Position numbers and translations under genes: made by a program
Part shown: positions 1-64,000 of the stretch, piece by piece
Numbering within the stretch: the stretch's first letter is position 1
Layout: every line of letters begins with the position of its first letter
The notes under the pieces: generated by a model
Seen by the model: the letters and a program-made list of their open reading frames with translations, nothing else
Database searches by the model: none
Told to the model about the DNA's origin: nothing
DNA from: Neophaeotheca triangularis
Taxonomy: Eukaryota
Length of the DNA stretch: 64,000 nucleotides
Assembly: GCA_054600435.1 (NCBI GenBank)
Contig: BAAIJX010000013.1
Coordinates: 186,001-250,000 of the forward strand
Direction of reading: 5' to 3'

Positions 1-1938
1 GATTTTGTTAGTGTGTCTCAGCTAGCGCAAGCGCTTGGTGCAAGGTACGAGCCTTTCGTCGAGCGTTTGGCAGAGCTGGGCTACGACGACGTCTTTCCCG
101 GTAAAGTGTTGAACTCCGAGATTTCCGGCATGATCGCCATGGAGTATGACTTCGAGCCAGTCTTTGAAAGCGGCGACAAAGAAGCGGAAGAGCGCGACAT
201 TGTGGCTAGGCCTGAGATCGAAGACACAACTTTCCTGCCCACGAGGCCGCCTGTTGTCACCATCATGGGTCATGTTGATCACGGCAAGACGACCATCCTC
301 GACTACCTGCGCAAATCCTCGGTCGCTGCTGGGGAAGCCGGAGGTATCACGCAACACATTGGTGCCTTCTCTGTACCGCTCGCTGCCTCGGGCAAGACCA
401 TAACTTTCCTAGACACGCCAGGCCACGCTGCTTTCTTGGCCATGCGCCAGCGTGGTGCCATCGTTACCGACATTGTGATTTTGGTCGTCGCCGCGGATGA
501 CTCCGTCAAGCCGCAAACGATCGAAGCCATCAAGCACGCAAAGTCAGCTGGCGTACCTATGATTGTTGCCGTCAACAAGGTCGACAAGGCAGAGTCCGAC
601 GTCCAGCGCGTGAAGCAAGATCTTGCAAGACACGGTGTTGAGATCGAAGACTTTGGTGGCGACACTCAAGTCGTCCCCGTTTCCGGCAAGACGGGCCAAG
701 GCATGGATGAGCTGGAAGAAGCTGCTGTCACTCTCTCTGAGATCCTCGACCACCGAGCCGAGACTGACGGCAGTGTTGAGGGTTGGGTCTTGGAAGCCAC
801 AACCAAGAAAGCCGGCAGAGTAGCTACAGTGCTTGTCCGCCGCGGCACCCTCAAACCCGGCTCCGTCATCGTGGCAGGCAAAACCTGGGCGCGAGTGCGA
901 TCGCTGAGAAACGAAGCAGGACAGGCCGTCAAAGAAGTCGGCCCAGGCATGCCTGCTGAAGTCGACGGTTGGCGCGACCAGCCCACCGCCGGCGACGAAG
1001 TCCTTCAAGCGCCCAACGAGCAAAGAGCCAACAGCGCCGTCGAATACCGCCTCGAGCTTGAAGAACGCTCCAAGACCGCCACAGACATGGAAGCAATCAA
1101 CGAAGCCCGCCGCGCCGAGCAAGAGAAACGCGAAGCCGACAAAGCGGCCGAAGAAGCAGCCAAGCGCGCCGCCGCTGGGGAAGAAAGCCCCACCGACACC
1201 TCCAATAACGCCGCCGCCGCCGAAGAGCCCACCGGCCCGACCCAAGTGCCCTTCATCATCAAAGCCGACGTCTCGGGCAGCGCCGAAGCCGTAACCGCTT
1301 ACATCTCCTCCATCTCCTCGGCCTTCGTGATGCCGAAAATCCTGACGAGCGCCGTCGGCGCCGTCCACGAATCTGACATCGAGCACGCTGCCATCGCGGG
1401 CGGTTACCTCGTCGCTTTCAACCTGCCCTCGAACCCCGAAATGGCCGCGCTGGCAGAGAGCCGCGGTGTCCAGATTCTGGAAAATAACATCATTTACCGG
1501 GTTTTGGATGATGTGAAGGCTGTTTTGGAGACGAAGATACCGGATCTCGTTACCCAGAGGGTGCTGGGCGAGGCGGAGATTGGGCAGAATTTTGAGATTG
1601 GGGTTGGTGGGAGGAAGAAGGTGTTGATTGCGGGATGTAAGGTGAGGAACGGGAGTGTGGGCAAGGGGGCTAGGGCGAGGGTGTTTAGGCAGGGGGAGAA
1701 GGTTTATGATGGTGAGCTCTCTCTTGGCTTTTCGACCGTTGACGCTGCCTTTGGGTCGTTGATTGCTGACCTCTTTCTGCTTGCAGGTACCATCTCCTCT
1801 TTGAAGCACGTCAAGAAGGACGTTACTGAGATGCGGAAGGGGACTGAGTGTGGTATTGGCTTCGACGGCTGGGAGGGCTTCGAGGTCGGTGACTCGATCC
1901 AGACTTATGAGGAGGTTAGGGAGAAGAGGAAGTTGTAA
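1..1938 (+). CDS. IFM1: Mitochondrial translation initiation factor IF-2 (5' end outside window)
   Basis: IF2 GTPase motifs PPVVTIMGHVDHGKTT, GGITQHIGAF, DTPGH, NKVD; C-terminal GTECGI. Probable intron 1712-1786 (GTGAGC..CTGAC..GCAG, 75 nt, in frame). Confidence 0.95.
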   Translation, partial: DFVSVSQLAQALGARYEPFVERLAELGYDDVFPGKVLNSEISGMIAMEYDFEPVFESGDKEAEERDIVARPEIEDTTFLPTRPPVVTIMGHVDHGKTTILDYLRKSSVAAGEAGGITQHIGAFSVPLAASGKTITFLDTPGHAAFLAMRQRGAIVTDIVILVVAADDSVKPQTIEAIKHAKSAGVPMIVAVNKVDKAESDVQRVKQDLARHGVEIEDFGGDTQVVPVSGKTGQGMDELEEAAVTLSEILDHRAETDGSVEGWVLEATTKKAGRVATVLVRRGTLKPGSVIVAGKTWARVRSLRNEAGQAVKEVGPGMPAEVDGWRDQPTAGDEVLQAPNEQRANSAVEYRLELEERSKTATDMEAINEARRAEQEKREADKAAEEAAKRAAAGEESPTDTSNNAAAAEEPTGPTQVPFIIKADVSGSAEAVTAYISSISSAFVMPKILTSAVGAVHESDIEHAAIAGGYLVAFNLPSNPEMAALAESRGVQILENNIIYRVLDDVKAVLETKIPDLVTQRVLGEAEIGQNFEIGVGGRKKVLIAGCKVRNGSVGKGARARVFRQGEKVYDGELSLGFSTVDAAFGSLIADLFLLAGTISSLKHVKKDVTEMRKGTECGIGFDGWEGFEVGDSIQTYEEVREKRKL

Positions 1939-2518
1939 GATGATGGAGTTTTGCGGGCATAGGCATTAAATGGTTGTTTTATTTCACCTGCAGAAGGTTG
2001 GAGGGATAGAAAGAGTTGTGCATTTGCACGGAAGACTGAGACCTATGTGTATAGTGTAGCACTTGTCCAATCGTGCTGCATAAATCGAGGCAATGCCAAC
2101 GCTTTGCAACAAGTGACATACTAGTATTCGACTTGATGTCCTTGATATTCGACACGAAGGACTTGGGCGATAACTAGGTACTTGAAGGAGAATGAATCCC
2201 GTCTTCGAATCTTTTGTATGCAACATATAGTACAATTGTCCCCGCTCACAGCGCCAACGTAAGAAGGCGCAAGTGCCCGTACTAGCAGCAAATGCAAGCA
2301 GGCAATGCATGCCCATGGATCAGCGCATGACCATCCGTCGGGCATGCAGCCCTGACTTTGAAACGCCTCAAGAACACCAACGCTATGCATCCTCTCTGTA
2401 ATCTTGAATACCCCAATTCGCCGGCCCCCACCCGCTTCTTCCCGTTTCCCCAATGCAATGACCTATCCCGCAAGCACGAGCAAACAACCCCAGCCTCGTT
2501 CGACCCGAAGTTCCCCAC

Positions 2519-5500
2519 CTATACGCCCCTCGCGCGGGTCAGATCTACTCCTCGGAGCAAATCAACCATCGCCTGCGGGTTGAAAACCGTGGCGCGATAA
2601 TGCTGAGCAGGGGGAATGATGCTAAGCAGGAAGTTCACCTGCGGGGGAAGCTTAGGCGGACCGACGGGGCCACCGGGAGGCGGGCCGGCAGCACTGGTAG
2701 GAGGCTGGCCGGGCTGGTAGTTGCGGGTCATGAAACCACCACCGCCGCCCGGAGCGGCGTTGTCGGCATTGGCAGGCTTGATGGCGTTCATGTTGGCGAC
2801 AGAGGGCGACAGACTTGAGATGGAGTTGCTGACGATACGGCGGCCGGCGGCGCCCTTGAGGGGAGCGGGGGAGTCGCCGCGCGCGAACTTGCGTTGCGGG
2901 GTTTCGACATCCGAGACATCGTCGAGGGTGCGTTTTGGAGAGGCCAGGTAGGGTCCGTTCGGCCCTAGCATAAGTTGTCCTCCTCCGGGTGCTTCGGTTT
3001 GGTTTCCGCCCTGTGGGATGGTGGGGAAATCTTCCTGCGGGAACGAGCCCCTGGGTCTTGCTTGGGAAGGATGGAGCTGAAGTTGGGTGGCCATGGCGTC
3101 GAAGCCGCTGCCGCCTAGAGACAGGAAGCGGTGGGCGAACCGGTTGAGACTGGGCTCCTCGGGGTAGAGATCGGCCATGCGGGTCTCGAGGCGCTTCATC
3201 ATGGGTAAATCACCGAACTGGGACTCGAAGGCGTGCATGTAGGTGATGAGCGGGCGGCACTTCTCTCGTTGCAAGCTCCTGTCGACAGACTTCTCCCCAG
3301 TAGCGGCGTTGGTGGTGCTGTTGCCCAGAGCCATGATTTTGGTGATTGTTGTCTCGAAAACAGCGCGGGCATTGGTGTGGTCGTTCAGGCCGATGAGATA
3401 CTTGATGTACTCCAGCGCGAACAACTCGTCGGTGGGAAAGAGCTTCATACCCTTCTCGAAAATGCGGCTAGCCGAAGGATCCTTGTAACAGTGATGCTCG
3501 AGCAAAGCATTCTCTACATAGACTTCGCTGGTGAGCTGACCGCGCGGGCGAGCGTCACCAAAGACACCGCGCAGACCTTTCTTCTGCGTCTTCGGACCAC
3601 CTTGACCTTGGATACGACGGAAGGCGCGCATGTAGGCAATCCAGACGTAAGAGATGGTGTTCTTGAGATTCTCCGTAAGGCGAGTAGTTGCGGCCTTGAT
3701 GGTGTTGATTTCGAAAGTCTCTTTCTCCGCACGGGTAGTGGGCTTCGAGGCCGTTGGGTTGGGGTCATCTTCATCGTCGTCATTTTTGGGTGCAGGCGTT
3801 GGCTCTCTCGAATCTGGCGGCATGGCAGCGTATCGCTCTTGGACTTCTTGAATGCTTTTGCTTTCACGCTCGACCGTCCTTGCGCGTAGGTCGTACAGGG
3901 CCTTGAGCACGTTTTCGTAAGGTACCTCCAGCTTCTGGCCGTTGCGCACAACGACTTCGATCTCGCCACCAGATGGCAGACTGTTCTCGATGCGGTCCGC
4001 TTTGCTTAGAGCTAGCAGTACGCTCTCCGGGTTGGCTTCGATGCCGCCGTTGAGGATCTCCTCACCCTTTCCGGTGAGTTCGTCCGTCCCCTGCTCAAAG
4101 CACCACTCAGAAGCTTCGAACCAAATCTCAGGGTAAAAGCGAAGACTGGCTAGAGATTGCTTGTAGACGAACAAGATCCTTGCGCGATACTGGTTGACGT
4201 CCTCATCCTTGAGCACGAGCGGGTCTTCCTTTTCCCATTGGATCCACTTCTTCCATCCCTCGACTTGATCCGCAAACTCATCTTCACCCTCGAATCCATA
4301 GATCGGGGGCAGCTTGGGATACGCTCTGCGATCCAAGCCAGAGATGATGCCTTCGATTTGCGTGCGAGCAGTTCTGGCGGTCATGTAGGCTGGACTGCGC
4401 TCTTGAAGATACTTCCGTCCTGAAGCTTTGTTGAGGCTCAGCTCGAAGTTGTCGTACTCCTTCCATAGCTTCGTAAGCTCTCCGTGGGGAAGGGTGACGC
4501 CTTCTTGGTAGACTTTGCGAAGCAAATCTTTCTTCTGTTGATCTTGCCATCCGCTGTCTCCTACGTTGCCCGGCCCGCTCTTGACAAATTCCACATAATC
4601 ACGCCACAGTTTACCGGCATCTGGATCACCACCGACTTGCTGAACTGCGATTTCGAACGCCTGTTGAAGTATGCCTCGATTCTGGCCTGTGGTGTCGGTC
4701 GTAAGAGGGTGACGTCGTCGAAGGTAATCGAGATAGAGAAACCACAAGTCAATGTCGGGTACACTGAAGAGGGAGTCGTTGAGGATTTTCTCGAAGCGCG
4801 AGAGGTCGTCTTCTGCGAGCTCCAAGTTTCCATATTGAAGCCAGAGCGCAGGCTTGCGGGTTCCGTTAGCTTCACACACGTCTTTCGCAAACGAGAAGAG
4901 TAGAGACATGAGTAAAACACTGTGAGAGACATGGGCCCACTTGACGCATCGCTCGTAATAGCCACTTAGAAGACGGATGGAGGTACTCACCGAGGAAGGA
5001 AAGACTTTGAGCATTCTCTGATATACACCGCGCGCCTCGTCCAACTTTGATTTCTCTTTGTAGTGATTGATAAGACCGAACCAAGCTTCAATGTCCACTT
5101 TGGGGCCATCTTTGATACGGTCTTCGAGTTGTCCAATCTTGTCGTGCGGAAGTCGAGCTGTGGAAGCCGCAGGTGCTTCCGCGTCGTTTGTTTGGTTTGG
5201 CAGTACTGATGGCGCTTGAGTGCTGGGCTGAGGTGTTGCGGCTGCACTGATTGGAGCTTGTTGTGTAGATACGTTCTTACCCTCACCGTTCGCCGACTCC
5301 CCATTGGTAGCAGGAGGTGAGGCTTGCGCAGGAGTAGTGACAGGGATAGCAGAAGCAACTTCAGACATACTCGCCGCTGCAGGAATGTTGTTTGTAGCAG
5401 TGGAGCCATTGAGACTGGTGCTGGAAGTAGAGGGGACTGCAGCAGTGTCTTGTGCTTCACTATGTATTGGTACATCCCCTTGAATTTGCTCTTGCGATTC

Positions 5501-5962
5501 CGCGACAGCTACTGCGCCTAGGCCAGACTGAGTGGTTTCAGTGCCATTTGCCTGTTGGGAGGGTTGGGGCGTATGTGTGTCATCATCTTCCTCTTCATCA
5601 CTGTCATCTTGCACAAAGCCAGCGATCGTCTTTGGTGGAGCACAGGCGGCTGATGCGCTGGGTGCGGCAGATGCGGTACGCGAAGGAACTTGGGAGGGGT
5701 TTGCGGAGGCAGCAGCTGAAGCAGCATTCTCTTGCGCCTGGGGAGCATCGGCTTGCGCCGGCGTTGACTGGTCTGCAGTATCACCGAAGTTGAAGGTAGA
5801 GGGGTCGTAGTCTTCATCGTCGTCGTCATTGGCCACGTTCTGTGCCCAAGTAGTACCTAGATTGCTGTTGTCGCCCGTGTCAATGCCCATTTCCACATCC
5901 CCATCGTCCGAAGATGCAACACTGTACTTTGGAGACGCTAGGGGATCGTATTCCTCTGCCAT
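2519..5962 (-). CDS. RNA14: mRNA 3'-end processing factor Rna14/CstF-77 (HAT repeats)
   Basis: RLPHDKIGQLEDRI, LWKEYDNFE, WKKWIQWEKEDPL, ASRIFEKGMKLF, LLSIIPPA. Likely ATG at 5962 (MAEEY); intron 4853-4990 (GTGAGT..GCTAAC..AAG). Confidence 0.93.
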   Translation of the reverse strand: MAEEYDPLASPKYSVASSDDGDVEMGIDTGDNSNLGTTWAQNVANDDDDEDYDPSTFNFGDTADQSTPAQADAPQAQENAASAAASANPSQVPSRTASAAPSASAACAPPKTIAGFVQDDSDEEEDDDTHTPQPSQQANGTETTQSGLGAVAVAESQEQIQGDVPIHSEAQDTAAVPSTSSTSLNGSTATNNIPAAASMSEVASAIPVTTPAQASPPATNGESANGEGKNVSTQQAPISAAATPQPSTQAPSVLPNQTNDAEAPAASTARLPHDKIGQLEDRIKDGPKVDIEAWFGLINHYKEKSKLDEARGVYQRMLKVFPSSVSTSIRLLSGYYERCVKWAHVSHSVLLMSLLFSFAKDVCEANGTRKPALWLQYGNLELAEDDLSRFEKILNDSLFSVPDIDLWFLYLDYLRRRHPLTTDTTGQNRGILQQAFEIAVQQVGGDPDAGKLWRDYVEFVKSGPGNVGDSGWQDQQKKDLLRKVYQEGVTLPHGELTKLWKEYDNFELSLNKASGRKYLQERSPAYMTARTARTQIEGIISGLDRRAYPKLPPIYGFEGEDEFADQVEGWKKWIQWEKEDPLVLKDEDVNQYRARILFVYKQSLASLRFYPEIWFEASEWCFEQGTDELTGKGEEILNGGIEANPESVLLALSKADRIENSLPSGGEIEVVVRNGQKLEVPYENVLKALYDLRARTVERESKSIQEVQERYAAMPPDSREPTPAPKNDDDEDDPNPTASKPTTRAEKETFEINTIKAATTRLTENLKNTISYVWIAYMRAFRRIQGQGGPKTQKKGLRGVFGDARPRGQLTSEVYVENALLEHHCYKDPSASRIFEKGMKLFPTDELFALEYIKYLIGLNDHTNARAVFETTITKIMALGNSTTNAATGEKSVDRSLQREKCRPLITYMHAFESQFGDLPMMKRLETRMADLYPEEPSLNRFAHRFLSLGGSGFDAMATQLQLHPSQARPRGSFPQEDFPTIPQGGNQTEAPGGGQLMLGPNGPYLASPKRTLDDVSDVETPQRKFARGDSPAPLKGAAGRRIVSNSISSLSPSVANMNAIKPANADNAAPGGGGGFMTRNYQPGQPPTSAAGPPPGGPVGPPKLPPQVNFLLSIIPPAQHYRATVFNPQAMVDLLRGVDLTRARGV

Positions 5963-6459
5963 GATGGTGATAGAGGTGGGTAAAAATTGGCAATTCGTTT
6001 CACTCCGGTCCAGTGAGTGAAGTTGTCGCAAACGTTTCGCGCACCATGCGCGGTCTCGTGAACGGGACAAGGGCTGGAAATGAGATTCTTTGGTGTTCCA
6101 GTGGGCGATTAGTAGCAATATTCGGAGAGTGTGTGAGGGTGAAGTGAAAGTTCTGGGAGAAGGTGGTTAGATAGCAAAGAGTGTTTAGTTGGAGATCCCA
6201 AGGTGAGGTTGTCAGAGCTCAGGCAACAGAGGCTCGGGAGTCTTTCGGAACCCGAGCCGAAATGCGAATGCGAATCCGAGATGCGGCTTCGACAAGCGAA
6301 CAAACAGCGCCTGCTGTAAAGACTTGAGGCCCAAACAAGGAGAACAAGTTTTTAAACTGCGCTCTAAAACCTTTTTATGGAACTCTGGATACTAGCTGCT
6401 TTCCGATAGCATCAAGACGGCCATAATATACGGGCCCAACAGCGACACCGTGTCCTGTC

Positions 6460-7497
6460 ATGGCTTCTACCCAGAGAAACAGCACTATGCGCCTCCCGCC
6501 CTTCTTCAGGAGACTTTTCAAGTTCACTGCCATGGACTTCGAGACGGTATGCTCAGAGCAAATTTCGCACTCTGAGCAAGCATGCTGATTCTAGGACACC
6601 AGGCAGTCTGGGAAATGACACATTTGATAATCGCCCCGAAAAAGGTCTTCAGAAACATATATTACTACGTGAGGAGCCTTCTACCCACAACAATGTTCGA
6701 CACCTTTGCTAACACCATTCGCAGAAACGTTTGTCTTGCACCACGGACTACAGTTGGCCGCCTTTAAGCTGACACAGTCCACAGAAACCAAAAACTCTTA
6801 CCATCGACCGGATCCCGCCTTCACATATCTTTTATCGTTTTTCCTGACCCTGACAGGTCTAGCATGGGGGCTGGCCTACGCCGACGGCTTTGGTCGAGCT
6901 ATCCGAGTAGCAGTGGTCTTCGTGCTTGGGCACTTCTTGGGCTCTTCCCTAATCGTGGCGACACTCATGTTCTTCCTCGTAGGCAGAGTGCTGGGTAAGC
7001 GCCGACAGGGCTTGTTTGGACCACCTGGCGATGATCGAGGGGAAGCGTTGGAATTCGGCTACTGCTTCGACGTAGGTATCATGTTTTGGTCAGAGCTGAG
7101 TAGTGTCGATTGCTAACACTGGATGGCAGGTCGCTATTAGAGCCTTTCTTCCCGTGTGGGTCTTTCTATACGTTCTGCAGTTCCTGCTTATGCCTCTGAT
7201 TGCGCGCGACTACTGGGTTTCCAACCTTTTCGGCAATTCGATGTATCTGCTCGCCTTGAGCTACTACTTCGTCATCACGTTCTTGGGATACAACGGTAAA
7301 TTATCGTTTGACTCGTGTTTGCGTGTATTGTAACTAACTCAGAAGTAGCACTACCCTTTCTTTCCCGTACGGAGATACTGCTTGCGCCAGTGCCTGTACT
7401 GTCCATATTGTGGCTGATCAGCCTCTTTACATTCGACTGCGCGACGAACTTAGCGCCGGTGCTGTGGTGCGGAGTCAATCTCAGGAAGCCTGTATAG
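6460..7497 (+). CDS. GMH1: UNC-50 family membrane protein
   Basis: Spliced reading RRLFKFTAMDFET-AVWEMTHLIIAPKKVFRNIYYY-KQ-TKNSYHRPDPAF..LEFGYCFDVAIRAF. Introns 6547-6602, 6669-6724, 6729-6784, 7072-7129, 7296-7348. Confidence 0.9.
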
Positions 7498-8293
7498 ATA
7501 GCATATAGAATTGTAGTATCCCTTTTGTTTCTGCTGATCCAGGCAAAATAATACCTAATAGTAGTATGGTAGGAAGATAGATACAGGTATTCCAATCTGC
7601 TGATAGAAGAAGCTTGGAAGTCATAGTCCGTCGCGTAAATTTCGCGACAGTAGGTATCGTATCGTCAGCCAGGGCGTCGATCCCAGCCACCTGCACTCTG
7701 ACCAGCAACCAACGACCAGCCTCATAGAAATGACTGGCATCACTTTTCCCTTTGACCTCGATGCTCTTTGTGAAACTTTACACCTTCTCGACTTGTGACC
7801 CAAAAGTGTTGTTGTATCTATCGTCAAGTTTATTATTATTATCATTGACTGGATTTCTCCTTGGAAGACCTTCACGCTTCTGCAGCCTCGCTCTCCATTG
7901 CCCCACGCTTCGGGCTTCGATCCAACCCCACAGCTCCCGCCCGCTCATCTCCACTGCTTCCACCCAACGACGCAGCGGCAGCCCGCAGCAACATTGCGAA
8001 CAGCAGCACACCGCACCAACCCCTCGCCTTTCGGGCACCTCAACGGACCGCATCGTATATTCAAATCGTCAGTCCGCCCATCTTGCCACGGTAGAAGAAT
8101 TCGACCAAGACAAGAGTGGAAAAAAGCAGGAGCTCCGGCGCATATCCAACCGACATCGTCACTATTCGTCAGGGAGGCAAGACGGTCAAAGGCTGCATAC
8201 ACAATTTGTCGACGCAGCAAGAGGTCTCGATAAGAGACATACGACTAGCCATCACGCCTAGATCCCGCCTTTGAACCACCATACACCCTCACA

Positions 8294-8929
8294 ATGGCCC
8301 GCACCGAGAGAACCTCCCGTAGCCTCTCGCGACAGCGAGTAGTTGTCCGGCAGTCATACTTCTGGCCGGACCAACAGCTTAACTTCTGGATCATCATCAT
8401 GTTAGCGACTGCCGGCGTCCTTATAGGAGTATTTGCCAACTTTATAGTCATTCAGCAGCAATTGGGGGCGGGGATACCATGGTAAGCACAATCACCACAC
8501 AAACCGCGTCAAAAGACAGCCTAGCTCACACCATCCACCAGGATTATGCCCTTCGGCATCACCGTAGGCTCGCTCACCGCAATCTTCATCCTCATCATGC
8601 TCATCCTCATCGCCCAACGCCGACTCCTTCCTGGCGTCGTAATACTCGGCTCCTTCATCCTGCTGGTCCTCTACATCACAGGCCTGATCGAAACGGCCAT
8701 ACAGCTCTTCGGCCCCGAAGGCGACATCAACGACAAATGTCAAAACGACATCTACGGCAGCGAAACGTCCGGACTGAATTGGAACACCTTCGCATGGCTA
8801 CTCCAGCAAAGCATCTGCCAGAGCTGGTACGCCGTCTTTGCTTTCTGGATCATCGGCGGCGTCTTTCTCGTCTGGATGATTATTCTGGGGAGTCTGGTTG
8901 CTAGAGGAGGACGTGGGGACAACTACTAG
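8294..8929 (+). CDS. Four-TM fungal membrane protein (MARVEL-like)
   Basis: Two ORFs join through intron 8482-8541 (GTAAGC..CTCAC..CAG); four hydrophobic segments and a Cys pair in the loop. Confidence 0.75.
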
Positions 8930-9340
8930 GCGTGGCCTTGCTGTTTGCCGCCTTCTGGCTATCGGAGGCGACCGAGAGAGTTTGATTGAGCGAACGCTTG
9001 TACGGGATATCTGCATATGAATTAAATCGGGGCTCGGGATTGCACTGGGACGGCGTACGGGTTGCGAACGATACCACTGTCTGTTGAGGGAAGGTGTTAA
9101 TAGCGTGCGGTCTGACATTTCATTGATATGCAAGTGTAGCCTTTCTATACCCACAAATGACATCGTCGAAGCTACCAGGGCTGCACATGCCGCCTCTTCA
9201 TCCCCGCAGTTCTTGAACTACCCCGGCAACGCATCTCGGTCGAGTGCCGACATAGCTATATATCTTGCCTCGCGCTGACGGCTCGCAACCCCAGAAGGTC
9301 GCGATTAACAACACACTGCGAACGAAATCGAGCCTTGAAC

Positions 9341-9987
9341 ATGTACGCCCTCAAGCGCTTCCCCGTCCTCGCGACTCTGGCCGCATACGCTACAGCACAG
9401 AGCGAGCCCATCGCCCCCTCCCTGGCCTTCATGTACCACATGGACGCCGACCTAGGCGATAGCATCCACATGGGCGCCGTCCCGCACGGTCAAGACCGCA
9501 CAGTCATCCCCATCCTGGGCGGGACGTTCAAAGGCCCGCAGCTCTCAGGTAAGGAAGCAACAGACCTCCCATCTCTCCCGGCTCCACTGGCACCCGCTCT
9601 GACAAGTCCACGCACGTGTCACGTCACTCACAGGCGAGATCGCACCCATCGGCGCCGACTGGCTGCTCCTAGACAGAGATGGTAAAGTGCGGCCCGATAC
9701 GCGGTATTTTGCTCACCGACGATGGTGCTTGGATTTATGTCCAAACCCGAGGTCAGCCTTTGCCGAATGAGGATCGTTTGCTGTTGCATGCGCGGTTTGA
9801 GGCTGCGACGGATGGGTCGTATGATTGGTTGAATGATGTTGTGGGGGTGGGGGTGCTTAGTAGGAATGGCAGTAATGGGGTTGGTATTGATATGTGGCAG
9901 CCTGTTGTGGCGCCTGTGCTTGGTTCGGTGGTGGAGGATTGGGGGGTGGGGTTGGAGAGCGAGGGCGAGGGGGGTTGTGATGGTTAG
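9341..9987 (+). pseudogene. DUF3237-family protein with signal peptide; apparent frameshift near 9705-9710
   Basis: PILGGTFKGP..GADW..DTRY lies in one frame and LTDDGAWIYV..FE..YDWLN in another. Intron 9549-9633; no usable AG exists to splice around the shift. Confidence 0.65.
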
Positions 9988-10602
9988 GGGGCTGTGGACT
10001 CTGGAGGTATGCCTAGAGGTAGTGGGTGTAGAATTGATTGAAGTCGTCGGCAACGGACGGCAGTTGTGGATTCACTTGACCCCTGCCCCCACGTGCCCCC
10101 GCTCTCTGACAGATGCAATATTCCTCGCCCGGGCTGGGGACTACTAAGGTACTAATCAAGAGACTTCCCCTCTTCACACCCCCTCGTCTATGCGGTGCTT
10201 GACGCACGTCTTCATCTCTTGCACTCTTGCAGACCTCTCCCTCCGCGTCGTCTTCGTGATGTATCTATCCATAGTAAAGATTTGCCAGCCAGGCGATGGA
10301 GGCAAAGAAGCACATATCGCCGCCAGAAAGTGATAGACAAGAGCCAGCTGAAGTGCAATCAGGTTGTTCACGTCTATAGCTCCGGTACGACACTGCATCG
10401 GCATGCCAAGTCTGCTGCGTGAAGACGTAGGACCACAGGGACGGATCGTGCTAAAAGGTGTCAGGCATCGGCAAGGACCAAGGCCACTGTCAGGACCGAG
10501 GAAGACCTTCATCCTCGGGAAAGCTATAAGTATTGAACCTCTTCCTTCTTCTCGTCCCGCCTTTCCAACCTCCTGCTGTGGTAGGAACGCGGAATCGTCA
10601 CC

Positions 10603-12327
10603 ATGGCCATGTCCACAATTGTACTCACCGCAATCGCTAGCAGTATTACCGGGGCGAAAATTGCAACTGCTTACGATGCCGATACCGCTCTCGCTTGCGA
10701 CTCGTCGAGCATTCCCTGGCCAAGGATCTTTGGCGCAGAAATTACTGGATTGACTGCGGTCCAAGTTTCCGACTACACTGATTGGGAATCCGCTGACGAC
10801 CTCTCTGAACCCGACAGCCGAGCCATCAGCTTCTGCAATGTAACAATCTCTCATACCCACCCGGGCTGGAACGATAACCTCACGACAGAGCTCTGGCTAC
10901 CGCTCTCACCCGTCTGGAATGGTCGCTTCATGGGAACTGGAGGCGGCGGCTGGGCCACTGGCAGCCCAACCGCACGAGCTGGCCCCGTAGCCCTGGGTTA
11001 CGCAGCAGCGAGTACCGACGGTGGACGCGGTTTGTACGTACCTGGATCCGCCGAGGGCTGGTCTCTACTATCGCCCGGCAACCCCAACTGGCCCTTGATC
11101 CAAGACTTTGCAGCTGTAGGTATCGATGACATGACGAAAATTGGCAAAGCGGTCACGACCAGCTTCTACGGCCGAGAGATCAAGTACAACTATTGGTATG
11201 GATGCTCCACCGGCGGCCGTCAGGGTCTGATGCACGCCCAGCGATTCCCGGAAAACTACGACGGCATCCTCGCCACAGCACCTGCCATCAACTGGGTAGA
11301 GATTGGCACGGCCGGCTACTGGACTGCCCACGTCATGCAGCAGCTAGGCTACTACCCGCCACCCTGCGAGCTCGACTACTACAACCAAGCCGCAATCTAC
11401 GCCTGCGACACGCTCGACGGCATCGAAGACGGCATCATCTCGGCCCCGGACCTGTGCAACTTCAACCCACACAGCATCGCCGGCACGGAAATCACCTGCC
11501 CCTCGGCCGAAAACCCCGCCGACACAACCCCCTTCACCCTAACCCCGCTCGGCGCCACCGTCGCCCTCGCCACCTGGACCGGCATGGTCAACCCACCCAA
11601 CACCACGACCAACCCCTCCCCCGCCCCCAAACACGAATGGTACGGGCTGGAACCGGGCGCCTTCCGCGCCTTCACCCTCTGCACCCCCCCCTCCAACCCA
11701 AACAACTGCACCTTCATCCCCTCCGGCATCGCCGAGCAATGGATCCGACTCTACCTGATCCAAGACCCGGCCTCGGACCTCTCCACCCTCTCGACCGCGC
11801 GCTTCTTCGAACTCCTAGCCTTCGCCCGCAACCAATGGGACTCGATCATCGGCACGCGCGACCCGGATCTCAGCCGCTTCAAATCGCGCAAGGGCAAACT
11901 CATCACCTACCACGGCATGGCGGACGGGCTGATCCCGACGGCCGGCAGCGCGGACTACTACCAGCGTGTGCGAACCCTGGATCCGCACGTCGCCGACTAC
12001 TATCGCTATTATGAGGCGCCTGGAGTGGCGCATTGTGTGCCCGGGGAGGGCAAGAGTGTGTACCCTGCGCAGGCTTTTGAGGAGCTGAGGCGTTGGGTGG
12101 AGGAGGAGAGGGCGCCGGAGTGGCTGGTGGGGACTGTGAGTGAGGCGGGGGAGTTTGTCGACGAGCAGAGGAAGATTTGCCAATGGCCGCAAGTGGCGGT
12201 TTTGCGGGACGGGGCGACCAGAGGGGAGGTGGGGGCTTGGGAGTGTGTGGATGGGTTTGGGTATGGGGGTGTTGGACAGGGAGGTAGCTTGCTGGGCGAG
12301 CTGGACAATAGGAGGACGGAGCTTTGA
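10603..12327 (+). CDS. Tannase/feruloyl esterase
   Basis: WNGRFMGTGGGG, YGCSTGGRQG nucleophile motif, CDTLDG, YHGMADGLIP, APGVAHC; N-terminal signal-like segment. Confidence 0.93.
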   Translation: MAMSTIVLTAIASSITGAKIATAYDADTALACDSSSIPWPRIFGAEITGLTAVQVSDYTDWESADDLSEPDSRAISFCNVTISHTHPGWNDNLTTELWLPLSPVWNGRFMGTGGGGWATGSPTARAGPVALGYAAASTDGGRGLYVPGSAEGWSLLSPGNPNWPLIQDFAAVGIDDMTKIGKAVTTSFYGREIKYNYWYGCSTGGRQGLMHAQRFPENYDGILATAPAINWVEIGTAGYWTAHVMQQLGYYPPPCELDYYNQAAIYACDTLDGIEDGIISAPDLCNFNPHSIAGTEITCPSAENPADTTPFTLTPLGATVALATWTGMVNPPNTTTNPSPAPKHEWYGLEPGAFRAFTLCTPPSNPNNCTFIPSGIAEQWIRLYLIQDPASDLSTLSTARFFELLAFARNQWDSIIGTRDPDLSRFKSRKGKLITYHGMADGLIPTAGSADYYQRVRTLDPHVADYYRYYEAPGVAHCVPGEGKSVYPAQAFEELRRWVEEERAPEWLVGTVSEAGEFVDEQRKICQWPQVAVLRDGATRGEVGAWECVDGFGYGGVGQGGSLLGELDNRRTEL

Positions 12328-12739
12328 TTTGTTGAATGTCGGGCTGTGTTGTGTTGGGTCAGATTTTTAAGATTGTCATGATACTTCTTCCTCGACTCGC
12401 TGCGACCTCAGTCTAGCCTCGTATTAAAGCGTCTTGCATCAATTGCATCGCACAACACAACTCGTTGGTTCGTGCATTTGCGCAAAGCATTGCAACAACC
12501 GGGTTGCGCGTATCCTAAGCATAATAGGAACCAAGCTCCACCCAACCATACTCAAGACCCATGAAGCTCTGCTCGCAACGCTTGCAAGAAAGCAGCTTCA
12601 TCGAACTCACGAGTCCGGCCTGCCTCCTCACGCTGCAGCCGACCTGACCTTCACGCTCCCCAATTCGCGTTAGTAAACCACATTGCAAGCATCACAAAGC
12701 CCTTCAATCCTCGCAAAAACACAATCACACCGCAACTTC

Positions 12740-14494
12740 TTACCGTCCCCCGCTTTCATCGTTCCACCTGCTGCTCATGCCAGCCCCAAAGCCCACAGCC
12801 TTGGCATCTTCATCCATAATCTGTGCTTCCAGCTGTTCTCGGAAATTCATGTCGGCGTCCCGGGCGCCTTGCTCGTCTAGATAGCTGCCGTGGTGAGTTT
12901 GCATCATGCCGCTGCTGGAGGGCTGGTGCGAGAAGTGCTGAGATTGCGCCGCCCATTGCATGATTTGGGGGTCTACCGGCGTTTCGTCCATGTCGTAAGC
13001 CGTGCTTTGGGGCTGTTGGAACATCATTTGCGCGGTTGTGCCAGGGTAGTGCTGGGGTTGTTGTTGGTGTTGTGGTTGTTGGTGGGAGTCGTGCTGGGTG
13101 TTGTGTTGCATATGCTGTAGATGGTGCCGCTGTTGGGTTTGTTGCTGGACTTGCTGTTGCAGATGATGTTGTTGGGTAAAGGCGTCCTGTACGGTGCTGA
13201 GACTGGCATCGTCTTCGACATCTTGTGGTGGTTGTTGAAGCTGGCTTGGGCTCATGGTGCTGGGACTGGCCGCGCCACTGGCTTCACCGGGACGAGATTT
13301 AGTCTTGCGGATTGTCTTCTCCCCTGCGCTCTGACTTGTACCTTCACCACTGTCACTGTTGGACATTGGTGCACCTTGCGTCTTACGAGCTGTCTTTCCA
13401 CCATTGGTCGTAGCAGTCTCGTTCGCCTTGGGAGGGTTGTCACCCTGACATTTGAGGCAATTCTTAATCGCAAGGCTGACCGTCTCCTTGATACGAACCC
13501 AGTGGTATTTCTCCGCAATCACAGCTGTCGTTTTGTTGATACCGCCGTGGTTGTTGCTGTGTATGCTACGCGCGATTTCGTACTGCTTGTGAGGATCCGA
13601 GACAACTTCCTTGCCCTTGAGCATGAGTTTGTCTTCTTCGTCGTCGTTGCCGCTGGGCTCGAGCCGGTAGTGAGTTGCCGCACTGCGAAGACGTGATTTC
13701 TCGGCGCGATCGCTACCGGCGGGGTACGATTGCGTCTTGAGGTAGAATCGAATTTTATCAAAACGCTCTTCGGTGACGTATTCATCGCCTTCAACACCTA
13801 GGTCTCGACCGAAGATGATGGCGTCTACCATGCCGTCGGGGTGGGATTTGAGGTTGCCACAGCCCTTGACGCGACCGATGCGCTTGAATCCTAAAGCGTC
13901 CCAAATCCGTAGCGAAGCCACATTGGTCTCGTAAACGAGGTTGAAGACACTGTAGGTGTAGCCCAGCTTTGGTGCCCAGTCAAGGTAGCCTTCTCCCATA
14001 AGCCGACCTACACCACGGTTGCGTGCCGCGTCAGTGACAAGGAAGCCTCCGTTGCAGACATGACTGCTGCGGCCGGGGTAGTTGGGCTTGATGTAAAAAC
14101 TGCCAAGGCATTGCTTGGACCAATCGCAGCCTTGAGCTTCCATGACCATGAGGTCTTCGACCATTTGTATGTCGCCGAGCAACATGATGGCACCGAAGTT
14201 GGCAAACCAATAAGGGGCGAAGGAGTTGAGAGGGAGCGGGTCGATCATGGGGTAGGTGTCGCCCTTCTCAATCTCAAGGTTCAGGAGGTCACAGAGATAG
14301 GCAGCCAGCCTAGGCGGCACTTGAGTAGGGGCAGAGAAAGGGAGTAGAGTAGCGGTAGTGATGCGGTCGCGAAGTGTGACCTGCTTGGGCATAATGTCTG
14401 GTGGGAGGGGTCCATGAGGGAGAGGGAAGGGGGCTTCTCCAGACATGCGGTAGATGGTCGGAGCCGTGGGGTCATCCAGCATGGCGGGCGACAT
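12740..14494 (-). CDS. SPT10: Spt10-like GNAT histone acetyltransferase with H2C2 zinc finger
   Basis: GSFYIKPNYPGRSSHVCNGGF GNAT core; H..HGGINKT..YHW..C..C zinc finger; Q-rich tail. Confidence 0.9.
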   Translation of the reverse strand: MSPAMLDDPTAPTIYRMSGEAPFPLPHGPLPPDIMPKQVTLRDRITTATLLPFSAPTQVPPRLAAYLCDLLNLEIEKGDTYPMIDPLPLNSFAPYWFANFGAIMLLGDIQMVEDLMVMEAQGCDWSKQCLGSFYIKPNYPGRSSHVCNGGFLVTDAARNRGVGRLMGEGYLDWAPKLGYTYSVFNLVYETNVASLRIWDALGFKRIGRVKGCGNLKSHPDGMVDAIIFGRDLGVEGDEYVTEERFDKIRFYLKTQSYPAGSDRAEKSRLRSAATHYRLEPSGNDDEEDKLMLKGKEVVSDPHKQYEIARSIHSNNHGGINKTTAVIAEKYHWVRIKETVSLAIKNCLKCQGDNPPKANETATTNGGKTARKTQGAPMSNSDSGEGTSQSAGEKTIRKTKSRPGEASGAASPSTMSPSQLQQPPQDVEDDASLSTVQDAFTQQHHLQQQVQQQTQQRHHLQHMQHNTQHDSHQQPQHQQQPQHYPGTTAQMMFQQPQSTAYDMDETPVDPQIMQWAAQSQHFSHQPSSSGMMQTHHGSYLDEQGARDADMNFREQLEAQIMDEDAKAVGFGAGMSSRWNDESGGR

Positions 14495-15260
14495 GTTGGC
14501 TGAGAGGTGTAGGTGTAGGAGGTATGTAGCTATACTTTTTCCATCATGTTAGCCTACCTAGGTACCTCTTTTCTTTGCCTAAAAAGGAAAGCATGACATA
14601 GCATGAAATAGCATGCCGTGCAATGCCATGCCATGCCCTTTCACTACTGTGCAGCGTAGTAGCCTGTCAACAAGCACCGAAGCAGCTCGCTCCAACCGGA
14701 AGGAAGAGGCAAGTACTAGTGAGTGGTGGTGGAAGAGTTGACGGGATGACGGAGAGGTGTGCGATACGATATGATACGATTTGGAAGGTAAGGTAAAGTC
14801 ATGTACTGACCTGGGCTGTGCGTTTTGGCTGGTGTTGCTGCTGCTGCCTAGCCGTCACTGGTGGACGAGGAGAGGTTGTCGTCGTCGGTATAGAGAAAAC
14901 GACTGTCAAGATGAGAACTGCAGCGCATTCGTGGTACTGCTTGCTCATTGGTCCTTTCACTCAACCCGCTAGCCGAGGGCTTTATTGCCGGCTGTCGGCG
15001 GATCAAGTATCTATCACAGACCTCACTCATACACAATACATTGGTCACGCGATTTAACGCCGAAGGGTCGTTTTGTTAGCTTGGATGGGGATCGAGCTGT
15101 TGGGATTTGGAGGGTGTAGTATTAGTGTCGTTCGTGATCTGCAGACACTACCAGCTGGCAGCAAGTTGCCGGGAGCATATCTTGTGAGGTCGCCTAGAAG
15201 AGACAATCTCCAATTATCGAGAAACTTCGGCTGCTGAGAGGTCGGGCTGCATCCATCCCT

Positions 15261-16264
15261 CTACAAAGCCGCCCTCCCCTTCCCAACAACCCCCCACCTC
15301 CCGCCCTCGCCCTCCCTCGCCCTCCCCTCCCCCTCCAACTTCCGCAAAACCAAAACCACCCCACCTTCAGCCGGCCCGTGCAAACTCTCCGGATACCCCT
15401 TGTAAACAACCTTCACAACGTCCAAACTCGTCAAACCCTCGTCGCCAGCTTCCGTCAGCACATTCAAAATCTGCTCCTCGCGCTCCCGGCGGTGGGAGAG
15501 GTACTCGTCGATTTTGGCCGGGGCGTTGGGGATGAGGGCGCCGTGGCCGGGGTAGGCTCGCGCTTGCGCTTGCGCTTGAGCTTTCGTCGTGGGAGTGGGA
15601 CTGGGCAGGGAAGTTTTGAGTTTGGAGAGGGAGGTGAGGTAGGCGGCTAGGTCTTCGAAGACGGCTGTGCCGTGGCCCAGCACGTTGTCGCCGGTGAAGA
15701 GGGCGCTTTCTTCTTGCAAGAGGAAGGAGATGTGGTCGGCGGTGTGGCCGGGAGTGTGCAGGGCGCGGAGCGTGGCGCCTGGGACCGTGAAAGTTTGGTG
15801 GTCGGAGATGTCGGCATGGTTCGGGTCCGTGGAGGGCACGGTTTGGTTTTTGTGGATGTGGGCGTTGGGGCAGAGGGTTTGGAAGTCGCCGAGGCCGCCG
15901 ACGTGGTCCGGGTGCCAGTGGGTTAGGAGCAAGATGGTGATTTGGCAGTTTTCCGTTGCGAGGGTTTGGGCGAGGTGGGTTTTCCACGACGGGATGCCTT
16001 GGCCTGAGTCGATGAGGATGCGGTCGCGGCCGGTGCCGACGAGGTAGGTGTTTGTTCCTGGAAGGCGGAGGTTAGGCTCAGGAGTTGTAGTGGTTGGATA
16101 TTGGGGAGGGTTGTACCTTGAAGTGTGAACTATGCGTGATTGTTAGTGGCGGTTGGGTTGGTTTGGGGTGGTGGAAGTACTTTGCTGGGGTTGCCACCGA
16201 GGATACGAATGACTCTCGGGCTTAGACGCTCGACATCTTCGAGATGCGGTAGTCCGGTCGCCAT
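15261..16264 (-). CDS. Metallo-beta-lactamase fold protein (LACTB2-like)
   Basis: RILGGNPSK-FTLQG-TNTYLVG, THWHPDHVGG, HTPGHT, FTGD, YPGHG. Introns 16130-16180 and 16058-16116. Confidence 0.9.
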
Positions 16265-17396
16265 GTTACGAGATTGACGGAGTCTGACAGTGCACTGGTT
16301 TTGAGACAATATAGCTCCGACGCGAATGAACGAGGTAACTTTAGACGAAACGATGCTGGCATTTAACAATGGTCTTGAGTGTGACGTTGGTCTCATTCGA
16401 ATGCTCACGTCGAGATCCAAACGTTAGCCTGGCAAATGCCTCGATGCGCTCGACCTTCTCACGCGGTGGTGACAGCAGTCTTGAGTTGGAAGAGTGCAGT
16501 ATGGTCGTCAGTCAAACGAAAGTAGTATTCAGTCACAACAGTTCCTACGGTACCTAATGTAGTGAAAAGCGGTACCTTAAGTGAATCTCCCCCGGAATTA
16601 CCGAGGTCAAAACGCGGTCCTCCTACAGCCAAGCCGTAAGGTAAAGTGCTTGCAGCAACAACAACAACGAGCCTCTCAAACAACGTACATCGATTAAGCA
16701 TAACTTAGGTAATCTATAATCTATAAGCCCTCCACCCCCGGAGCGCCTACGCTTAGAAGCAAGAAAAACCAAAAAAACCGAAAAAAAAACTGTACGAATT
16801 CCCCCGACGGACGAAAACAACAACAGACAAAGCGAAAAAGCCATCCATGGTGAGGAAAGCTGTTTCAGCCAGGCGATCAGGGAAGAAACGCCGCTCTTCC
16901 CTTCTTCGCGATCAGAGCCGTCGCTGAAAGACCCAGATACACCACGATTGCACGCCGTCGTCTTTGAAAAACTGCGTGGAGGGGTCTGCTGAGATTAGCC
17001 CCCTTCGCTCTCTTCTTCCCCGTCTCTGTTCGTTGCCTTCTCAGTCTGTTTCGTGAACGCCGTGCTCAGCCCTTTTGCTTGTTGGTAGCGCTTCCGCCAG
17101 TCCTTTCGAGACAGGCTTGGCTTCAAAGCCAGCTAAAGTCTCCGCGCTCCGATTCCAAGGGCTTGACGAAGAACAATCTCCTTCTGCGAATTCACAAAGC
17201 TCGAGAGCAGGGGTTCCGTCGCCAGCTCCGAGGGTGCGTGCAAAGCGAGCAGGGAGAAACCATGACGTGGTCTGAGGCTTCGTTGACTCTGCTGAGCCAC
17301 AAGCGTTAGGTTCATATGAACCAGAGATTGAGCCTTCTTCTTGTTTAGCAATAGAATGGTAACACATGTAGTGCAGGCTTCAGCATCGAAAATCGT

Positions 17397-20102
17397 CTAC
17401 CTGGTGCTCCCCAATCTCGCGAGAATCTCCGCCATGTTGACTTGTCCACCTGGCGGCTGCTGTCGGGGTGGTGCCTGAGGCGGTATCGACGGTGTTTGAG
17501 GCGCTGATGGAAGTTGTTGCTGTTGTTGCTGTTGTTGCAGCATACCAGCCAACGCTGGATTCGCACGGAGGGCGGCAAGTGGGTCTTGCTGTCCAGGCGG
17601 TGGTCCAGCGTACTGTCCATAAGGTTGCTGAGGGGGATATTGTGCGGAATGAGCTTGACCAGGAGTCGACTGTTGCTGACCGCTCATTGCAGCGAGTAGA
17701 TTTTGAAGGTTGCTTGGGTCGAGGTTGCCCAAGACTTGCTGGAGACTCTGCGTTTGAGCCTGGGGTGGTGGTGGTTGCTGCTGTGGGTAACCGGGAGGGT
17801 AACCTTGTGGCAGTTGGGGCGGAGGTGGGTGACCGTACGGCTGTGCCTGTTGTTGCGGTGTCGGGTTGTAACTGTACGGCTGCGGGGGAGCTGTGCTTGG
17901 TAGTCCGTACTGCGGATACTGACCGTACTGCTGGGGTGGTTGTGGCGGCATGGCGGCAGCAGCTTGCTGCTTGGCGCGCTTTACGAGCTCAACGCAGATG
18001 TGTGGTTCGATAGCGTTGTACTCCTCGAAAGATACGTTCCCAGTTCCACCTCGTCGATCGAAGAGCCGCAGATCGAGTCGGCCTGTGTCTTGATTGCGCC
18101 TCACGAGTTTACAGACGGCCTGTACACCTTCGATGATCTGGCGACGCACCACTGCTGCCTCGTCCAGTCTGGGCGACATGATCAGGCTCTCTGCCCTGAG
18201 ACCTCGACTATTGAACTGTTCCTCAACCCATTGAATGAAGTCCCGGCTTAGCGCTTCGATCACCAAGATTTGAACAGCTGGCACGTTGTGAGGGGCGCGA
18301 CGGGGTAGAGGCAGATCGTCGCCTGGACTCGCACCCCTTCTGCGGGGACTTGGGCTGCGGTAACGACGATAACCCGGTGAGCGCGAGCGGCTGCGGTAGC
18401 GATCGTCGTACCTATCTCTGTAGCTTCGTGGTGGCGGAGACGGAGACCTGTAGCCGCCCCTGTATCCATCTCTTGAAGCCCTCCCGGAAACGTCTGGACC
18501 ATTGCGACCAAAGCGATCGACTCCGTTAGTAGGCGGGGCTCGGCGGTTTGCGTCGGGTGAACGAGACCGTCTGGTGGGTGGGTTGACGGCTCCGACACGG
18601 TTCTTTTGGGGCTTGCTAATCTCGAGGTCTGTCAAAGCATTAGTAAAAGTCTTGTAATAAAGCGGGCAGACTCTACTTACGAATGCGCTTGTCCCGAATC
18701 TGCCTCCCCTGCTCAACATCCAAAGCTCTTTGACAGTCCTCCTTTCTCAGATACTGCACAAAACCATACGCCTGCTTGATTGAGATTTGCGCGAGAGCAC
18801 CGTAATGGTGAAAGACGTGGAAGATGTCGCGCTTGGTGACTCGCTCACTAGAGAGGTTCCCTGAAAGCCGTTAGTTTCGCTCCTCTGTGTGCCAATACCA
18901 TAGAAAAACATACCAACAAAGAGCCTAGACCCAGGAGGGAATTGCTCCCAGCGTCCCTCTGCCACATAGGCTCGCTCTTCGACGATGAATTGATCGAACT
19001 TCCGTTGCGTCTCCTGTGTCCATTTCATATCCTCTTCTCTTATTGGTTCTCCTTGTGTGAGGTTGCGCTCCCTGCGGCTTTCCAAAGGCGTGCCGGAGCT
19101 AGTGCGAGAGTGCTGGGCTGCCTGTTGAGCCGGAGTCGTATCAGGGGATGCTTGCGGATGCGTGACAGGATGCGCCTGCCCATTTTGCACAGGTTGGGAG
19201 GCAACAGCTGGGATAAACTGTCGCGAAGAAGGGTCCACAGCATTGCCTGCACCGTTGGTGCGGGACTGCGGTTGGAAGGCGGGATGCGCGGCATGAGGGT
19301 GGTAGTCGCGGATGTGTTGTGAGTGAACATAGTTTGGATGGATGAGTGGCTGCTCTTGCGGCGGAGGACGCGATGGTAGACCTGCGCCCGGGGCAGGTCC
19401 AAGGCCAGACGCAGTCACAGGAGAAGAGATACCTGACGCAGCAGGGGGCTGGGCTTCGGAGTTCTCCAACCCAGGAGCAGTGTTGGACATGGGTACTGTA
19501 TCGGAAGGTGCGTGATTAAGGCTGGCCAACAGGGCTTGAAAGTCTATTGGTGCAGAGCTGGCCGCCGCCGCCGCCTCCTGAGGTTGCTCTGGCGGGACCT
19601 CAGTAGATTGGGCTGGGATGTCGGATTGATCTGGCTGGGACATGCCAGAAGACGTGGCGGGATCAACGTTGGGTTGGGTCGCATGGCCCAAAGGTTCGCC
19701 CGTTGCCGGCTCGGTGTTGAGCTGAATGTTTGCTTCATAAGCAGCTCCGTTGGCCTGCTTCACTCCCTGGTCTGGTGCCGGCTCTTTGCTGGTGATGTTC
19801 TCTCTTTGCGACGTCTCGGGTTGTTGAGCAGGTTGGTTGGCTTTGTCGGCCTCTCCCTCGTTGTTTGACTCCTGCGTAGCCTTCTCCCCGCCCTCCTTCC
19901 AAGCATCTGGCCTCACTTCGGTATTGTGCATGGAGGGGTCGCTCATGTGGACTTCGGTCTGATTGAAGGCTATGTCCATCTGATTCTCGAGAATGGGTAT
20001 ATTGGAGGGCTGTTGAAAGTGCAGCGGTTTGGGCGATGCGGGAGACAGCGGCGTATGCTCGCTCGTATATTGAGGATCTTCAGGTGGAGCGCCAGACTGC
20101 AT
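17397..20102 (-). CDS. Nab3-like RRM RNA-binding protein with RS-rich and Q/P-rich regions
   Basis: SRLFVG-NLSSERVTKRDIFHVFHHYGALAQISIKQAYGFVQY RRM. Introns 18862-18913 and 18629-18680; likely ATG at 20102. Confidence 0.85.
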
Positions 20103-21286
20103 GTGTAGTTTCAATAGCGGCGCATCAGCGCGGCGCGGCGAGGAAGACGAAGGGTGGGAATGGGAGCCTTGTGGAAGGCAAGGCACTGCGCATGCTCTGG
20201 TTCAAACAGTCGCGCACGGGTGAGGCAGTAGTCGGAGAGGATGGAGATTGGGTGTCGGGAGTGAAGTTTTGATCTGAGAGGCAAGTGGGTGAGTGGCAAT
20301 GCCAGGCAGAAAGTTGGGCAACACAGATGGTTCAGTTCAGTGTTCAGTGCGGGACAGGCGAGATTGATGGGTAGGCAGTCAAGGTATTGGTTGTGCCACG
20401 ACGCGCACAAGGTGAGTGAGTGATGGTGAAGTGGTAGGAGGTGGGTAGGCAGAGAGGCAGATGGGTTGTTGGAGCGGGCAAACCAAACCAAGTACCTTTT
20501 TGGGCTGAAGATGGTGGAGGTGGAGGTGGTCGCAGTGTGAAGTAAGTCCGGAGAGGTGGGGGAGCAGTACCTAGTTATGTAGGTAGGGTAAGGTAGGTGG
20601 TGAGGCGTTGATAGGGCGTTTTGATTATAGTTGTAGGTAGTAGTAGTAGTAGTAGTAGTATCTGATCCTGGAAGCTTTCGAGAAGGACGACGTCGACACA
20701 GTACTAGTGGAGGAGAATGGTGACGGGGACGGGAGGTATAGAGGTAGTAAAGCGAGAGATATTGGTGGTGACGAGCAGAAGAAGGTTAGGTAAGGTAGTG
20801 GAGGTTACTTAGGTAAGGTTATGTAGGTTTTTGTGGGAAAGATGATGATAATGATAATAACAATTTATTATTATTTCCGTCCAGGTATTCTGAAGCACAG
20901 ATGTCGTTATAATAATAAGGTACCTCAAGGTCCATGTAGGTGCCCTGGGTGGTGGTACACACCTGGGCAATACCTCTCAATAATATTGAATAATAGTAAT
21001 GATACCACCACAAATGCGCCGGCCAAACCTCGGCAGCAGCCCCGTCTGTTGAATTTGGATAAATTCAAATAACGTAACAGAAGCCACAATTTTCGCAGCT
21101 CAGACCTCACAAAGTCCACCCATTTCCAGCCCATTCGTGCCCATTGCCCAGCTTTGGCAAGGCTGCTAAGGCAGAGGTGGGTATATAATCCCCCCAACGT
21201 TTGTCTAGCACCAAATCGTCGATTTTCCTGACACTCATCGACCGTGAAAGCTGAGCTGGCTCCGACAAGGCGATTACGCGCGGGTG

Positions 21287-21967
21287 ATGCTTCGATATGG
21301 GGCATATGGCGTGACAAGAGTCCAGAGCCGTGCTCAGAGTCGGCAGCCGCTTCTGCTCATCATCCCATCACCCCTAGCTGCACCCACGAGACACGCCGGA
21401 CGCGAGCTGTCGAGCTGTCAATCTTGCTTCCCACCAACCCATGAGCGTTTCTACGCGACCAAACGGGAACCTGGTGCTGCGGGCTCCGACGACGAAGATG
21501 TCGAGGTGGCAAGGCGCTGGCTGAAGACCCTCAATCCGGACACCATCCCCAAGCACATTTGCGACGTTTCATTCTCTCGCTCGTCTGGACCAGGAGGCCA
21601 AAATGTCAACAAGGTCTCTTCCAAGGCGACTCTGCGCATTCAGACTGACCGTCTTTTGCCCTTGGTGCCCAAATTGCTTCAATCGGCCGTCTTGAATAGT
21701 CGATATCACGCAGCCAAGAGTGGAGATATCGTTGTTCAAGCCGACGATTCTAGGAAGCAGACTGATAATGTCAATGGCTGTATGCGGAAGCTGTATCAGC
21801 TGCTCGAACAGGCTGGGAAAGATGCCGTGCCTGGCGAAACTAGCCCAGAGCAAACTAAGAGGGTCGAGGAGTTGCAGAAGAGGGAAAAGAAGCAGACGAG
21901 GGAGCTGAAGGAGAAGCTGAGTAGTAAGAAGAGTGCTAGACGGGGCGCTGGCAAGGCGGATTACTGA
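21287..21967 (+). CDS. PTH4: Mitochondrial peptidyl-tRNA hydrolase (ICT1/Pth4-like, RF-1 domain)
   Basis: FSRSSGPGGQNVNKV (GGQ motif), basic C-terminal tail, Arg-rich N-terminus. Confidence 0.88.
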   Translation: MLRYGAYGVTRVQSRAQSRQPLLLIIPSPLAAPTRHAGRELSSCQSCFPPTHERFYATKREPGAAGSDDEDVEVARRWLKTLNPDTIPKHICDVSFSRSSGPGGQNVNKVSSKATLRIQTDRLLPLVPKLLQSAVLNSRYHAAKSGDIVVQADDSRKQTDNVNGCMRKLYQLLEQAGKDAVPGETSPEQTKRVEELQKREKKQTRELKEKLSSKKSARRGAGKADY

Positions 21968-22526
21968 GTGCGCGTCTCACTTACCCAAGGTTGTCATTCG
22001 AGACTCGTGCCTATGTTGTCCACCGCCACTGTCCTAGGACTACGTCGTGCTCAAAGATCAGGCCGACCCATCACTGCTAAGTTGGAAAAACGGTTTCCAG
22101 ACTGGGATGAGTTCCACGTCCAAACCTTGTGGTTTGTCGACTGGTGTTGTCGATTGAGCATGATTGGTTCAGGGTGGATCGAGCTTTCAGTCCAAAGTAC
22201 CCTTGCAAAATCGCAGATCGTCCGGCATCTGCATGTTCAATCCTGGCTTAGAAGGCTTGGAAATTATATACCAATATCACTTGTCACTGGTGGAATGCGC
22301 TGATGCTCATGATGGTATTTGTTGCGATGAATTGGGTTTCCCTGACGCTCGATTAGGCCCTACGCACATCCAATACATGCAGCGCCTTTGCCACGCATTT
22401 CAAAACTCTCCACCAACATCTCTTGCCTGCCTCTCCCGTTGTCAAAGTAAGCACTTTTGTTGCATCATCAATCTATCATCTATCCAAAAAATCCTGGGTA
22501 TCTATCATACAGAAACAACACACATC

Positions 22527-23456
22527 TCAATCACCAAGGTTAGGCACCGCCTTGTCAAGCCAAACCGCCAAATCCGCCAAAACCTCGCCATTCAACCCAT
22601 GACCCAAACCCTCATACTCCTTGACCTCCATGCTACTCTCATTCCACCCCAAAGCCCGCATATTCTCCAAAGTGCCCTCCCAAATCTTCTTGGGCACCAT
22701 CTTATCCCCCGTCCCCCTAGCCAAAAACACGGGCACATCGCCCACCACGGGCGGCAATCCTTGCTTCGCGCGCAGACTCTGAATTTCCCCCTGCAACGGC
22801 AAATAGCCCATCAAGCCGACAACCCCGCCAAGCATGCCGGCAAACTTCTTGGACGTCAAATCCGTCAACAGCGCCATGGCGCAGCCCTGGCTGAAACCCC
22901 CGAGCACAATCCTCTGCGGCGGGATCCCCTTGGCCACGCACGCTTCCAGCAAGCTCTCGACGTACTCGACGCCGGCCTTCATGCCCTCGGCATCTTCGGC
23001 CTCGACCATTTCCGGCCGGCCCAGGTTCAAGGGCCCGAAATCCGTCGGCGCGTACCAGGCTTGCTGGTCGCGGTCGTTGTCATAGTTGGCGTTGGGCAGG
23101 ATCCACGACATGTAGGAGAGCTTGCCCGAGGACTGGAATTGCGAGGCCACGCCTGTGAGCCCTTCGGCGCTGTCGCCTAGGCCATGGAGGAAGATGAAAG
23201 CCGCGCCGTGAGCGGGGTCCGAGGGCTGCGTTTGAGAGGGAATGTAGACTGCGTCTGCCCTGTTGGGGGTTTGGGGGAGGGTCATGCTTCTTGGTCGGCC
23301 GGCTGCGCCCATGATTGCTGGGGTTTGAGGGGATCTGAGGGGGAGCTTGGAAATGAGAGAGAGGGTGTTGGTGCTGGTATTGTATGGGATCGTGTTGCTG
23401 GTCTGGGGTGGTGGTGTCGTAGTAGGGATGGGAGAGGCAAACGTAGCGGTTGACAT
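22527..23456 (-). CDS. Acyl-protein thioesterase / phospholipase-carboxylesterase
   Basis: IFLHGLGDS, GGFSQG, GTGDKMVP, YEGLGH. Start uncertain because downstream ATGs are possible. Confidence 0.88.
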   Translation of the reverse strand: MSTATFASPIPTTTPPPQTSNTIPYNTSTNTLSLISKLPLRSPQTPAIMGAAGRPRSMTLPQTPNRADAVYIPSQTQPSDPAHGAAFIFLHGLGDSAEGLTGVASQFQSSGKLSYMSWILPNANYDNDRDQQAWYAPTDFGPLNLGRPEMVEAEDAEGMKAGVEYVESLLEACVAKGIPPQRIVLGGFSQGCAMALLTDLTSKKFAGMLGGVVGLMGYLPLQGEIQSLRAKQGLPPVVGDVPVFLARGTGDKMVPKKIWEGTLENMRALGWNESSMEVKEYEGLGHGLNGEVLADLAVWLDKAVPNLGD

Positions 23457-24156
23457 CGAGGAAACGAACGGGGGGAGCTCGAGTGACGAAATGAGGTAAA
23501 TATTGACTTTTCACGAAACCCCTTACCTTTCTGGAGCTCGGCCTTTGCTCGAATTTGTGACCCACGGGCAGGTGGGCAAAGTGACGCGGTGAAGCGGACT
23601 TTCAGCGGAGCTTCTCGGGTCATTTTAGAGGTTGTTGAGCTGCAAAACGCTGGTTCGAACGCTGGCCGAACGGTGGTAGACGGTAGATGGCCGTGATTCT
23701 TTCGCCTGAGGCGCCTCGGACGGACGGACAATACCGAAGACCCCAGATATGTAGGAGGCAGGAGGTACTAGGTACCCTTTTTCTGTAATAATAACAGTGA
23801 CAATTTTTGACTTGCAGTTGCCGAGGGAGAGAAACATTTGACAAAAATTTCTCGGGGCCGTCATCATCAGCATGTGATGTCGTGTGAAGCTCGCGCCTGG
23901 CTTGGCCTCGACAAGCTTCTCTCGTTATCCCGTCTTGTCCGAGTCGGCCTTTCTAGAAATGGAATTCATATCTATGTAGGTATAGATGTACCTTAGGGTT
24001 AGTAACACTTGCGAACCTCGTCCCTTCTACATCAGGCTAGCGCGGTAAACCGCCTATCGATACTACGCTCTAGACACCCATCAAAACACCCTACCCACCT
24101 CAATCTCCCCAAAACGCCACCACTAACCCCCCATCTCACAACCCTCGCATCCAAGT

Positions 24157-25038
24157 ATGGCCCTCCGCTTCCGCACCCCCAAAATCGAAGAGCTCCCCCA
24201 AACAACCTCCCGCCAAGCCCCAGGTTTCGCCTGGATCACGACGACGACGACGGGCGAAAGCCAAAGCACCGCCACAGCCAACAAAAAACGCGCCCGCAAC
24301 GCCACATCAGGCCAAACGGAACAAGCCCGCGAAGCACTCTCCGCCAAACAGCAACGCGAAATCGAGCGACGGATACGCGACCTCAACAGCGACAATGCGC
24401 GGGCCGGCGAAGTCACGGTGCCGAAAAGTGCTGGTGGGCAGGGTGGAGGAGGTGGTGGTGGTGGTGCGAGGCCGGGCAAGACGACGAATACGAAGAAGAT
24501 TCTGGCGAGTGGGAAGGGCTTTCAGCACCATGTTGATGACGAGGAGGCGGAGATTGCGTTGAGGGGGAGGGGAGGGGGAGCGGGTGGTGGTGGTGGTGGT
24601 GGTGGTGGGGAGGGAGCGGCGGAGAAGAAGAAGGAGCAGAGGGCGAGTAAGACGCCGTTGGCGAGGAGGAAGCCGGCGCAGTTGCTGCAGCGGCAGAGTA
24701 GTGCTGGGCGTGCGAGTCCGGCGCCGTTGGCCAAGGCGCCGGACGTGAGCAGTGTCCCGGTTATTGATCTGGAGGATGATGACGGGGGGGACGAAGCTCT
24801 TCCGCCTTTGCCGAGCCGGGCGGAGATGGATGCTTTGCTGAATGCGCCGCCGTTGACTTACAATGAGTCTCGTTCGGCCCCTCCACCTGCTGACGCACCG
24901 CCGCCGAGAACCTTTTGCGAGATTTGTAATTACTGGGGGAGGCTGCGGTGTCTACGGTGCGGAGCGAAGACGTGTGGAAGTGTGAGGTGTGGTGAGGTTC
25001 ATGATGCCGAAACTTGTGCTTACAAGCCTTATGCGTGA
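24157..25038 (+). CDS. VPS71: SWR1 complex subunit Vps71/Swc6 (HIT-type zinc finger)
   Basis: C-terminal PPRTFCEICNYWGRLRCLRCGAKTCGSVRC..H...C preceded by PPLTY. Confidence 0.8.
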   Translation: MALRFRTPKIEELPQTTSRQAPGFAWITTTTTGESQSTATANKKRARNATSGQTEQAREALSAKQQREIERRIRDLNSDNARAGEVTVPKSAGGQGGGGGGGGARPGKTTNTKKILASGKGFQHHVDDEEAEIALRGRGGGAGGGGGGGGGEGAAEKKKEQRASKTPLARRKPAQLLQRQSSAGRASPAPLAKAPDVSSVPVIDLEDDDGGDEALPPLPSRAEMDALLNAPPLTYNESRSAPPPADAPPPRTFCEICNYWGRLRCLRCGAKTCGSVRCGEVHDAETCAYKPYA

Positions 25039-25419
25039 GCGATTTGGAGGGTGGCGTTGGGAAGACTATGATACCCGGACTGCTTTGTTGATAGCGATTG
25101 AAAAGTTTGCCATATTCTCCAGAGTCCTGCTGTTGATGCAGTCATGTTAGGATCAAATGATGTTCGGTTCACCAGCTACCCGCGTGGGATTGCATTGATT
25201 TAGGAAACATCATCCAGAGCCACACATTCTGGCTATTACTTTCAGGAGGTCTCCAAGTCGATGCCCTAGCGGTGTGCTCGCGCCTATCTGGTATTGTCTT
25301 CAATCAGTTCCTTCGAGCCGCCACCAACACCGGAGGATCTTAAATCCATGAGATGATCGAAAAACATGCTCAGGAATCCTCAGTAGGTTATACATAGGTA
25401 CAGGTTTACAGCATGCATC

Positions 25420-27664
25420 TCACACATCAGCATCATCGTTCTCACCAAACTCCCTCGTACCCCTCCTCCTCACCCCCTGCCCATTAAGGCCAACCCCAAC
25501 CCCAGACCGGCTTTTACTACTACTCCTACGCATTCCCCCAATAATGCCACCAGCCTCACTAACGCTCTTACTACCCCTCCTCGCCCTCAAAGCATTAACG
25601 TAGCCGCCCGGCGTTCCTTCCCAAACATCTCCGCCTAGCACGTCGTCCACGTCGTCCATTTCTTCGAGAACGCTGTCAGGTGGCTCCATCTCGAAGACTG
25701 CTTGTAAGTCTCCGTGCGCGCCGAAACGCTCCCACATTGTCAGCCAGCTGTGCTTCCTTGGTGGGTTGACGAAGCGGTTGCGTTTCCAGAGGTAGCGGCG
25801 TTCGTAGAGTGAGATGAGGAGGAGGATGGGAGCGTTGAGCACGCGCACGGCGGTGACGTTGATTTTGTGGAACCAGCGGTCGTTAACCATGAATTTGAGG
25901 GGCATGAGGATGAGCAGGGCGAGGACGTTGAAAGGAGGCCGGTAGGCGAAGAGGGCGTCCGATTTGACGCCTTCGAATGTGAGGACAGCTCGGCGGAACT
26001 GTATCTCTGCTGTCGCGTTACGGGCCAAGTTGGTGTAAGTGTTAGATAGCATCGCGACAAGGATCGTCAGGAATAGCGTGTTGCCGAGGAAAGTGAAGGC
26101 GATCATGAGTACAGGTCCAAGGAACCAGTGTAGTTCGACGGAGCGACTCACGCCTGTGCCGTCCAATCCGAACCATATCCAGAGCATCCACTTGCTAATG
26201 GTGAGGGGGTCGTAGCTGTTGCTGCCGTCTTGGTTCTCACTAAGCCAAGCTAGCGCTAACAGGAAGCCACCGAAACACCAGGCTGCGAGGACCGTGAGGA
26301 AGACAAAGTCGCCCATCATCGCTCGTAGGGCTATGAACAGCATGTTCTCGGGCATCAAGCAAAAGGCGAGCCGTGGTAGCAAGACAGGAGCGCCCATACT
26401 AAGAATGTCGAGGGAGAGCTTTGCGAAACCTGGATCGCCAGATACTACGCCGTGCACGCGGACGCCAAAGTAGGTGAGGAAGATGACCACGAAGCCTAGG
26501 TCTAGAAACGACCAGAGGTTTTCGGTGTGTACTGTCCAGCCGTGTTCGAGTATGGAGGCAAATTCGTCCAGCGACCATCCCATGGCGTAGATGCTGAACA
26601 GAATCTCCCAAACGGTAGTACGCAGATGGCTCGGTCCTATTCGTTCTGCCTGGTTGGTCATGGTTGCAATATACAGCAAAAGCAGTATTACGAATTGTGT
26701 GCCTTCGATGATGTTCCTGGTCCGAGGTACGATCAAGCGGTATTGATTAAGCAAAGGAGCTTTTCTTGGATCGTACAACGAGATCCCGCGATTCTTATAA
26801 CGGTCTGGAAGCATATCGATGAAGGATGTGGGGGTGTAAGTGACACGGCCTCGATAGACGGCATCCACAATTTTCTGGCAGGCGGTTGTTGTGAGGAAGC
26901 TTTTCGCTTCAGACACGATGGCGACCTCGAGTGCAGTGAGCATTCTTTCATGGTGGGATTGCCACCAGCGCCCCTTCATGGTCCAATGGGTTGTCATCTT
27001 GTTATTCTGCAGCACTTCCGGAGGAGCATTTTGAAAGGGCTCGAAGCCAGCCACGAGGACGTTAGCGACGAGTAGCAACCCAGCGCGCCCTTCATGATCC
27101 TCATCAAAGCGTCGTAGTACTCGACTGGCAATTAGTTCGCAAGTCGCTGCTCTTGTGATGTTGACAGTCTGATGATGCGCCTGGTAGGATTGCTCACGCA
27201 GGAATTGGACCCGATTGACAAGCAGGCAGTAGATAATTGAGACGTCGTCAGGATCGTACATGTGGTCTACGAGTGGGCGAATAACTGCATGGTTCATGCG
27301 GGGACTCTTTAGCTGCTCGAGGCTGTACGGATCGTCTAACGCTAAGCGTTAGCGCCGCTTGCTCTCGAGCAGTGCAGAAGACACGAAGATTGCTGGCCAT
27401 ACCAATGCTGGCAATAATGAGCCGCCTGATTTTGTGAATCGTGGTGTATACGGGAAGCGAGCTATGTGGGTTTGGTACACGGACGGGGTCGCCAATGTTT
27501 CTGGGCGGGTAACAGCCATCATCGTCGGCTTGCTCCTCGTCGCCTAGTAGTGTTTCCTGCTCTTCGCGAGATCTGGCCAGCCTCAATGCCTCGCTCATGC
27601 TGCGTGATGATTCCCCTCTGAGTGTGTTGCGCTTGGGTAGTAACGGCCTCACAGGTTCTTCCAT
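25420..27664 (-). CDS. Yvc1-like fungal TRP cation channel
   Basis: LYDPRKAPLLNQYRLIVPR, multiple TMs, WIWFGLDGTG pore, NTLFLTILVAMLSN, PPFNVL. Intron 27336-27402. Confidence 0.88.
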
Positions 27665-28285
27665 AGTGATGTGTTGATTGTTTCGACCGGTGGAGTGATC
27701 GCTGGGCTGCCTGCTCGTTTCGAGCGCAGGGTGCAGCCTGTCAGGCAATGATCCGCCGTCCATCATTGATCGTGCTGTACTCTTACCGATCTAGTGATGC
27801 GTAGGTAGGTGGTGCGGGTGATGAAGGCCAGAGCTTGAAGGGTGACGGACTGAAGTCGCATTGGAGCCAAACGGCAAGTCTTGGCAGATTCCCGCACGGG
27901 CGGAGGCGAGCAGACTTCACCTTCGCCCGTCCCGTCGTCACCTCCTCCAGTCCGATTATGCAATAATGATGAACAATATTGATATGGCGACAGGCAAAAG
28001 TTCTCGTAACTTAGATTTGCACCAATTTGATCTGCACCAGAACGATTCAGCGCTGGGGGCCAGGATGTAGCGCTGATAATTGGCTGATCCCGGGCGTCAT
28101 TGGCATAACTCAATAATCATTATCATTACTGACGGAAAGGCAGCCCCTCTACAAGTGCTTGAGGGAGCGTGATCTGAATGTGTGGTGCAGTGAAACGCAT
28201 CAATAATAATAATATTTAGACAACTACTCAAGGTACCCCTCAGAGCTAACGATCCACGAGTCGTTGAGACACTAATTGAAGCGAT

Positions 28286-28313
28286 TATATTCAGTAAAAG
28301 CATCACGTGATGC
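28286..28313 (+). promoter_or_regulatory. TATA-like element and 14-bp palindrome upstream of the tRNA gene
   Basis: TATATT at 28286-28291, about 30 nt upstream of the mature tRNA 5' end; perfect palindrome GCATCACGTGATGC at 28300-28313. Confidence 0.45.
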
Positions 28314-28337
28314 AGTTAGCCAGGATGCCGGAGTGGT

Positions 28338-28397
28338 GTAAGCCTTACCCCTTCAGGTAACCAACTCTTGGACAAGGAGCTAATGTGTCTCCTCTAG
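28338..28397 (+). other. Spliceosomal-type (U2, GT-AG) intron in tRNA D-loop
   Basis: GTAAGC donor, GCTAAT branch (28379-28384), pyrimidine-rich CTCCTCTAG acceptor; 60 nt. Removal restores GAGTGGTTAA and the D stem. Confidence 0.85.
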
Positions 28398-28415
28398 TAA
28401 CGGGTCAGACTTGAA

Positions 28416-28443
28416 CGCTTCCCATTGTAGGGAATGCAGTGCC
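28416..28443 (+). other. Canonical tRNA intron at position 37/38
   Basis: 28 nt starting one base 3' of the anticodon; no GT-AG ends; internal hairpin TTCCC/GGGAA; G at -3 can form the anticodon-intron pair with C32. Confidence 0.85.
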
Positions 28444-28467
28444 ATCTGATGGCTTCGGCCGCGTAGG

Positions 28468-28527
28468 GTAAGAGACCATAGTTCCTCAACATGTTCAGAC
28501 CGTCAGAGTGGCTCACAATTATGTTAG
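28468..28527 (+). other. Spliceosomal-type (U2, GT-AG) intron between G53 and T54 of the tRNA
   Basis: GTAAGA donor, GCTCAC branch (28511-28516; the same variant is used in the mRNA intron 8482-8541), TTAG acceptor; 60 nt. Removal restores GGTTCGAATCC. Confidence 0.85.
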
Positions 28528-28561
28528 TTCGAATCCTGCTTCTGGCGCATAGGTCATATCC

Positions 28562-28566
28562 TTTTT
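28562..28566 (+). terminator. Putative Pol III terminator (T5)
   Basis: TTTTT 14 nt after the discriminator base; no run of four or more T inside the 229-nt gene. Confidence 0.6.
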
Positions 28567-29102
28567 GCTTTGTTTGCTATGCTGGTATACACACTAGCAT
28601 TTTCCTTTTTGCTGGATGTGCGCCCCTGTAACAACAGTATGGTCCTTTCGTCTCGTCTCATCTCGCCTCGTCCATGCTCGTCTCGACGAAAGCTCGGCCT
28701 GGTTCCGGCAAAGCTCCAGTTCGCAGTGATGGTCGGAAAGGCTCGGGATCTCGACGGTGGAAGGTCGAGCGAGCGCCTACCTGAGCTACTACCATACTTC
28801 CCTTATCTATCTAAAAGGTAGGTATGCTCGGTATGTACCTTATCTAAATTCTACGGAGGTAAGTTAGCACACGTAGCAGTCCCCACTTCTAGTAGAAAAC
28901 ATGACCTACGGCCGGGGATAGCAACTCAGCAAGCGTACCTGGCTATCTCAGTATTGCCACCCTATGCGGGCCCGGGCTGTATTCAATCAGATCCCGCCTC
29001 TTGATAAGTTAAGTGTGTGCGTGTGCTTGTCTTGACGAGCTTGTTTTGATCTGCTCCTTTCCGCCACTCTCATCACGCTCTGCCTCGAGCACGCATTCGA
29101 GA

Positions 29103-30886
29103 ATGTTGTCGACAAACGAAAAGTTCGCAGATGACTCGCCTCTAGAGGGTCGAGTCTTGGAAGACGGATACCCAAGCATCGACAAGGCCAAGGAGAAGAA
29201 ACTGGTCAGAAAGCTTGACATTCACATTATCCCAGTGGTAATGCTTTTATATTTGCTATCATTCTTGGACCGGTGAGTCTTTCATGCCTCCGCCGATATC
29301 GATCGGGTACTGACCTTTGCCCATAGCGTCAACATCGGTAAGCCTTGAAGTAAGCAACATGGCCCGCATCATTCTAACACGAACCAGGCAACGCCCGCTT
29401 GTACGGCTTGGAAGAAGACCTAGGCCTCAGCTCCAACCAATTCCAAACGGCAGTCTCTCTGCTCTTCGTTACATACCTCCTATTCGAGGTACCTTCGAAC
29501 TGGATACTCAAAGGCTATGTTCGACCGTCCCGCTGGATCGCCTTCATCACCGTTTCCTGGGGAATCATAGCCACCCTAACCGGTGTTGTACAAGACTACG
29601 CTGGCCTCATAGCATGCCGGCTCCTCCTAGGAATGGCCGAGAGCGGGTTATTTCCCGGCTGCGGTAAGGCTTCTTTTGACGACGAGAGTTCCATCTAGCT
29701 GACATTGAGTGCTACAGCTATTTATCTGACATTCTTCTACACCAAACGCGAGCTTGCTCTGCGAATCGGTTATCTTTTCGTTTCCGCTGCCTTGGCAGGA
29801 GCTTTCGGTGGTTTACTTGCTTACGGTATAGGAAACATGGACGGAATCGCTGATCTACGTGGCTGGCGCTGTATGTATGACGCGGCCGTGTCAATATTAC
29901 CTCTAGCTAACACCGATCCTAGGGATCATGATCATTGAAGGCATTCCTACAGCTATTCTCGGCGTTGCCTGCTGGTGGCTTCTTGCAGATGACCCAGAGA
30001 CAGCATACTATCTTAACGATGAAGAGAAGCAAATGATCATCGCACGTCGAAACGCTCAAATGGGACAAACCGACATCTTCGACTGGAAAGACGTCAAGAA
30101 GGGCTTGAAAGACTGGAAAATCTACGCTTTCTGCGCTGGGCAGTTTTGTGAGTGAGCCACCTATCACACAATACCTCAATACTGACGTGTCCCAGGCGTC
30201 GACACAATGCTCTACGGCTTCTCAACCTTCCTACCGACCATTATCCGCGCGATCCGACCTTCTGCCTCAGACGCCGAAGTCCAACTCCTTACCATCCCCT
30301 GTTACGCCCTAGGCGCCATCTCGTATATGTCATCCGCACGCTTCAGCGACTGGAAGCAGCTTCGCGGCCCCGTTGTGTGTGTCTTTTGCATCATCTCGGT
30401 CGTCGGCTACGCTCTCCTCATGTCAGACGTACCAAGTGGTGTGCATTACTTCGGCTGCTTTCTGGTGGCGATGGGGCTGTACGTGTCTGTAGGCATTCCG
30501 CTTGCTTGGCTGCCGAGTAATAATCCCAGGTATGGGAAGAGAACTACTGGTACTGGGCTGCAGTTGACCATTGGTAACTCGAGTGGTATTATGGCGAGTT
30601 TTGTAGGTTCTTGCACTTACTTAAATAATTCTACAGCTCGAAGCATAGCTGACCAGACACACAGCTGTATCCTGACAGCGAGGGTCCTCGATTCATTCGA
30701 GGCCACGCTGTCACCATGTCCCTGGTTGCCTTGGGATGCGTGATTTATGCTTTCATGTACTTTCACTTCGATCAGGAGAATAAGAAGCGAGAACGGGGCG
30801 ACCGAGATGAGAAGATGTCTGGACTTGATGAAGACGAAGTCCTGGCTTTGGGCGATGAAAATCCAAAGTATCGCTTTACCATATAA
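29103..30886 (+). CDS. MFS transporter, allantoate/nicotinate permease (ACS) family
   Basis: KLVRKLD..LSFLDR-VNIG-NARL, FEVPSN, RLLLGMAESGLFPG, ELALRIG, GWR..IIEG, GDENPKYRFTI; several introns. Confidence 0.92.
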
Positions 30887-31744
30887 TTGAGGTTGAATTG
30901 TCGTTCCCTTCCGAGCGTTCCTAGCTGCAGTCTGGGACGGGAAACGCCATGCTGGATCGCGAACGAGAAGATAAGGACAGACGGAACCAGTTCCTTGGCC
31001 CAGGCCTGCACTTGGACTCTATCATTACCTTCCTCTCCAACAGAGACGTCGACTTTCCGACAACGACCCACAAATTTTCAGCCAGTAAAGGGTGTTTTGG
31101 ATGCAGGGGTTGGCGAGGCCAGTCGAGTCGACGATACTCGTGATAGCAGGTCTGGCGACCTCAATTAGGCAAGGCACCCAGCTCGCGGCGAACGTCGACT
31201 TTTCCCCGATCACAGCGGGAATATTTGGAACAGCCTCGTGGGGATGAGCCATAATATGAGTCCCCAAACCCATGTCTGGAATCTCAGTCCGCCGAGAGAA
31301 CACTACTAGCAACCAACCATCTGAATCTGTACCTCCGAACCCCCGGCACCGAACAAGCGTCCGAGCACGACACGACGAGACGAGTATGTCTCTGGGGACA
31401 AGGGGGTCCTGCTGCTTGCTGAGCGGGCATTTTCCCGGGAGCAGGCTCAGATGGTGAGATTTCTAAGCCAGCGGTAGATGGCACCGAGAGGTGGGGTGGG
31501 GGGAAAGGGGAAATGCAGAGAGTTTTCATTCGCGAGCGTCTAGAATCGTAATGCCATGTAAAAGTCGTTTCCCATAACCGCATGCCGCAGAGCCAATTCC
31601 GGTACCACGCCGCCTGCGTTCCATTTCCATTTCCCATGCCTCCGAAGATGCAGCTGTAAAGTACCCAATCCAGCCACGCGCCCACGCAACCCAGCAAAAG
31701 AAAAAGACGCCACTACCCCTGCCTCGTCGGGAAGGAAAGGACAC

Positions 31745-33133
31745 TCAAAGCCCTCCCTCATCCTCACTCTCCCCCCAAGTCTCAACTTCATCCACAGCCC
31801 CGGGCCGCTCACTCCCAACCTCATACCCAGCCTCCTTCTCATGAAAATGCACGACTGCCTTCCCGGGCAAACCCTCCAGAACCGCCCTCCAACTTCTCAA
31901 ATCCTCCTCACTCCTCACCAAAAACCCCAAAAGCATGCTCGGGTCCAGATCTTGCACGCCCAACCTCCTAACCCTCCGCGTATGGCACGTTTTGACATCT
32001 TCGTCACTTACTTCAGCGGGGAGGGTGGGTTGTGTCGTGTGCGGGTCAAGGTAGAAGAGGTGATCACCCTGGTGGCCTAGGAAGTAGTGGGAGCTGCTTG
32101 GGCGGCCACCGGCGATTCCTACGGATTGCGGGAGTTCGAGGAGGGTTTTGAGCGTGGAGTGGTATACGGGGGTAATGCGGTCGATGCCCAGACGCACGCC
32201 GAGGAGGATTAGTGTTGGTTTGAATGGGGTGGTGTGGGTGGTTGTGGCGGTTGAGAGGAGCGTGGAGGTGTAGACGTCGCTGTCGTTGGGCCGAACGTAG
32301 ACGTTTAGCCCAGCTTCGGGGTGAAGGGCGGTGAGGGCTCTGTTGGGGGAGGTGTGTTAGTTGGGTCGGGGTTGAAGTTGGAGTGCGAGGGAGGGGTGGT
32401 CGTACTCAATGCACCTAGCCGCTGCGCTTGGTCCGAACCATTCTCCTGGGTGTTTGCCGCATGCTTTTGCGCCATGCTCGACGAACTTTTGGATGGAAAA
32501 GGGTGCTTCTGGGACGTCGGCGAAGAGAGATAGAATCTCTTTGTGAGTGTCCATGTCTTGCCCCAATCTCCAATCACGGCCCAGCCTCAGTATTGACAAG
32601 GTGTTTGCGAGCATAGCTTGTCCACTTCTGATCATGCAGCCCCAGTTTGTGTCGTTTTTGAAGCCGTTTTGGTTGCTAAAATTACGCATTCGGGTTGAAA
32701 AAGACATGGCGGCTGTGGCGGCGGGGTCTTGAGACATAGGGATAGCGTGGAAGTTGGATCGATAGGTGAGCCACGTCCTAGACTCGAGATCGTCGAGGAA
32801 CTCCAGGGGCCAACCCAGGAGCTCAGCCTCGTCCGCTGTGACTTCGGTCTGCGTTTCGCTCGACGATCCATCTTCCAATTTGGCCACGTTCTTGTCCGTG
32901 CGATGAGACGCTTCCGGGGCGAATGCTGAGTCGGCTTTGGAGATGTCAGAGGCGGCCGAGTCTGACTGGGTAGGGGAGGTGCCGGTGGATTTTGAAATGT
33001 CACGAGGTTGGTATTTGGAGTCGTAAGAACGTCCCAAACACCAGATCTCAGAGGCGTCTTCGTTCCTTGGAGGAGGATCCCAGAGATATTGGACGACCCT
33101 GCGACTGAAGCGGCTAATCTCGTTGGCGGCCAT
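31745..33133 (-). CDS. ATG4: Autophagy cysteine protease Atg4
   Basis: [17 protein letters not shown] (catalytic Cys), [30 protein letters not shown]. Intron 32340-32405. Confidence 0.95.
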
Positions 33134-33896
33134 TTTGTATGCTTTTGGAGGGAAGTGGAGTAGAAAGCGTCCACATGGAATCGCGTTACCTTCGACACCA
33201 CATTCACCTGCCTGTCTGTCGCTGGTGGTAGGGGGTGGTGTTCATGTACAATACAGCAAGCTCGGCAAGGTACCTTGGAGGCGGCGGTGACGGCGGTGGG
33301 GGTGTGGGGTAAGAGCTAGAGGCCTATTGACTGCGGCGTGAAGTCGTGTGTTGTGTGTGGCGTAATATGGTGTAGGAACGGTTTGTTGTTTGCAGACGAC
33401 GACTCCCAGCGCGAGTTGCCAGATTGCCGTCGATATTGTAGGAGTGAGCAATAGGGCAGAGTTGACGAGGCAAGGAATGTTCTACAAGGTGAGACGAACG
33501 AAAGACCACCTGCAGTTGGACCAGCTGCCTGGACCACCACCTCCTACTCTCTGGAGGGCTTGTGACTGGACCTCGGCTTACTTGCTCCAATCGAGCTCTT
33601 ATCTCGCTTTATCTGTTCCCCTTATCAGGCTTATCTTTCTCAGGGACAATCGATAAGACAACTACGTCAAGCACAAATGGTTGCAGTCACGACTTCGACT
33701 TCGACTACACCTACATGCTGTTTCACTAACAAGCTCATCCCCTATTCCCTTTCGCCATTACCCTGCCTGTCTTCCCTTATCTTTGGTATTTGAACTGATA
33801 CCTCTCGGCCTGTGGAGCTGCAGCAAGTCTTTGTCCCACCAAAACAAACCCCTCCCGCCTCCCGAGACTCGCCCGCAGCCAGAAGAGGAAGGAAGG

Positions 33897-36800
33897 ATGC
33901 CGAAGAAGACCAAGGGCCGCGCAAAGCAAAAAGCCAAGGCCAATGAAGCCAGGCAACAAGGCGGAAAGGCACGCAAGTTTGCAGACAATTTTGCCGCAAA
34001 GTCTGTACTCGCGCGCGACGCCAGCGACGATGAGGGTAAGCTACACCTTTCGCCACATTAACATACACCCCCACTGCAAGTTTCACCTACTGACACTTTC
34101 GCAACTGCAGCTGGCAACATAGGCTTCCGTGGTTTTAGTTTAGGCAGCAAGGGCAAGAGCTCAAGACCTCAACAAGCGCAACCTTTACGCCACACCCAAG
34201 TCGCATTCGTCAGCGCTGGCAACCAGACACCAATCGTCTCTATTGAAGAGGAGGAGGTCAACACACCTGTCACGGCGCCACAAGAGCAGGACGACGTGGA
34301 CATGGTAGACGGCCCAGACGAGCTGCAAGCCAATATTGACGCTTCGGGTCTCCACTCTGACGAACACCCCAACAAGATGAAAGATACCGACGTGGACGCA
34401 ATGGCACAGATGAGCATAGAAAGTTCAGCAGAAGTCACTGCTTTGGACACCGATACTGCGCCTTCCGACTTCGACATGCAACCTCAGTCAGATGCGCAAC
34501 TTTTCGTTGTTGACATGGCTGGTGACCCAGACGTCAGAATGACCAAAGCAGATGGCAAGCGCCCAGCTCCTGCTGTTCGCGACCCTTCTCCCACACCATC
34601 AAACTCCAGCGAGGAAGTAGTGGTCTTCAGCGGCCGTAACAAGGCACAGCCAAAGAGCATCGAGGACCCTGTAGGGAAGAGAGAGCCAGTCAATCAGAAG
34701 GAAAAGGTTGTTCAGGAACCAACAATTAGCAAAAGGCTTAAACCTCATGAAAAACAGGCTCTAATGGATGCAGATCGCGCTAACAATAAAGCCAACAATC
34801 AGGAGAAGAGGAACGAGCTTGTGAAGGACGCTACAAACCATCCGAGGACTTCGCGTTCGCCTAGCAAACAGAGGGACTCGCGCTCGCCAGACAAAGACGA
34901 CCTACTTGGCCCTTTGGAGCGTTCACTGCGTACGTCGCGTACTCAAGCCCAAACTCGTCCCACCGCTTTCCCTGCCGGACCTATGCAAGAGCCAGTCCAG
35001 GCGCTGGGTCTCATGCCTCAGCAGGATGTCGCCGAGGAGCCTTGGGCCCCAGCGCCTTCAGGCAAGTGGTGGAAAGGTGAAGGGGCTCCCCAGAACGTGG
35101 AGGATTTACGTAAGCTCGACATGGAGTCGTTCGTTGCACCTCCTTTTAGGACCGCTGAGCAAGGGCCAAGTACGGGTGCCTCCAAGATTGCCGATCTCCA
35201 AGCCGAGTGGAAGGCTGCTCTTCGTGAGAAGCGTGCGACCAATCCCGGCAACAAGATTCAAAGTCGCAAGGGCAAGAACAATCGCAAGAGACAAAACCGC
35301 CAGTTGGTCAACATGGGCGACGACATGAGTGACGTAGAGAGCGCAGCTGCCATGGCTGACTACGTCCAAAACATGAAAGAGCAGCTTAACGGGGATGACT
35401 CTTTCGAGCCATCCAAGTTTGTTGAACGTACAAGTCCAGCTGTCGATCTTGACAACTTAGCCAGCGGCGATGGAGGGGATTGGGTGTCGGATGACTCCAT
35501 CAGCATTTTGGGCGACTCGGATGATTCGGACGCCTCTAGCCCTGATGAGCGTACGCGTGAGGACGTTGAGGACGACCTCTACTCAGCGCACCCAGAGATA
35601 CTCGAGCGTCATATACGCGAAATGGCGGAGGCTCAAGCTCGGGATGAGTACGACTACGACTCGTCTGATTTCGAGAGACAGCTGGCGAGGGAGGAAAAAG
35701 AAGACTACGAGGATGCAGAGGATCTTCGCCTTCGTAGAATCGAGAGAATGGACGACGAGACGATCGCTCGGATGCTTGCGAAGCAACAGGAGCTGGGCAT
35801 CCCAGGTGACGAGCTTGTCATCGAGACGGGTGACTACAGCAGTCCAACCTCCGATGACGACGAATACGATGGGTTCGGCGACATCGACGAGGCGCGTTCA
35901 GGTCTTGCACGTCTGCAGGCTCTGCAAGCCGGTAAGAAGAGCGCGACGAAGATGCCCCAGAAAGATCGCAAGGGCTTTTTCAGGGAGGTTCGCCAGGCTA
36001 GCAAGGCAGCCAACGGTGAGAAGAAAGGAAAGAAGAACAAGGATACCGATTTTGCCTTCCCTTCTGCAAGTGGCCTGGCTAGTTTCCTTGAGTCTGAAGA
36101 GTACGGCGGAATCGAAGATCTCGGCTTCGACATAATGGACTTTGAGCGGCCATCTCTCAACCCTCGAAAAACCACTGGCCGCCGCGGCAAATTGCCACAG
36201 GAGATTGAGGATCTCTTGGACGAGGAGCTGCAAGGCGAGCTGCACAGGCAGTGGGCTAAAGATAAGGAGAAGAAAAAGTCTGTCAAAGCCCACCGCGAAG
36301 AACAGCGCATGCAAGGTCTGCTCGGTACACACGGGGGTCCCGCCGATCTCAGCGCCAAATACCAATCCGGCATCACCAAGCCCCAGCTCATTTCCGAGCT
36401 TACCCTGTTCCTCCTCGACGAGGGCCGCACCTCCTGCCCTTTACCCCCGATGCAAAGTTCAGACCGCAAAGCCGTCCACGAAGCTGTCGCCAAAATCGGA
36501 CTCAACTCTAAGAGCGTTGGGAAACAACAGGCGCGCTTCACCGTTGTGCACAAAACCGGCAAAACTCTCATCAACGAAGAAGCTCTCCTGCGAGCCGTCC
36601 GCACCACTCGCGGTCTCAAAGGTTTCATCAAAAACAACTCTTACACGGGCAAAACCAAATCCCAACACTTCGACAACAAGACCGGCCGCACTGTGCGGGC
36701 CAAACGGCAAGGCGGCGTTGGCGAAGCCGGTATGAACCGCGAAGGCGCCGTTGTCGCTCAACATGCCAAAGAGCTGGGTAAGGAGAACAAGGGCCACAGC

Positions 36801-37019
36801 ATGATGGAGAAGATGGGCTGGACCAGCGGCACGGGTCTGGGCGCGCAGCGCGATGGGCGTGTCGTTCCCGTTGAGGCCATGATCAAGACTACTAAGTCTG
36901 GGTTGGGGCAGGGTAGTGGGAAGGGTTCTGGTGGTGGGGGACAGTCCAGCGCTTTTGGCTTTATGAAGGGCAAGAGCGGGATGGGTGGGAGAACGGGTGT
37001 GGATGATGAGTGGGATTAA
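33897..37019 (+). CDS. SQS1: Sqs1/Pfa1-like R3H and G-patch protein
   Basis: R3H-like LPPMQSSDRKAVHEA..LNSKSVGK; G-patch NKGHSMMEKMGWTSGTGLG..KSGLG. Intron 34036-34110. Confidence 0.8.
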
Positions 37020-37876
37020 GTCATCAGCGGGACCTCCTTTTCATCGTTTCGACCCGTCGAGTTGATTTGCTGTGTTCGTTGACACAGCAAGTCCCCGGCC
37101 TCTCGCATTGCACCACACCGCACGCTTCCCTCGCAAATGGGGCGCAAAGCCAGCCTCGACTTGGCTAAGCGAAGCCTCGCACACGCGAACGGAATCAGCC
37201 CATAGCATTCGCTGGCTATGCAAAACAATCTCCTAAATCGGCGCGGTACACACAACAAACCACAGTGGCTCTTTCTTTTTCTGGTTCTCAGCAGCAGAGC
37301 TTGGGCCCGTTTTCTCTCGCGGCAAGGCGCAACGGCATCAACGGAACAGCGTTCACGGCAAGCCGCTTCTTTTAAGGCGTTTCAATTACCGCTGTCAAAT
37401 TGAAGCTTCAGAGTGCTTCGTAAGAGAGAATAAGGGGAATGGGCTTGCGCGCTGAAACAAGATGAGTGTAGTTTCGTAAATTAGGTTGTCGTGTACCAGT
37501 TCGCTGATGCATGGTGGACGTCGCCAGTGGTGCTTTTTAGGTTGGTGTTGTAAGCTGAGTGCCAATTTCCGTAGGCCCTTGATACTGTCGCGAAAGTGGT
37601 TGTGGATGTATGCTGCTCTAGGAATCATTGACAATCCGTGATTCAACTATTGCGGTCGTGAGGTGCGACTGAGAACTATATATGCGTACTCACATTGTCG
37701 TCGACTTCTAACCGAGTTTTTTTTAAGCCTCTCGCTTTCGAGTACACTTGCTCGATATCTCACTGAAGCAGGGCGCGTCGAGACTTTCCAAGCGCGTGTG
37801 TTGAGACGAACGGCTATAAGAGAGGATGAGACCTCTGCGTCAACGGACAGGAAACCCCTCCCAATCCAACACCCGT

Positions 37877-39889
37877 TTATCTCCTCCTCCCCGCCCCACC
37901 CCCCTCCCCCCTCTGCTCCAAACTAACCACCTCCCCAATCCCCGCATCCTCCTGCGCATCCTCAAGCGCCTGCACCTCCTCCCTCGCATCCCACCACCGA
38001 CGCTCAGCCAACTCAAAAGCCTTCTTTCGCAACTCTTTAACGCCCGCCAGCTCCTCGCGCGAAGAGTTAAACTTCTGCAGTTCTAGCAAATGGTTCTGCC
38101 AGTCGTTGGAAGTGCGCTCGAAAAAGGCACGTAGTGTTTCGAAAGGCCGGGGCTGGGGGAGAGAGTCCTTGGGCTCTTCTTTGGTGTCGTCGATTTCGGG
38201 CTCGGCTGGGTCGACGATGGAAGCCGGAGCTTCCGAAGCGGCGATGGAGGTGGCGGGCGTGCTGACATCCTCTTCGTCCCCCTCTTCGTCTTCGGAGCCG
38301 TCGTCCTCGTCTTCGTCACCTTCTTCGTCCGAACTCTCTTCGTCCTCGCTCCCTTGCCAGTCCTCAATCTCGTTTTTGAAGACTTCCTTCACCCCGTCCA
38401 GACGCCCCAAGTCTACCGCCCACATCTCGTCGAAAGTGAATTCGCGGTCGCCTTTTTCGAACGTGCCGCCGAAGATGTAGAGTGTGTCTTCTTGCACGGT
38501 CAGGGACGTGTTGAATCGCGGGTGCGGGAACTCGTAGAGGACCGGCTTCTCCACTTTATCCGGGGATTCATCCGCGTCGTCTGCTTGCGTGGCTTGAGGC
38601 GCGGCATCGTCGCCCTCGGTGTCGATGGAGCCCTTGTTCTCGATAAGCGCGAGGTTCCGTAGCAATTCCTCTTCATCCGCTTTGCCCCTACCTCGCCGAC
38701 TGCGCTCAGCGGCTGCGGCGATTTTCTTCGCGCTCGTGCGTGGTTTTCGCAGGCCCAGCTGAAAAAAGCGGTTGCGGTCGATGTTGTAAGCGAATAGCTG
38801 GTTGAAGAACTCGCTGTCGATGCCCTCTTCGCTCAGCTCCACATCATGCACGCCGCCGAAAGCAATGCCCCTGCCCTTGTGGTACGCCATGGTGGCACCA
38901 GCGCGTGGCGGGTTCGGGGAGTTAACGGGCTTCTTCCTCCGCTCCCAGCGCACCGTCGGCAGAGCGTTTGCGGGAGCGTCTGAAGCCGGCGGCGTGATTC
39001 GCAGAAACCACGTGTCCTGGTGCACGACGGGTTTCATCGTCGTCTTGGAGAGCTGCTTGCCGCCTTTGAGAGTACGGCCGGTACTGGTCGTGGCTTTGAC
39101 GCGGCTGTAGCCTCCATAAACCACTGCGCCGTTTTCATGCGGCAGCAAGCTGAAACTAGATCGTGCGTCGGGTTTCTGGCTAGCGGGCGGCAACGCAGGC
39201 TGGTGCCAACTGTACTTCTGCGTGTCATAGAGCCAGACATCTTGCAAGTACTTGGTCTGCTGGGAAGTGTCCTGGAAACCGCCGAAGAGGACAATGTAAT
39301 TTTTGAAATAAGTCATGCGGTGGCCAGACCTGGCGGGAGGGCCGTTTTTGCCTTCGAGCTTTGTCCACTCGCGGGATTGCGGCTCGAGGCGCCAGAAGTC
39401 GTTGTAGTGGTAGAAAGTGCCTTGCTTTGGGGACGAGAACTCGCCGCCGAAGACGTAGATGCCGCCTTTACCGTCTTGACACATTGCGTGGCCGCTACGG
39501 GGGAGGGGGGAGTTGGGAGAAGTGACTTTGCGCCAGGTGTCGGAGTTGAGTTTGTAGACGTAGAGGTCGTTGTAAAAGTGCGCCACGGCGCCGTTCCAAT
39601 ACTCGCCGCCGAAGAGGAAGAGTTCGGACGAGTTGCTCGGGGAGGCTACCAGCGTTGCGGACGAGCGTGGTTTGGGCGGTTCCGAGACGGTTTCGGTGAT
39701 TTTCAGGAATGCTTCTTGCTGTTTTTGGTATTCGGCTAGGATGGCATCAAGGTCGGCGTCCTCGACATCGCTGTCTTCGTCCTTGGACTTTTTGGACGTT
39801 TTCTTTTCTTTCTTCACAGTCTTCTTTTCTTGCTTCGCTGCCGTTCGCTCTTTTTTCGCAGCCTTTTTGGCCTTTGCGTCTTTGGCCAT
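37877..39889 (-). CDS. KEL3: Kelch-repeat protein Kel3/KLHDC4 with DUF4110-type tail
   Basis: Repeated FGGE/PPARSGH kelch motifs; PRPFETLRAFFERT; KELRKKAF. Confidence 0.9.
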   Translation of the reverse strand: MAKDAKAKKAAKKERTAAKQEKKTVKKEKKTSKKSKDEDSDVEDADLDAILAEYQKQQEAFLKITETVSEPPKPRSSATLVASPSNSSELFLFGGEYWNGAVAHFYNDLYVYKLNSDTWRKVTSPNSPLPRSGHAMCQDGKGGIYVFGGEFSSPKQGTFYHYNDFWRLEPQSREWTKLEGKNGPPARSGHRMTYFKNYIVLFGGFQDTSQQTKYLQDVWLYDTQKYSWHQPALPPASQKPDARSSFSLLPHENGAVVYGGYSRVKATTSTGRTLKGGKQLSKTTMKPVVHQDTWFLRITPPASDAPANALPTVRWERRKKPVNSPNPPRAGATMAYHKGRGIAFGGVHDVELSEEGIDSEFFNQLFAYNIDRNRFFQLGLRKPRTSAKKIAAAAERSRRGRGKADEEELLRNLALIENKGSIDTEGDDAAPQATQADDADESPDKVEKPVLYEFPHPRFNTSLTVQEDTLYIFGGTFEKGDREFTFDEMWAVDLGRLDGVKEVFKNEIEDWQGSEDEESSDEEGDEDEDDGSEDEEGDEEDVSTPATSIAASEAPASIVDPAEPEIDDTKEEPKDSLPQPRPFETLRAFFERTSNDWQNHLLELQKFNSSREELAGVKELRKKAFELAERRWWDAREEVQALEDAQEDAGIGEVVSLEQRGEGGGAGRRR

Positions 39890-40096
39890 GATGGGATTAG
39901 ATTGTCAATGGGCGTTTGTCTGGAAACAGTGTTTCCGGCCTCGATGTGTCGTGTGAAAAGTTGATGGCTTTTTGCAATTCAAAGTGTTGGATAGTGGTGT
40001 GGCGTTTGAGGTGTGTGTCGACTTCACCTTCTCCACCAAAGAAAGCTTGCTTGACTTGACATCCTCTCCTCTACTCTACTCTTCCAAGAACATGCA

Positions 40097-41585
40097 ATGC
40101 TCAACATTAGGCGCAAAATGGCTACCATCTCCCCGGCCAGGATTGTGAGCCAGCAGTCGCATATTGTCCCAGGTAAGTCTGCCGATTGGAAGAGTCGATA
40201 TCTACCACTGACATTATTAAACAGGCAAGCTCAAGATTACAGAGCACTTCTTCGACGTGCCAAAAGACTACAGCAAACCACATGCAGGCACCATTCGTGT
40301 CTTTGCCAGATCAGCACGCAGACACGACACACCGATAGTGCCCGATGACTCGCCGGAGAAGCAACAGCTCCCATGGATGGTCTATCTTCAAGGCGGCCCA
40401 GGCATGGAATGTCGCCCACCACAAGCCTACCCCTGGAACGATACTATCCTGGACAAAGGGTATCAAATGCTCTACCTTGATCAACGGGGTACTGGTCTTT
40501 CTACTCCAGTCACAGCCTCAACCCTCCAAATGCGCGGTGGCACCGACGTCCAAGCGAAATACCTCAAGCTCTACCGCGCCGACTCCATCGTCAAAGACTG
40601 TGAAGCCATCCGTCTTGCGCTTACAGCAGACTATCCCGAGAGCAAGAAGAAATGGTCCATCATGGGTCAAAGCTTCGGGGGCTTCTGCGGCATCAGCTAC
40701 CTCTCCTTCCACCCCGAAGGCCTACGCGAAGCCTTCCTCTTCGGCGGCCTGCAGCCACTCGTAACTTCTCCAGATCCCGTGTACCAACACCTCTACAAGA
40801 AAGTCATCCAACGCAATGCAGCATATTACGACAAATATCCCACCGACATCCCCAAAGTGAAAAAGATCATGTCCTACCTCTCACGCTTCGGCGACGGCAA
40901 AATCAAGCTCCCCTCGGAAGGCTCTCTCACCCGCCGCAGATTCCAGCAACTAGGCCACTATTTCGGTGCTCACGGTGGTGTCGACAGCGTCCACGACATC
41001 GTCCTCAAGGCCAGCTACGACATCGACTCCTTCGGCCACATGACGCGGGGCACCCTATCTCAAATCGACCGCGCGCTCCCCTTTGACGACAACCTCCTCT
41101 ACTCCATTCTCCACGAACCCATCTACTGCTCCGGCGAAGGCCATGCACCGGAGTGGTCAGCAGAACGCTTACGCTCACAATTCCCCGAATTCAACGTCGA
41201 CGACCCGGCCACTACTGCACCAGCTTCAGCAGACAGCTCCGACGACAAACCCATCTATTTCACAGGCGAGATGATCTACCCCTGGATGTTCGAAGACTAC
41301 TCCGAACTGCGCAAGGTGCAACTCGTGGCCGAGCTCGTGGCCAAAGACTCCTCCTGGGGCCCGCTCTTCGACAAAGAGCAATTGGCCCGGAACACGGTTC
41401 CCGTGTACGCGGCGGCGTATGTCGAGGACATGTATGTGGATTTTGAGCATAGCATGGCGACTGCGACGGCCATCAAGGGGTGCAAGGTTTTCTCCACGAA
41501 TGTCATGTTCCATAATGCTGTTAGTGCCAAGTCGGCGGAGGTGGTCAAGCAGGCTTTCCAGTTGAGGGATGATGTTTTGGATTAG
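40097..41585 (+). CDS. Proline iminopeptidase (alpha/beta hydrolase)
   Basis: YLQGGPG, DQRGTGLS, RADSIVKDCE, GQSFGGF, FTGEMIYPW, DMYVD. Intron 40173-40224; ATG at 40097 or 40118. Confidence 0.92.
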
Positions 41586-42112
41586 CTGAGTGCGTGAAAA
41601 GGAGGGGAAGTGGCGATTTGCTGGCGTGTTCTCCGGAAATGCAAGCAGAGTCGCTATGAGCTCGTCGATGTTCGCTGAGGCCCAATGATTTGCTAAAGTA
41701 AGCCACTGTTGCCAGTGGCATGATAATGCAAAGTACCAAGGCCGTGCTCGAGATGAAGACTCCATCTGGCTGTCACGTAGTCTGGAATCAGCATAAATTT
41801 CAAAATTGCCTCACAGGTGACGCTGCCACGAGGCGGAATACCGGGCGGAAACCGTCGTGAAATATACCCGCTTTCGCCTGATGAAAAAGGAATCAGCGAT
41901 CCACGTTGTAGTCTTACGAAAAAGGGAGGTAAGAGCATTTAGACCTAATGATATGCTCCATGCGTCAAAGCGAGCAGAGTCAATGCCTTGAATGGCTACA
42001 AGATAACGTACGGCCATACTTCAAAATTCGTGCAGGCACGTCGAGAAGCGGGCGAAGCAGATTATTGGCTTTTGGAGAGCAATAAGACGATAGCTTTATG
42101 CGTCTATATAAG

Positions 42113-43470
42113 CTACAGTCGCGAAGTCCCAGGTTGCTGGAAAGCTTCTACAGCTTCTTTAACGTCGAGCTCCAGGTCTCGATCCCAAATCCAGTCCTGG
42201 CGCACTTTCAACTGCTCCTTCACCTTCTCCCAGTCCTCACCGATGCCGGGAAATTGCAAATCATACAGCAAGCCAGCCTCCCTCGCCGTTTTGACTTGAC
42301 GCTGACTTCGCGGCCTGCGGACCTTGTCGAAAGCAGCAAAAGCTCTCTGGATGTCTTCGCTTTGGTAGACCATGCCCATGACTCTGCTCATGACCAAGGC
42401 GTCCTCGATGGCTTGCCCGGCACCGGCGCCTTGGTGTGGCGTTGAAGCGTGCGCGGCGTCGCCTAGCATGCAGATTCTGCCCTTTGTGTAAGTGGGAGCG
42501 GGCGGGTGTTCGAACAAGGCCCAGACATCGGGTTTCTCCATCAAGCTCAAGATGCGCCTGGTGCTCTCCACCCAGCCGTCAAAATCTCGCTCCATGCCCG
42601 CTCGATCCATGGGTTTGACCCATTCGTCGTCTTCCCATTTGCCGTCCGCCTTGGTGCTGAACGCAACCACGTTCATCGTCTGGCCCTTCTCGATGGGGAA
42701 GGTGAGGATGTGCCCACCTCGACCCATGTACAGCTGGGCGTTCTGAGCGAGCTCGGCACCCAGTAGCTCCGTGGCGCGGGACATGGGTATAAGACCGCGG
42801 TAAGCGTATTTGCCGCTGAACTGGGGCGTTGCAGCTGGATGGTCGGCCCCCAGGACGATCTTACGGGTGCGTGACTTTACGCCATCGCAGCCAATGACAG
42901 CGGAATGGGTCGCCGTACTTCCATCGCTGAACTTGAGGAGTACCTTCTCGCCGTCATCGTGAACATCCTCGAGGCGTTTGCCAAAATGCGCGATCGAATC
43001 AGGCACGAGCGCGACTAGCTCGTCAAGATAGCTGGCGCGGTGGACGCTCGTCTGACCCGTCGAGCACCAGAGGTCCAAGACGCTCGTTCCATTGGCGCTA
43101 TCACTGTCGCTATTCTGGCCTTTGCGGAACGAGAACCAGTAGTTCGCCTTGGTCGGCCATTGGTTGTTGGTAGCGCAATGCTCGAAACCCTTGTGGATGG
43201 CGGGATCGATCATTTGCATCGCACGAGAGGCATTGGGGCCCAGGCTGACTCCTGCACCTATTTCGGCGAAACTAGGGGCCGCTGATGGTAGATGTTAGTA
43301 GGTAGTTGAGATTGAGATGGGAGCGTGGGAGTTGGCTTAGTACCTTCGTAGACTTCGACTGGGACGCCCTGGCGAAGAAGCCCAATCGTCGTACATAGCC
43401 CTCCTATGCCGCCTCCAACGACTGCGATGGAGTATTTTCGGTTCTGGTCGATCTGGTAGTTTGGCGCCAT
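42113..43470 (-). CDS. FAD-dependent monooxygenase (salicylate hydroxylase-like)
   Basis: GGGIGG, EIGAG, VHRA, IGCDGVKS, GDAAHASTPHQGAGAGQAIED. Intron 43282-43343. Confidence 0.93.
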
Positions 43471-44125
43471 GTTCCTCGAACTCGACTGTTGGTTCACCGG
43501 TGGAAAAGAGGAGATGGTATTGGAGGATGGCTGAGAGGAGGCAAGGAAATAACCTCAAGGTCTCGATACTTGCCTGGCATTGACTCGACAATAGTGGACT
43601 ACAGCGATGTAGATAAAAGCAGTCTGCAGTATCCACCGATGCTTTTATTATTAGCCTTCCAGGTTGTGATGGCGTGGCTGGCGTGGAGGCGCGCGGGTCA
43701 CGATGCGGAGACGGACGAGAGAGGGACTTGGGGTTCGGCATTTGATCGCCAAGCATCTTCCACCCATCATGTCCCATCCATCTACTCTCCCGGGATCACC
43801 ATGATAGTCCCGGTGGACACAGGACGAAAGTAGCATTACCCTTGACATGCCTTTCTGATCAGCCCGCCAGTTGTAAGCATGCGACTTGACACGGCTCACG
43901 GAAAAGGCAGAGTTGCTCGGGCCTCCATCGCGAACTCCGGCACCCGTTGCAGCGGATATCAGCCTCATCGACCTCCGATATAATCACTTTCACCAAAAAA
44001 GATAAAAGCGCAATTCTCGATGCACTTTTCCCTTCCTTCACACCCTTCACAAACTTCTTGAGAAGGCCCCCACGACGAATCCCAATCCACCCCCTTGCCC
44101 CGCCTTGAACCCCGATCCTCGCAAC

Positions 44126-44887
44126 ATGAACAATAACGCATCCCCGGAGGACCTCTCCCTCCCCCGCATCCTCTGCCTCCACGGCGGCGGCGTGAACAAA
44201 GAGACTTTCCGCGCCCAAGCCCGAAGCATCATAAAAGCGCTGCCAGACTTCCGCCTCGTCTTCGCCGACGGGCCCTTCTTTTGCGACCCTGGACCAGGCA
44301 TTGTCCCCGTCTACGAAGACTGGGGTCCCTTCCGACGCTGGCTGCGCTGGCTTCCGGAACACGCCGAAATCGACGACGAGGCGGCGATCGAGGAGGTGAA
44401 TTACGCGATTGAGACTACCAAAAGGGAGGACGAGGGGACGGGGGAATGGGTGGGATTGTTGGGGTTTAGCCAGGGCGCCAAGTTGTCGAGCTCGTTGCTT
44501 TATGAGCAGCAAATACGGAAGGAGAGGACGGGGACCGCGGAAACGGATTACAAGTTTGCGGTTTTGCTGGCTGGACGCTCGCCAATTGTCAGCTTTAGCG
44601 AGCTTTCCGAGAGTCCGGCGTGCGTGCGGCCTGGGGCTATTAGTGAGGGCTTTCACTATGAGGGAGAGAGCCCGCACGTGCTGAGGCTGCCGACGATACA
44701 TGTGCATGGGCTGAATGATCAGGGCCTGCATTTACATCGGAAGATGTTGAAGCAGTATCACGATCCTGAGGCTACTACGCTTATCGAGTGGGATGGTATT
44801 CATAGGGTACCGATCAAGAAGACGGATGTACAACCCATTGCGGATGCTATATATCGTGTCGCTAGGGAGCAGGGCGTAGCGTGTTAA
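44126..44887 (+). CDS. FSH1-family serine hydrolase (CtnB/CitA-like)
   Basis: RILCLHGGG, GFSQGA, PTIHVHGLND, WDGIHRVP. Confidence 0.9.
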   Translation: MNNNASPEDLSLPRILCLHGGGVNKETFRAQARSIIKALPDFRLVFADGPFFCDPGPGIVPVYEDWGPFRRWLRWLPEHAEIDDEAAIEEVNYAIETTKREDEGTGEWVGLLGFSQGAKLSSSLLYEQQIRKERTGTAETDYKFAVLLAGRSPIVSFSELSESPACVRPGAISEGFHYEGESPHVLRLPTIHVHGLNDQGLHLHRKMLKQYHDPEATTLIEWDGIHRVPIKKTDVQPIADAIYRVAREQGVAC

Positions 44888-45146
44888 AATGGGCGTCAAT
44901 TGTACAGACAAAGGTCGTTAGGTTAGCGAGGCGTCTGGAATGATTTGGGATACCCTGGAACGATAGACTAAACGAGGACGAAGGATCCGAGCACGCATAA
45001 ATTGTCGTTGTCATAAGCTGTATAAAACTCGTGCCATGCCATGCGTCTATCGTCACGCTCAACATGCAGTAAAGACTCCTCATAACCAGCTGGCCTTCCA
45101 AGCACAATGTTGGCTGGACGGGCAGCAAGCAAGATGAAAGAGCCTT

Positions 45147-45957
45147 TTATGACTTCCCTCCCTTCTTAGCCTTTCCACCACCTCTCGCCTTCTTCATCGC
45201 GTTCTGCCTCTCCATCCTCTCCATTTGCTCCTTCTTCTCCTTTTCAACTTCGTTCCTCTCAGCCTTCTCGGCAGCCTTCCTCTCGGCAGCCTCTTCTCTT
45301 TGCTCCCTGACAATCTTCAACCTCTCCAGATCAGCCCTCGCCTCATCAGTCTTGCCCTCGGCGTGCAACTTCTGATACCGCTCCTTGGCCTGCTGAGCCT
45401 GCAAAGCCTCCCTCTCGCGACGAGAAAGCTGGCTAGGGTCGGCAGCCTTCTTCGGCTTAGCGGCGGCAGCAGCAGCGGGATCCGCAACCGGTTTAGCAAC
45501 CTGGGCGGCAGCCTTGGAAGAGTGATTGGGGTTGGCGGGCATGTCTTCGTCGTCGCTCTCCGATTCACTGCTGGTGGGCATGTCACCGGGTTGCGCTGTG
45601 CCCTGCTTCTTCTTGATTGCAGCCTCCTTCTTCGCCTTGGCCGCCGCCCTACGCTCCTCACGCGTCATCTCCGCAGCAGGCTTCTTGCTGGGAGCCTCAT
45701 CTTCGCTGCTGCTCTCCTCTGAAGACTCCTCCGAGCTGTCTTCGTCTGAACTGTCGTCGTCGCCCTGAGGTTCGGCCCACATGCTGCTCTCAACGCCATC
45801 GTCGTCGAGGGGTCGGAGGTTTCTGCTGAACTTCTTGCCGCCTGGGAATGAACGTTAGTCTGGAAGTGAAATCACTCGAAACTATTTGAGAAATGTACGC
45901 ACCTCCACGCTTTGGCTTCGAGAATTTGCCGGCACGGCCTCTAGTCGAGCTAGACAT
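45147..45957 (-). CDS. PP28/PDAP1-like casein kinase substrate phosphoprotein
   Basis: [49 protein letters not shown]. Intron 45842-45902. Confidence 0.9.
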
Positions 45958-46601
45958 GTCCTCGAGTGTTGGTGGTCTAGTTCAAGTGGGATGGTATACG
46001 GCTCCTCAGTCTTTTTTCAGATTGAAATTGTTCAGCGGTCTTTGTTCAGGGATGTCGCGTCGAGGGTTGGGAAGGGTTCAGTATGAAAGTTTAGTCAAGA
46101 ACGCTGACAAAGTATGTAACGTTGTCTTGCCTGTTACTGCTACTAGTAAGTGTGAAATGGGATGAATCAAATCACTCTCAGCGAATAATGAAACAACTTC
46201 TATTTGCTGACCCCACTACGCCCGCAGATCGAGGGAGGGGCACTTTTTGGGCCGTCATCGAGTTGGCACGTGCTCAAGAATGTCACGTGTTGGCCGACAT
46301 CACCTCTCCTTTCACATTCACTTGCCTTTGTCACTATTAGGCATTGCGTTGTTAGCACATACGAGTAACTGGGTATAACAGCCAGTCTCCCCAATGATTG
46401 CTCTCTACACCACACACGCAGAAGATAATTTCCACTCCCTCGATCATGAAACAGCTGGCGAAGCAACTTGGAAGCTCATGTCCGCGGGTGTCTCCTGAGC
46501 CTTCGAGAAACTACATAGCTTGTTCCCAAGTCTCGTATATCGCGCTGCTCCAGTCCTACTCATGTCAACGAAGATTACCACCACGAGATGTTGCACTCTA
46601 T

Positions 46602-48836
46602 TTACGCCTCTTTCAGCATCGATCTTGACCCGGTCAGAGGCGCTACCATCTGCACATGGACCCCCTTCGCCGCCCAGGCCATCGCACTGATCGTCTCCGG
46701 AGCTGGTCGCTGGACGAGTAAATCTGCATCCACCCCGAAGTAGAGAAATGGAAGTATCGAGGACTTCCACAACCTCACATCGTTACCCGAGCTCCAAACG
46801 ATAGCCACCGTGAGCAGGATGATGCCGCCGATTTCAAGCGCTAGCGGGTAGATGAGCCAGTAGTAGTTCACATTGATGAAGGTCTGAGTAGACTTGGCCG
46901 ATCCTTGGACCTGCTCGGTTGGATTTGCGGAAAGACCGAAACGGGTCAACGATGCGGCCATGCCTGCAAGCACGTGGCCAAGCCCCTCCCGAGCTACCGC
47001 CTTCATTGCCGGGACGGAGAAAGGATCGCCTGCGTACTGGAGCGTCTGCCTACCGACGAGCCATCTGTTCTCGAAGTGGTGACCCGTGATAGCATTTGCG
47101 ATGGCCGGGGTCCAATCGTGACTACTTTCATTGAACCAATATTTATCGGGGCAGAACACGGACCGATTCAAGCCCGAGAGGCCCGGTACGTAGCTCTTGG
47201 TATCGGTCAAATCAGCCCTGCTGTCCCTTTTCCAACAAGCGTCCGTGGTCTCCAACCTGGCAGAATAGTTACCGTCGGGACGGTTGTATTGCTTGCGATA
47301 GTACATGCTGCCGAAAGATTTCTTATACTCCTCGACATTGACGGTGCCGTTAGAGACAGTAATGTGTGAGTCTATCGTACAGAGGCTGAGCACGCATTCC
47401 TGGGCTTCGGAGATCCGCATAGTAAATGGCCCTTCTTTACTGTGTTGCACATTTGCCTTGACATGTCCCAATGCTATGACCGGGCTCTGTACTCCAATAT
47501 AGGATGCATTGGTGAGACCCTTGGCGTATGGCGTAGAACCAAAGCTCGCAGGATCTAAGGGGTCCAAGTCTAGGCCATCTAGAACCCAGACCATTTCATC
47601 TATGACCTTCCCTAGCAATTTTGTCTGGTCTTTCTTGAGTAGGTCGGCGCTGAACCCGTGCCCATAGCTGACAGTGCATCCAGTTGCAGGGTAATGTTTA
47701 CTCGCGTTGTAGCTCTGCTCCCATAAGGATGTGGTGTTGCAATTCGATAGCTTTGCATAGGACAAGGCATCCTGGCATTTCGAGCACCATCCTATCGAGT
47801 TAGTGATGTTCCATTCACAAAACTCCACTGGGCACTTCGGTCGGCGTTCAAACACACTGGTATCAACTGTCCAGACACCTTGATCGACAGCCTGTTGCCA
47901 GCCGTCGTTGTCTTCGTTTTCGTAGAAATCCTGGTATAAGAATAGTGGCACTTTCGATGTTTCGGGAGCCGCAATCGATTTTGCTTCTGCTAGTCGCGTC
48001 GGAAAGCTCAGGATCTGTTGGACGAAAGGGTCGTATGCCAACGCTAAAACGGTAACAAGGGCTCCGATAGCTGCCAAGGGCCGCACGTGCAGCGAGAAGA
48101 GTAGATTCAAGGATCCCCACGGACCTCTGCTCGCGTCATCGAAGGTCTGAATATCCTGTAGTCTGCGACCTGTCTTATACCAGGACCATTTCAGCTGGCC
48201 AACAGCCGCGGTGACGACGTACAGTAGTGAGGTTCTGCTTGTGGTAGCTAAGATGGCGACAATAGCATTGAGAGTGATACCGAGAGGCATGCTGGGCGCC
48301 GGTTCCCCATCGTACGCGATCAGTACTCCCAGAATGGCGGCAAGACAGAGCACACTCATTGTCATGGCTATAATCTCGGGAACCCAAGTGTCGAGAATGA
48401 GACGTGGGAACCAGGATGCGCGCTCCATGTAAGCGTTGCCATTGTCGCCGCCGGACACCACGGAGTATTCCAAGCCTGACTTGATGATGGTCTGGTGGAC
48501 AGGTGCGGCATGGTCGGCCGTGCTCGAGGTACCGGACTCGTTGGACTCAGCAGCGGTGGAGGGGACGCGCTCGGCGGAAACATCGTCGCTGTCGCCATTA
48601 GCGACTGCGAAGTAATCCGTACTCGATCCATTGACGGGCCGACGACGGATTGGCACATGGAGGTAGCTGTTTCTTTGGTCGTTCCGACGTTCAGTCATGG
48701 GCCGGTGCAGAATGTTGGCCGGAGCATTGCCATCTTCGCTATCAGGCACCGCGGAATAGTTGGTGCCCGGTCCGTCGGGAGATTTCCGACCTGGGACGTC
48801 TATATCGCTGATGCTGGGACTGCGTGACTCGGCCAT
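46602..48836 (-). CDS. DUF3176-family membrane protein
   Basis: ITLNAIVAIL, VGQLKWSW, FDDASRGPWGS, DPFVQQ, LWKSSILP. Confidence 0.88.
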   Translation of the reverse strand: MAESRSPSISDIDVPGRKSPDGPGTNYSAVPDSEDGNAPANILHRPMTERRNDQRNSYLHVPIRRRPVNGSSTDYFAVANGDSDDVSAERVPSTAAESNESGTSSTADHAAPVHQTIIKSGLEYSVVSGGDNGNAYMERASWFPRLILDTWVPEIIAMTMSVLCLAAILGVLIAYDGEPAPSMPLGITLNAIVAILATTSRTSLLYVVTAAVGQLKWSWYKTGRRLQDIQTFDDASRGPWGSLNLLFSLHVRPLAAIGALVTVLALAYDPFVQQILSFPTRLAEAKSIAAPETSKVPLFLYQDFYENEDNDGWQQAVDQGVWTVDTSVFERRPKCPVEFCEWNITNSIGWCSKCQDALSYAKLSNCNTTSLWEQSYNASKHYPATGCTVSYGHGFSADLLKKDQTKLLGKVIDEMVWVLDGLDLDPLDPASFGSTPYAKGLTNASYIGVQSPVIALGHVKANVQHSKEGPFTMRISEAQECVLSLCTIDSHITVSNGTVNVEEYKKSFGSMYYRKQYNRPDGNYSARLETTDACWKRDSRADLTDTKSYVPGLSGLNRSVFCPDKYWFNESSHDWTPAIANAITGHHFENRWLVGRQTLQYAGDPFSVPAMKAVAREGLGHVLAGMAASLTRFGLSANPTEQVQGSAKSTQTFINVNYYWLIYPLALEIGGIILLTVAIVWSSGNDVRLWKSSILPFLYFGVDADLLVQRPAPETISAMAWAAKGVHVQMVAPLTGSRSMLKEA

Positions 48837-50265
48837 CGTTGATACGAACTCTTTGCTCTAGTCGTAAAGGTCGAGAGAATGGACGAGCGATCCCTGCGCG
48901 TCCTTGAGGATCCAGCTTTGCTCTTATGGCTTCGACGCTTCCAGTTGGGGCGCCACATCTGCATGCAAGACACAGCTCGTGCGCTTGGACGCTGTCCTAA
49001 GGCGAGCCGAGCCTCCTGGTGCACGAGCGAGCCTAAAAGTGATCCACCAAGGCCTGTTCGAGAGCGACTCAGCGATGTTGCCGAGCCAACCAGCATTCGG
49101 CCGAGAACCCGGCGAGCGCTTTCACGCAAACAAAATGGCAATGATGTGCGCGCAATGTAGACCGGTGAAGAGGAGAAGTTGGCAGCTTGACGCCCAGAAA
49201 ACGCCTGACGGCTACTAGCGAATGAGAATACAGAGCGCCACAGCCTTGCAGCAGGAGAGATACTTAAAGGCACAGCCCGTGTAACATTGTGAATAATTCA
49301 GCCACCACCGGCATCTCGAGACCAAAGTCGTCGGACACTTAGAGTCTTTTCGCGTCGCGTCGCGCAAGGCAATTCAAAATACCTCGACTTACCATCCAGT
49401 CCATCGGCACAACGCGAGCAGGAGTTATCTCAGATTGCGGTTGCTGTCCGTCTTGTCCGTCTTGCCCATTCGCGAGCTATCGAAATTTGTTTCCACTCCT
49501 TAACGAATGAGTAAAGGGGTGTCGAAGCTGCGATCCTCGCTTTGGATGACGTGGTCGGCGGAATCTGGTTTGTCTGTCACTTGAAAGGCTGCTCCCGTGG
49601 GTTTGTCACTCGCGTTCTAGTGATGAGGGTTGTAGGCTCGGTGGAATAGAGCTGGGAAGTAGGGATGGATGATTCGTTGGTTAGGAGTATTAATCAGTCT
49701 ATGCAGTCTTTATTGTCCATGAGCAGAGCTGTGCAAACGGATTCGAATTCGTCTATTTCTTTTCCAATCTGGATTGGCAAGCGCTTGCCACTGCGTAGAT
49801 CCGGGGGATTATGGACGATGGTGCGGCCGTCTCGGTGTTATTTGCCCACAAGTAATGTGCTCTGTGCGGACATTCTGTTTGGAACCATTGGACAAGGTGC
49901 GACCCTGTCGTCCAGCTATGGAGTGTGTCTTGCATTTTGAAACGTACGCCCGGGACAGGACTTCGCAAGGCAAAGTCGGAGTTCTCCCGCATACGGCAGG
50001 GCGAGAAGCTTGGTCTGTTCCCGGGGTCCTGATTTCTTTGCAAAACCGCTCTGGAGCGCGAGCAACCACAATGCTCTCGTCTCTCGAGACAGCTACTTGT
50101 GGGCTGTGAGACTTGTGTCGCCCCTGATCTTACTCGACGTCGATTCCACACAAGAGTCTCCCGGCACCCAGCAGCACCCAAGCAATGGATCCAACCCAAC
50201 GCAACCACCCCTAGCTCCCCCACACAACGCTACACCGCCGCCCATGGCCACCAAAGAAACCCCGC

Positions 50266-51072
50266 TCACTTGCCCCCCGCGGCCTGCTCCCTCCGATCCA
50301 GTACGCGATCCACTATCCCCCACTCCAACGCCTCCTGCGCCCCCATGAAAGTATCCCTCTCCATAACCCTTTCAATCTCCTCCAGCGTCTTCGGAACACT
50401 GACATGCCTCTTGTAAATCTCATTCAATTGCTCCCTAACCCTCAAAATCTCCTTGGCATGAATGGCAATATCGCTTGCCTGCCCGCTAAACCCCCCGCTA
50501 ACCTGATGCACCATGATACGACTATGAGGCAAGCAAAACCTCTGCCCTGGCGCACCGCCACAGAGCAGCAAACTCCCCATGGAGGCTGCTTGGCCTATGC
50601 AGATTGTGGAGACGGGGGACTGGATGTATTGCATGGTGTCGTAGATGGCCATGCCGGCGGTTACGGCGCCGCCGGGGGAGTTTATGTAGAGCGAGATGGG
50701 TTTGGAGGGGTTATCGGCTTCGAGAAAGAGGAGCTGTGCTACAGTGCTCGCGGCCAGGTTCTCTTCGACCGGCCCGTTGAGGCAGATGATGCGTTCTTTG
50801 AGGAGTCGGCTGAAGATGTCGCTGGTTTGCCAGCCGCCCGAGACGGTTTCGGTTATCATTGGGATATAGGCAGTTGGCTGCTGGGGTTTTTGAGATTGGG
50901 ATTGTGCGGGTGCGGTGCTGTAGGTTGTTTGGGGAAAGGTTGTGAAGGCTCGGCTTGGGCCATTGAGGTGGTGTGGGAGGCGCGGTTTGAAGGTGTTGCA
51001 GAGGGGCGTTCTGGCTGTATGGCGCATCGCTGGGGAGCGCAGTGCTCTAAGGGCTGCGGTTACCGAATCCAT
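50266..51072 (-). CDS. CLPP: Mitochondrial ATP-dependent Clp protease proteolytic subunit
   Basis: [35 protein letters not shown]; presequence-like N-terminus. Confidence 0.96.
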
Positions 51073-51263
51073 GACAGGGGTTGAGAATTCCAGTATGTGT
51101 GTCGTGATGGCAATAACGTGTCGACTCGGAGATCTTGATGCATAATATGGAAAGTGAAGCTGCTTCCCTAAAGGAGGTGGTTCCCCGCTTCACCCCATCC
51201 ACACACACCTTGAGACATCCAACGACCGCATGTCAAGGGTGCACACATAGCAATGCAACATCA

Positions 51264-52409
51264 ATGCACTATGCTCGCGGCTCCACACTCGCAAGACATC
51301 AGGTCCCCTATGCACTTCTCCCATCGTATGGCAGTTTCCACCGCACTATCCACGTCCCCATCGATCCAGACAGGATAGTCTCGCAACTCCCAATAACCGA
51401 CAGCGAAGATGGGCTATGGACATTAAGACGGAGAAAACATGGCCAGAAACCTTTGCCTCTACCGCCAATTCTGGACCCAAAAGCTATAGCCAGGAAGTCC
51501 AAAGGCAAGGAGCCCAAGCAGAATTTGGCCGAAGATGAAGTGAGCGAGTTTCAGAAAGAGCTAGGAAGCAATGCATTTGGTACGTACAGCACCAGCCCAA
51601 CAATTTGATTCGCACATCCGTTAACAAAACTCGTCGCCATCTCAGCTCAAGCTCTCGCGACGCCGGTCCGGCAATGCTCCATCACAGGCGCTCGCCTACC
51701 CACGCACTTCCTTCTGCCCTTCCGCACAGTGTACACAAGACCCTCTGACACAGGCACAACCCCAGGAAGGAAGCAACTCCAAGCCAAACTGCTCCCTATG
51801 ACCACCGCATCCGAGTCCGCAGACAACAAAGGCCCGGCTTCCCGCTCGACGGCTTATGTACTCAACTCAAAGAGCTTGCTCCAACACCTCAACACCAAAC
51901 ACCGCTGGGGCGGCATCCTTTCGCAACGCATGAAGGAGCGGCATTCTGTGCTCACTGGTGGGGGCGAGAAGAAAATGACTAAGGTCAAAACGGAATGGCA
52001 ATGGGACCCTGCTACGCCGGAGTTGGTGCTCAAGGGGTTGCGTGAGGACGTTCTTGACAAGCTCAGAGCACTTGTCGCGGCGGATGCGTTCGAGGAAGCT
52101 CTGGTGAGGCCTGTTAAAAATTCTGATACTGATGTTGCTGTGTGGCTTGAAACGACTCGAGCGACGGAAGCTGCAGGTGGTGATGTCGAGCAGCGTGGAG
52201 TCTCGGTTTGTGAGACTGGCCCACCGACATACAATCTGCGCGACTTGTTGGGCGACCAGTATACGCACGATTGGGAGTTCTATGCTTTCGGCGGGGAGAA
52301 GCCTCCGTACAATCGCATAGGGTTCCGCCAGCACTCACGCGTCGCAGCGGGTTTACTTGCCGCATTTCATCGGCTAGACGCATACTTGCGTCACGCACCC
52401 GAGCCTTGA
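51264..52409 (+). CDS. Fungal hypothetical protein, possibly mitochondrial
   Basis: Two ORFs join through intron 51580-51645 into PLPLPPILDP..NAF-AQALATPVRQC..RLPTHFL; start uncertain. Confidence 0.65.
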
Positions 52410-52435
52410 ATTGATGGCTCCGGAGTATCAAAACC

Positions 52436-53428
52436 TCAGCCATCACCATTATTCCATAACTCAGATTGTTTGGCACGGTCTGCGGTAGAATCCTTGAGCA
52501 AAAACACGCCCCTGCCGTCCATATACTGCACACCACCATCCCACTCTTCCAACCTAGCGAAAGGACTTCTCAACCAAGTCTCCAGCTCATGAAGCAGAAG
52601 CCTTGCATTCTCCCTGCCAAGATGATCCTTGAGCATATCTTCCGCCGTGTTCTCCGATCCCCGCAAGTCCTGCGTCCGCAGTATGCCCAAAACAAATTCG
52701 ACTAGAAATTCGCGACTCCCGCGTCTGGACGCGTCCAAGAAGCTGAAAACGCGGAGTTCGCGACGCAAGAAGGCGCGAGCGCGAGATTGGTGTTCGGGTG
52801 AACGGATGATTGTCGAGGGCGTAAAATCGCGGTAGCCGGAGAGGCTGTTTGCGCCCGTGTAGAGAGCGTGGAGACGATGGCGGTAGACGTGTCTCCTGCG
52901 CTCAAGAGCTGGGTCGCTGAGTGTCAGGGGCGAGGAGTTGGGGGCTGGGGGTGGTCGAGAGGGTCTGTGGAATGGTCTCGTTGTATTGTGGGAGTTTCTG
53001 CTAGCTCTTGGTCGACGTGACGGGACGTGGTAGGTCTTGTAGTCGTCGGGGCTTCGCCAGTCGTATTGGACTTGGAGCACTTTGGACTTGCAGAGTGGGC
53101 AAAATTCTTGCTCTTGTAGCCAGGAGACTAGGCATAGGAAGTCGAAGGTTACGTGGTTGCAGGGATAGGCGATTGCTCGTTCGGATATGTTTTCTAGGCA
53201 GATGCTGCAGGTATCCTCTCTGGCGGCAGCCTTTTCTTCTCGTCTTGTGACATGGTTCCTTTCATGCCGTGGGTTGTGGTCTTTCAGGGGCGACGACGCT
53301 TGATTCGAGCCATCCATACGATGCGCGCCTGGTTTGGGGGGTTGGAGGTCGTGGTATGAAGGGGCTTCGGGAAGATAAAGTTGAATGTGTTCTGGATCCA
53401 TGTTGAATGCGAATCGCCCGTAAGGCAT
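52436..53428 (-). CDS. RING-finger E3 ligase (Topors-like)
   Basis: CSICL..PCNH..FLCL..W..CPLCK RING-like motif; FLRRELRVF helical domain. Confidence 0.8.
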   Translation of the reverse strand: MPYGRFAFNMDPEHIQLYLPEAPSYHDLQPPKPGAHRMDGSNQASSPLKDHNPRHERNHVTRREEKAAAREDTCSICLENISERAIAYPCNHVTFDFLCLVSWLQEQEFCPLCKSKVLQVQYDWRSPDDYKTYHVPSRRPRASRNSHNTTRPFHRPSRPPPAPNSSPLTLSDPALERRRHVYRHRLHALYTGANSLSGYRDFTPSTIIRSPEHQSRARAFLRRELRVFSFLDASRRGSREFLVEFVLGILRTQDLRGSENTAEDMLKDHLGRENARLLLHELETWLRSPFARLEEWDGGVQYMDGRGVFLLKDSTADRAKQSELWNNGDG

Positions 53429-53725
53429 GACGTCAAATTAAAGGTCTTGGCAGCCCGAGTGGACTAGACGGGTAATGCACTCGACTGTTCACTTTCGCGA
53501 CTTTCGCGACTACCTTACCTCGAACGTCTACGCCGCTTTTCGTCTCATACCTTACCTTGCCTACCTTGTCGCTCGTTCTACCAACACTGCCTCTGCCTCT
53601 GCTTTCTTCTCCCGAACCGCCTTGGCACCGCACAAAGACGACGCGAAAATGAGGAACTAGGGGTTGTCTTTTGTACAAGAAAACGCACGCATCAGGTCGC
53701 AACTTGAAGAGACAACATCGGCACC

Positions 53726-55432
53726 ATGGACGGAGCTGCCCACACCCTCACCGCTCTCAAAAGATGGTCAATCGGACACGACACTGCTTTACCGGACGTC
53801 AACAAGATCAAGGACATCCACATCTACGACTTCGACAATACCCGTATGTTTATGTCTTTGAGCCTTATCACGCAGCCCTGTAACGGACAATGCTAATGCA
53901 ATACCGCAGTCTTTCAATCACCTCTACCCAATAGGCAGGTATGGACTTCTCAAACCATCGGCCATTTGCAGGGCCCGGACTTCCTCTACAAAGGCGGCTG
54001 GTGGCACAACCCGAACATACTGGCCGCTGTCGGTCAAGGCGTCGAGATTGAGGAGAAGAGGGCTTGGGAGGGCTACTGGGTCGAGGAGATTGTAGAGTTG
54101 GTCAGGATGAGTATGCAGGAGCCGGCAACTTTTACCGTACTACTCACCGGCCGCGCCGACGGCCCCTTCGACGATCTTATCACTCGCATGGTTGCCTCCA
54201 AAGGCCTCTCCTTCCATATGATTTGTCTGAAACCAAAAGTCAGCCCGACGGGAGGCGTCATCCACAGCACCATGGATTTCAAACAAGCCCTACTCCGCGA
54301 CATTATGCTCACGTACGCCGACGCCGAAGCCATCAGTGTCTACGAGGACCGCCCGAAACACACTCAATCCTTCCGCCAATTCTTCGACCAATTCAACCAC
54401 TCCCTCCAAACATCCGCCAACCCACCCCGCATGCCTATCGCCGCAGAAGTCACCCAGGTCCCCGAGCTTGACACGCAAATGGATGTGCCAACCGAAATCG
54501 CCGAAGTCCAGCGCATGATCAACGTCCACAACACCGCCGTCCTCGCCAACGAAACCCCCTCATCCCGCCTCGTTCCCTACAAAATGAAAGACACAGTCTT
54601 CTGGACCGGCTACGTAATCCCTTCAGAAACGTCGGAGAAACTCAAATCCCTCGTTCCGCAGGACCGCCAGAGAAACGAACTCCATTACTCGGCGAACTGC
54701 ATCATGATCCACCCAGGCCCCGCCCGCCATTCCACCATGAAACAAGTTGGCGGCATGCACGCCAAAATGACCTGGCGCGTAACAGGCCTAGGCAGTCTCC
54801 CCAACGACCGCGTCATCGCCGCTCGTGTCGAGCCCGCCGTGCCAGGAACCCCCTACTACAGCCTCAACAAACCCCCGCACGTCCTTCTGGCCACGCGCTC
54901 CAGCGCCCGAGCCGTCGAAGCCAAAGATATTACCAACTGGAGCCCTCTCCCCTCGGACCAGACTTTCGAATTCGACACCACAGTGGGGCAGCGGATGCTA
55001 CTGCGGATTGAGGAGGAAATCGAGGGCGAGGACGCTTTTGAGGCTCGTGAAGTACCCAAGGAGAAGGTGCTTAGAAAACACCCTCGCGATGAGGATTTCC
55101 CCCCGCTGGGCAGTGGGCCGCGGACTTTTAACCAGGGTCATGGCGGCAACAATAATCGCGGCGGTGGCGGGAATAGAGGTGGCTTCCGCGGTGGCAATGG
55201 AGGCGGTGGCATCGGATCTGCGGGCCAACGCGGGGGTAACAACTACCGCGGCAATTCCGGCGGACAGCGTGGCGGTGGAGGACGCGGAGGCGGCTACGGA
55301 GGTGGTCGCGGCAGGGGTGGGGGCGGTGGGGGAGGCGGACACGGCGGTCGTGGAGGTAGGGGCAGAGGCGCTTACAAGAGTCTCGACAGCAATCCTGGCC
55401 AGGGATATGGGAGTGGCGGCATGGACTACTGA
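53726..55432 (+). CDS. HAD-domain protein (Swiss-army-knife RNA-repair-like) with RGG tail
   Basis: IHIYDFDNT-LF, GGWW, LLTGR, LKP, YEDRPKH; C-terminal RGG repeats. Intron 53844-53909. Confidence 0.85.
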
Positions 55433-55721
55433 GTTTTTCGTCTACGAATCGTTCGCTAACACACAAACTGCGGGATTTTTAGGCCAGAGACCGAGAGCGA
55501 GCGACTAAGCGCGAATGTGATTGAGACGCGGGACGCTCTTTGCTGTGATTGCCTAGGCAGCGGCAGCAGGTCAAACCCGCGACAAGAGGCACGGGCTTCT
55601 TCCTCAGTCGTGCGCGCTTGGCGTAATAAGTTCACGCTGTGTTGCAGCGCTCGAATAAGGTCGCTGCCAAATTCTCGAAGGGCGTTACTTGAAAAAGCTC
55701 AAGACAGGTACGAAATAAGAC

Positions 55722-55747
55722 AGAGAGAGAGAGCGAGAGAGAGACAG

Positions 55748-55798
<51 letters not shown>
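55722..55798. repeat. Compound (GA)n/(CA)n microsatellite
   Basis: Direct reading of AG and AC runs. Confidence 0.95.
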
Positions 55799-55799
<1 letters not shown>

Positions 55800-56806
55800 G
55801 GTACAGAAAAGCCGCACGCCCTGCACCTGTACCAAAAACAGCAAGATACCCCTTAATTCAAAAACAAATTGCCCTTTCCCAGACCCGTGATGATTTCTAT
55901 CAAATTGCCCTTGAAGCCCCGAAGCACAGCAGCTTATTTTCCCGAGGAAACATCAATCCAAGGCCCTCATTCACTTGTCACTCGAGACCCCGCTTCACTG
56001 CCTGCAGCGACAGACGATTGTAATCGTGCGAGCACGACTGCCTGCGACGAGTGGGATCAGAAAAGGGCAGGAAACTGCCACCTCCCCGTCGTCTTTTCTA
56101 CCGGAATAACTGTCGGTGTACGCGCTCGTCCAGGCGTGTCGAGAGGGTGGGGGGACGGGGGAAAGGGGAGAGAACGGCGGGTAATGATGCTGTGGAATAT
56201 AAAACAAAAAAGAGTGTAATCGATGCTTGGCTTGATACATAATTACATCAGCTGCAGCAAGCTAACGGAAGTAGGGACTGCACATTTTTATACTACGCTT
56301 TCTACCCATACCATAACCTAGCCTGGCTTGAACCGGCCCCCATGGATTTACGGCCGAACCTGTTGTCTCCCTATAGTCTAGCCTAGGCTTACTTCTAGTG
56401 CGGTAGCAACGCGAGAGCGCGGGCACGAATGCGGGCACGAACGCGGCTCTCGGAAGGGCTGCGAGGTCCCTTTGCTGGGGCAAACCCTCACGAACACGGT
56501 TGGAGCGGCTTCCAAGCTGTTGGCCGTACTTTTCTTTTCGCCCGAACCCCTATTTGTGTCTCACTGGCTGATGCGGAAGCATACCTATGTTTTCCTCGCA
56601 GTGCGACCCCCGCGTCCCTCTTTGCGGTTTGCGGCTCCCTGTGTCCGATGATGCGTTTCGATACCGGTGGGCGGAAAACCTCGATGCGTAGACGATATCC
56701 GCAGGGCAGCGTCTGTCTTTGAAAAATTCCCCTTTGCCCTCTATCCAAGACAAGTGCGCACCGCTCACTCACGGCACATTCCGCCGCAGAATGCTGGCCC
56801 CGCCGC

Positions 56807-57983
56807 TCACTCGCCATTAAAGCAAGTCTCCCCAAACAGTGCCAAACACCTCGCACTCCTCATGACATTATCCGTATGGCCCTTGCGCAAATTACTGCTC
56901 TTAGACTTGAACTCTTCGCCATGGTCCCCAGCCCCGACCTCCGACTCCTCGCCCTCGGCGGGATGATACGGATCAAAAATCTCCGGGTTAACGGTGACGC
57001 ACCTCAGCGCCTTGTTCTTGCAAGCGTTCATGAGCATGAGGTCGAAAGCGCCGCCTTTGCCCTCGGCGGCGATGGCGAGGACGTTTTTGGCGCCTTGGGC
57101 TGTCACGCCGTAGGCGAAAGTGCAGACTGGGGAGTTGGAAAAGTGCACGGCGCGTTGGCTGGAGTTGAGCTGGGTTTTGATCCATTTGTCGCCGCCGCGC
57201 CAGGTGTGGATGTCGGCGGCCGTCGAGTCGTTGTAGAGGATGTGGGGTGCGTCTAGATGCGGGGGATCGCCGCAGTGGCCGAGCCAGAGGACGTCCCAGG
57301 CTAGGCCGTAGGGGGCGGAGGGGTGGGCGGGCTGCTGCGTCAGGTTCAGCACGGCGGATGCGAGTTGCGGGGTCTGGGTGCGAATGTCCGCGGACCAGTC
57401 CATGTCGTCTTCGAGGACGAGGGCGCTGGGCCAGCGGTTGCCGATGATGAGTTTTAGCAGGTCGATGTGGGCTAGCCAGGCCATGGCGGCGCCATGGGCG
57501 TGAGGGCCGAAGTTTTCGAAGGCTTCGATGAAGGGGCTTGACCAGCCCGGTTGCGTGGGGATTTGGAGCGCGAGCTGGCTGTAGTTTGCTGCGGCTTGCA
57601 GGCCTTCGACTCGCCATTTGGTGCCTCGGGATAGCGCGACGATGGAGGTGAACTGGGGGAACAAGGATGATTAGCCTAAATTGCAGGCACGAAGTCTAGG
57701 CGTTTGTCATGTTGTGCTGTCTTCTTACCCCCAAAGTCGCATTACCGGCGGAGAGGTCATCGGATGAAGTCGGCGCGGTGGGCGCGAGGGCGAAGGGGGG
57801 GAGGTCGATGAGCGTGGAGGCGGCGTCGTTTGCGTGTTTGCTCTTGTAATCCTTGAGGTTCCATGATGCGGCGAGGAGGATGAGGATTGAAAGGAGAGCA
57901 GCTGGCAGACCAAACCTGAACCAGTTGCTGGACGTCCATGATTTGGTGGGGTTCTTCCAAGCGAGGTGGGTCTCGTTGTCCAT
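56807..57983 (-). CDS. Glycosyltransferase family 25-like type II membrane protein
   Basis: TM anchor, NATLG-F, WLAH, ALVLEDDMDW, PYG..WDVLWLGHC, PVCTFAY. Intron 57653-57728. Confidence 0.85.
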
Positions 57984-58571
57984 GGCTTGTCGGCTGCTGC
58001 CAGAGGCTTGGTACCGTGACCAATGTCCCTCGATATATAGGGATAGCTGGCTACGAGGTAAAAGTCCAAAAGTGGTATCGAGCAGAGTGAGGCAAAGTGT
58101 AACGGTAACGGTAACTACACTTTTTTTGTTGACATTCGAGCCCACATGATCGAACCTTGAATGCCCTGCCAAAACCTGTTTATGAGCACGGGACGGGAGT
58201 CGCGACAGCTCGGGCGGCAGTGAGGTAAGCCGAGCGGAAGTCATGCATCAATGCCATCATCGTTGGTGATAGCTTGCCGTCCGTAGGTAGCCAAACTTGC
58301 CATGAAACAGATAACATGCCGTGTCTACCTAGGTAGACTGTGGTATCCCAGAACCATCGAGCCCAAATGACAAGTCAAGACTTCTATAAGCCATACCAAG
58401 ACCCTACACTGCCAAAACACCGTCAACGTCGCGCGTTCCTTACATGTTGCCGCCCACGCCCTTCAAATAATAGCGTCGGCGCAAGAACCCGCCGTTATTA
58501 AATTTTTTTCAAATAGCAAGACCATGTTCCACATGATGTCATCATCATCTCCCAACTCCAATTCCATACCA

Positions 58572-60458
58572 TCAACTAACAATCCACCAACACCCCCCAG
58601 CAGTAACCAGACAAAACAAAGCCGTCAAAATCCCCGCACCCGCCTTATCTCCCGTCGTGACCTCGGCCGGCGGCGGGCTCTGATTAGCCAAATCGCCATC
58701 CCCCTCCGTTCCAGCGGTAACATCACCCTCCGAAGTCCCACCAGTCTTGCTCGACTTGGGCCCCTCGCTCTTCTGAATCAGCAAACTCTGAATCACCTCC
58801 AACGCACTCATTTGTTCGCCGGGTCCCGCGAAACCGTCAAATTGCCCCGTCCACCACTTGTTGCCGCAGGTAGTGCCGTCATCGCCGCCCGAGCACGCTT
58901 TGGCCGCGGCTTGCGCGCTGGTCTGCAAGTACGGGTAGAGTTCGTCGTAGGTCCAGGGGGCGAGCTTGGTGGTGGCGGCCATCCAGCGCGCGAGGTAGGC
59001 CTTGAAACTGCGCTGGTCGTTGTTGCAGTAGGATGCGCCGTTGGGGTCGTTGCGCTCGCAGGCCACTTCGATCATGATGTCTGAGTTGGGGCCGGCGAAG
59101 AAGACTTTTTGCCGCTTGATGAGGCCTTCCATGCGCGTGCGCCATTTGGCTGCTTCGTCGCCTGAGGTCTGGAGGTAGAAGAGAGTGGTTAGCCAGATCT
59201 CGAGCAGTCCATCATGCGCGTGTGAGGGTTAATTTCGGCTTACCTGATTCCACATGACGGCAGCGCCATGGAGCAGGATGCCGTTGTTGTAGCTCCATTC
59301 CGTGTGTTCGATTTCCGTGCAGTTCGTCAACGAGTCCGTACCATCAAAGACTTGGTAGCCGTCGTTGATGAGACCGATCCCGTGGGTCCACTCCCAGACT
59401 TTATCCGCCCAATCGAAATATGTGTCGTTGCCAGAGTAAGCGCCCAGACGTGCCGCAATATTAAACAGACACCCCTGGCTGATGGTGTTCTTGTAGTTGT
59501 AGCCGCTGGAAGTCCGTTAGCCTACCGGACCCGACGACCCAGCCCTTGGCGCGAAGGGGGAGCGTACTTATTCCATGAAAAAATCTGCCATTTCAGTCCA
59601 CCGTCGCACGTCTCCGTATTCCAGCGCGGGATTTGCGAGTTGAAGACGCCCAGTGCCAACGTAAGCCACTGGGGTTGGTCGTCAGGTGGGTTGGGGAAGT
59701 TGGCCTCGGCGGCGGACATGGCTGCCATTCCCCAAAATCCCTGTTCATTGGTGGTTAGCTCTACACGCTTGAATGCTAACACCAGCGGCGAGCGCATCAG
59801 CTACGGGGCTTTGACTGCACATGCCTGATCATCGCTGCGAGCAGGTCAGCAGTGCACTTGCAACGCATGTATCTCATAGCGAAAACAGGGGCTTGACTTA
59901 CTTTCCCTCCGTCTTGGTTTGGTTGGGCGGCATGAAGTCCCTCGTAGGGCTCGCCTGATGGAGGAGTCCTTCCATCGTGACATCGTTATAAGTCGAGTCC
60001 TTGGTATAATACCTGCATCCATAGCCTTAGTACTGGTGATGTCGAGCTTGTTTCGGCCACTCATCATGCACTCGTCGCAAAGCGTCACTGTCTCGCGCCA
60101 GGGTTGAAAAGGCATACCAGTAGTCGATCAGTGCTCCCCACATGGCACCGCCTTGCGCACTGTCAGCGTGTATAGTTGAAAAGATGAACAAGACGACCTA
60201 CCTTCCCACCAGTAGTATGGATCTGGCAACAGGCCTGGAATGCCACCCGTTTCGTTGCCAGTGTACCATTGCATCATGCCATTTGCCACGGTACTCGCGG
60301 CACTTTTGATGGAGTCTTGAGGTATGGTAAGCGATGAATCTGGCTGGGGATGGTAGTGGTGGAGTTGGAGATGGCAGCTTACCGTCATCATTGATGTCGA
60401 GTTGTATTGAGAGGGCGTTGGTAAAGAAAAAGAAGGTGAGGAGGAAGATGCGATGCAT
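58572..60458 (-). CDS. GH76 alpha-1,6-mannanase (Dfg5/Dcw1-like), likely GPI-anchored
   Basis: Signal peptide, [48 protein letters not shown], hydrophobic tail; seven introns inferred. Confidence 0.93.
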
Positions 60459-61327
60459 TATTGCTAGGATCTATGGTGGGAATTGCAAGTGCTAGGTCGC
60501 GCGCAGCATGGCGAAGTTGCCTAGTCAGTAAGTAGGCGATGCGAAACGAGGGTTGGACCGAGATTCTCAGAGCGGCAGGTTGCAGCGACAAATTAAGGGT
60601 GATATAACTGAGCGAAGCAAGTTAGCTTCAAATGAAAAGGTAAGAAGTAGTGAGGTGAGGTGAGGTGTGAAATCGAAGACAGCCCAGCCCAGCCCGAGAG
60701 AGCTGGAGAGCATGACGGCGAGAGGGCAAGCAGACACTTACTCAGCCCCCCATGGGTGCGATGCCAGGGCACCTCCATGCATCCAATCAATCAATCCATG
60801 CTAAGGTAACCTAACCTAAACTACATAGGTACTTTTACTCGTACCTAGTGGAGGTACCTTAACCATGCTCATCACCAGAGCAAAGGTCATCATCATCCCC
60901 CGGGCCAGATGCAGACATGCAATGCAAATCAGCATGCCAATCAAAGACAGTTCAAGACACAGACACATACAAAACAACGTGACTTAGTCGTCGTAGTCGT
61001 CGTAGTCGTCGTGGTTAGAGCTTGCGCAAACAGACCCTCCACATAATAAGCCAAGCCCCTCCACGAGTCCCTCCTACCTACTAGTAGTCCTAGGACCGTT
61101 CGCATCGCTCCCCCATTATAATGACCCGTTATATGTAACTAAAAAAGGTTGTGGAGAAGTCCAACACCAAGCGAGACAAATCGAGACAAGCGAGACAAGC
61201 CAGCCGAACACCCTACCTCCTAAAAACTACGAGGTAGTAGTAGTACTATAGTAGTACTGTGCCAAAAGCGTCCACGCGGCTTAAACTCTACCTCCAACCC
61301 CGCCGAGCTTCATCTGAACAAGCGGCG

Positions 61328-61358
<31 letters not shown>

Positions 61359-61509
61359 GAGCAAGCAAGCCGTTCCCCGCACCTGCGAACGAAGCCACGC
61401 CACGCCACGCCACGCCACGCCACGCCACGCCACGCTTTTTCTTTCCCACCTGCACCTGCCCTTGCCCTCCCGAGGTCTTCTACTTGCTTGCTTACTTGCT
61501 TGCTTGCTT
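61328..61509. repeat. Simple-repeat cluster (GCAA)n, (GCCAC)n, (TTGC)n
   Basis: GCAA run 61328-61370, GCCAC run 61394-61435, TTGC run 61483-61509. Confidence 0.9.
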
Positions 61510-62074
61510 TCGCCCCGGGCTTGTTCGCCCAATCGAACTCTATCAAATGCCCGCGACTTGTCTTGTTCCCTTGGACGAGTCTAGGCCATTTTTTAAACAT
61601 ACCAAGCCGTCGCGGCTGCGAACCACTCGGGGAGGCTTATTACTGTTCGCCGTACTCTTGGCTTCGCTGGACTGGCGGCTCCTGTCACGTGCTGTTGCTT
61701 GCCATAAAGTACTTACGAACGTGCGAGTGGCCATATAGGTGAGCAGGATGTAATATAATGGTTTTGCTTTGCTTCGCCTGTCTACATCGGCGCGTAAGCG
61801 TGAGCGGAGTCAGGCATCATGCCTCCCGTACTGAAAACATACGTTCCTAGTATGCGAAGCGGGTGGCTTTTATGAGCACGAGTATTTTTTTGTTTTTGTT
61901 TTTTTGTGTGTAGAGCATGCACTGCAACCTGTGTCCATGTCGTGAAGCTCGTCGTCGCAGATTAATAAATGCCTTGCTCGCAAGACCCCAGTGCCCATTC
62001 AAATGAACCGACGCTGCCGTTGCAAAGCGCCGTTTTTTTCGACGTTTAAATGTCGCCTGTACTTGACCAACACT

Positions 62075-63034
62075 TCAGGCGTTGTGAGGCTCGGGCTCAC
62101 CGGTCCAGCACATCCATGCAACAATGACAAAGCACTTCAAAGCCACCGCAGTCCTAGATGTCGTTAGCATTGCTGGACGTGTACCGTCCCTTGTGAGAAA
62201 AACTCACCATAGCGCGCCAGCAATCCCCCAGCTGCTGTGAGACCATAGACCGCCCAGGATGGCACCAAACACAAGCAAAAGAGGAGCAGCGATACGCCTG
62301 TTGCGCTCAGGGTTCTTGGCAAAACCAGCCAACAACTTCGGGTCGCCGAACAAGTCGCAGTAGTTGGAAGTCAGCACGACACTGGTGAGTCCGCCATACT
62401 GCAAGACTCTGCTCATGACGGCCTGGCCAGCCGACTGGAAAGCCATGGCGCCGATGGGGATCAGAACCCAGGCGTCGACGTGGTCCTGCTTGCCAGAGTG
62501 GGGGCCAAAAGTCGTCATCAGCGCCGCCGCCAGGATCATCAGGTTCTGCAGCGTGTACGATGACACGATGACCCAGCGTTTGCGCGGCGAGAGCGTGCGG
62601 TGGTAGGCGCTGAAGAAGAGGCTTCCCAGGCAGAAGCAGCCGATGGAGACGCCGGAGCGGATCCAGCGTGTGCTGGCTCCTGGGTCGACGATGCCGAGGC
62701 CGACGTAGACGGTGTTGCCTGTGAAGTGTGAGTTTCGAGTGGCGGTGACTTGTAGTGTACAGGGTGCTTGCTCACCCGTCTGCATGGAGACGAAACTGCC
62801 CCAGATGAAAATGCTGCTGCTGTCGAGCAGACCGGTGATGATGTAGCAGAATAGAAGGGCAATGTCGCCCCATGTCTTGCTTACATTGCAGCCCAGGTGT
62901 TTAGAGCAGAGGGTTACAAACCCAGGGCTGTCTTCTGACTTGTTGCCGATGAGGGCAGCTCGTTCGGCATTGGAAGAGTTGTTAGGGTGGCCATTTCGCC
63001 CTTCTGCCGAGTTGACGGTGCCGTAGTTTGCCAT
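62075..63034 (-). CDS. DUF1275 (YoaK-like) membrane protein, candidate oxalate transporter
   Basis: TGLLD..FVSMQTG-NTV, MAFQSAGQ, TSVVLTS, NRR..GAILGG. Introns 62719-62775 and 62154-62207. Confidence 0.85.
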
Positions 63035-63398
63035 TGCGTTTGATCAAAGTAAGGAGGACTCAGACCTGGTGCGAAATCAGCAAAGCTAGCTCAAAAGTAG
63101 TGACAGCTGCGACCCGAACAGCAAGGCTTTGCGATATATGTGCAGTTGGGACGGGGGAGGATGTTGGCTGGAACTCTGCGCCAATGCTTGGTGGTGAGGA
63201 GTTGGAAGCCATGAATTGGAGGCGGGTATTGCGGACGCAAAGCTTGACGCGACCGCGTGTGCCGGGCGGGTACAAGGTCGTGCTCAAGCCGAGACAGCTA
63301 TATAACAAGGCGGGACTTGCAGAGGAACAAAGCCTTCTCGTTTGCCTTTTTCGATCGTCCTTTGACAATTTTGTGCCAAACGTCACAAATACCATAAT

Positions 63399-64000
63399 AT
63401 GAAGGGTTTGACCACTGCCGTTTTGGCGGCGACCGCGCTCGTCTCGTCCGTGACGGCCGCGCCATGGAAACAGAAGCCCATTGGAGCTCATTACGAGCAC
63501 CGCTTCTCGAGAGACGACCACAACCCCTACGACCGCAAGGTTGACACCGTCGGCACTGGCGAGCAGCCTCTGCCTATTGTGAGTAGTGTCGCCACCCAAT
63601 GGCTGCCGGCAGTAGCTACATCAGAGCTTCAACCCGCAGCAGTACAGAGCTTGCATGCTAACAACATGGCTAGCGCGGGGGTCAAGGCACAAGCATGCTG
63701 GGTCCTCGCAACAAGGACAGGGAGAGGCAGAACCCCGACTTGGTCAGGCCACCGAGCACCGACTCCGGCATCATGAAGAACATGCGATGGTTCGTGGCGT
63801 TTCTTCTGCTTGGTGGTGTACAGAGCTGACTTTCATCTGCAGGAGCTTCGCAGACTCCCACATTCGTCTAGGAGAGAACTCCTGGACTCGCCAGACCACT
63901 TTGCGTGAGCTGCCGTCTTCCGAGCAAATCGCCGGAGTTAACATGCGTCTCGACGAGGGCGTTATTCGCGAGCTCCACTGGCACAAGGAAGCCGAGTGGG
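63399..64000 (+). CDS. oxdC: Secreted oxalate decarboxylase (bicupin), 3' end outside window
   Basis: After introns 63579-63673 and 63790-63842: LGPRNKDRERQNPDLVRPPSTDSG..MRWSFADSH..AGVNMRLDEGVIRELHWHKEAEW; signal peptide. Confidence 0.93.

Follow-up and report, generated by a model that had tools for sequence, protein, structure and literature searches.

Can a tRNA gene carry introns of the spliceosomal type? The question is raised by a plus-strand locus at positions 28319-28547 of the window, the 64-kb stretch of DNA analysed here, where an initial annotation had described a tRNA-Ser(UGA) gene broken up by two GT-AG inserts and a tRNA intron of the ordinary kind. The sequence at the locus matches that description: the gene has four exons, separated by two GT-AG inserts and one canonical tRNA intron, and its features are laid out as follows.

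28286-28290 (+): TATA-like motif at -33 relative to the tRNA 5' end, with a putative promoter role
28319-28337 (+): exon 1, containing the acceptor 5' strand, U8-G9, the D stem 5' strand and the D loop to about position 20
28326-28336 (+): A box, intact, inside exon 1
28338-28397 (+): insert 1, spliceosomal-type, 60 nt, in the D loop after about nucleotide 20; it starts with GTAAGC, has the branch-like motif CTAAT at 28380-28384, 14 nt from its 3' end, and ends with TAG; its longest T run is 2
28398-28415 (+): exon 2, containing the remaining D loop, the D stem 3' strand, and the anticodon stem 5' strand and loop
28412-28414 (+): anticodon TGA, in exon 2
28416-28443 (+): canonical tRNA intron, 28 nt, at 37/38 (38/39 according to ARAGORN)
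28444-28467 (+): exon 3, containing the anticodon stem 3' strand, the long variable arm and the T stem 5' strand
28468-28527 (+): insert 2, spliceosomal-type, 60 nt, between nucleotides 53 and 54; it starts with GTAAGA, has the branch-like motif CTCAC at 28512-28516, 12 nt before its 3' end, and ends with TAG
28526-28536 (+): B box in the DNA, AGTTCGAATCC, made of the last two bases of insert 2 and exon 4
28528-28547 (+): exon 4, containing the T loop, the T stem 3' strand, the acceptor 3' strand and the discriminator G73
28562-28566 (+): T5 run, a likely Pol III terminator, 15 nt past the tRNA 3' end

Joining the exons gives an 81-nt tRNA in which all stems pair. The acceptor stem (7 bp) and the T stem (5 bp) each include one G-U pair, the D and anticodon stems have 3 and 5 bp, and the variable arm is long. 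The discriminator is G for tRNA-Ser and A for tRNA-Leu, and the joined molecule has G73. The serine hallmarks named by the initial annotation (UGA anticodon, long variable arm, G73) are thus all present, together with the full stem pairing that it described. Some 470 nt downstream of the tRNA locus, ORFs for an MFS protein begin on the plus strand.

Detection of the gene depends on removal of the inserts. ARAGORN found no tRNA in the raw 64-kb window, with the intron search off or on; Rfam gave no match in the window at gathering scores, and none at E ≤ 10 for positions 28200-28700. We joined pieces of the locus by coordinates in a script and fed each product to ARAGORN. A tRNA-Ser(tga) appeared only when both GT..AG pieces (28338-28397 and 28468-28527) had been removed; if the middle piece was kept in such a product, ARAGORN reported a 28-nt intron in the anticodon loop. 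No tRNA was found by ARAGORN in the raw locus, after removal of piece 28468-28527 alone, or after removal of the middle piece alone. Removal of piece 28338-28397 alone yielded a spurious tRNA-Gly(tcc) with a 67-nt intron. These results bear out the expectations that the joined sequence would be recognised as tRNA-Ser(UGA), that the raw locus would not, and that standard finders would overlook the gene. In tRNAscan-SE, non-canonical introns are sought in archaeal mode only, by way of models for bulge-helix-bulge (BHB) structures (PMC8450103, available in excerpt, like the other PMC sources cited below).

How precisely the cloverleaf fixes the inserts differs between the two. When the cut points were shifted by up to 3 nt in either direction, 11/49 shifts of the T-loop insert still gave a tRNA-Ser, versus 46/49 shifts of the D-loop insert. 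The position of the D-loop cut is not fixed by the fold alone. The exact ends of insert 1 rest instead on its GT and AG and the extended splice signals, and also on the restored D arm, which has the length and loop sequence of the uninterrupted D arm in a related tRNA-Ser(CGA) described below. The joined tRNA has its D arm and variable-arm design in common with an independent tRNA-Ser. For the middle intron, the proposed location at 37/38 is as compatible with the sequence as the 38/39 location given by ARAGORN, and it yields the usual loop.

The locus is not an assembly artefact, since a 2613-nt contig from an independent run, X2, covers it entirely with identical structure. Contigs of three other runs are partial: those of X3 and X6 contain only DNA downstream of the gene, and that of X5 ends within insert 1. 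The contigs of all four runs are probably DNA, and no joined form of the gene appears in them, a result with no bearing on expression. Between the window and X2 there are six substitutions in the locus, and all of them lie in the removed pieces: one in insert 1 (28358) and two in insert 2 (28501 and 28502), outside the splice signals, and three in the 28-nt canonical intron (28424, 28425 and 28434). The resulting contrast, 0/81 exon bases versus 6/148 removed bases, has P=0.07; the window gene's own conservation signal is weak because the only relative compared is very close.

Genes of similar design are present in metagenomes. A Ser-specific pattern for the orthologue of the window gene had no match in the metagenome collection. 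A scan with the pattern GGGTAAG..YAGTTCGAATCC returned at least 120 matches, and among the 120 matches listed, seven are tRNA genes that become visible only after insert removal. These seven loci represent three genes.

tRNA-Ser(CGA): five loci with three distinct sequences; a 62-nt insert at 53/54 and a 32-nt canonical intron
tRNA-Leu(UAG), locus L095: a 53-nt insert at 53/54 and a 16-nt canonical intron
tRNA-Leu(CAG), locus L048: a 51-nt insert at 7/8, a canonical intron of about 21 nt and a 54-nt insert at 53/54

ARAGORN initially called the two leucine genes Arg(tct) (L095) and SeC(tca) (L048). We set these calls aside: with the intron at 37/38 removed, the genes read Leu(tag) and Leu(cag), and both have A73. 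All four genes, the window gene included, encode class II tRNAs (Ser, Leu), and each has a canonical intron. Among the 120 matches listed, only these seven loci show a T stem that pairs together with an acceptor complement, an A box and a T5 run; the remaining 113, which we attribute to chance, gave no credible tRNA after removal. L015 and L043 have a T stem that pairs, but the acceptor complement and the T5 run are absent, and both were discarded as chance matches. Double removal was applied to the 114 loci that remained once the first six had been set aside (L048 is one of the 114), and the 4743 resulting variants contained one poor false positive, L025, which was read as tRNA-Arg(acg) and rejected for its mismatched structure and a context resembling coding DNA. 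Rfam at E ≤ 1 gave a single match in five metagenome loci, a sub-threshold tRNA in L095 (27.9 bits versus a cut-off of 29). We read the metagenome loci with 400-nt flanks (contigs of 97 kb and 110 kb are among their sources); the flanks hold no clear coding ORFs. Because the search pattern imposed position 53/54, its recurrence in the metagenome genes is not independent.

Both window inserts resemble the mRNA introns of their surroundings, as the initial annotation had proposed. Using a crude heuristic rather than annotated genes, we collected 25 ORF-bridging GT-AG candidates from the window, 41-154 nt long (median 86), with GTAAG, GTGAG and similar starts and a CTNAY motif 8-34 nt from YAG. 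The 60-nt tRNA inserts fall within this range of size and signals, and their 5' splice sites, branch motifs and 3' splice sites fit those of the ORF-bridging introns. The comparison was extended to six independent GT-AG inserts, the two of the window and four from the metagenome genes, which measure 51-62 nt. All six start with GT[AG]AG, carry YTNAY 10-14 nt before the 3' end and finish with YAG. At the 5' end, the window inserts read GTAAGC and GTAAGA, and the metagenome inserts GTAAGA, GTAAGT, GTGAGT and GTAAGC. For the three metagenome inserts at 53/54, GTAAG was a requirement of the search pattern; this does not apply to the window inserts or to the L048 insert at 7/8. Apart from these signals, the inserts are unrelated. 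The two window inserts show no mutual similarity (255/500 shuffles score as high) and have no further copy within the 64 kb, and 15 pairwise comparisons of the six inserts revealed no similarity, the lowest value, 7/300 shuffles, not being significant. A common origin of the inserts is not supported by these comparisons. We also rejected self-splicing group I or II introns, which run to hundreds of bases, given insert lengths of 51-62 nt and the lack of a ribozyme covariance match in the window locus (Rfam, E ≤ 10).

The inserts occupy positions that leave the internal promoter in place. At 7/8, about 20/20a and 53/54, they keep clear of the A box (positions 8-19), and the DNA retains a B box; in the window gene, this B box, at 28526, is the sole match in the window. 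The two boxes are 200 bp apart in the DNA, an unusually long spacing, far beyond that of ordinary tRNA genes. No T4 run occurs anywhere within 28319-28547 or in any of the six inserts, and a T5 run lies 5-27 nt past the 3' end in 4/4 genes (the window gene and the three from metagenomes). A T5 run within 32 nt downstream, found in 4/4 genes, occurred in 4-22% of composition-matched shuffles per gene (product over the four genes, 2e-5) and in 5/112 control matches. TATA[AT] is present at -33 in the window gene and at -47, -42/-40 and -46 in the metagenome genes, versus 1/107 mock sites, a control that is not composition-matched.

Selection is evident in one of the metagenome genes. Across the three sequence variants of tRNA-Ser(CGA), variable columns numbered 0/81 in the exons, 53/433 in the flanks, 13/62 in the insert and 1/32 in the canonical intron; the exons are less variable than the flanks (Fisher test, P=6.6e-5) and than the insert (P=8.7e-6). 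None of the 13 variable sites of the insert falls in GTAAGA, ACTAAC or the final AG. With exons invariant while flanks and insert vary, we conclude that the exons of this gene are under purifying selection, and that its insert drifts while the splice signals are kept.

The reading that we favour, and consider fairly probable, is that the locus is a real and probably working tRNA-Ser(UGA) gene of a filamentous fungus, probably transcribed by RNA polymerase III, whose transcript would be handled by the spliceosome first and by the tRNA endonuclease second. From the DNA we infer four things: expression of the window gene, the identity of its polymerase, the role of the spliceosome in removing the inserts, and the order of the steps. 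RNA polymerase III would transcribe a unit of about 245 nt, as suggested by the intact A box in exon 1, the near-consensus B box rebuilt by the AG of insert 2, the lack of an internal T4 run and the T5 run after the gene. Both 60-nt introns would then be excised by the spliceosome through intron definition, a route also taken by the U6 snRNA of fission yeast, itself a Pol III product. The cloverleaf is predicted to form only once both spliceosomal-type introns are out, and its formation would make the remaining steps possible: RNase P and RNase Z would process the folded tRNA, and the tRNA splicing endonuclease and ligase would take out the 28-nt intron. Several points run counter to the favoured reading. 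They are the 200 bp that separate the A box from the B box, the tiny internal exons (18 and 24 nt), the competition that tRNA-like folding or La binding could pose to spliceosome assembly, and the weak conservation of the window gene (P=0.07), whose orthologue pattern had 0 matches in the metagenome collection.

The notion that the cloverleaf is a chance product of the choice of removed pieces draws on the loosely constrained D-loop cut, where 46/49 shifts still fold, and is already refuted in practice: the raw 64 kb yields 0 tRNAs, the 113 chance matches among the 120 listed gave no credible tRNA and the 4743 double-removal variants only L025, and the product has all the serine hallmarks, with a D arm and variable-arm design like those of an independent tRNA-Ser. 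Removal by protein alone, with the tRNA splicing endonuclease cutting at non-canonical sites in the way known from red algae, nucleomorphs and archaea, is very unlikely. Positions 20/21 and 53/54 are among those of archaeal non-canonical introns, and such introns are found in the D and T arms in nucleomorphs and Cyanidioschyzon (PMC4090602); the nucleomorph introns, however, measure 3-24 nt versus 51-62 nt for the inserts (PMC4090602). A crude test with no positive control, covering 16 registers per insert, detected no BHB above shuffles in 6/6 inserts: out of 8 possible pairs the best registers reached 4-6, a score matched by 127-300 of 300 shuffles (42-100%), and introns of the BHB endonuclease type are thus not supported. 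Moreover, the GT[AG]AG starts, branch-like motifs and YAG ends found in 6/6 inserts are not needed by an endonuclease, and among the Ser(CGA) variants the splice signals stay invariant in an otherwise drifting insert.

The locus might instead be a tRNA pseudogene, recently disabled by two insertions of intron-like DNA (through intron transposition or an introner-type element), with exons still intact because the insertions are young. The exon contrast in the window gene, which is not significant (0/81 versus 6/148, P=0.07), the failure of the Ser-specific pattern to find an orthologue in the metagenome collection and the lack of a joined form in the four runs would suit a dead gene, and further Ser(UGA) copies may exist in the genome beyond the 64-kb window. 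We nevertheless regard this as improbable. Two independent insertions with full splice signals, spared promoter boxes and intact stems are unexpected in a dead gene, and the inserts are not repeats (no second copy in 64 kb; 15 pairs unrelated). In the analogous Ser(CGA) gene, 81/81 exon bases are unchanged across variants that differ at 12% of flank sites, and the cloverleaf is perfect in each of four independent genes, with the right discriminator (G73 for Ser, A73 for Leu) and a terminator. Transcription by RNA polymerase II, with the tRNA lying in a non-coding host RNA or in the upstream part of the MFS transcript, spliced co-transcriptionally and released by RNase P and RNase Z, also seems unlikely to us. 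Spliceosomal splicing is normally coupled to Pol II, the TATA[AT] at -33 to -47 in 4/4 genes would fit a core promoter for Pol II no less than an upstream element for Pol III, the MFS ORFs on the plus strand begin only about 470 nt downstream of the locus, and the 200-bp spacing of the boxes is probably unfavourable for TFIIIC. Against this, Pol III transcripts can be spliced, as shown by S. pombe U6 (PMC5855946), and the T5 runs 5-27 nt after the 3' end in 4/4 genes and the lack of T4 in the inserts favour Pol III. In addition, the A box is always spared and the B box kept by the 53/54 inserts, a pattern that would be unexplained if the internal promoter were irrelevant.

The closest precedents for the gene are fungal U6 snRNA and rRNA genes with spliceosomal introns; such introns also occur in U1, U2 and U5 snRNA genes. 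U6 is a Pol III product. Its fission-yeast intron is removed by the spliceosome, and a single fungal U6 gene can have up to four such introns (PMC5855946). Like fungal U6, the window locus is a small non-coding gene, probably of Pol III type, with short introns that share canonical 5', branch and 3' signals and are otherwise unconserved; several introns per gene are possible in both, and gains are lineage-specific. Unlike U6, the same transcript would also need the tRNA endonuclease and ligase, and the insert sites are constrained by an internal promoter of A and B boxes. Since tRNA, unlike U6, is no part of the spliceosome, these sites are not accounted for by reverse splicing at the catalytic centre. 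Spliceosomal introns have also been described in ascomycete rRNA genes, notably of lichen-forming fungi (Bhattacharya et al. 2000, cited in PMC5855946). The likeness to these genes lies in short GT-AG introns within fungal structural-RNA genes, and in rRNA not being made by Pol II; they differ in using Pol I, in the large size of the host RNA and in requiring a single splicing system per transcript. The statement of the initial annotation that spliceosomal introns are known from fungal U6 and rRNA genes and not from tRNA agrees with the excerpts of PMC5855946 and PMC4090602. Our literature search, in which subscription journals were little represented, turned up no account of tRNA genes with spliceosomal introns. 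In current reviews, in the excerpts available, spliceosomal introns and tRNA introns belong to two systems that are unrelated and have different transcripts as substrates (PMC12530127, PMC13149111, PMC4090602).

Among tRNA introns, the 28-nt intron of the window gene and the 32-nt, 16-nt and ~21-nt introns of the metagenome genes are of the same kind as canonical 37/38 introns, which are processed by TSEN and ligase. The two 60-nt inserts differ in that they are not in the anticodon loop; their recognition by TSEN, which takes its measure from the body of the folded tRNA, is not to be expected. Non-canonical tRNA introns removed by endonuclease are known from Cyanidioschyzon merolae, the nucleomorphs of cryptophytes and chlorarachniophytes, and Crenarchaeota (PMC4090602). 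The genes that contain them share with the window gene the presence of several introns per gene, D- and T-arm positions in addition to a canonical intron, and a tendency to be overlooked by eukaryote-mode tRNA finders (PMC4090602). Unlike the inserts described here, which lack a BHB above shuffles and conserve their splice signals, those introns are defined by a BHB, with no need for GT-AG or a branch site. Resemblance to introner elements is also partial. Introners, or introner-like elements, are multi-copy intron-generating elements of fungi and algae, and the inserts resemble them in being short, in bringing their own splice signals and in being able to land in new places; they differ in showing no similarity in 15 pairs and in the lack of a further copy of either window insert in 64 kb.

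Tentatively, and with slightly more doubt than confidence, we propose that spliceosomal introns in tRNA genes form a recurrent, overlooked class in fungi and possibly in other eukaryotes, occurring only at promoter-sparing positions. If so, the tolerated sites would be those that immediately precede (7/8) or follow (~20/20a) the A box, and 53/54, where the intron AG rebuilds the B box; this would constitute a testable rule on intron gain where a gene's promoter is internal. The spliceosome would regularly act on Pol III pre-tRNAs, two unrelated splicing systems would be required in a set order for some tRNAs, and such genes would be overlooked systematically in genome annotation. Because ARAGORN and the Rfam model miss genes of this kind, fungal tRNA gene sets and the decoding capacities inferred from them may be incomplete. 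Should the favoured reading of the window gene be correct, the substrates of the spliceosome would extend to pre-tRNAs, providing a second case of a spliced Pol III transcript, and one unrelated to the spliceosome itself. Such a gene would offer a natural system in which to study spliceosome action without Pol II coupling and the ordering of folding, La binding, RNase P and TSEN. The occurrence of similar, conserved genes in environmental genomes suggests an overlooked way of making tRNAs.

On re-reading, the sequence at 28319–28547 (forward strand) matched the description in the initial annotation: it contains a tRNA-Ser(UGA) split by two GT-AG inserts. It is flanked by a minus-strand gene with YVC1/TRPY1 channel domains and by a plus-strand MFS transporter, beyond which comes a minus-strand gene for an Atg4-type peptidase C54; these neighbours indicate that the window is fungal nuclear DNA.

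Features of the tRNA-Ser(UGA) gene
28326–28336, + strand, intact A box, in exon 1
28338–28397, + strand, insert 1: 60 nt, starts GTAAGC, CTAAT 14 nt from the 3' end, ends TAG
28468–28527, + strand, insert 2: 60 nt, starts GTAAGA, CTCAC 12 nt from the 3' end, ends TAG
28562–28566, + strand, T5 run downstream of the gene

The prediction that standard finders would miss the raw locus was correct. ARAGORN reported no tRNA in the 64-kb window with the intron search on or off, and Rfam gave no match at gathering scores across the window and none at E ≤ 10 within 28200–28700. We joined the pieces of the locus by coordinates and gave each combination to ARAGORN. With both 60-nt GT..AG pieces (28338–28397 and 28468–28527) removed, a tRNA-Ser(tga) was detected, with a 28-nt anticodon-loop intron when the middle piece was left in; no tRNA was found in the raw locus, or after removal of the second piece alone or the middle piece alone. 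A tRNA-Gly reported after removal of the first piece alone was rejected as spurious. In the joined product the acceptor, D, anticodon and T stems measure 7, 3, 5 and 5 bp respectively, the variable arm is long and the discriminator is G73. The middle piece is, as proposed, a canonical tRNA intron, placed at 37/38 (28416–28443) or, by ARAGORN, at 38/39 (28417–28444), with a 7-nt loop either way. One qualification concerns the cut points. When the cut points of each insert were moved by up to 3 nt (49 shifts per insert), only 11 of the 49 shifts of the T-loop insert still folded, as against 46 of 49 for the D-loop insert. Because folding into a cloverleaf is too permissive to set the D-loop cuts, the exact boundaries of insert 1 rest on the splice signals and on the restored D arm, which after GT-AG removal has the length and loop sequence of the uninterrupted D arm in an independent tRNA-Ser.

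We compared the inserts with a local intron set, obtained by crudely screening the window for GT..AG segments joining long ORFs in frame. This screen gave 25 candidates of 41–154 nt (median 86) with similar 5' ends and CTNAY 8–34 nt before YAG; by this crude measure the inserts resemble the window's mRNA introns, as had been suggested, in length and in kinds of signal. Inserts 1 and 2 show no mutual similarity (255 of 500 shuffles score as high), and the 64-kb window holds no further copy of either.

We also compared the locus region with four contig sets; one of them, sequencing run X2, is labelled as the same organism and contains 58% of the words. An X2 contig of 2613 nt covers 28302–28900 and differs from it by 9 substitutions and a 9-nt deletion. 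Six substitutions fall within the locus, all in removed pieces: 28358 in insert 1, 28424, 28425 and 28434 in the canonical intron, and 28501 and 28502 in insert 2. The splice signals are untouched and the 81 exon bases carry no substitution, although the Fisher test gives only P = 0.07. The canonical intron, with 3 substitutions in 28 nt, is the densest part of the locus. The 9-nt stretch, at 28821 in the spacer between the tRNA and the MFS gene, is missing from both X2 and a second run, X6. X2 has two forms of 28212–28331, with 1 and 11 differences in 120 nt, all upstream of 28302; from 28302 onward there is a single contig, with a depth of about the sum of the two upstream forms. Two haplotypes or strains in X2 seem to share one sequence over the tRNA gene. 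Among the runs recorded as RNA, none contained this stretch. No joined form of the gene was present among the four sets of DNA contigs.

A Ser-specific pattern for an orthologue of the window gene had no match in metagenome contigs. A broader pattern, in which a T stem with GG at its end is followed by GTAAG, 35–65 nt, YAG and then TTCGAATCC, matched at least 120 loci there. The raw DNA of the 120 loci listed gave no tRNA over the T loop; with the matched piece removed, 6 of the 120 gained one. In a second screen, removal of one more upstream GT..AG from the other 114 listed loci (4743 variants) yielded two loci, L025 and L048. L025 was rejected as a false positive because its structure is mismatched; the tRNA of L048 was detected only with both inserts out.

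Genes of the same design in metagenome contigs
tRNA-Ser(CGA), five loci in three distinct sequences (L046 = L062, L013 = L068, L003): 62-nt insert at 53/54, 32-nt canonical intron, T5 5 nt after the gene
tRNA-Leu(UAG), L095: 53-nt insert at 53/54, 16-nt intron at 37/38
tRNA-Leu(CAG), L048 (contig Ga0302325_10204057, minus strand of the locus): 51-nt insert at 7/8 (GTGAGT..CTAAC..CAG) directly before the A box, canonical intron of ~21 nt, 54-nt insert at 53/54, T5 and T6 runs 5 nt downstream

L048 is a second tRNA gene with three introns. Only 7 of the 120 listed matches had a fully paired T stem together with an A box, a T5 run and a 7-bp upstream acceptor complement, so that the 113 others serve as a negative control; two other listed loci have paired T stems and lack the remaining gene features. 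Rfam in permissive mode responded to L095 alone among the metagenome genes, below threshold (27.9 bits versus 29). Many chance matches (L008, L016, L026–L028, L030, L033, L037, L040 and others) share an identical 74-nt length and stem mostly from gut metagenomes, which points to a single conserved sequence, probably bacterial, that fits the pattern by accident; none of these gave a tRNA after removal.

Genes of this design thus number at least four, the window gene included. Each of the six independent inserts contains a branch-like motif 10–14 nt before its 3' end, and none contains a T4 run. Their interiors are unrelated (15 pairs; the lowest value, 7 of 300 shuffles, is not significant once corrected). 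The inserts lie at 7/8, just before the A box; at ~20/20a, just after it; and at 53/54, where a B box is preserved in the DNA by the AG of the intron. The search pattern imposed 53/54 in the metagenome genes; it did not impose 7/8 or ~20/20a. All four genes (Ser, Ser, Leu, Leu) encode class II tRNAs with a canonical 37/38 intron, a class that the pattern's T-loop sequence may favour.

We aligned the three Ser(CGA) variants and counted variable columns by region.

Variable columns among Ser(CGA) variants
Exons: 0/81
Flanks: 53/433
GT-AG insert: 13/62
Canonical intron: 1/32

Exons varied less than flanks (Fisher P = 6.6e-5) and less than the insert (P = 8.7e-6). GTAAGA, ACTAAC and the final AG lie outside all 13 variable sites of the insert, and the base preceding the final AG is C or T, as YAG permits. 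Such variation does not fit a decaying pseudogene and is what a working tRNA gene with an insert that must be spliced would be expected to show; by this measure one of the at least four genes is demonstrably under selection. The expectation that exons are kept while introns diverge away from their signals therefore holds for Ser(CGA); between the window gene and X2 the signal is weak (P = 0.07). The Ser(CGA) insert is A/C-rich and T-poor (T 13–19%, A 42–47%), whereas many introns look pyrimidine-rich; the insert's composition fits avoidance of the signals at which Pol III terminates.

The most likely course of maturation, as read from these sequences, begins with transcription of the whole unit by Pol III, which we propose because the A box is intact, a B box is present in the DNA, a terminator follows and internal T runs are absent. 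The B box, AGTTCGAATCC, consists of the last two bases of insert 2 plus exon 4 and is the sole B-box match in the window; the locus contains no T4 run. A T5 run lies within 32 nt downstream in all four genes, as against 4–22% of composition-matched shuffles per gene (product 2e-5) and 5 of 112 control matches. The spliceosome would remove both 60-nt introns by intron definition, and the cloverleaf would then form. The tRNA endonuclease needs a folded tRNA body, so the spliceosome would act first and the endonuclease second, with RNase P, RNase Z, tRNA endonuclease and ligase finishing the tRNA. The main variant is a Pol II host transcript that carries the tRNA. The A-to-B box spacing of 200 bp in the DNA is long for a tRNA gene, and TATA[AT] precedes the tRNA 5' end by 33–47 nt in all four genes (28286–28290 in the window; L046, L095 and L048). 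Mock sites chosen in unrelated pattern matches, a control not matched for composition, showed it in 1 of 107 cases; the motif may serve Pol III as an upstream element or Pol II as a core promoter. Splicing of a Pol III transcript by the spliceosome has a precedent in fission yeast, where the intron of the only U6 gene is excised in this way; fungal U6 genes hold up to four such introns each (PMC5855946).

Removal of the inserts by a non-spliceosomal route is less likely. Eukaryotic non-canonical tRNA introns with bulge-helix-bulge motifs occur in nucleomorphs and Cyanidioschyzon, and 20/21 and 53/54 are among the archaeal tRNA intron positions, according to the sections covered of the standard tRNA intron review (PMC4090602). 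In our scan (16 registers per insert, 300 shuffles, no positive control), the best registers of the window inserts formed 5 and 6 of 8 pairs, equalled or beaten by 248 and 127 of the 300 shuffles, which leaves an endonuclease-type reading unsupported within a test of this kind. That the window gene is dead is also less likely: two insertions that both bring splice signals, spare the promoter boxes and leave every stem paired would be unexpected in a dead gene, and the analogous Ser(CGA) gene keeps all 81 exon bases, although for the window gene alone the X2 comparison (P = 0.07) is not significant. Taken together, the sequence-level tests support the interpretation in the initial annotation.

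In the parts consulted of PMC5855946, spliceosomal introns are listed for U6, U2, U5, U1 and rRNA genes, in agreement with the initial annotation on U6 and rRNA, with tRNA unmentioned; 'spliceosom' is likewise absent from the covered sections of PMC4090602. Excerpts of two recent papers (PMC12530127 and PMC13149111) present tRNA splicing as a process that does not depend on the spliceosome, and the intron classes as unrelated to one another; tRNAscan-SE 2.0 seeks non-canonical introns in archaeal mode via bulge-helix-bulge models, as its description (PMC8450103) states in the part seen. In the literature searched, which lay mostly outside subscription journals, no account of tRNA genes with spliceosomal introns came up, in line with the initial annotation. 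Spliceosomal introns in non-coding RNA genes are an already known kind; what would be new here is tRNA as a host class, and the dependence of a tRNA on two splicing systems.
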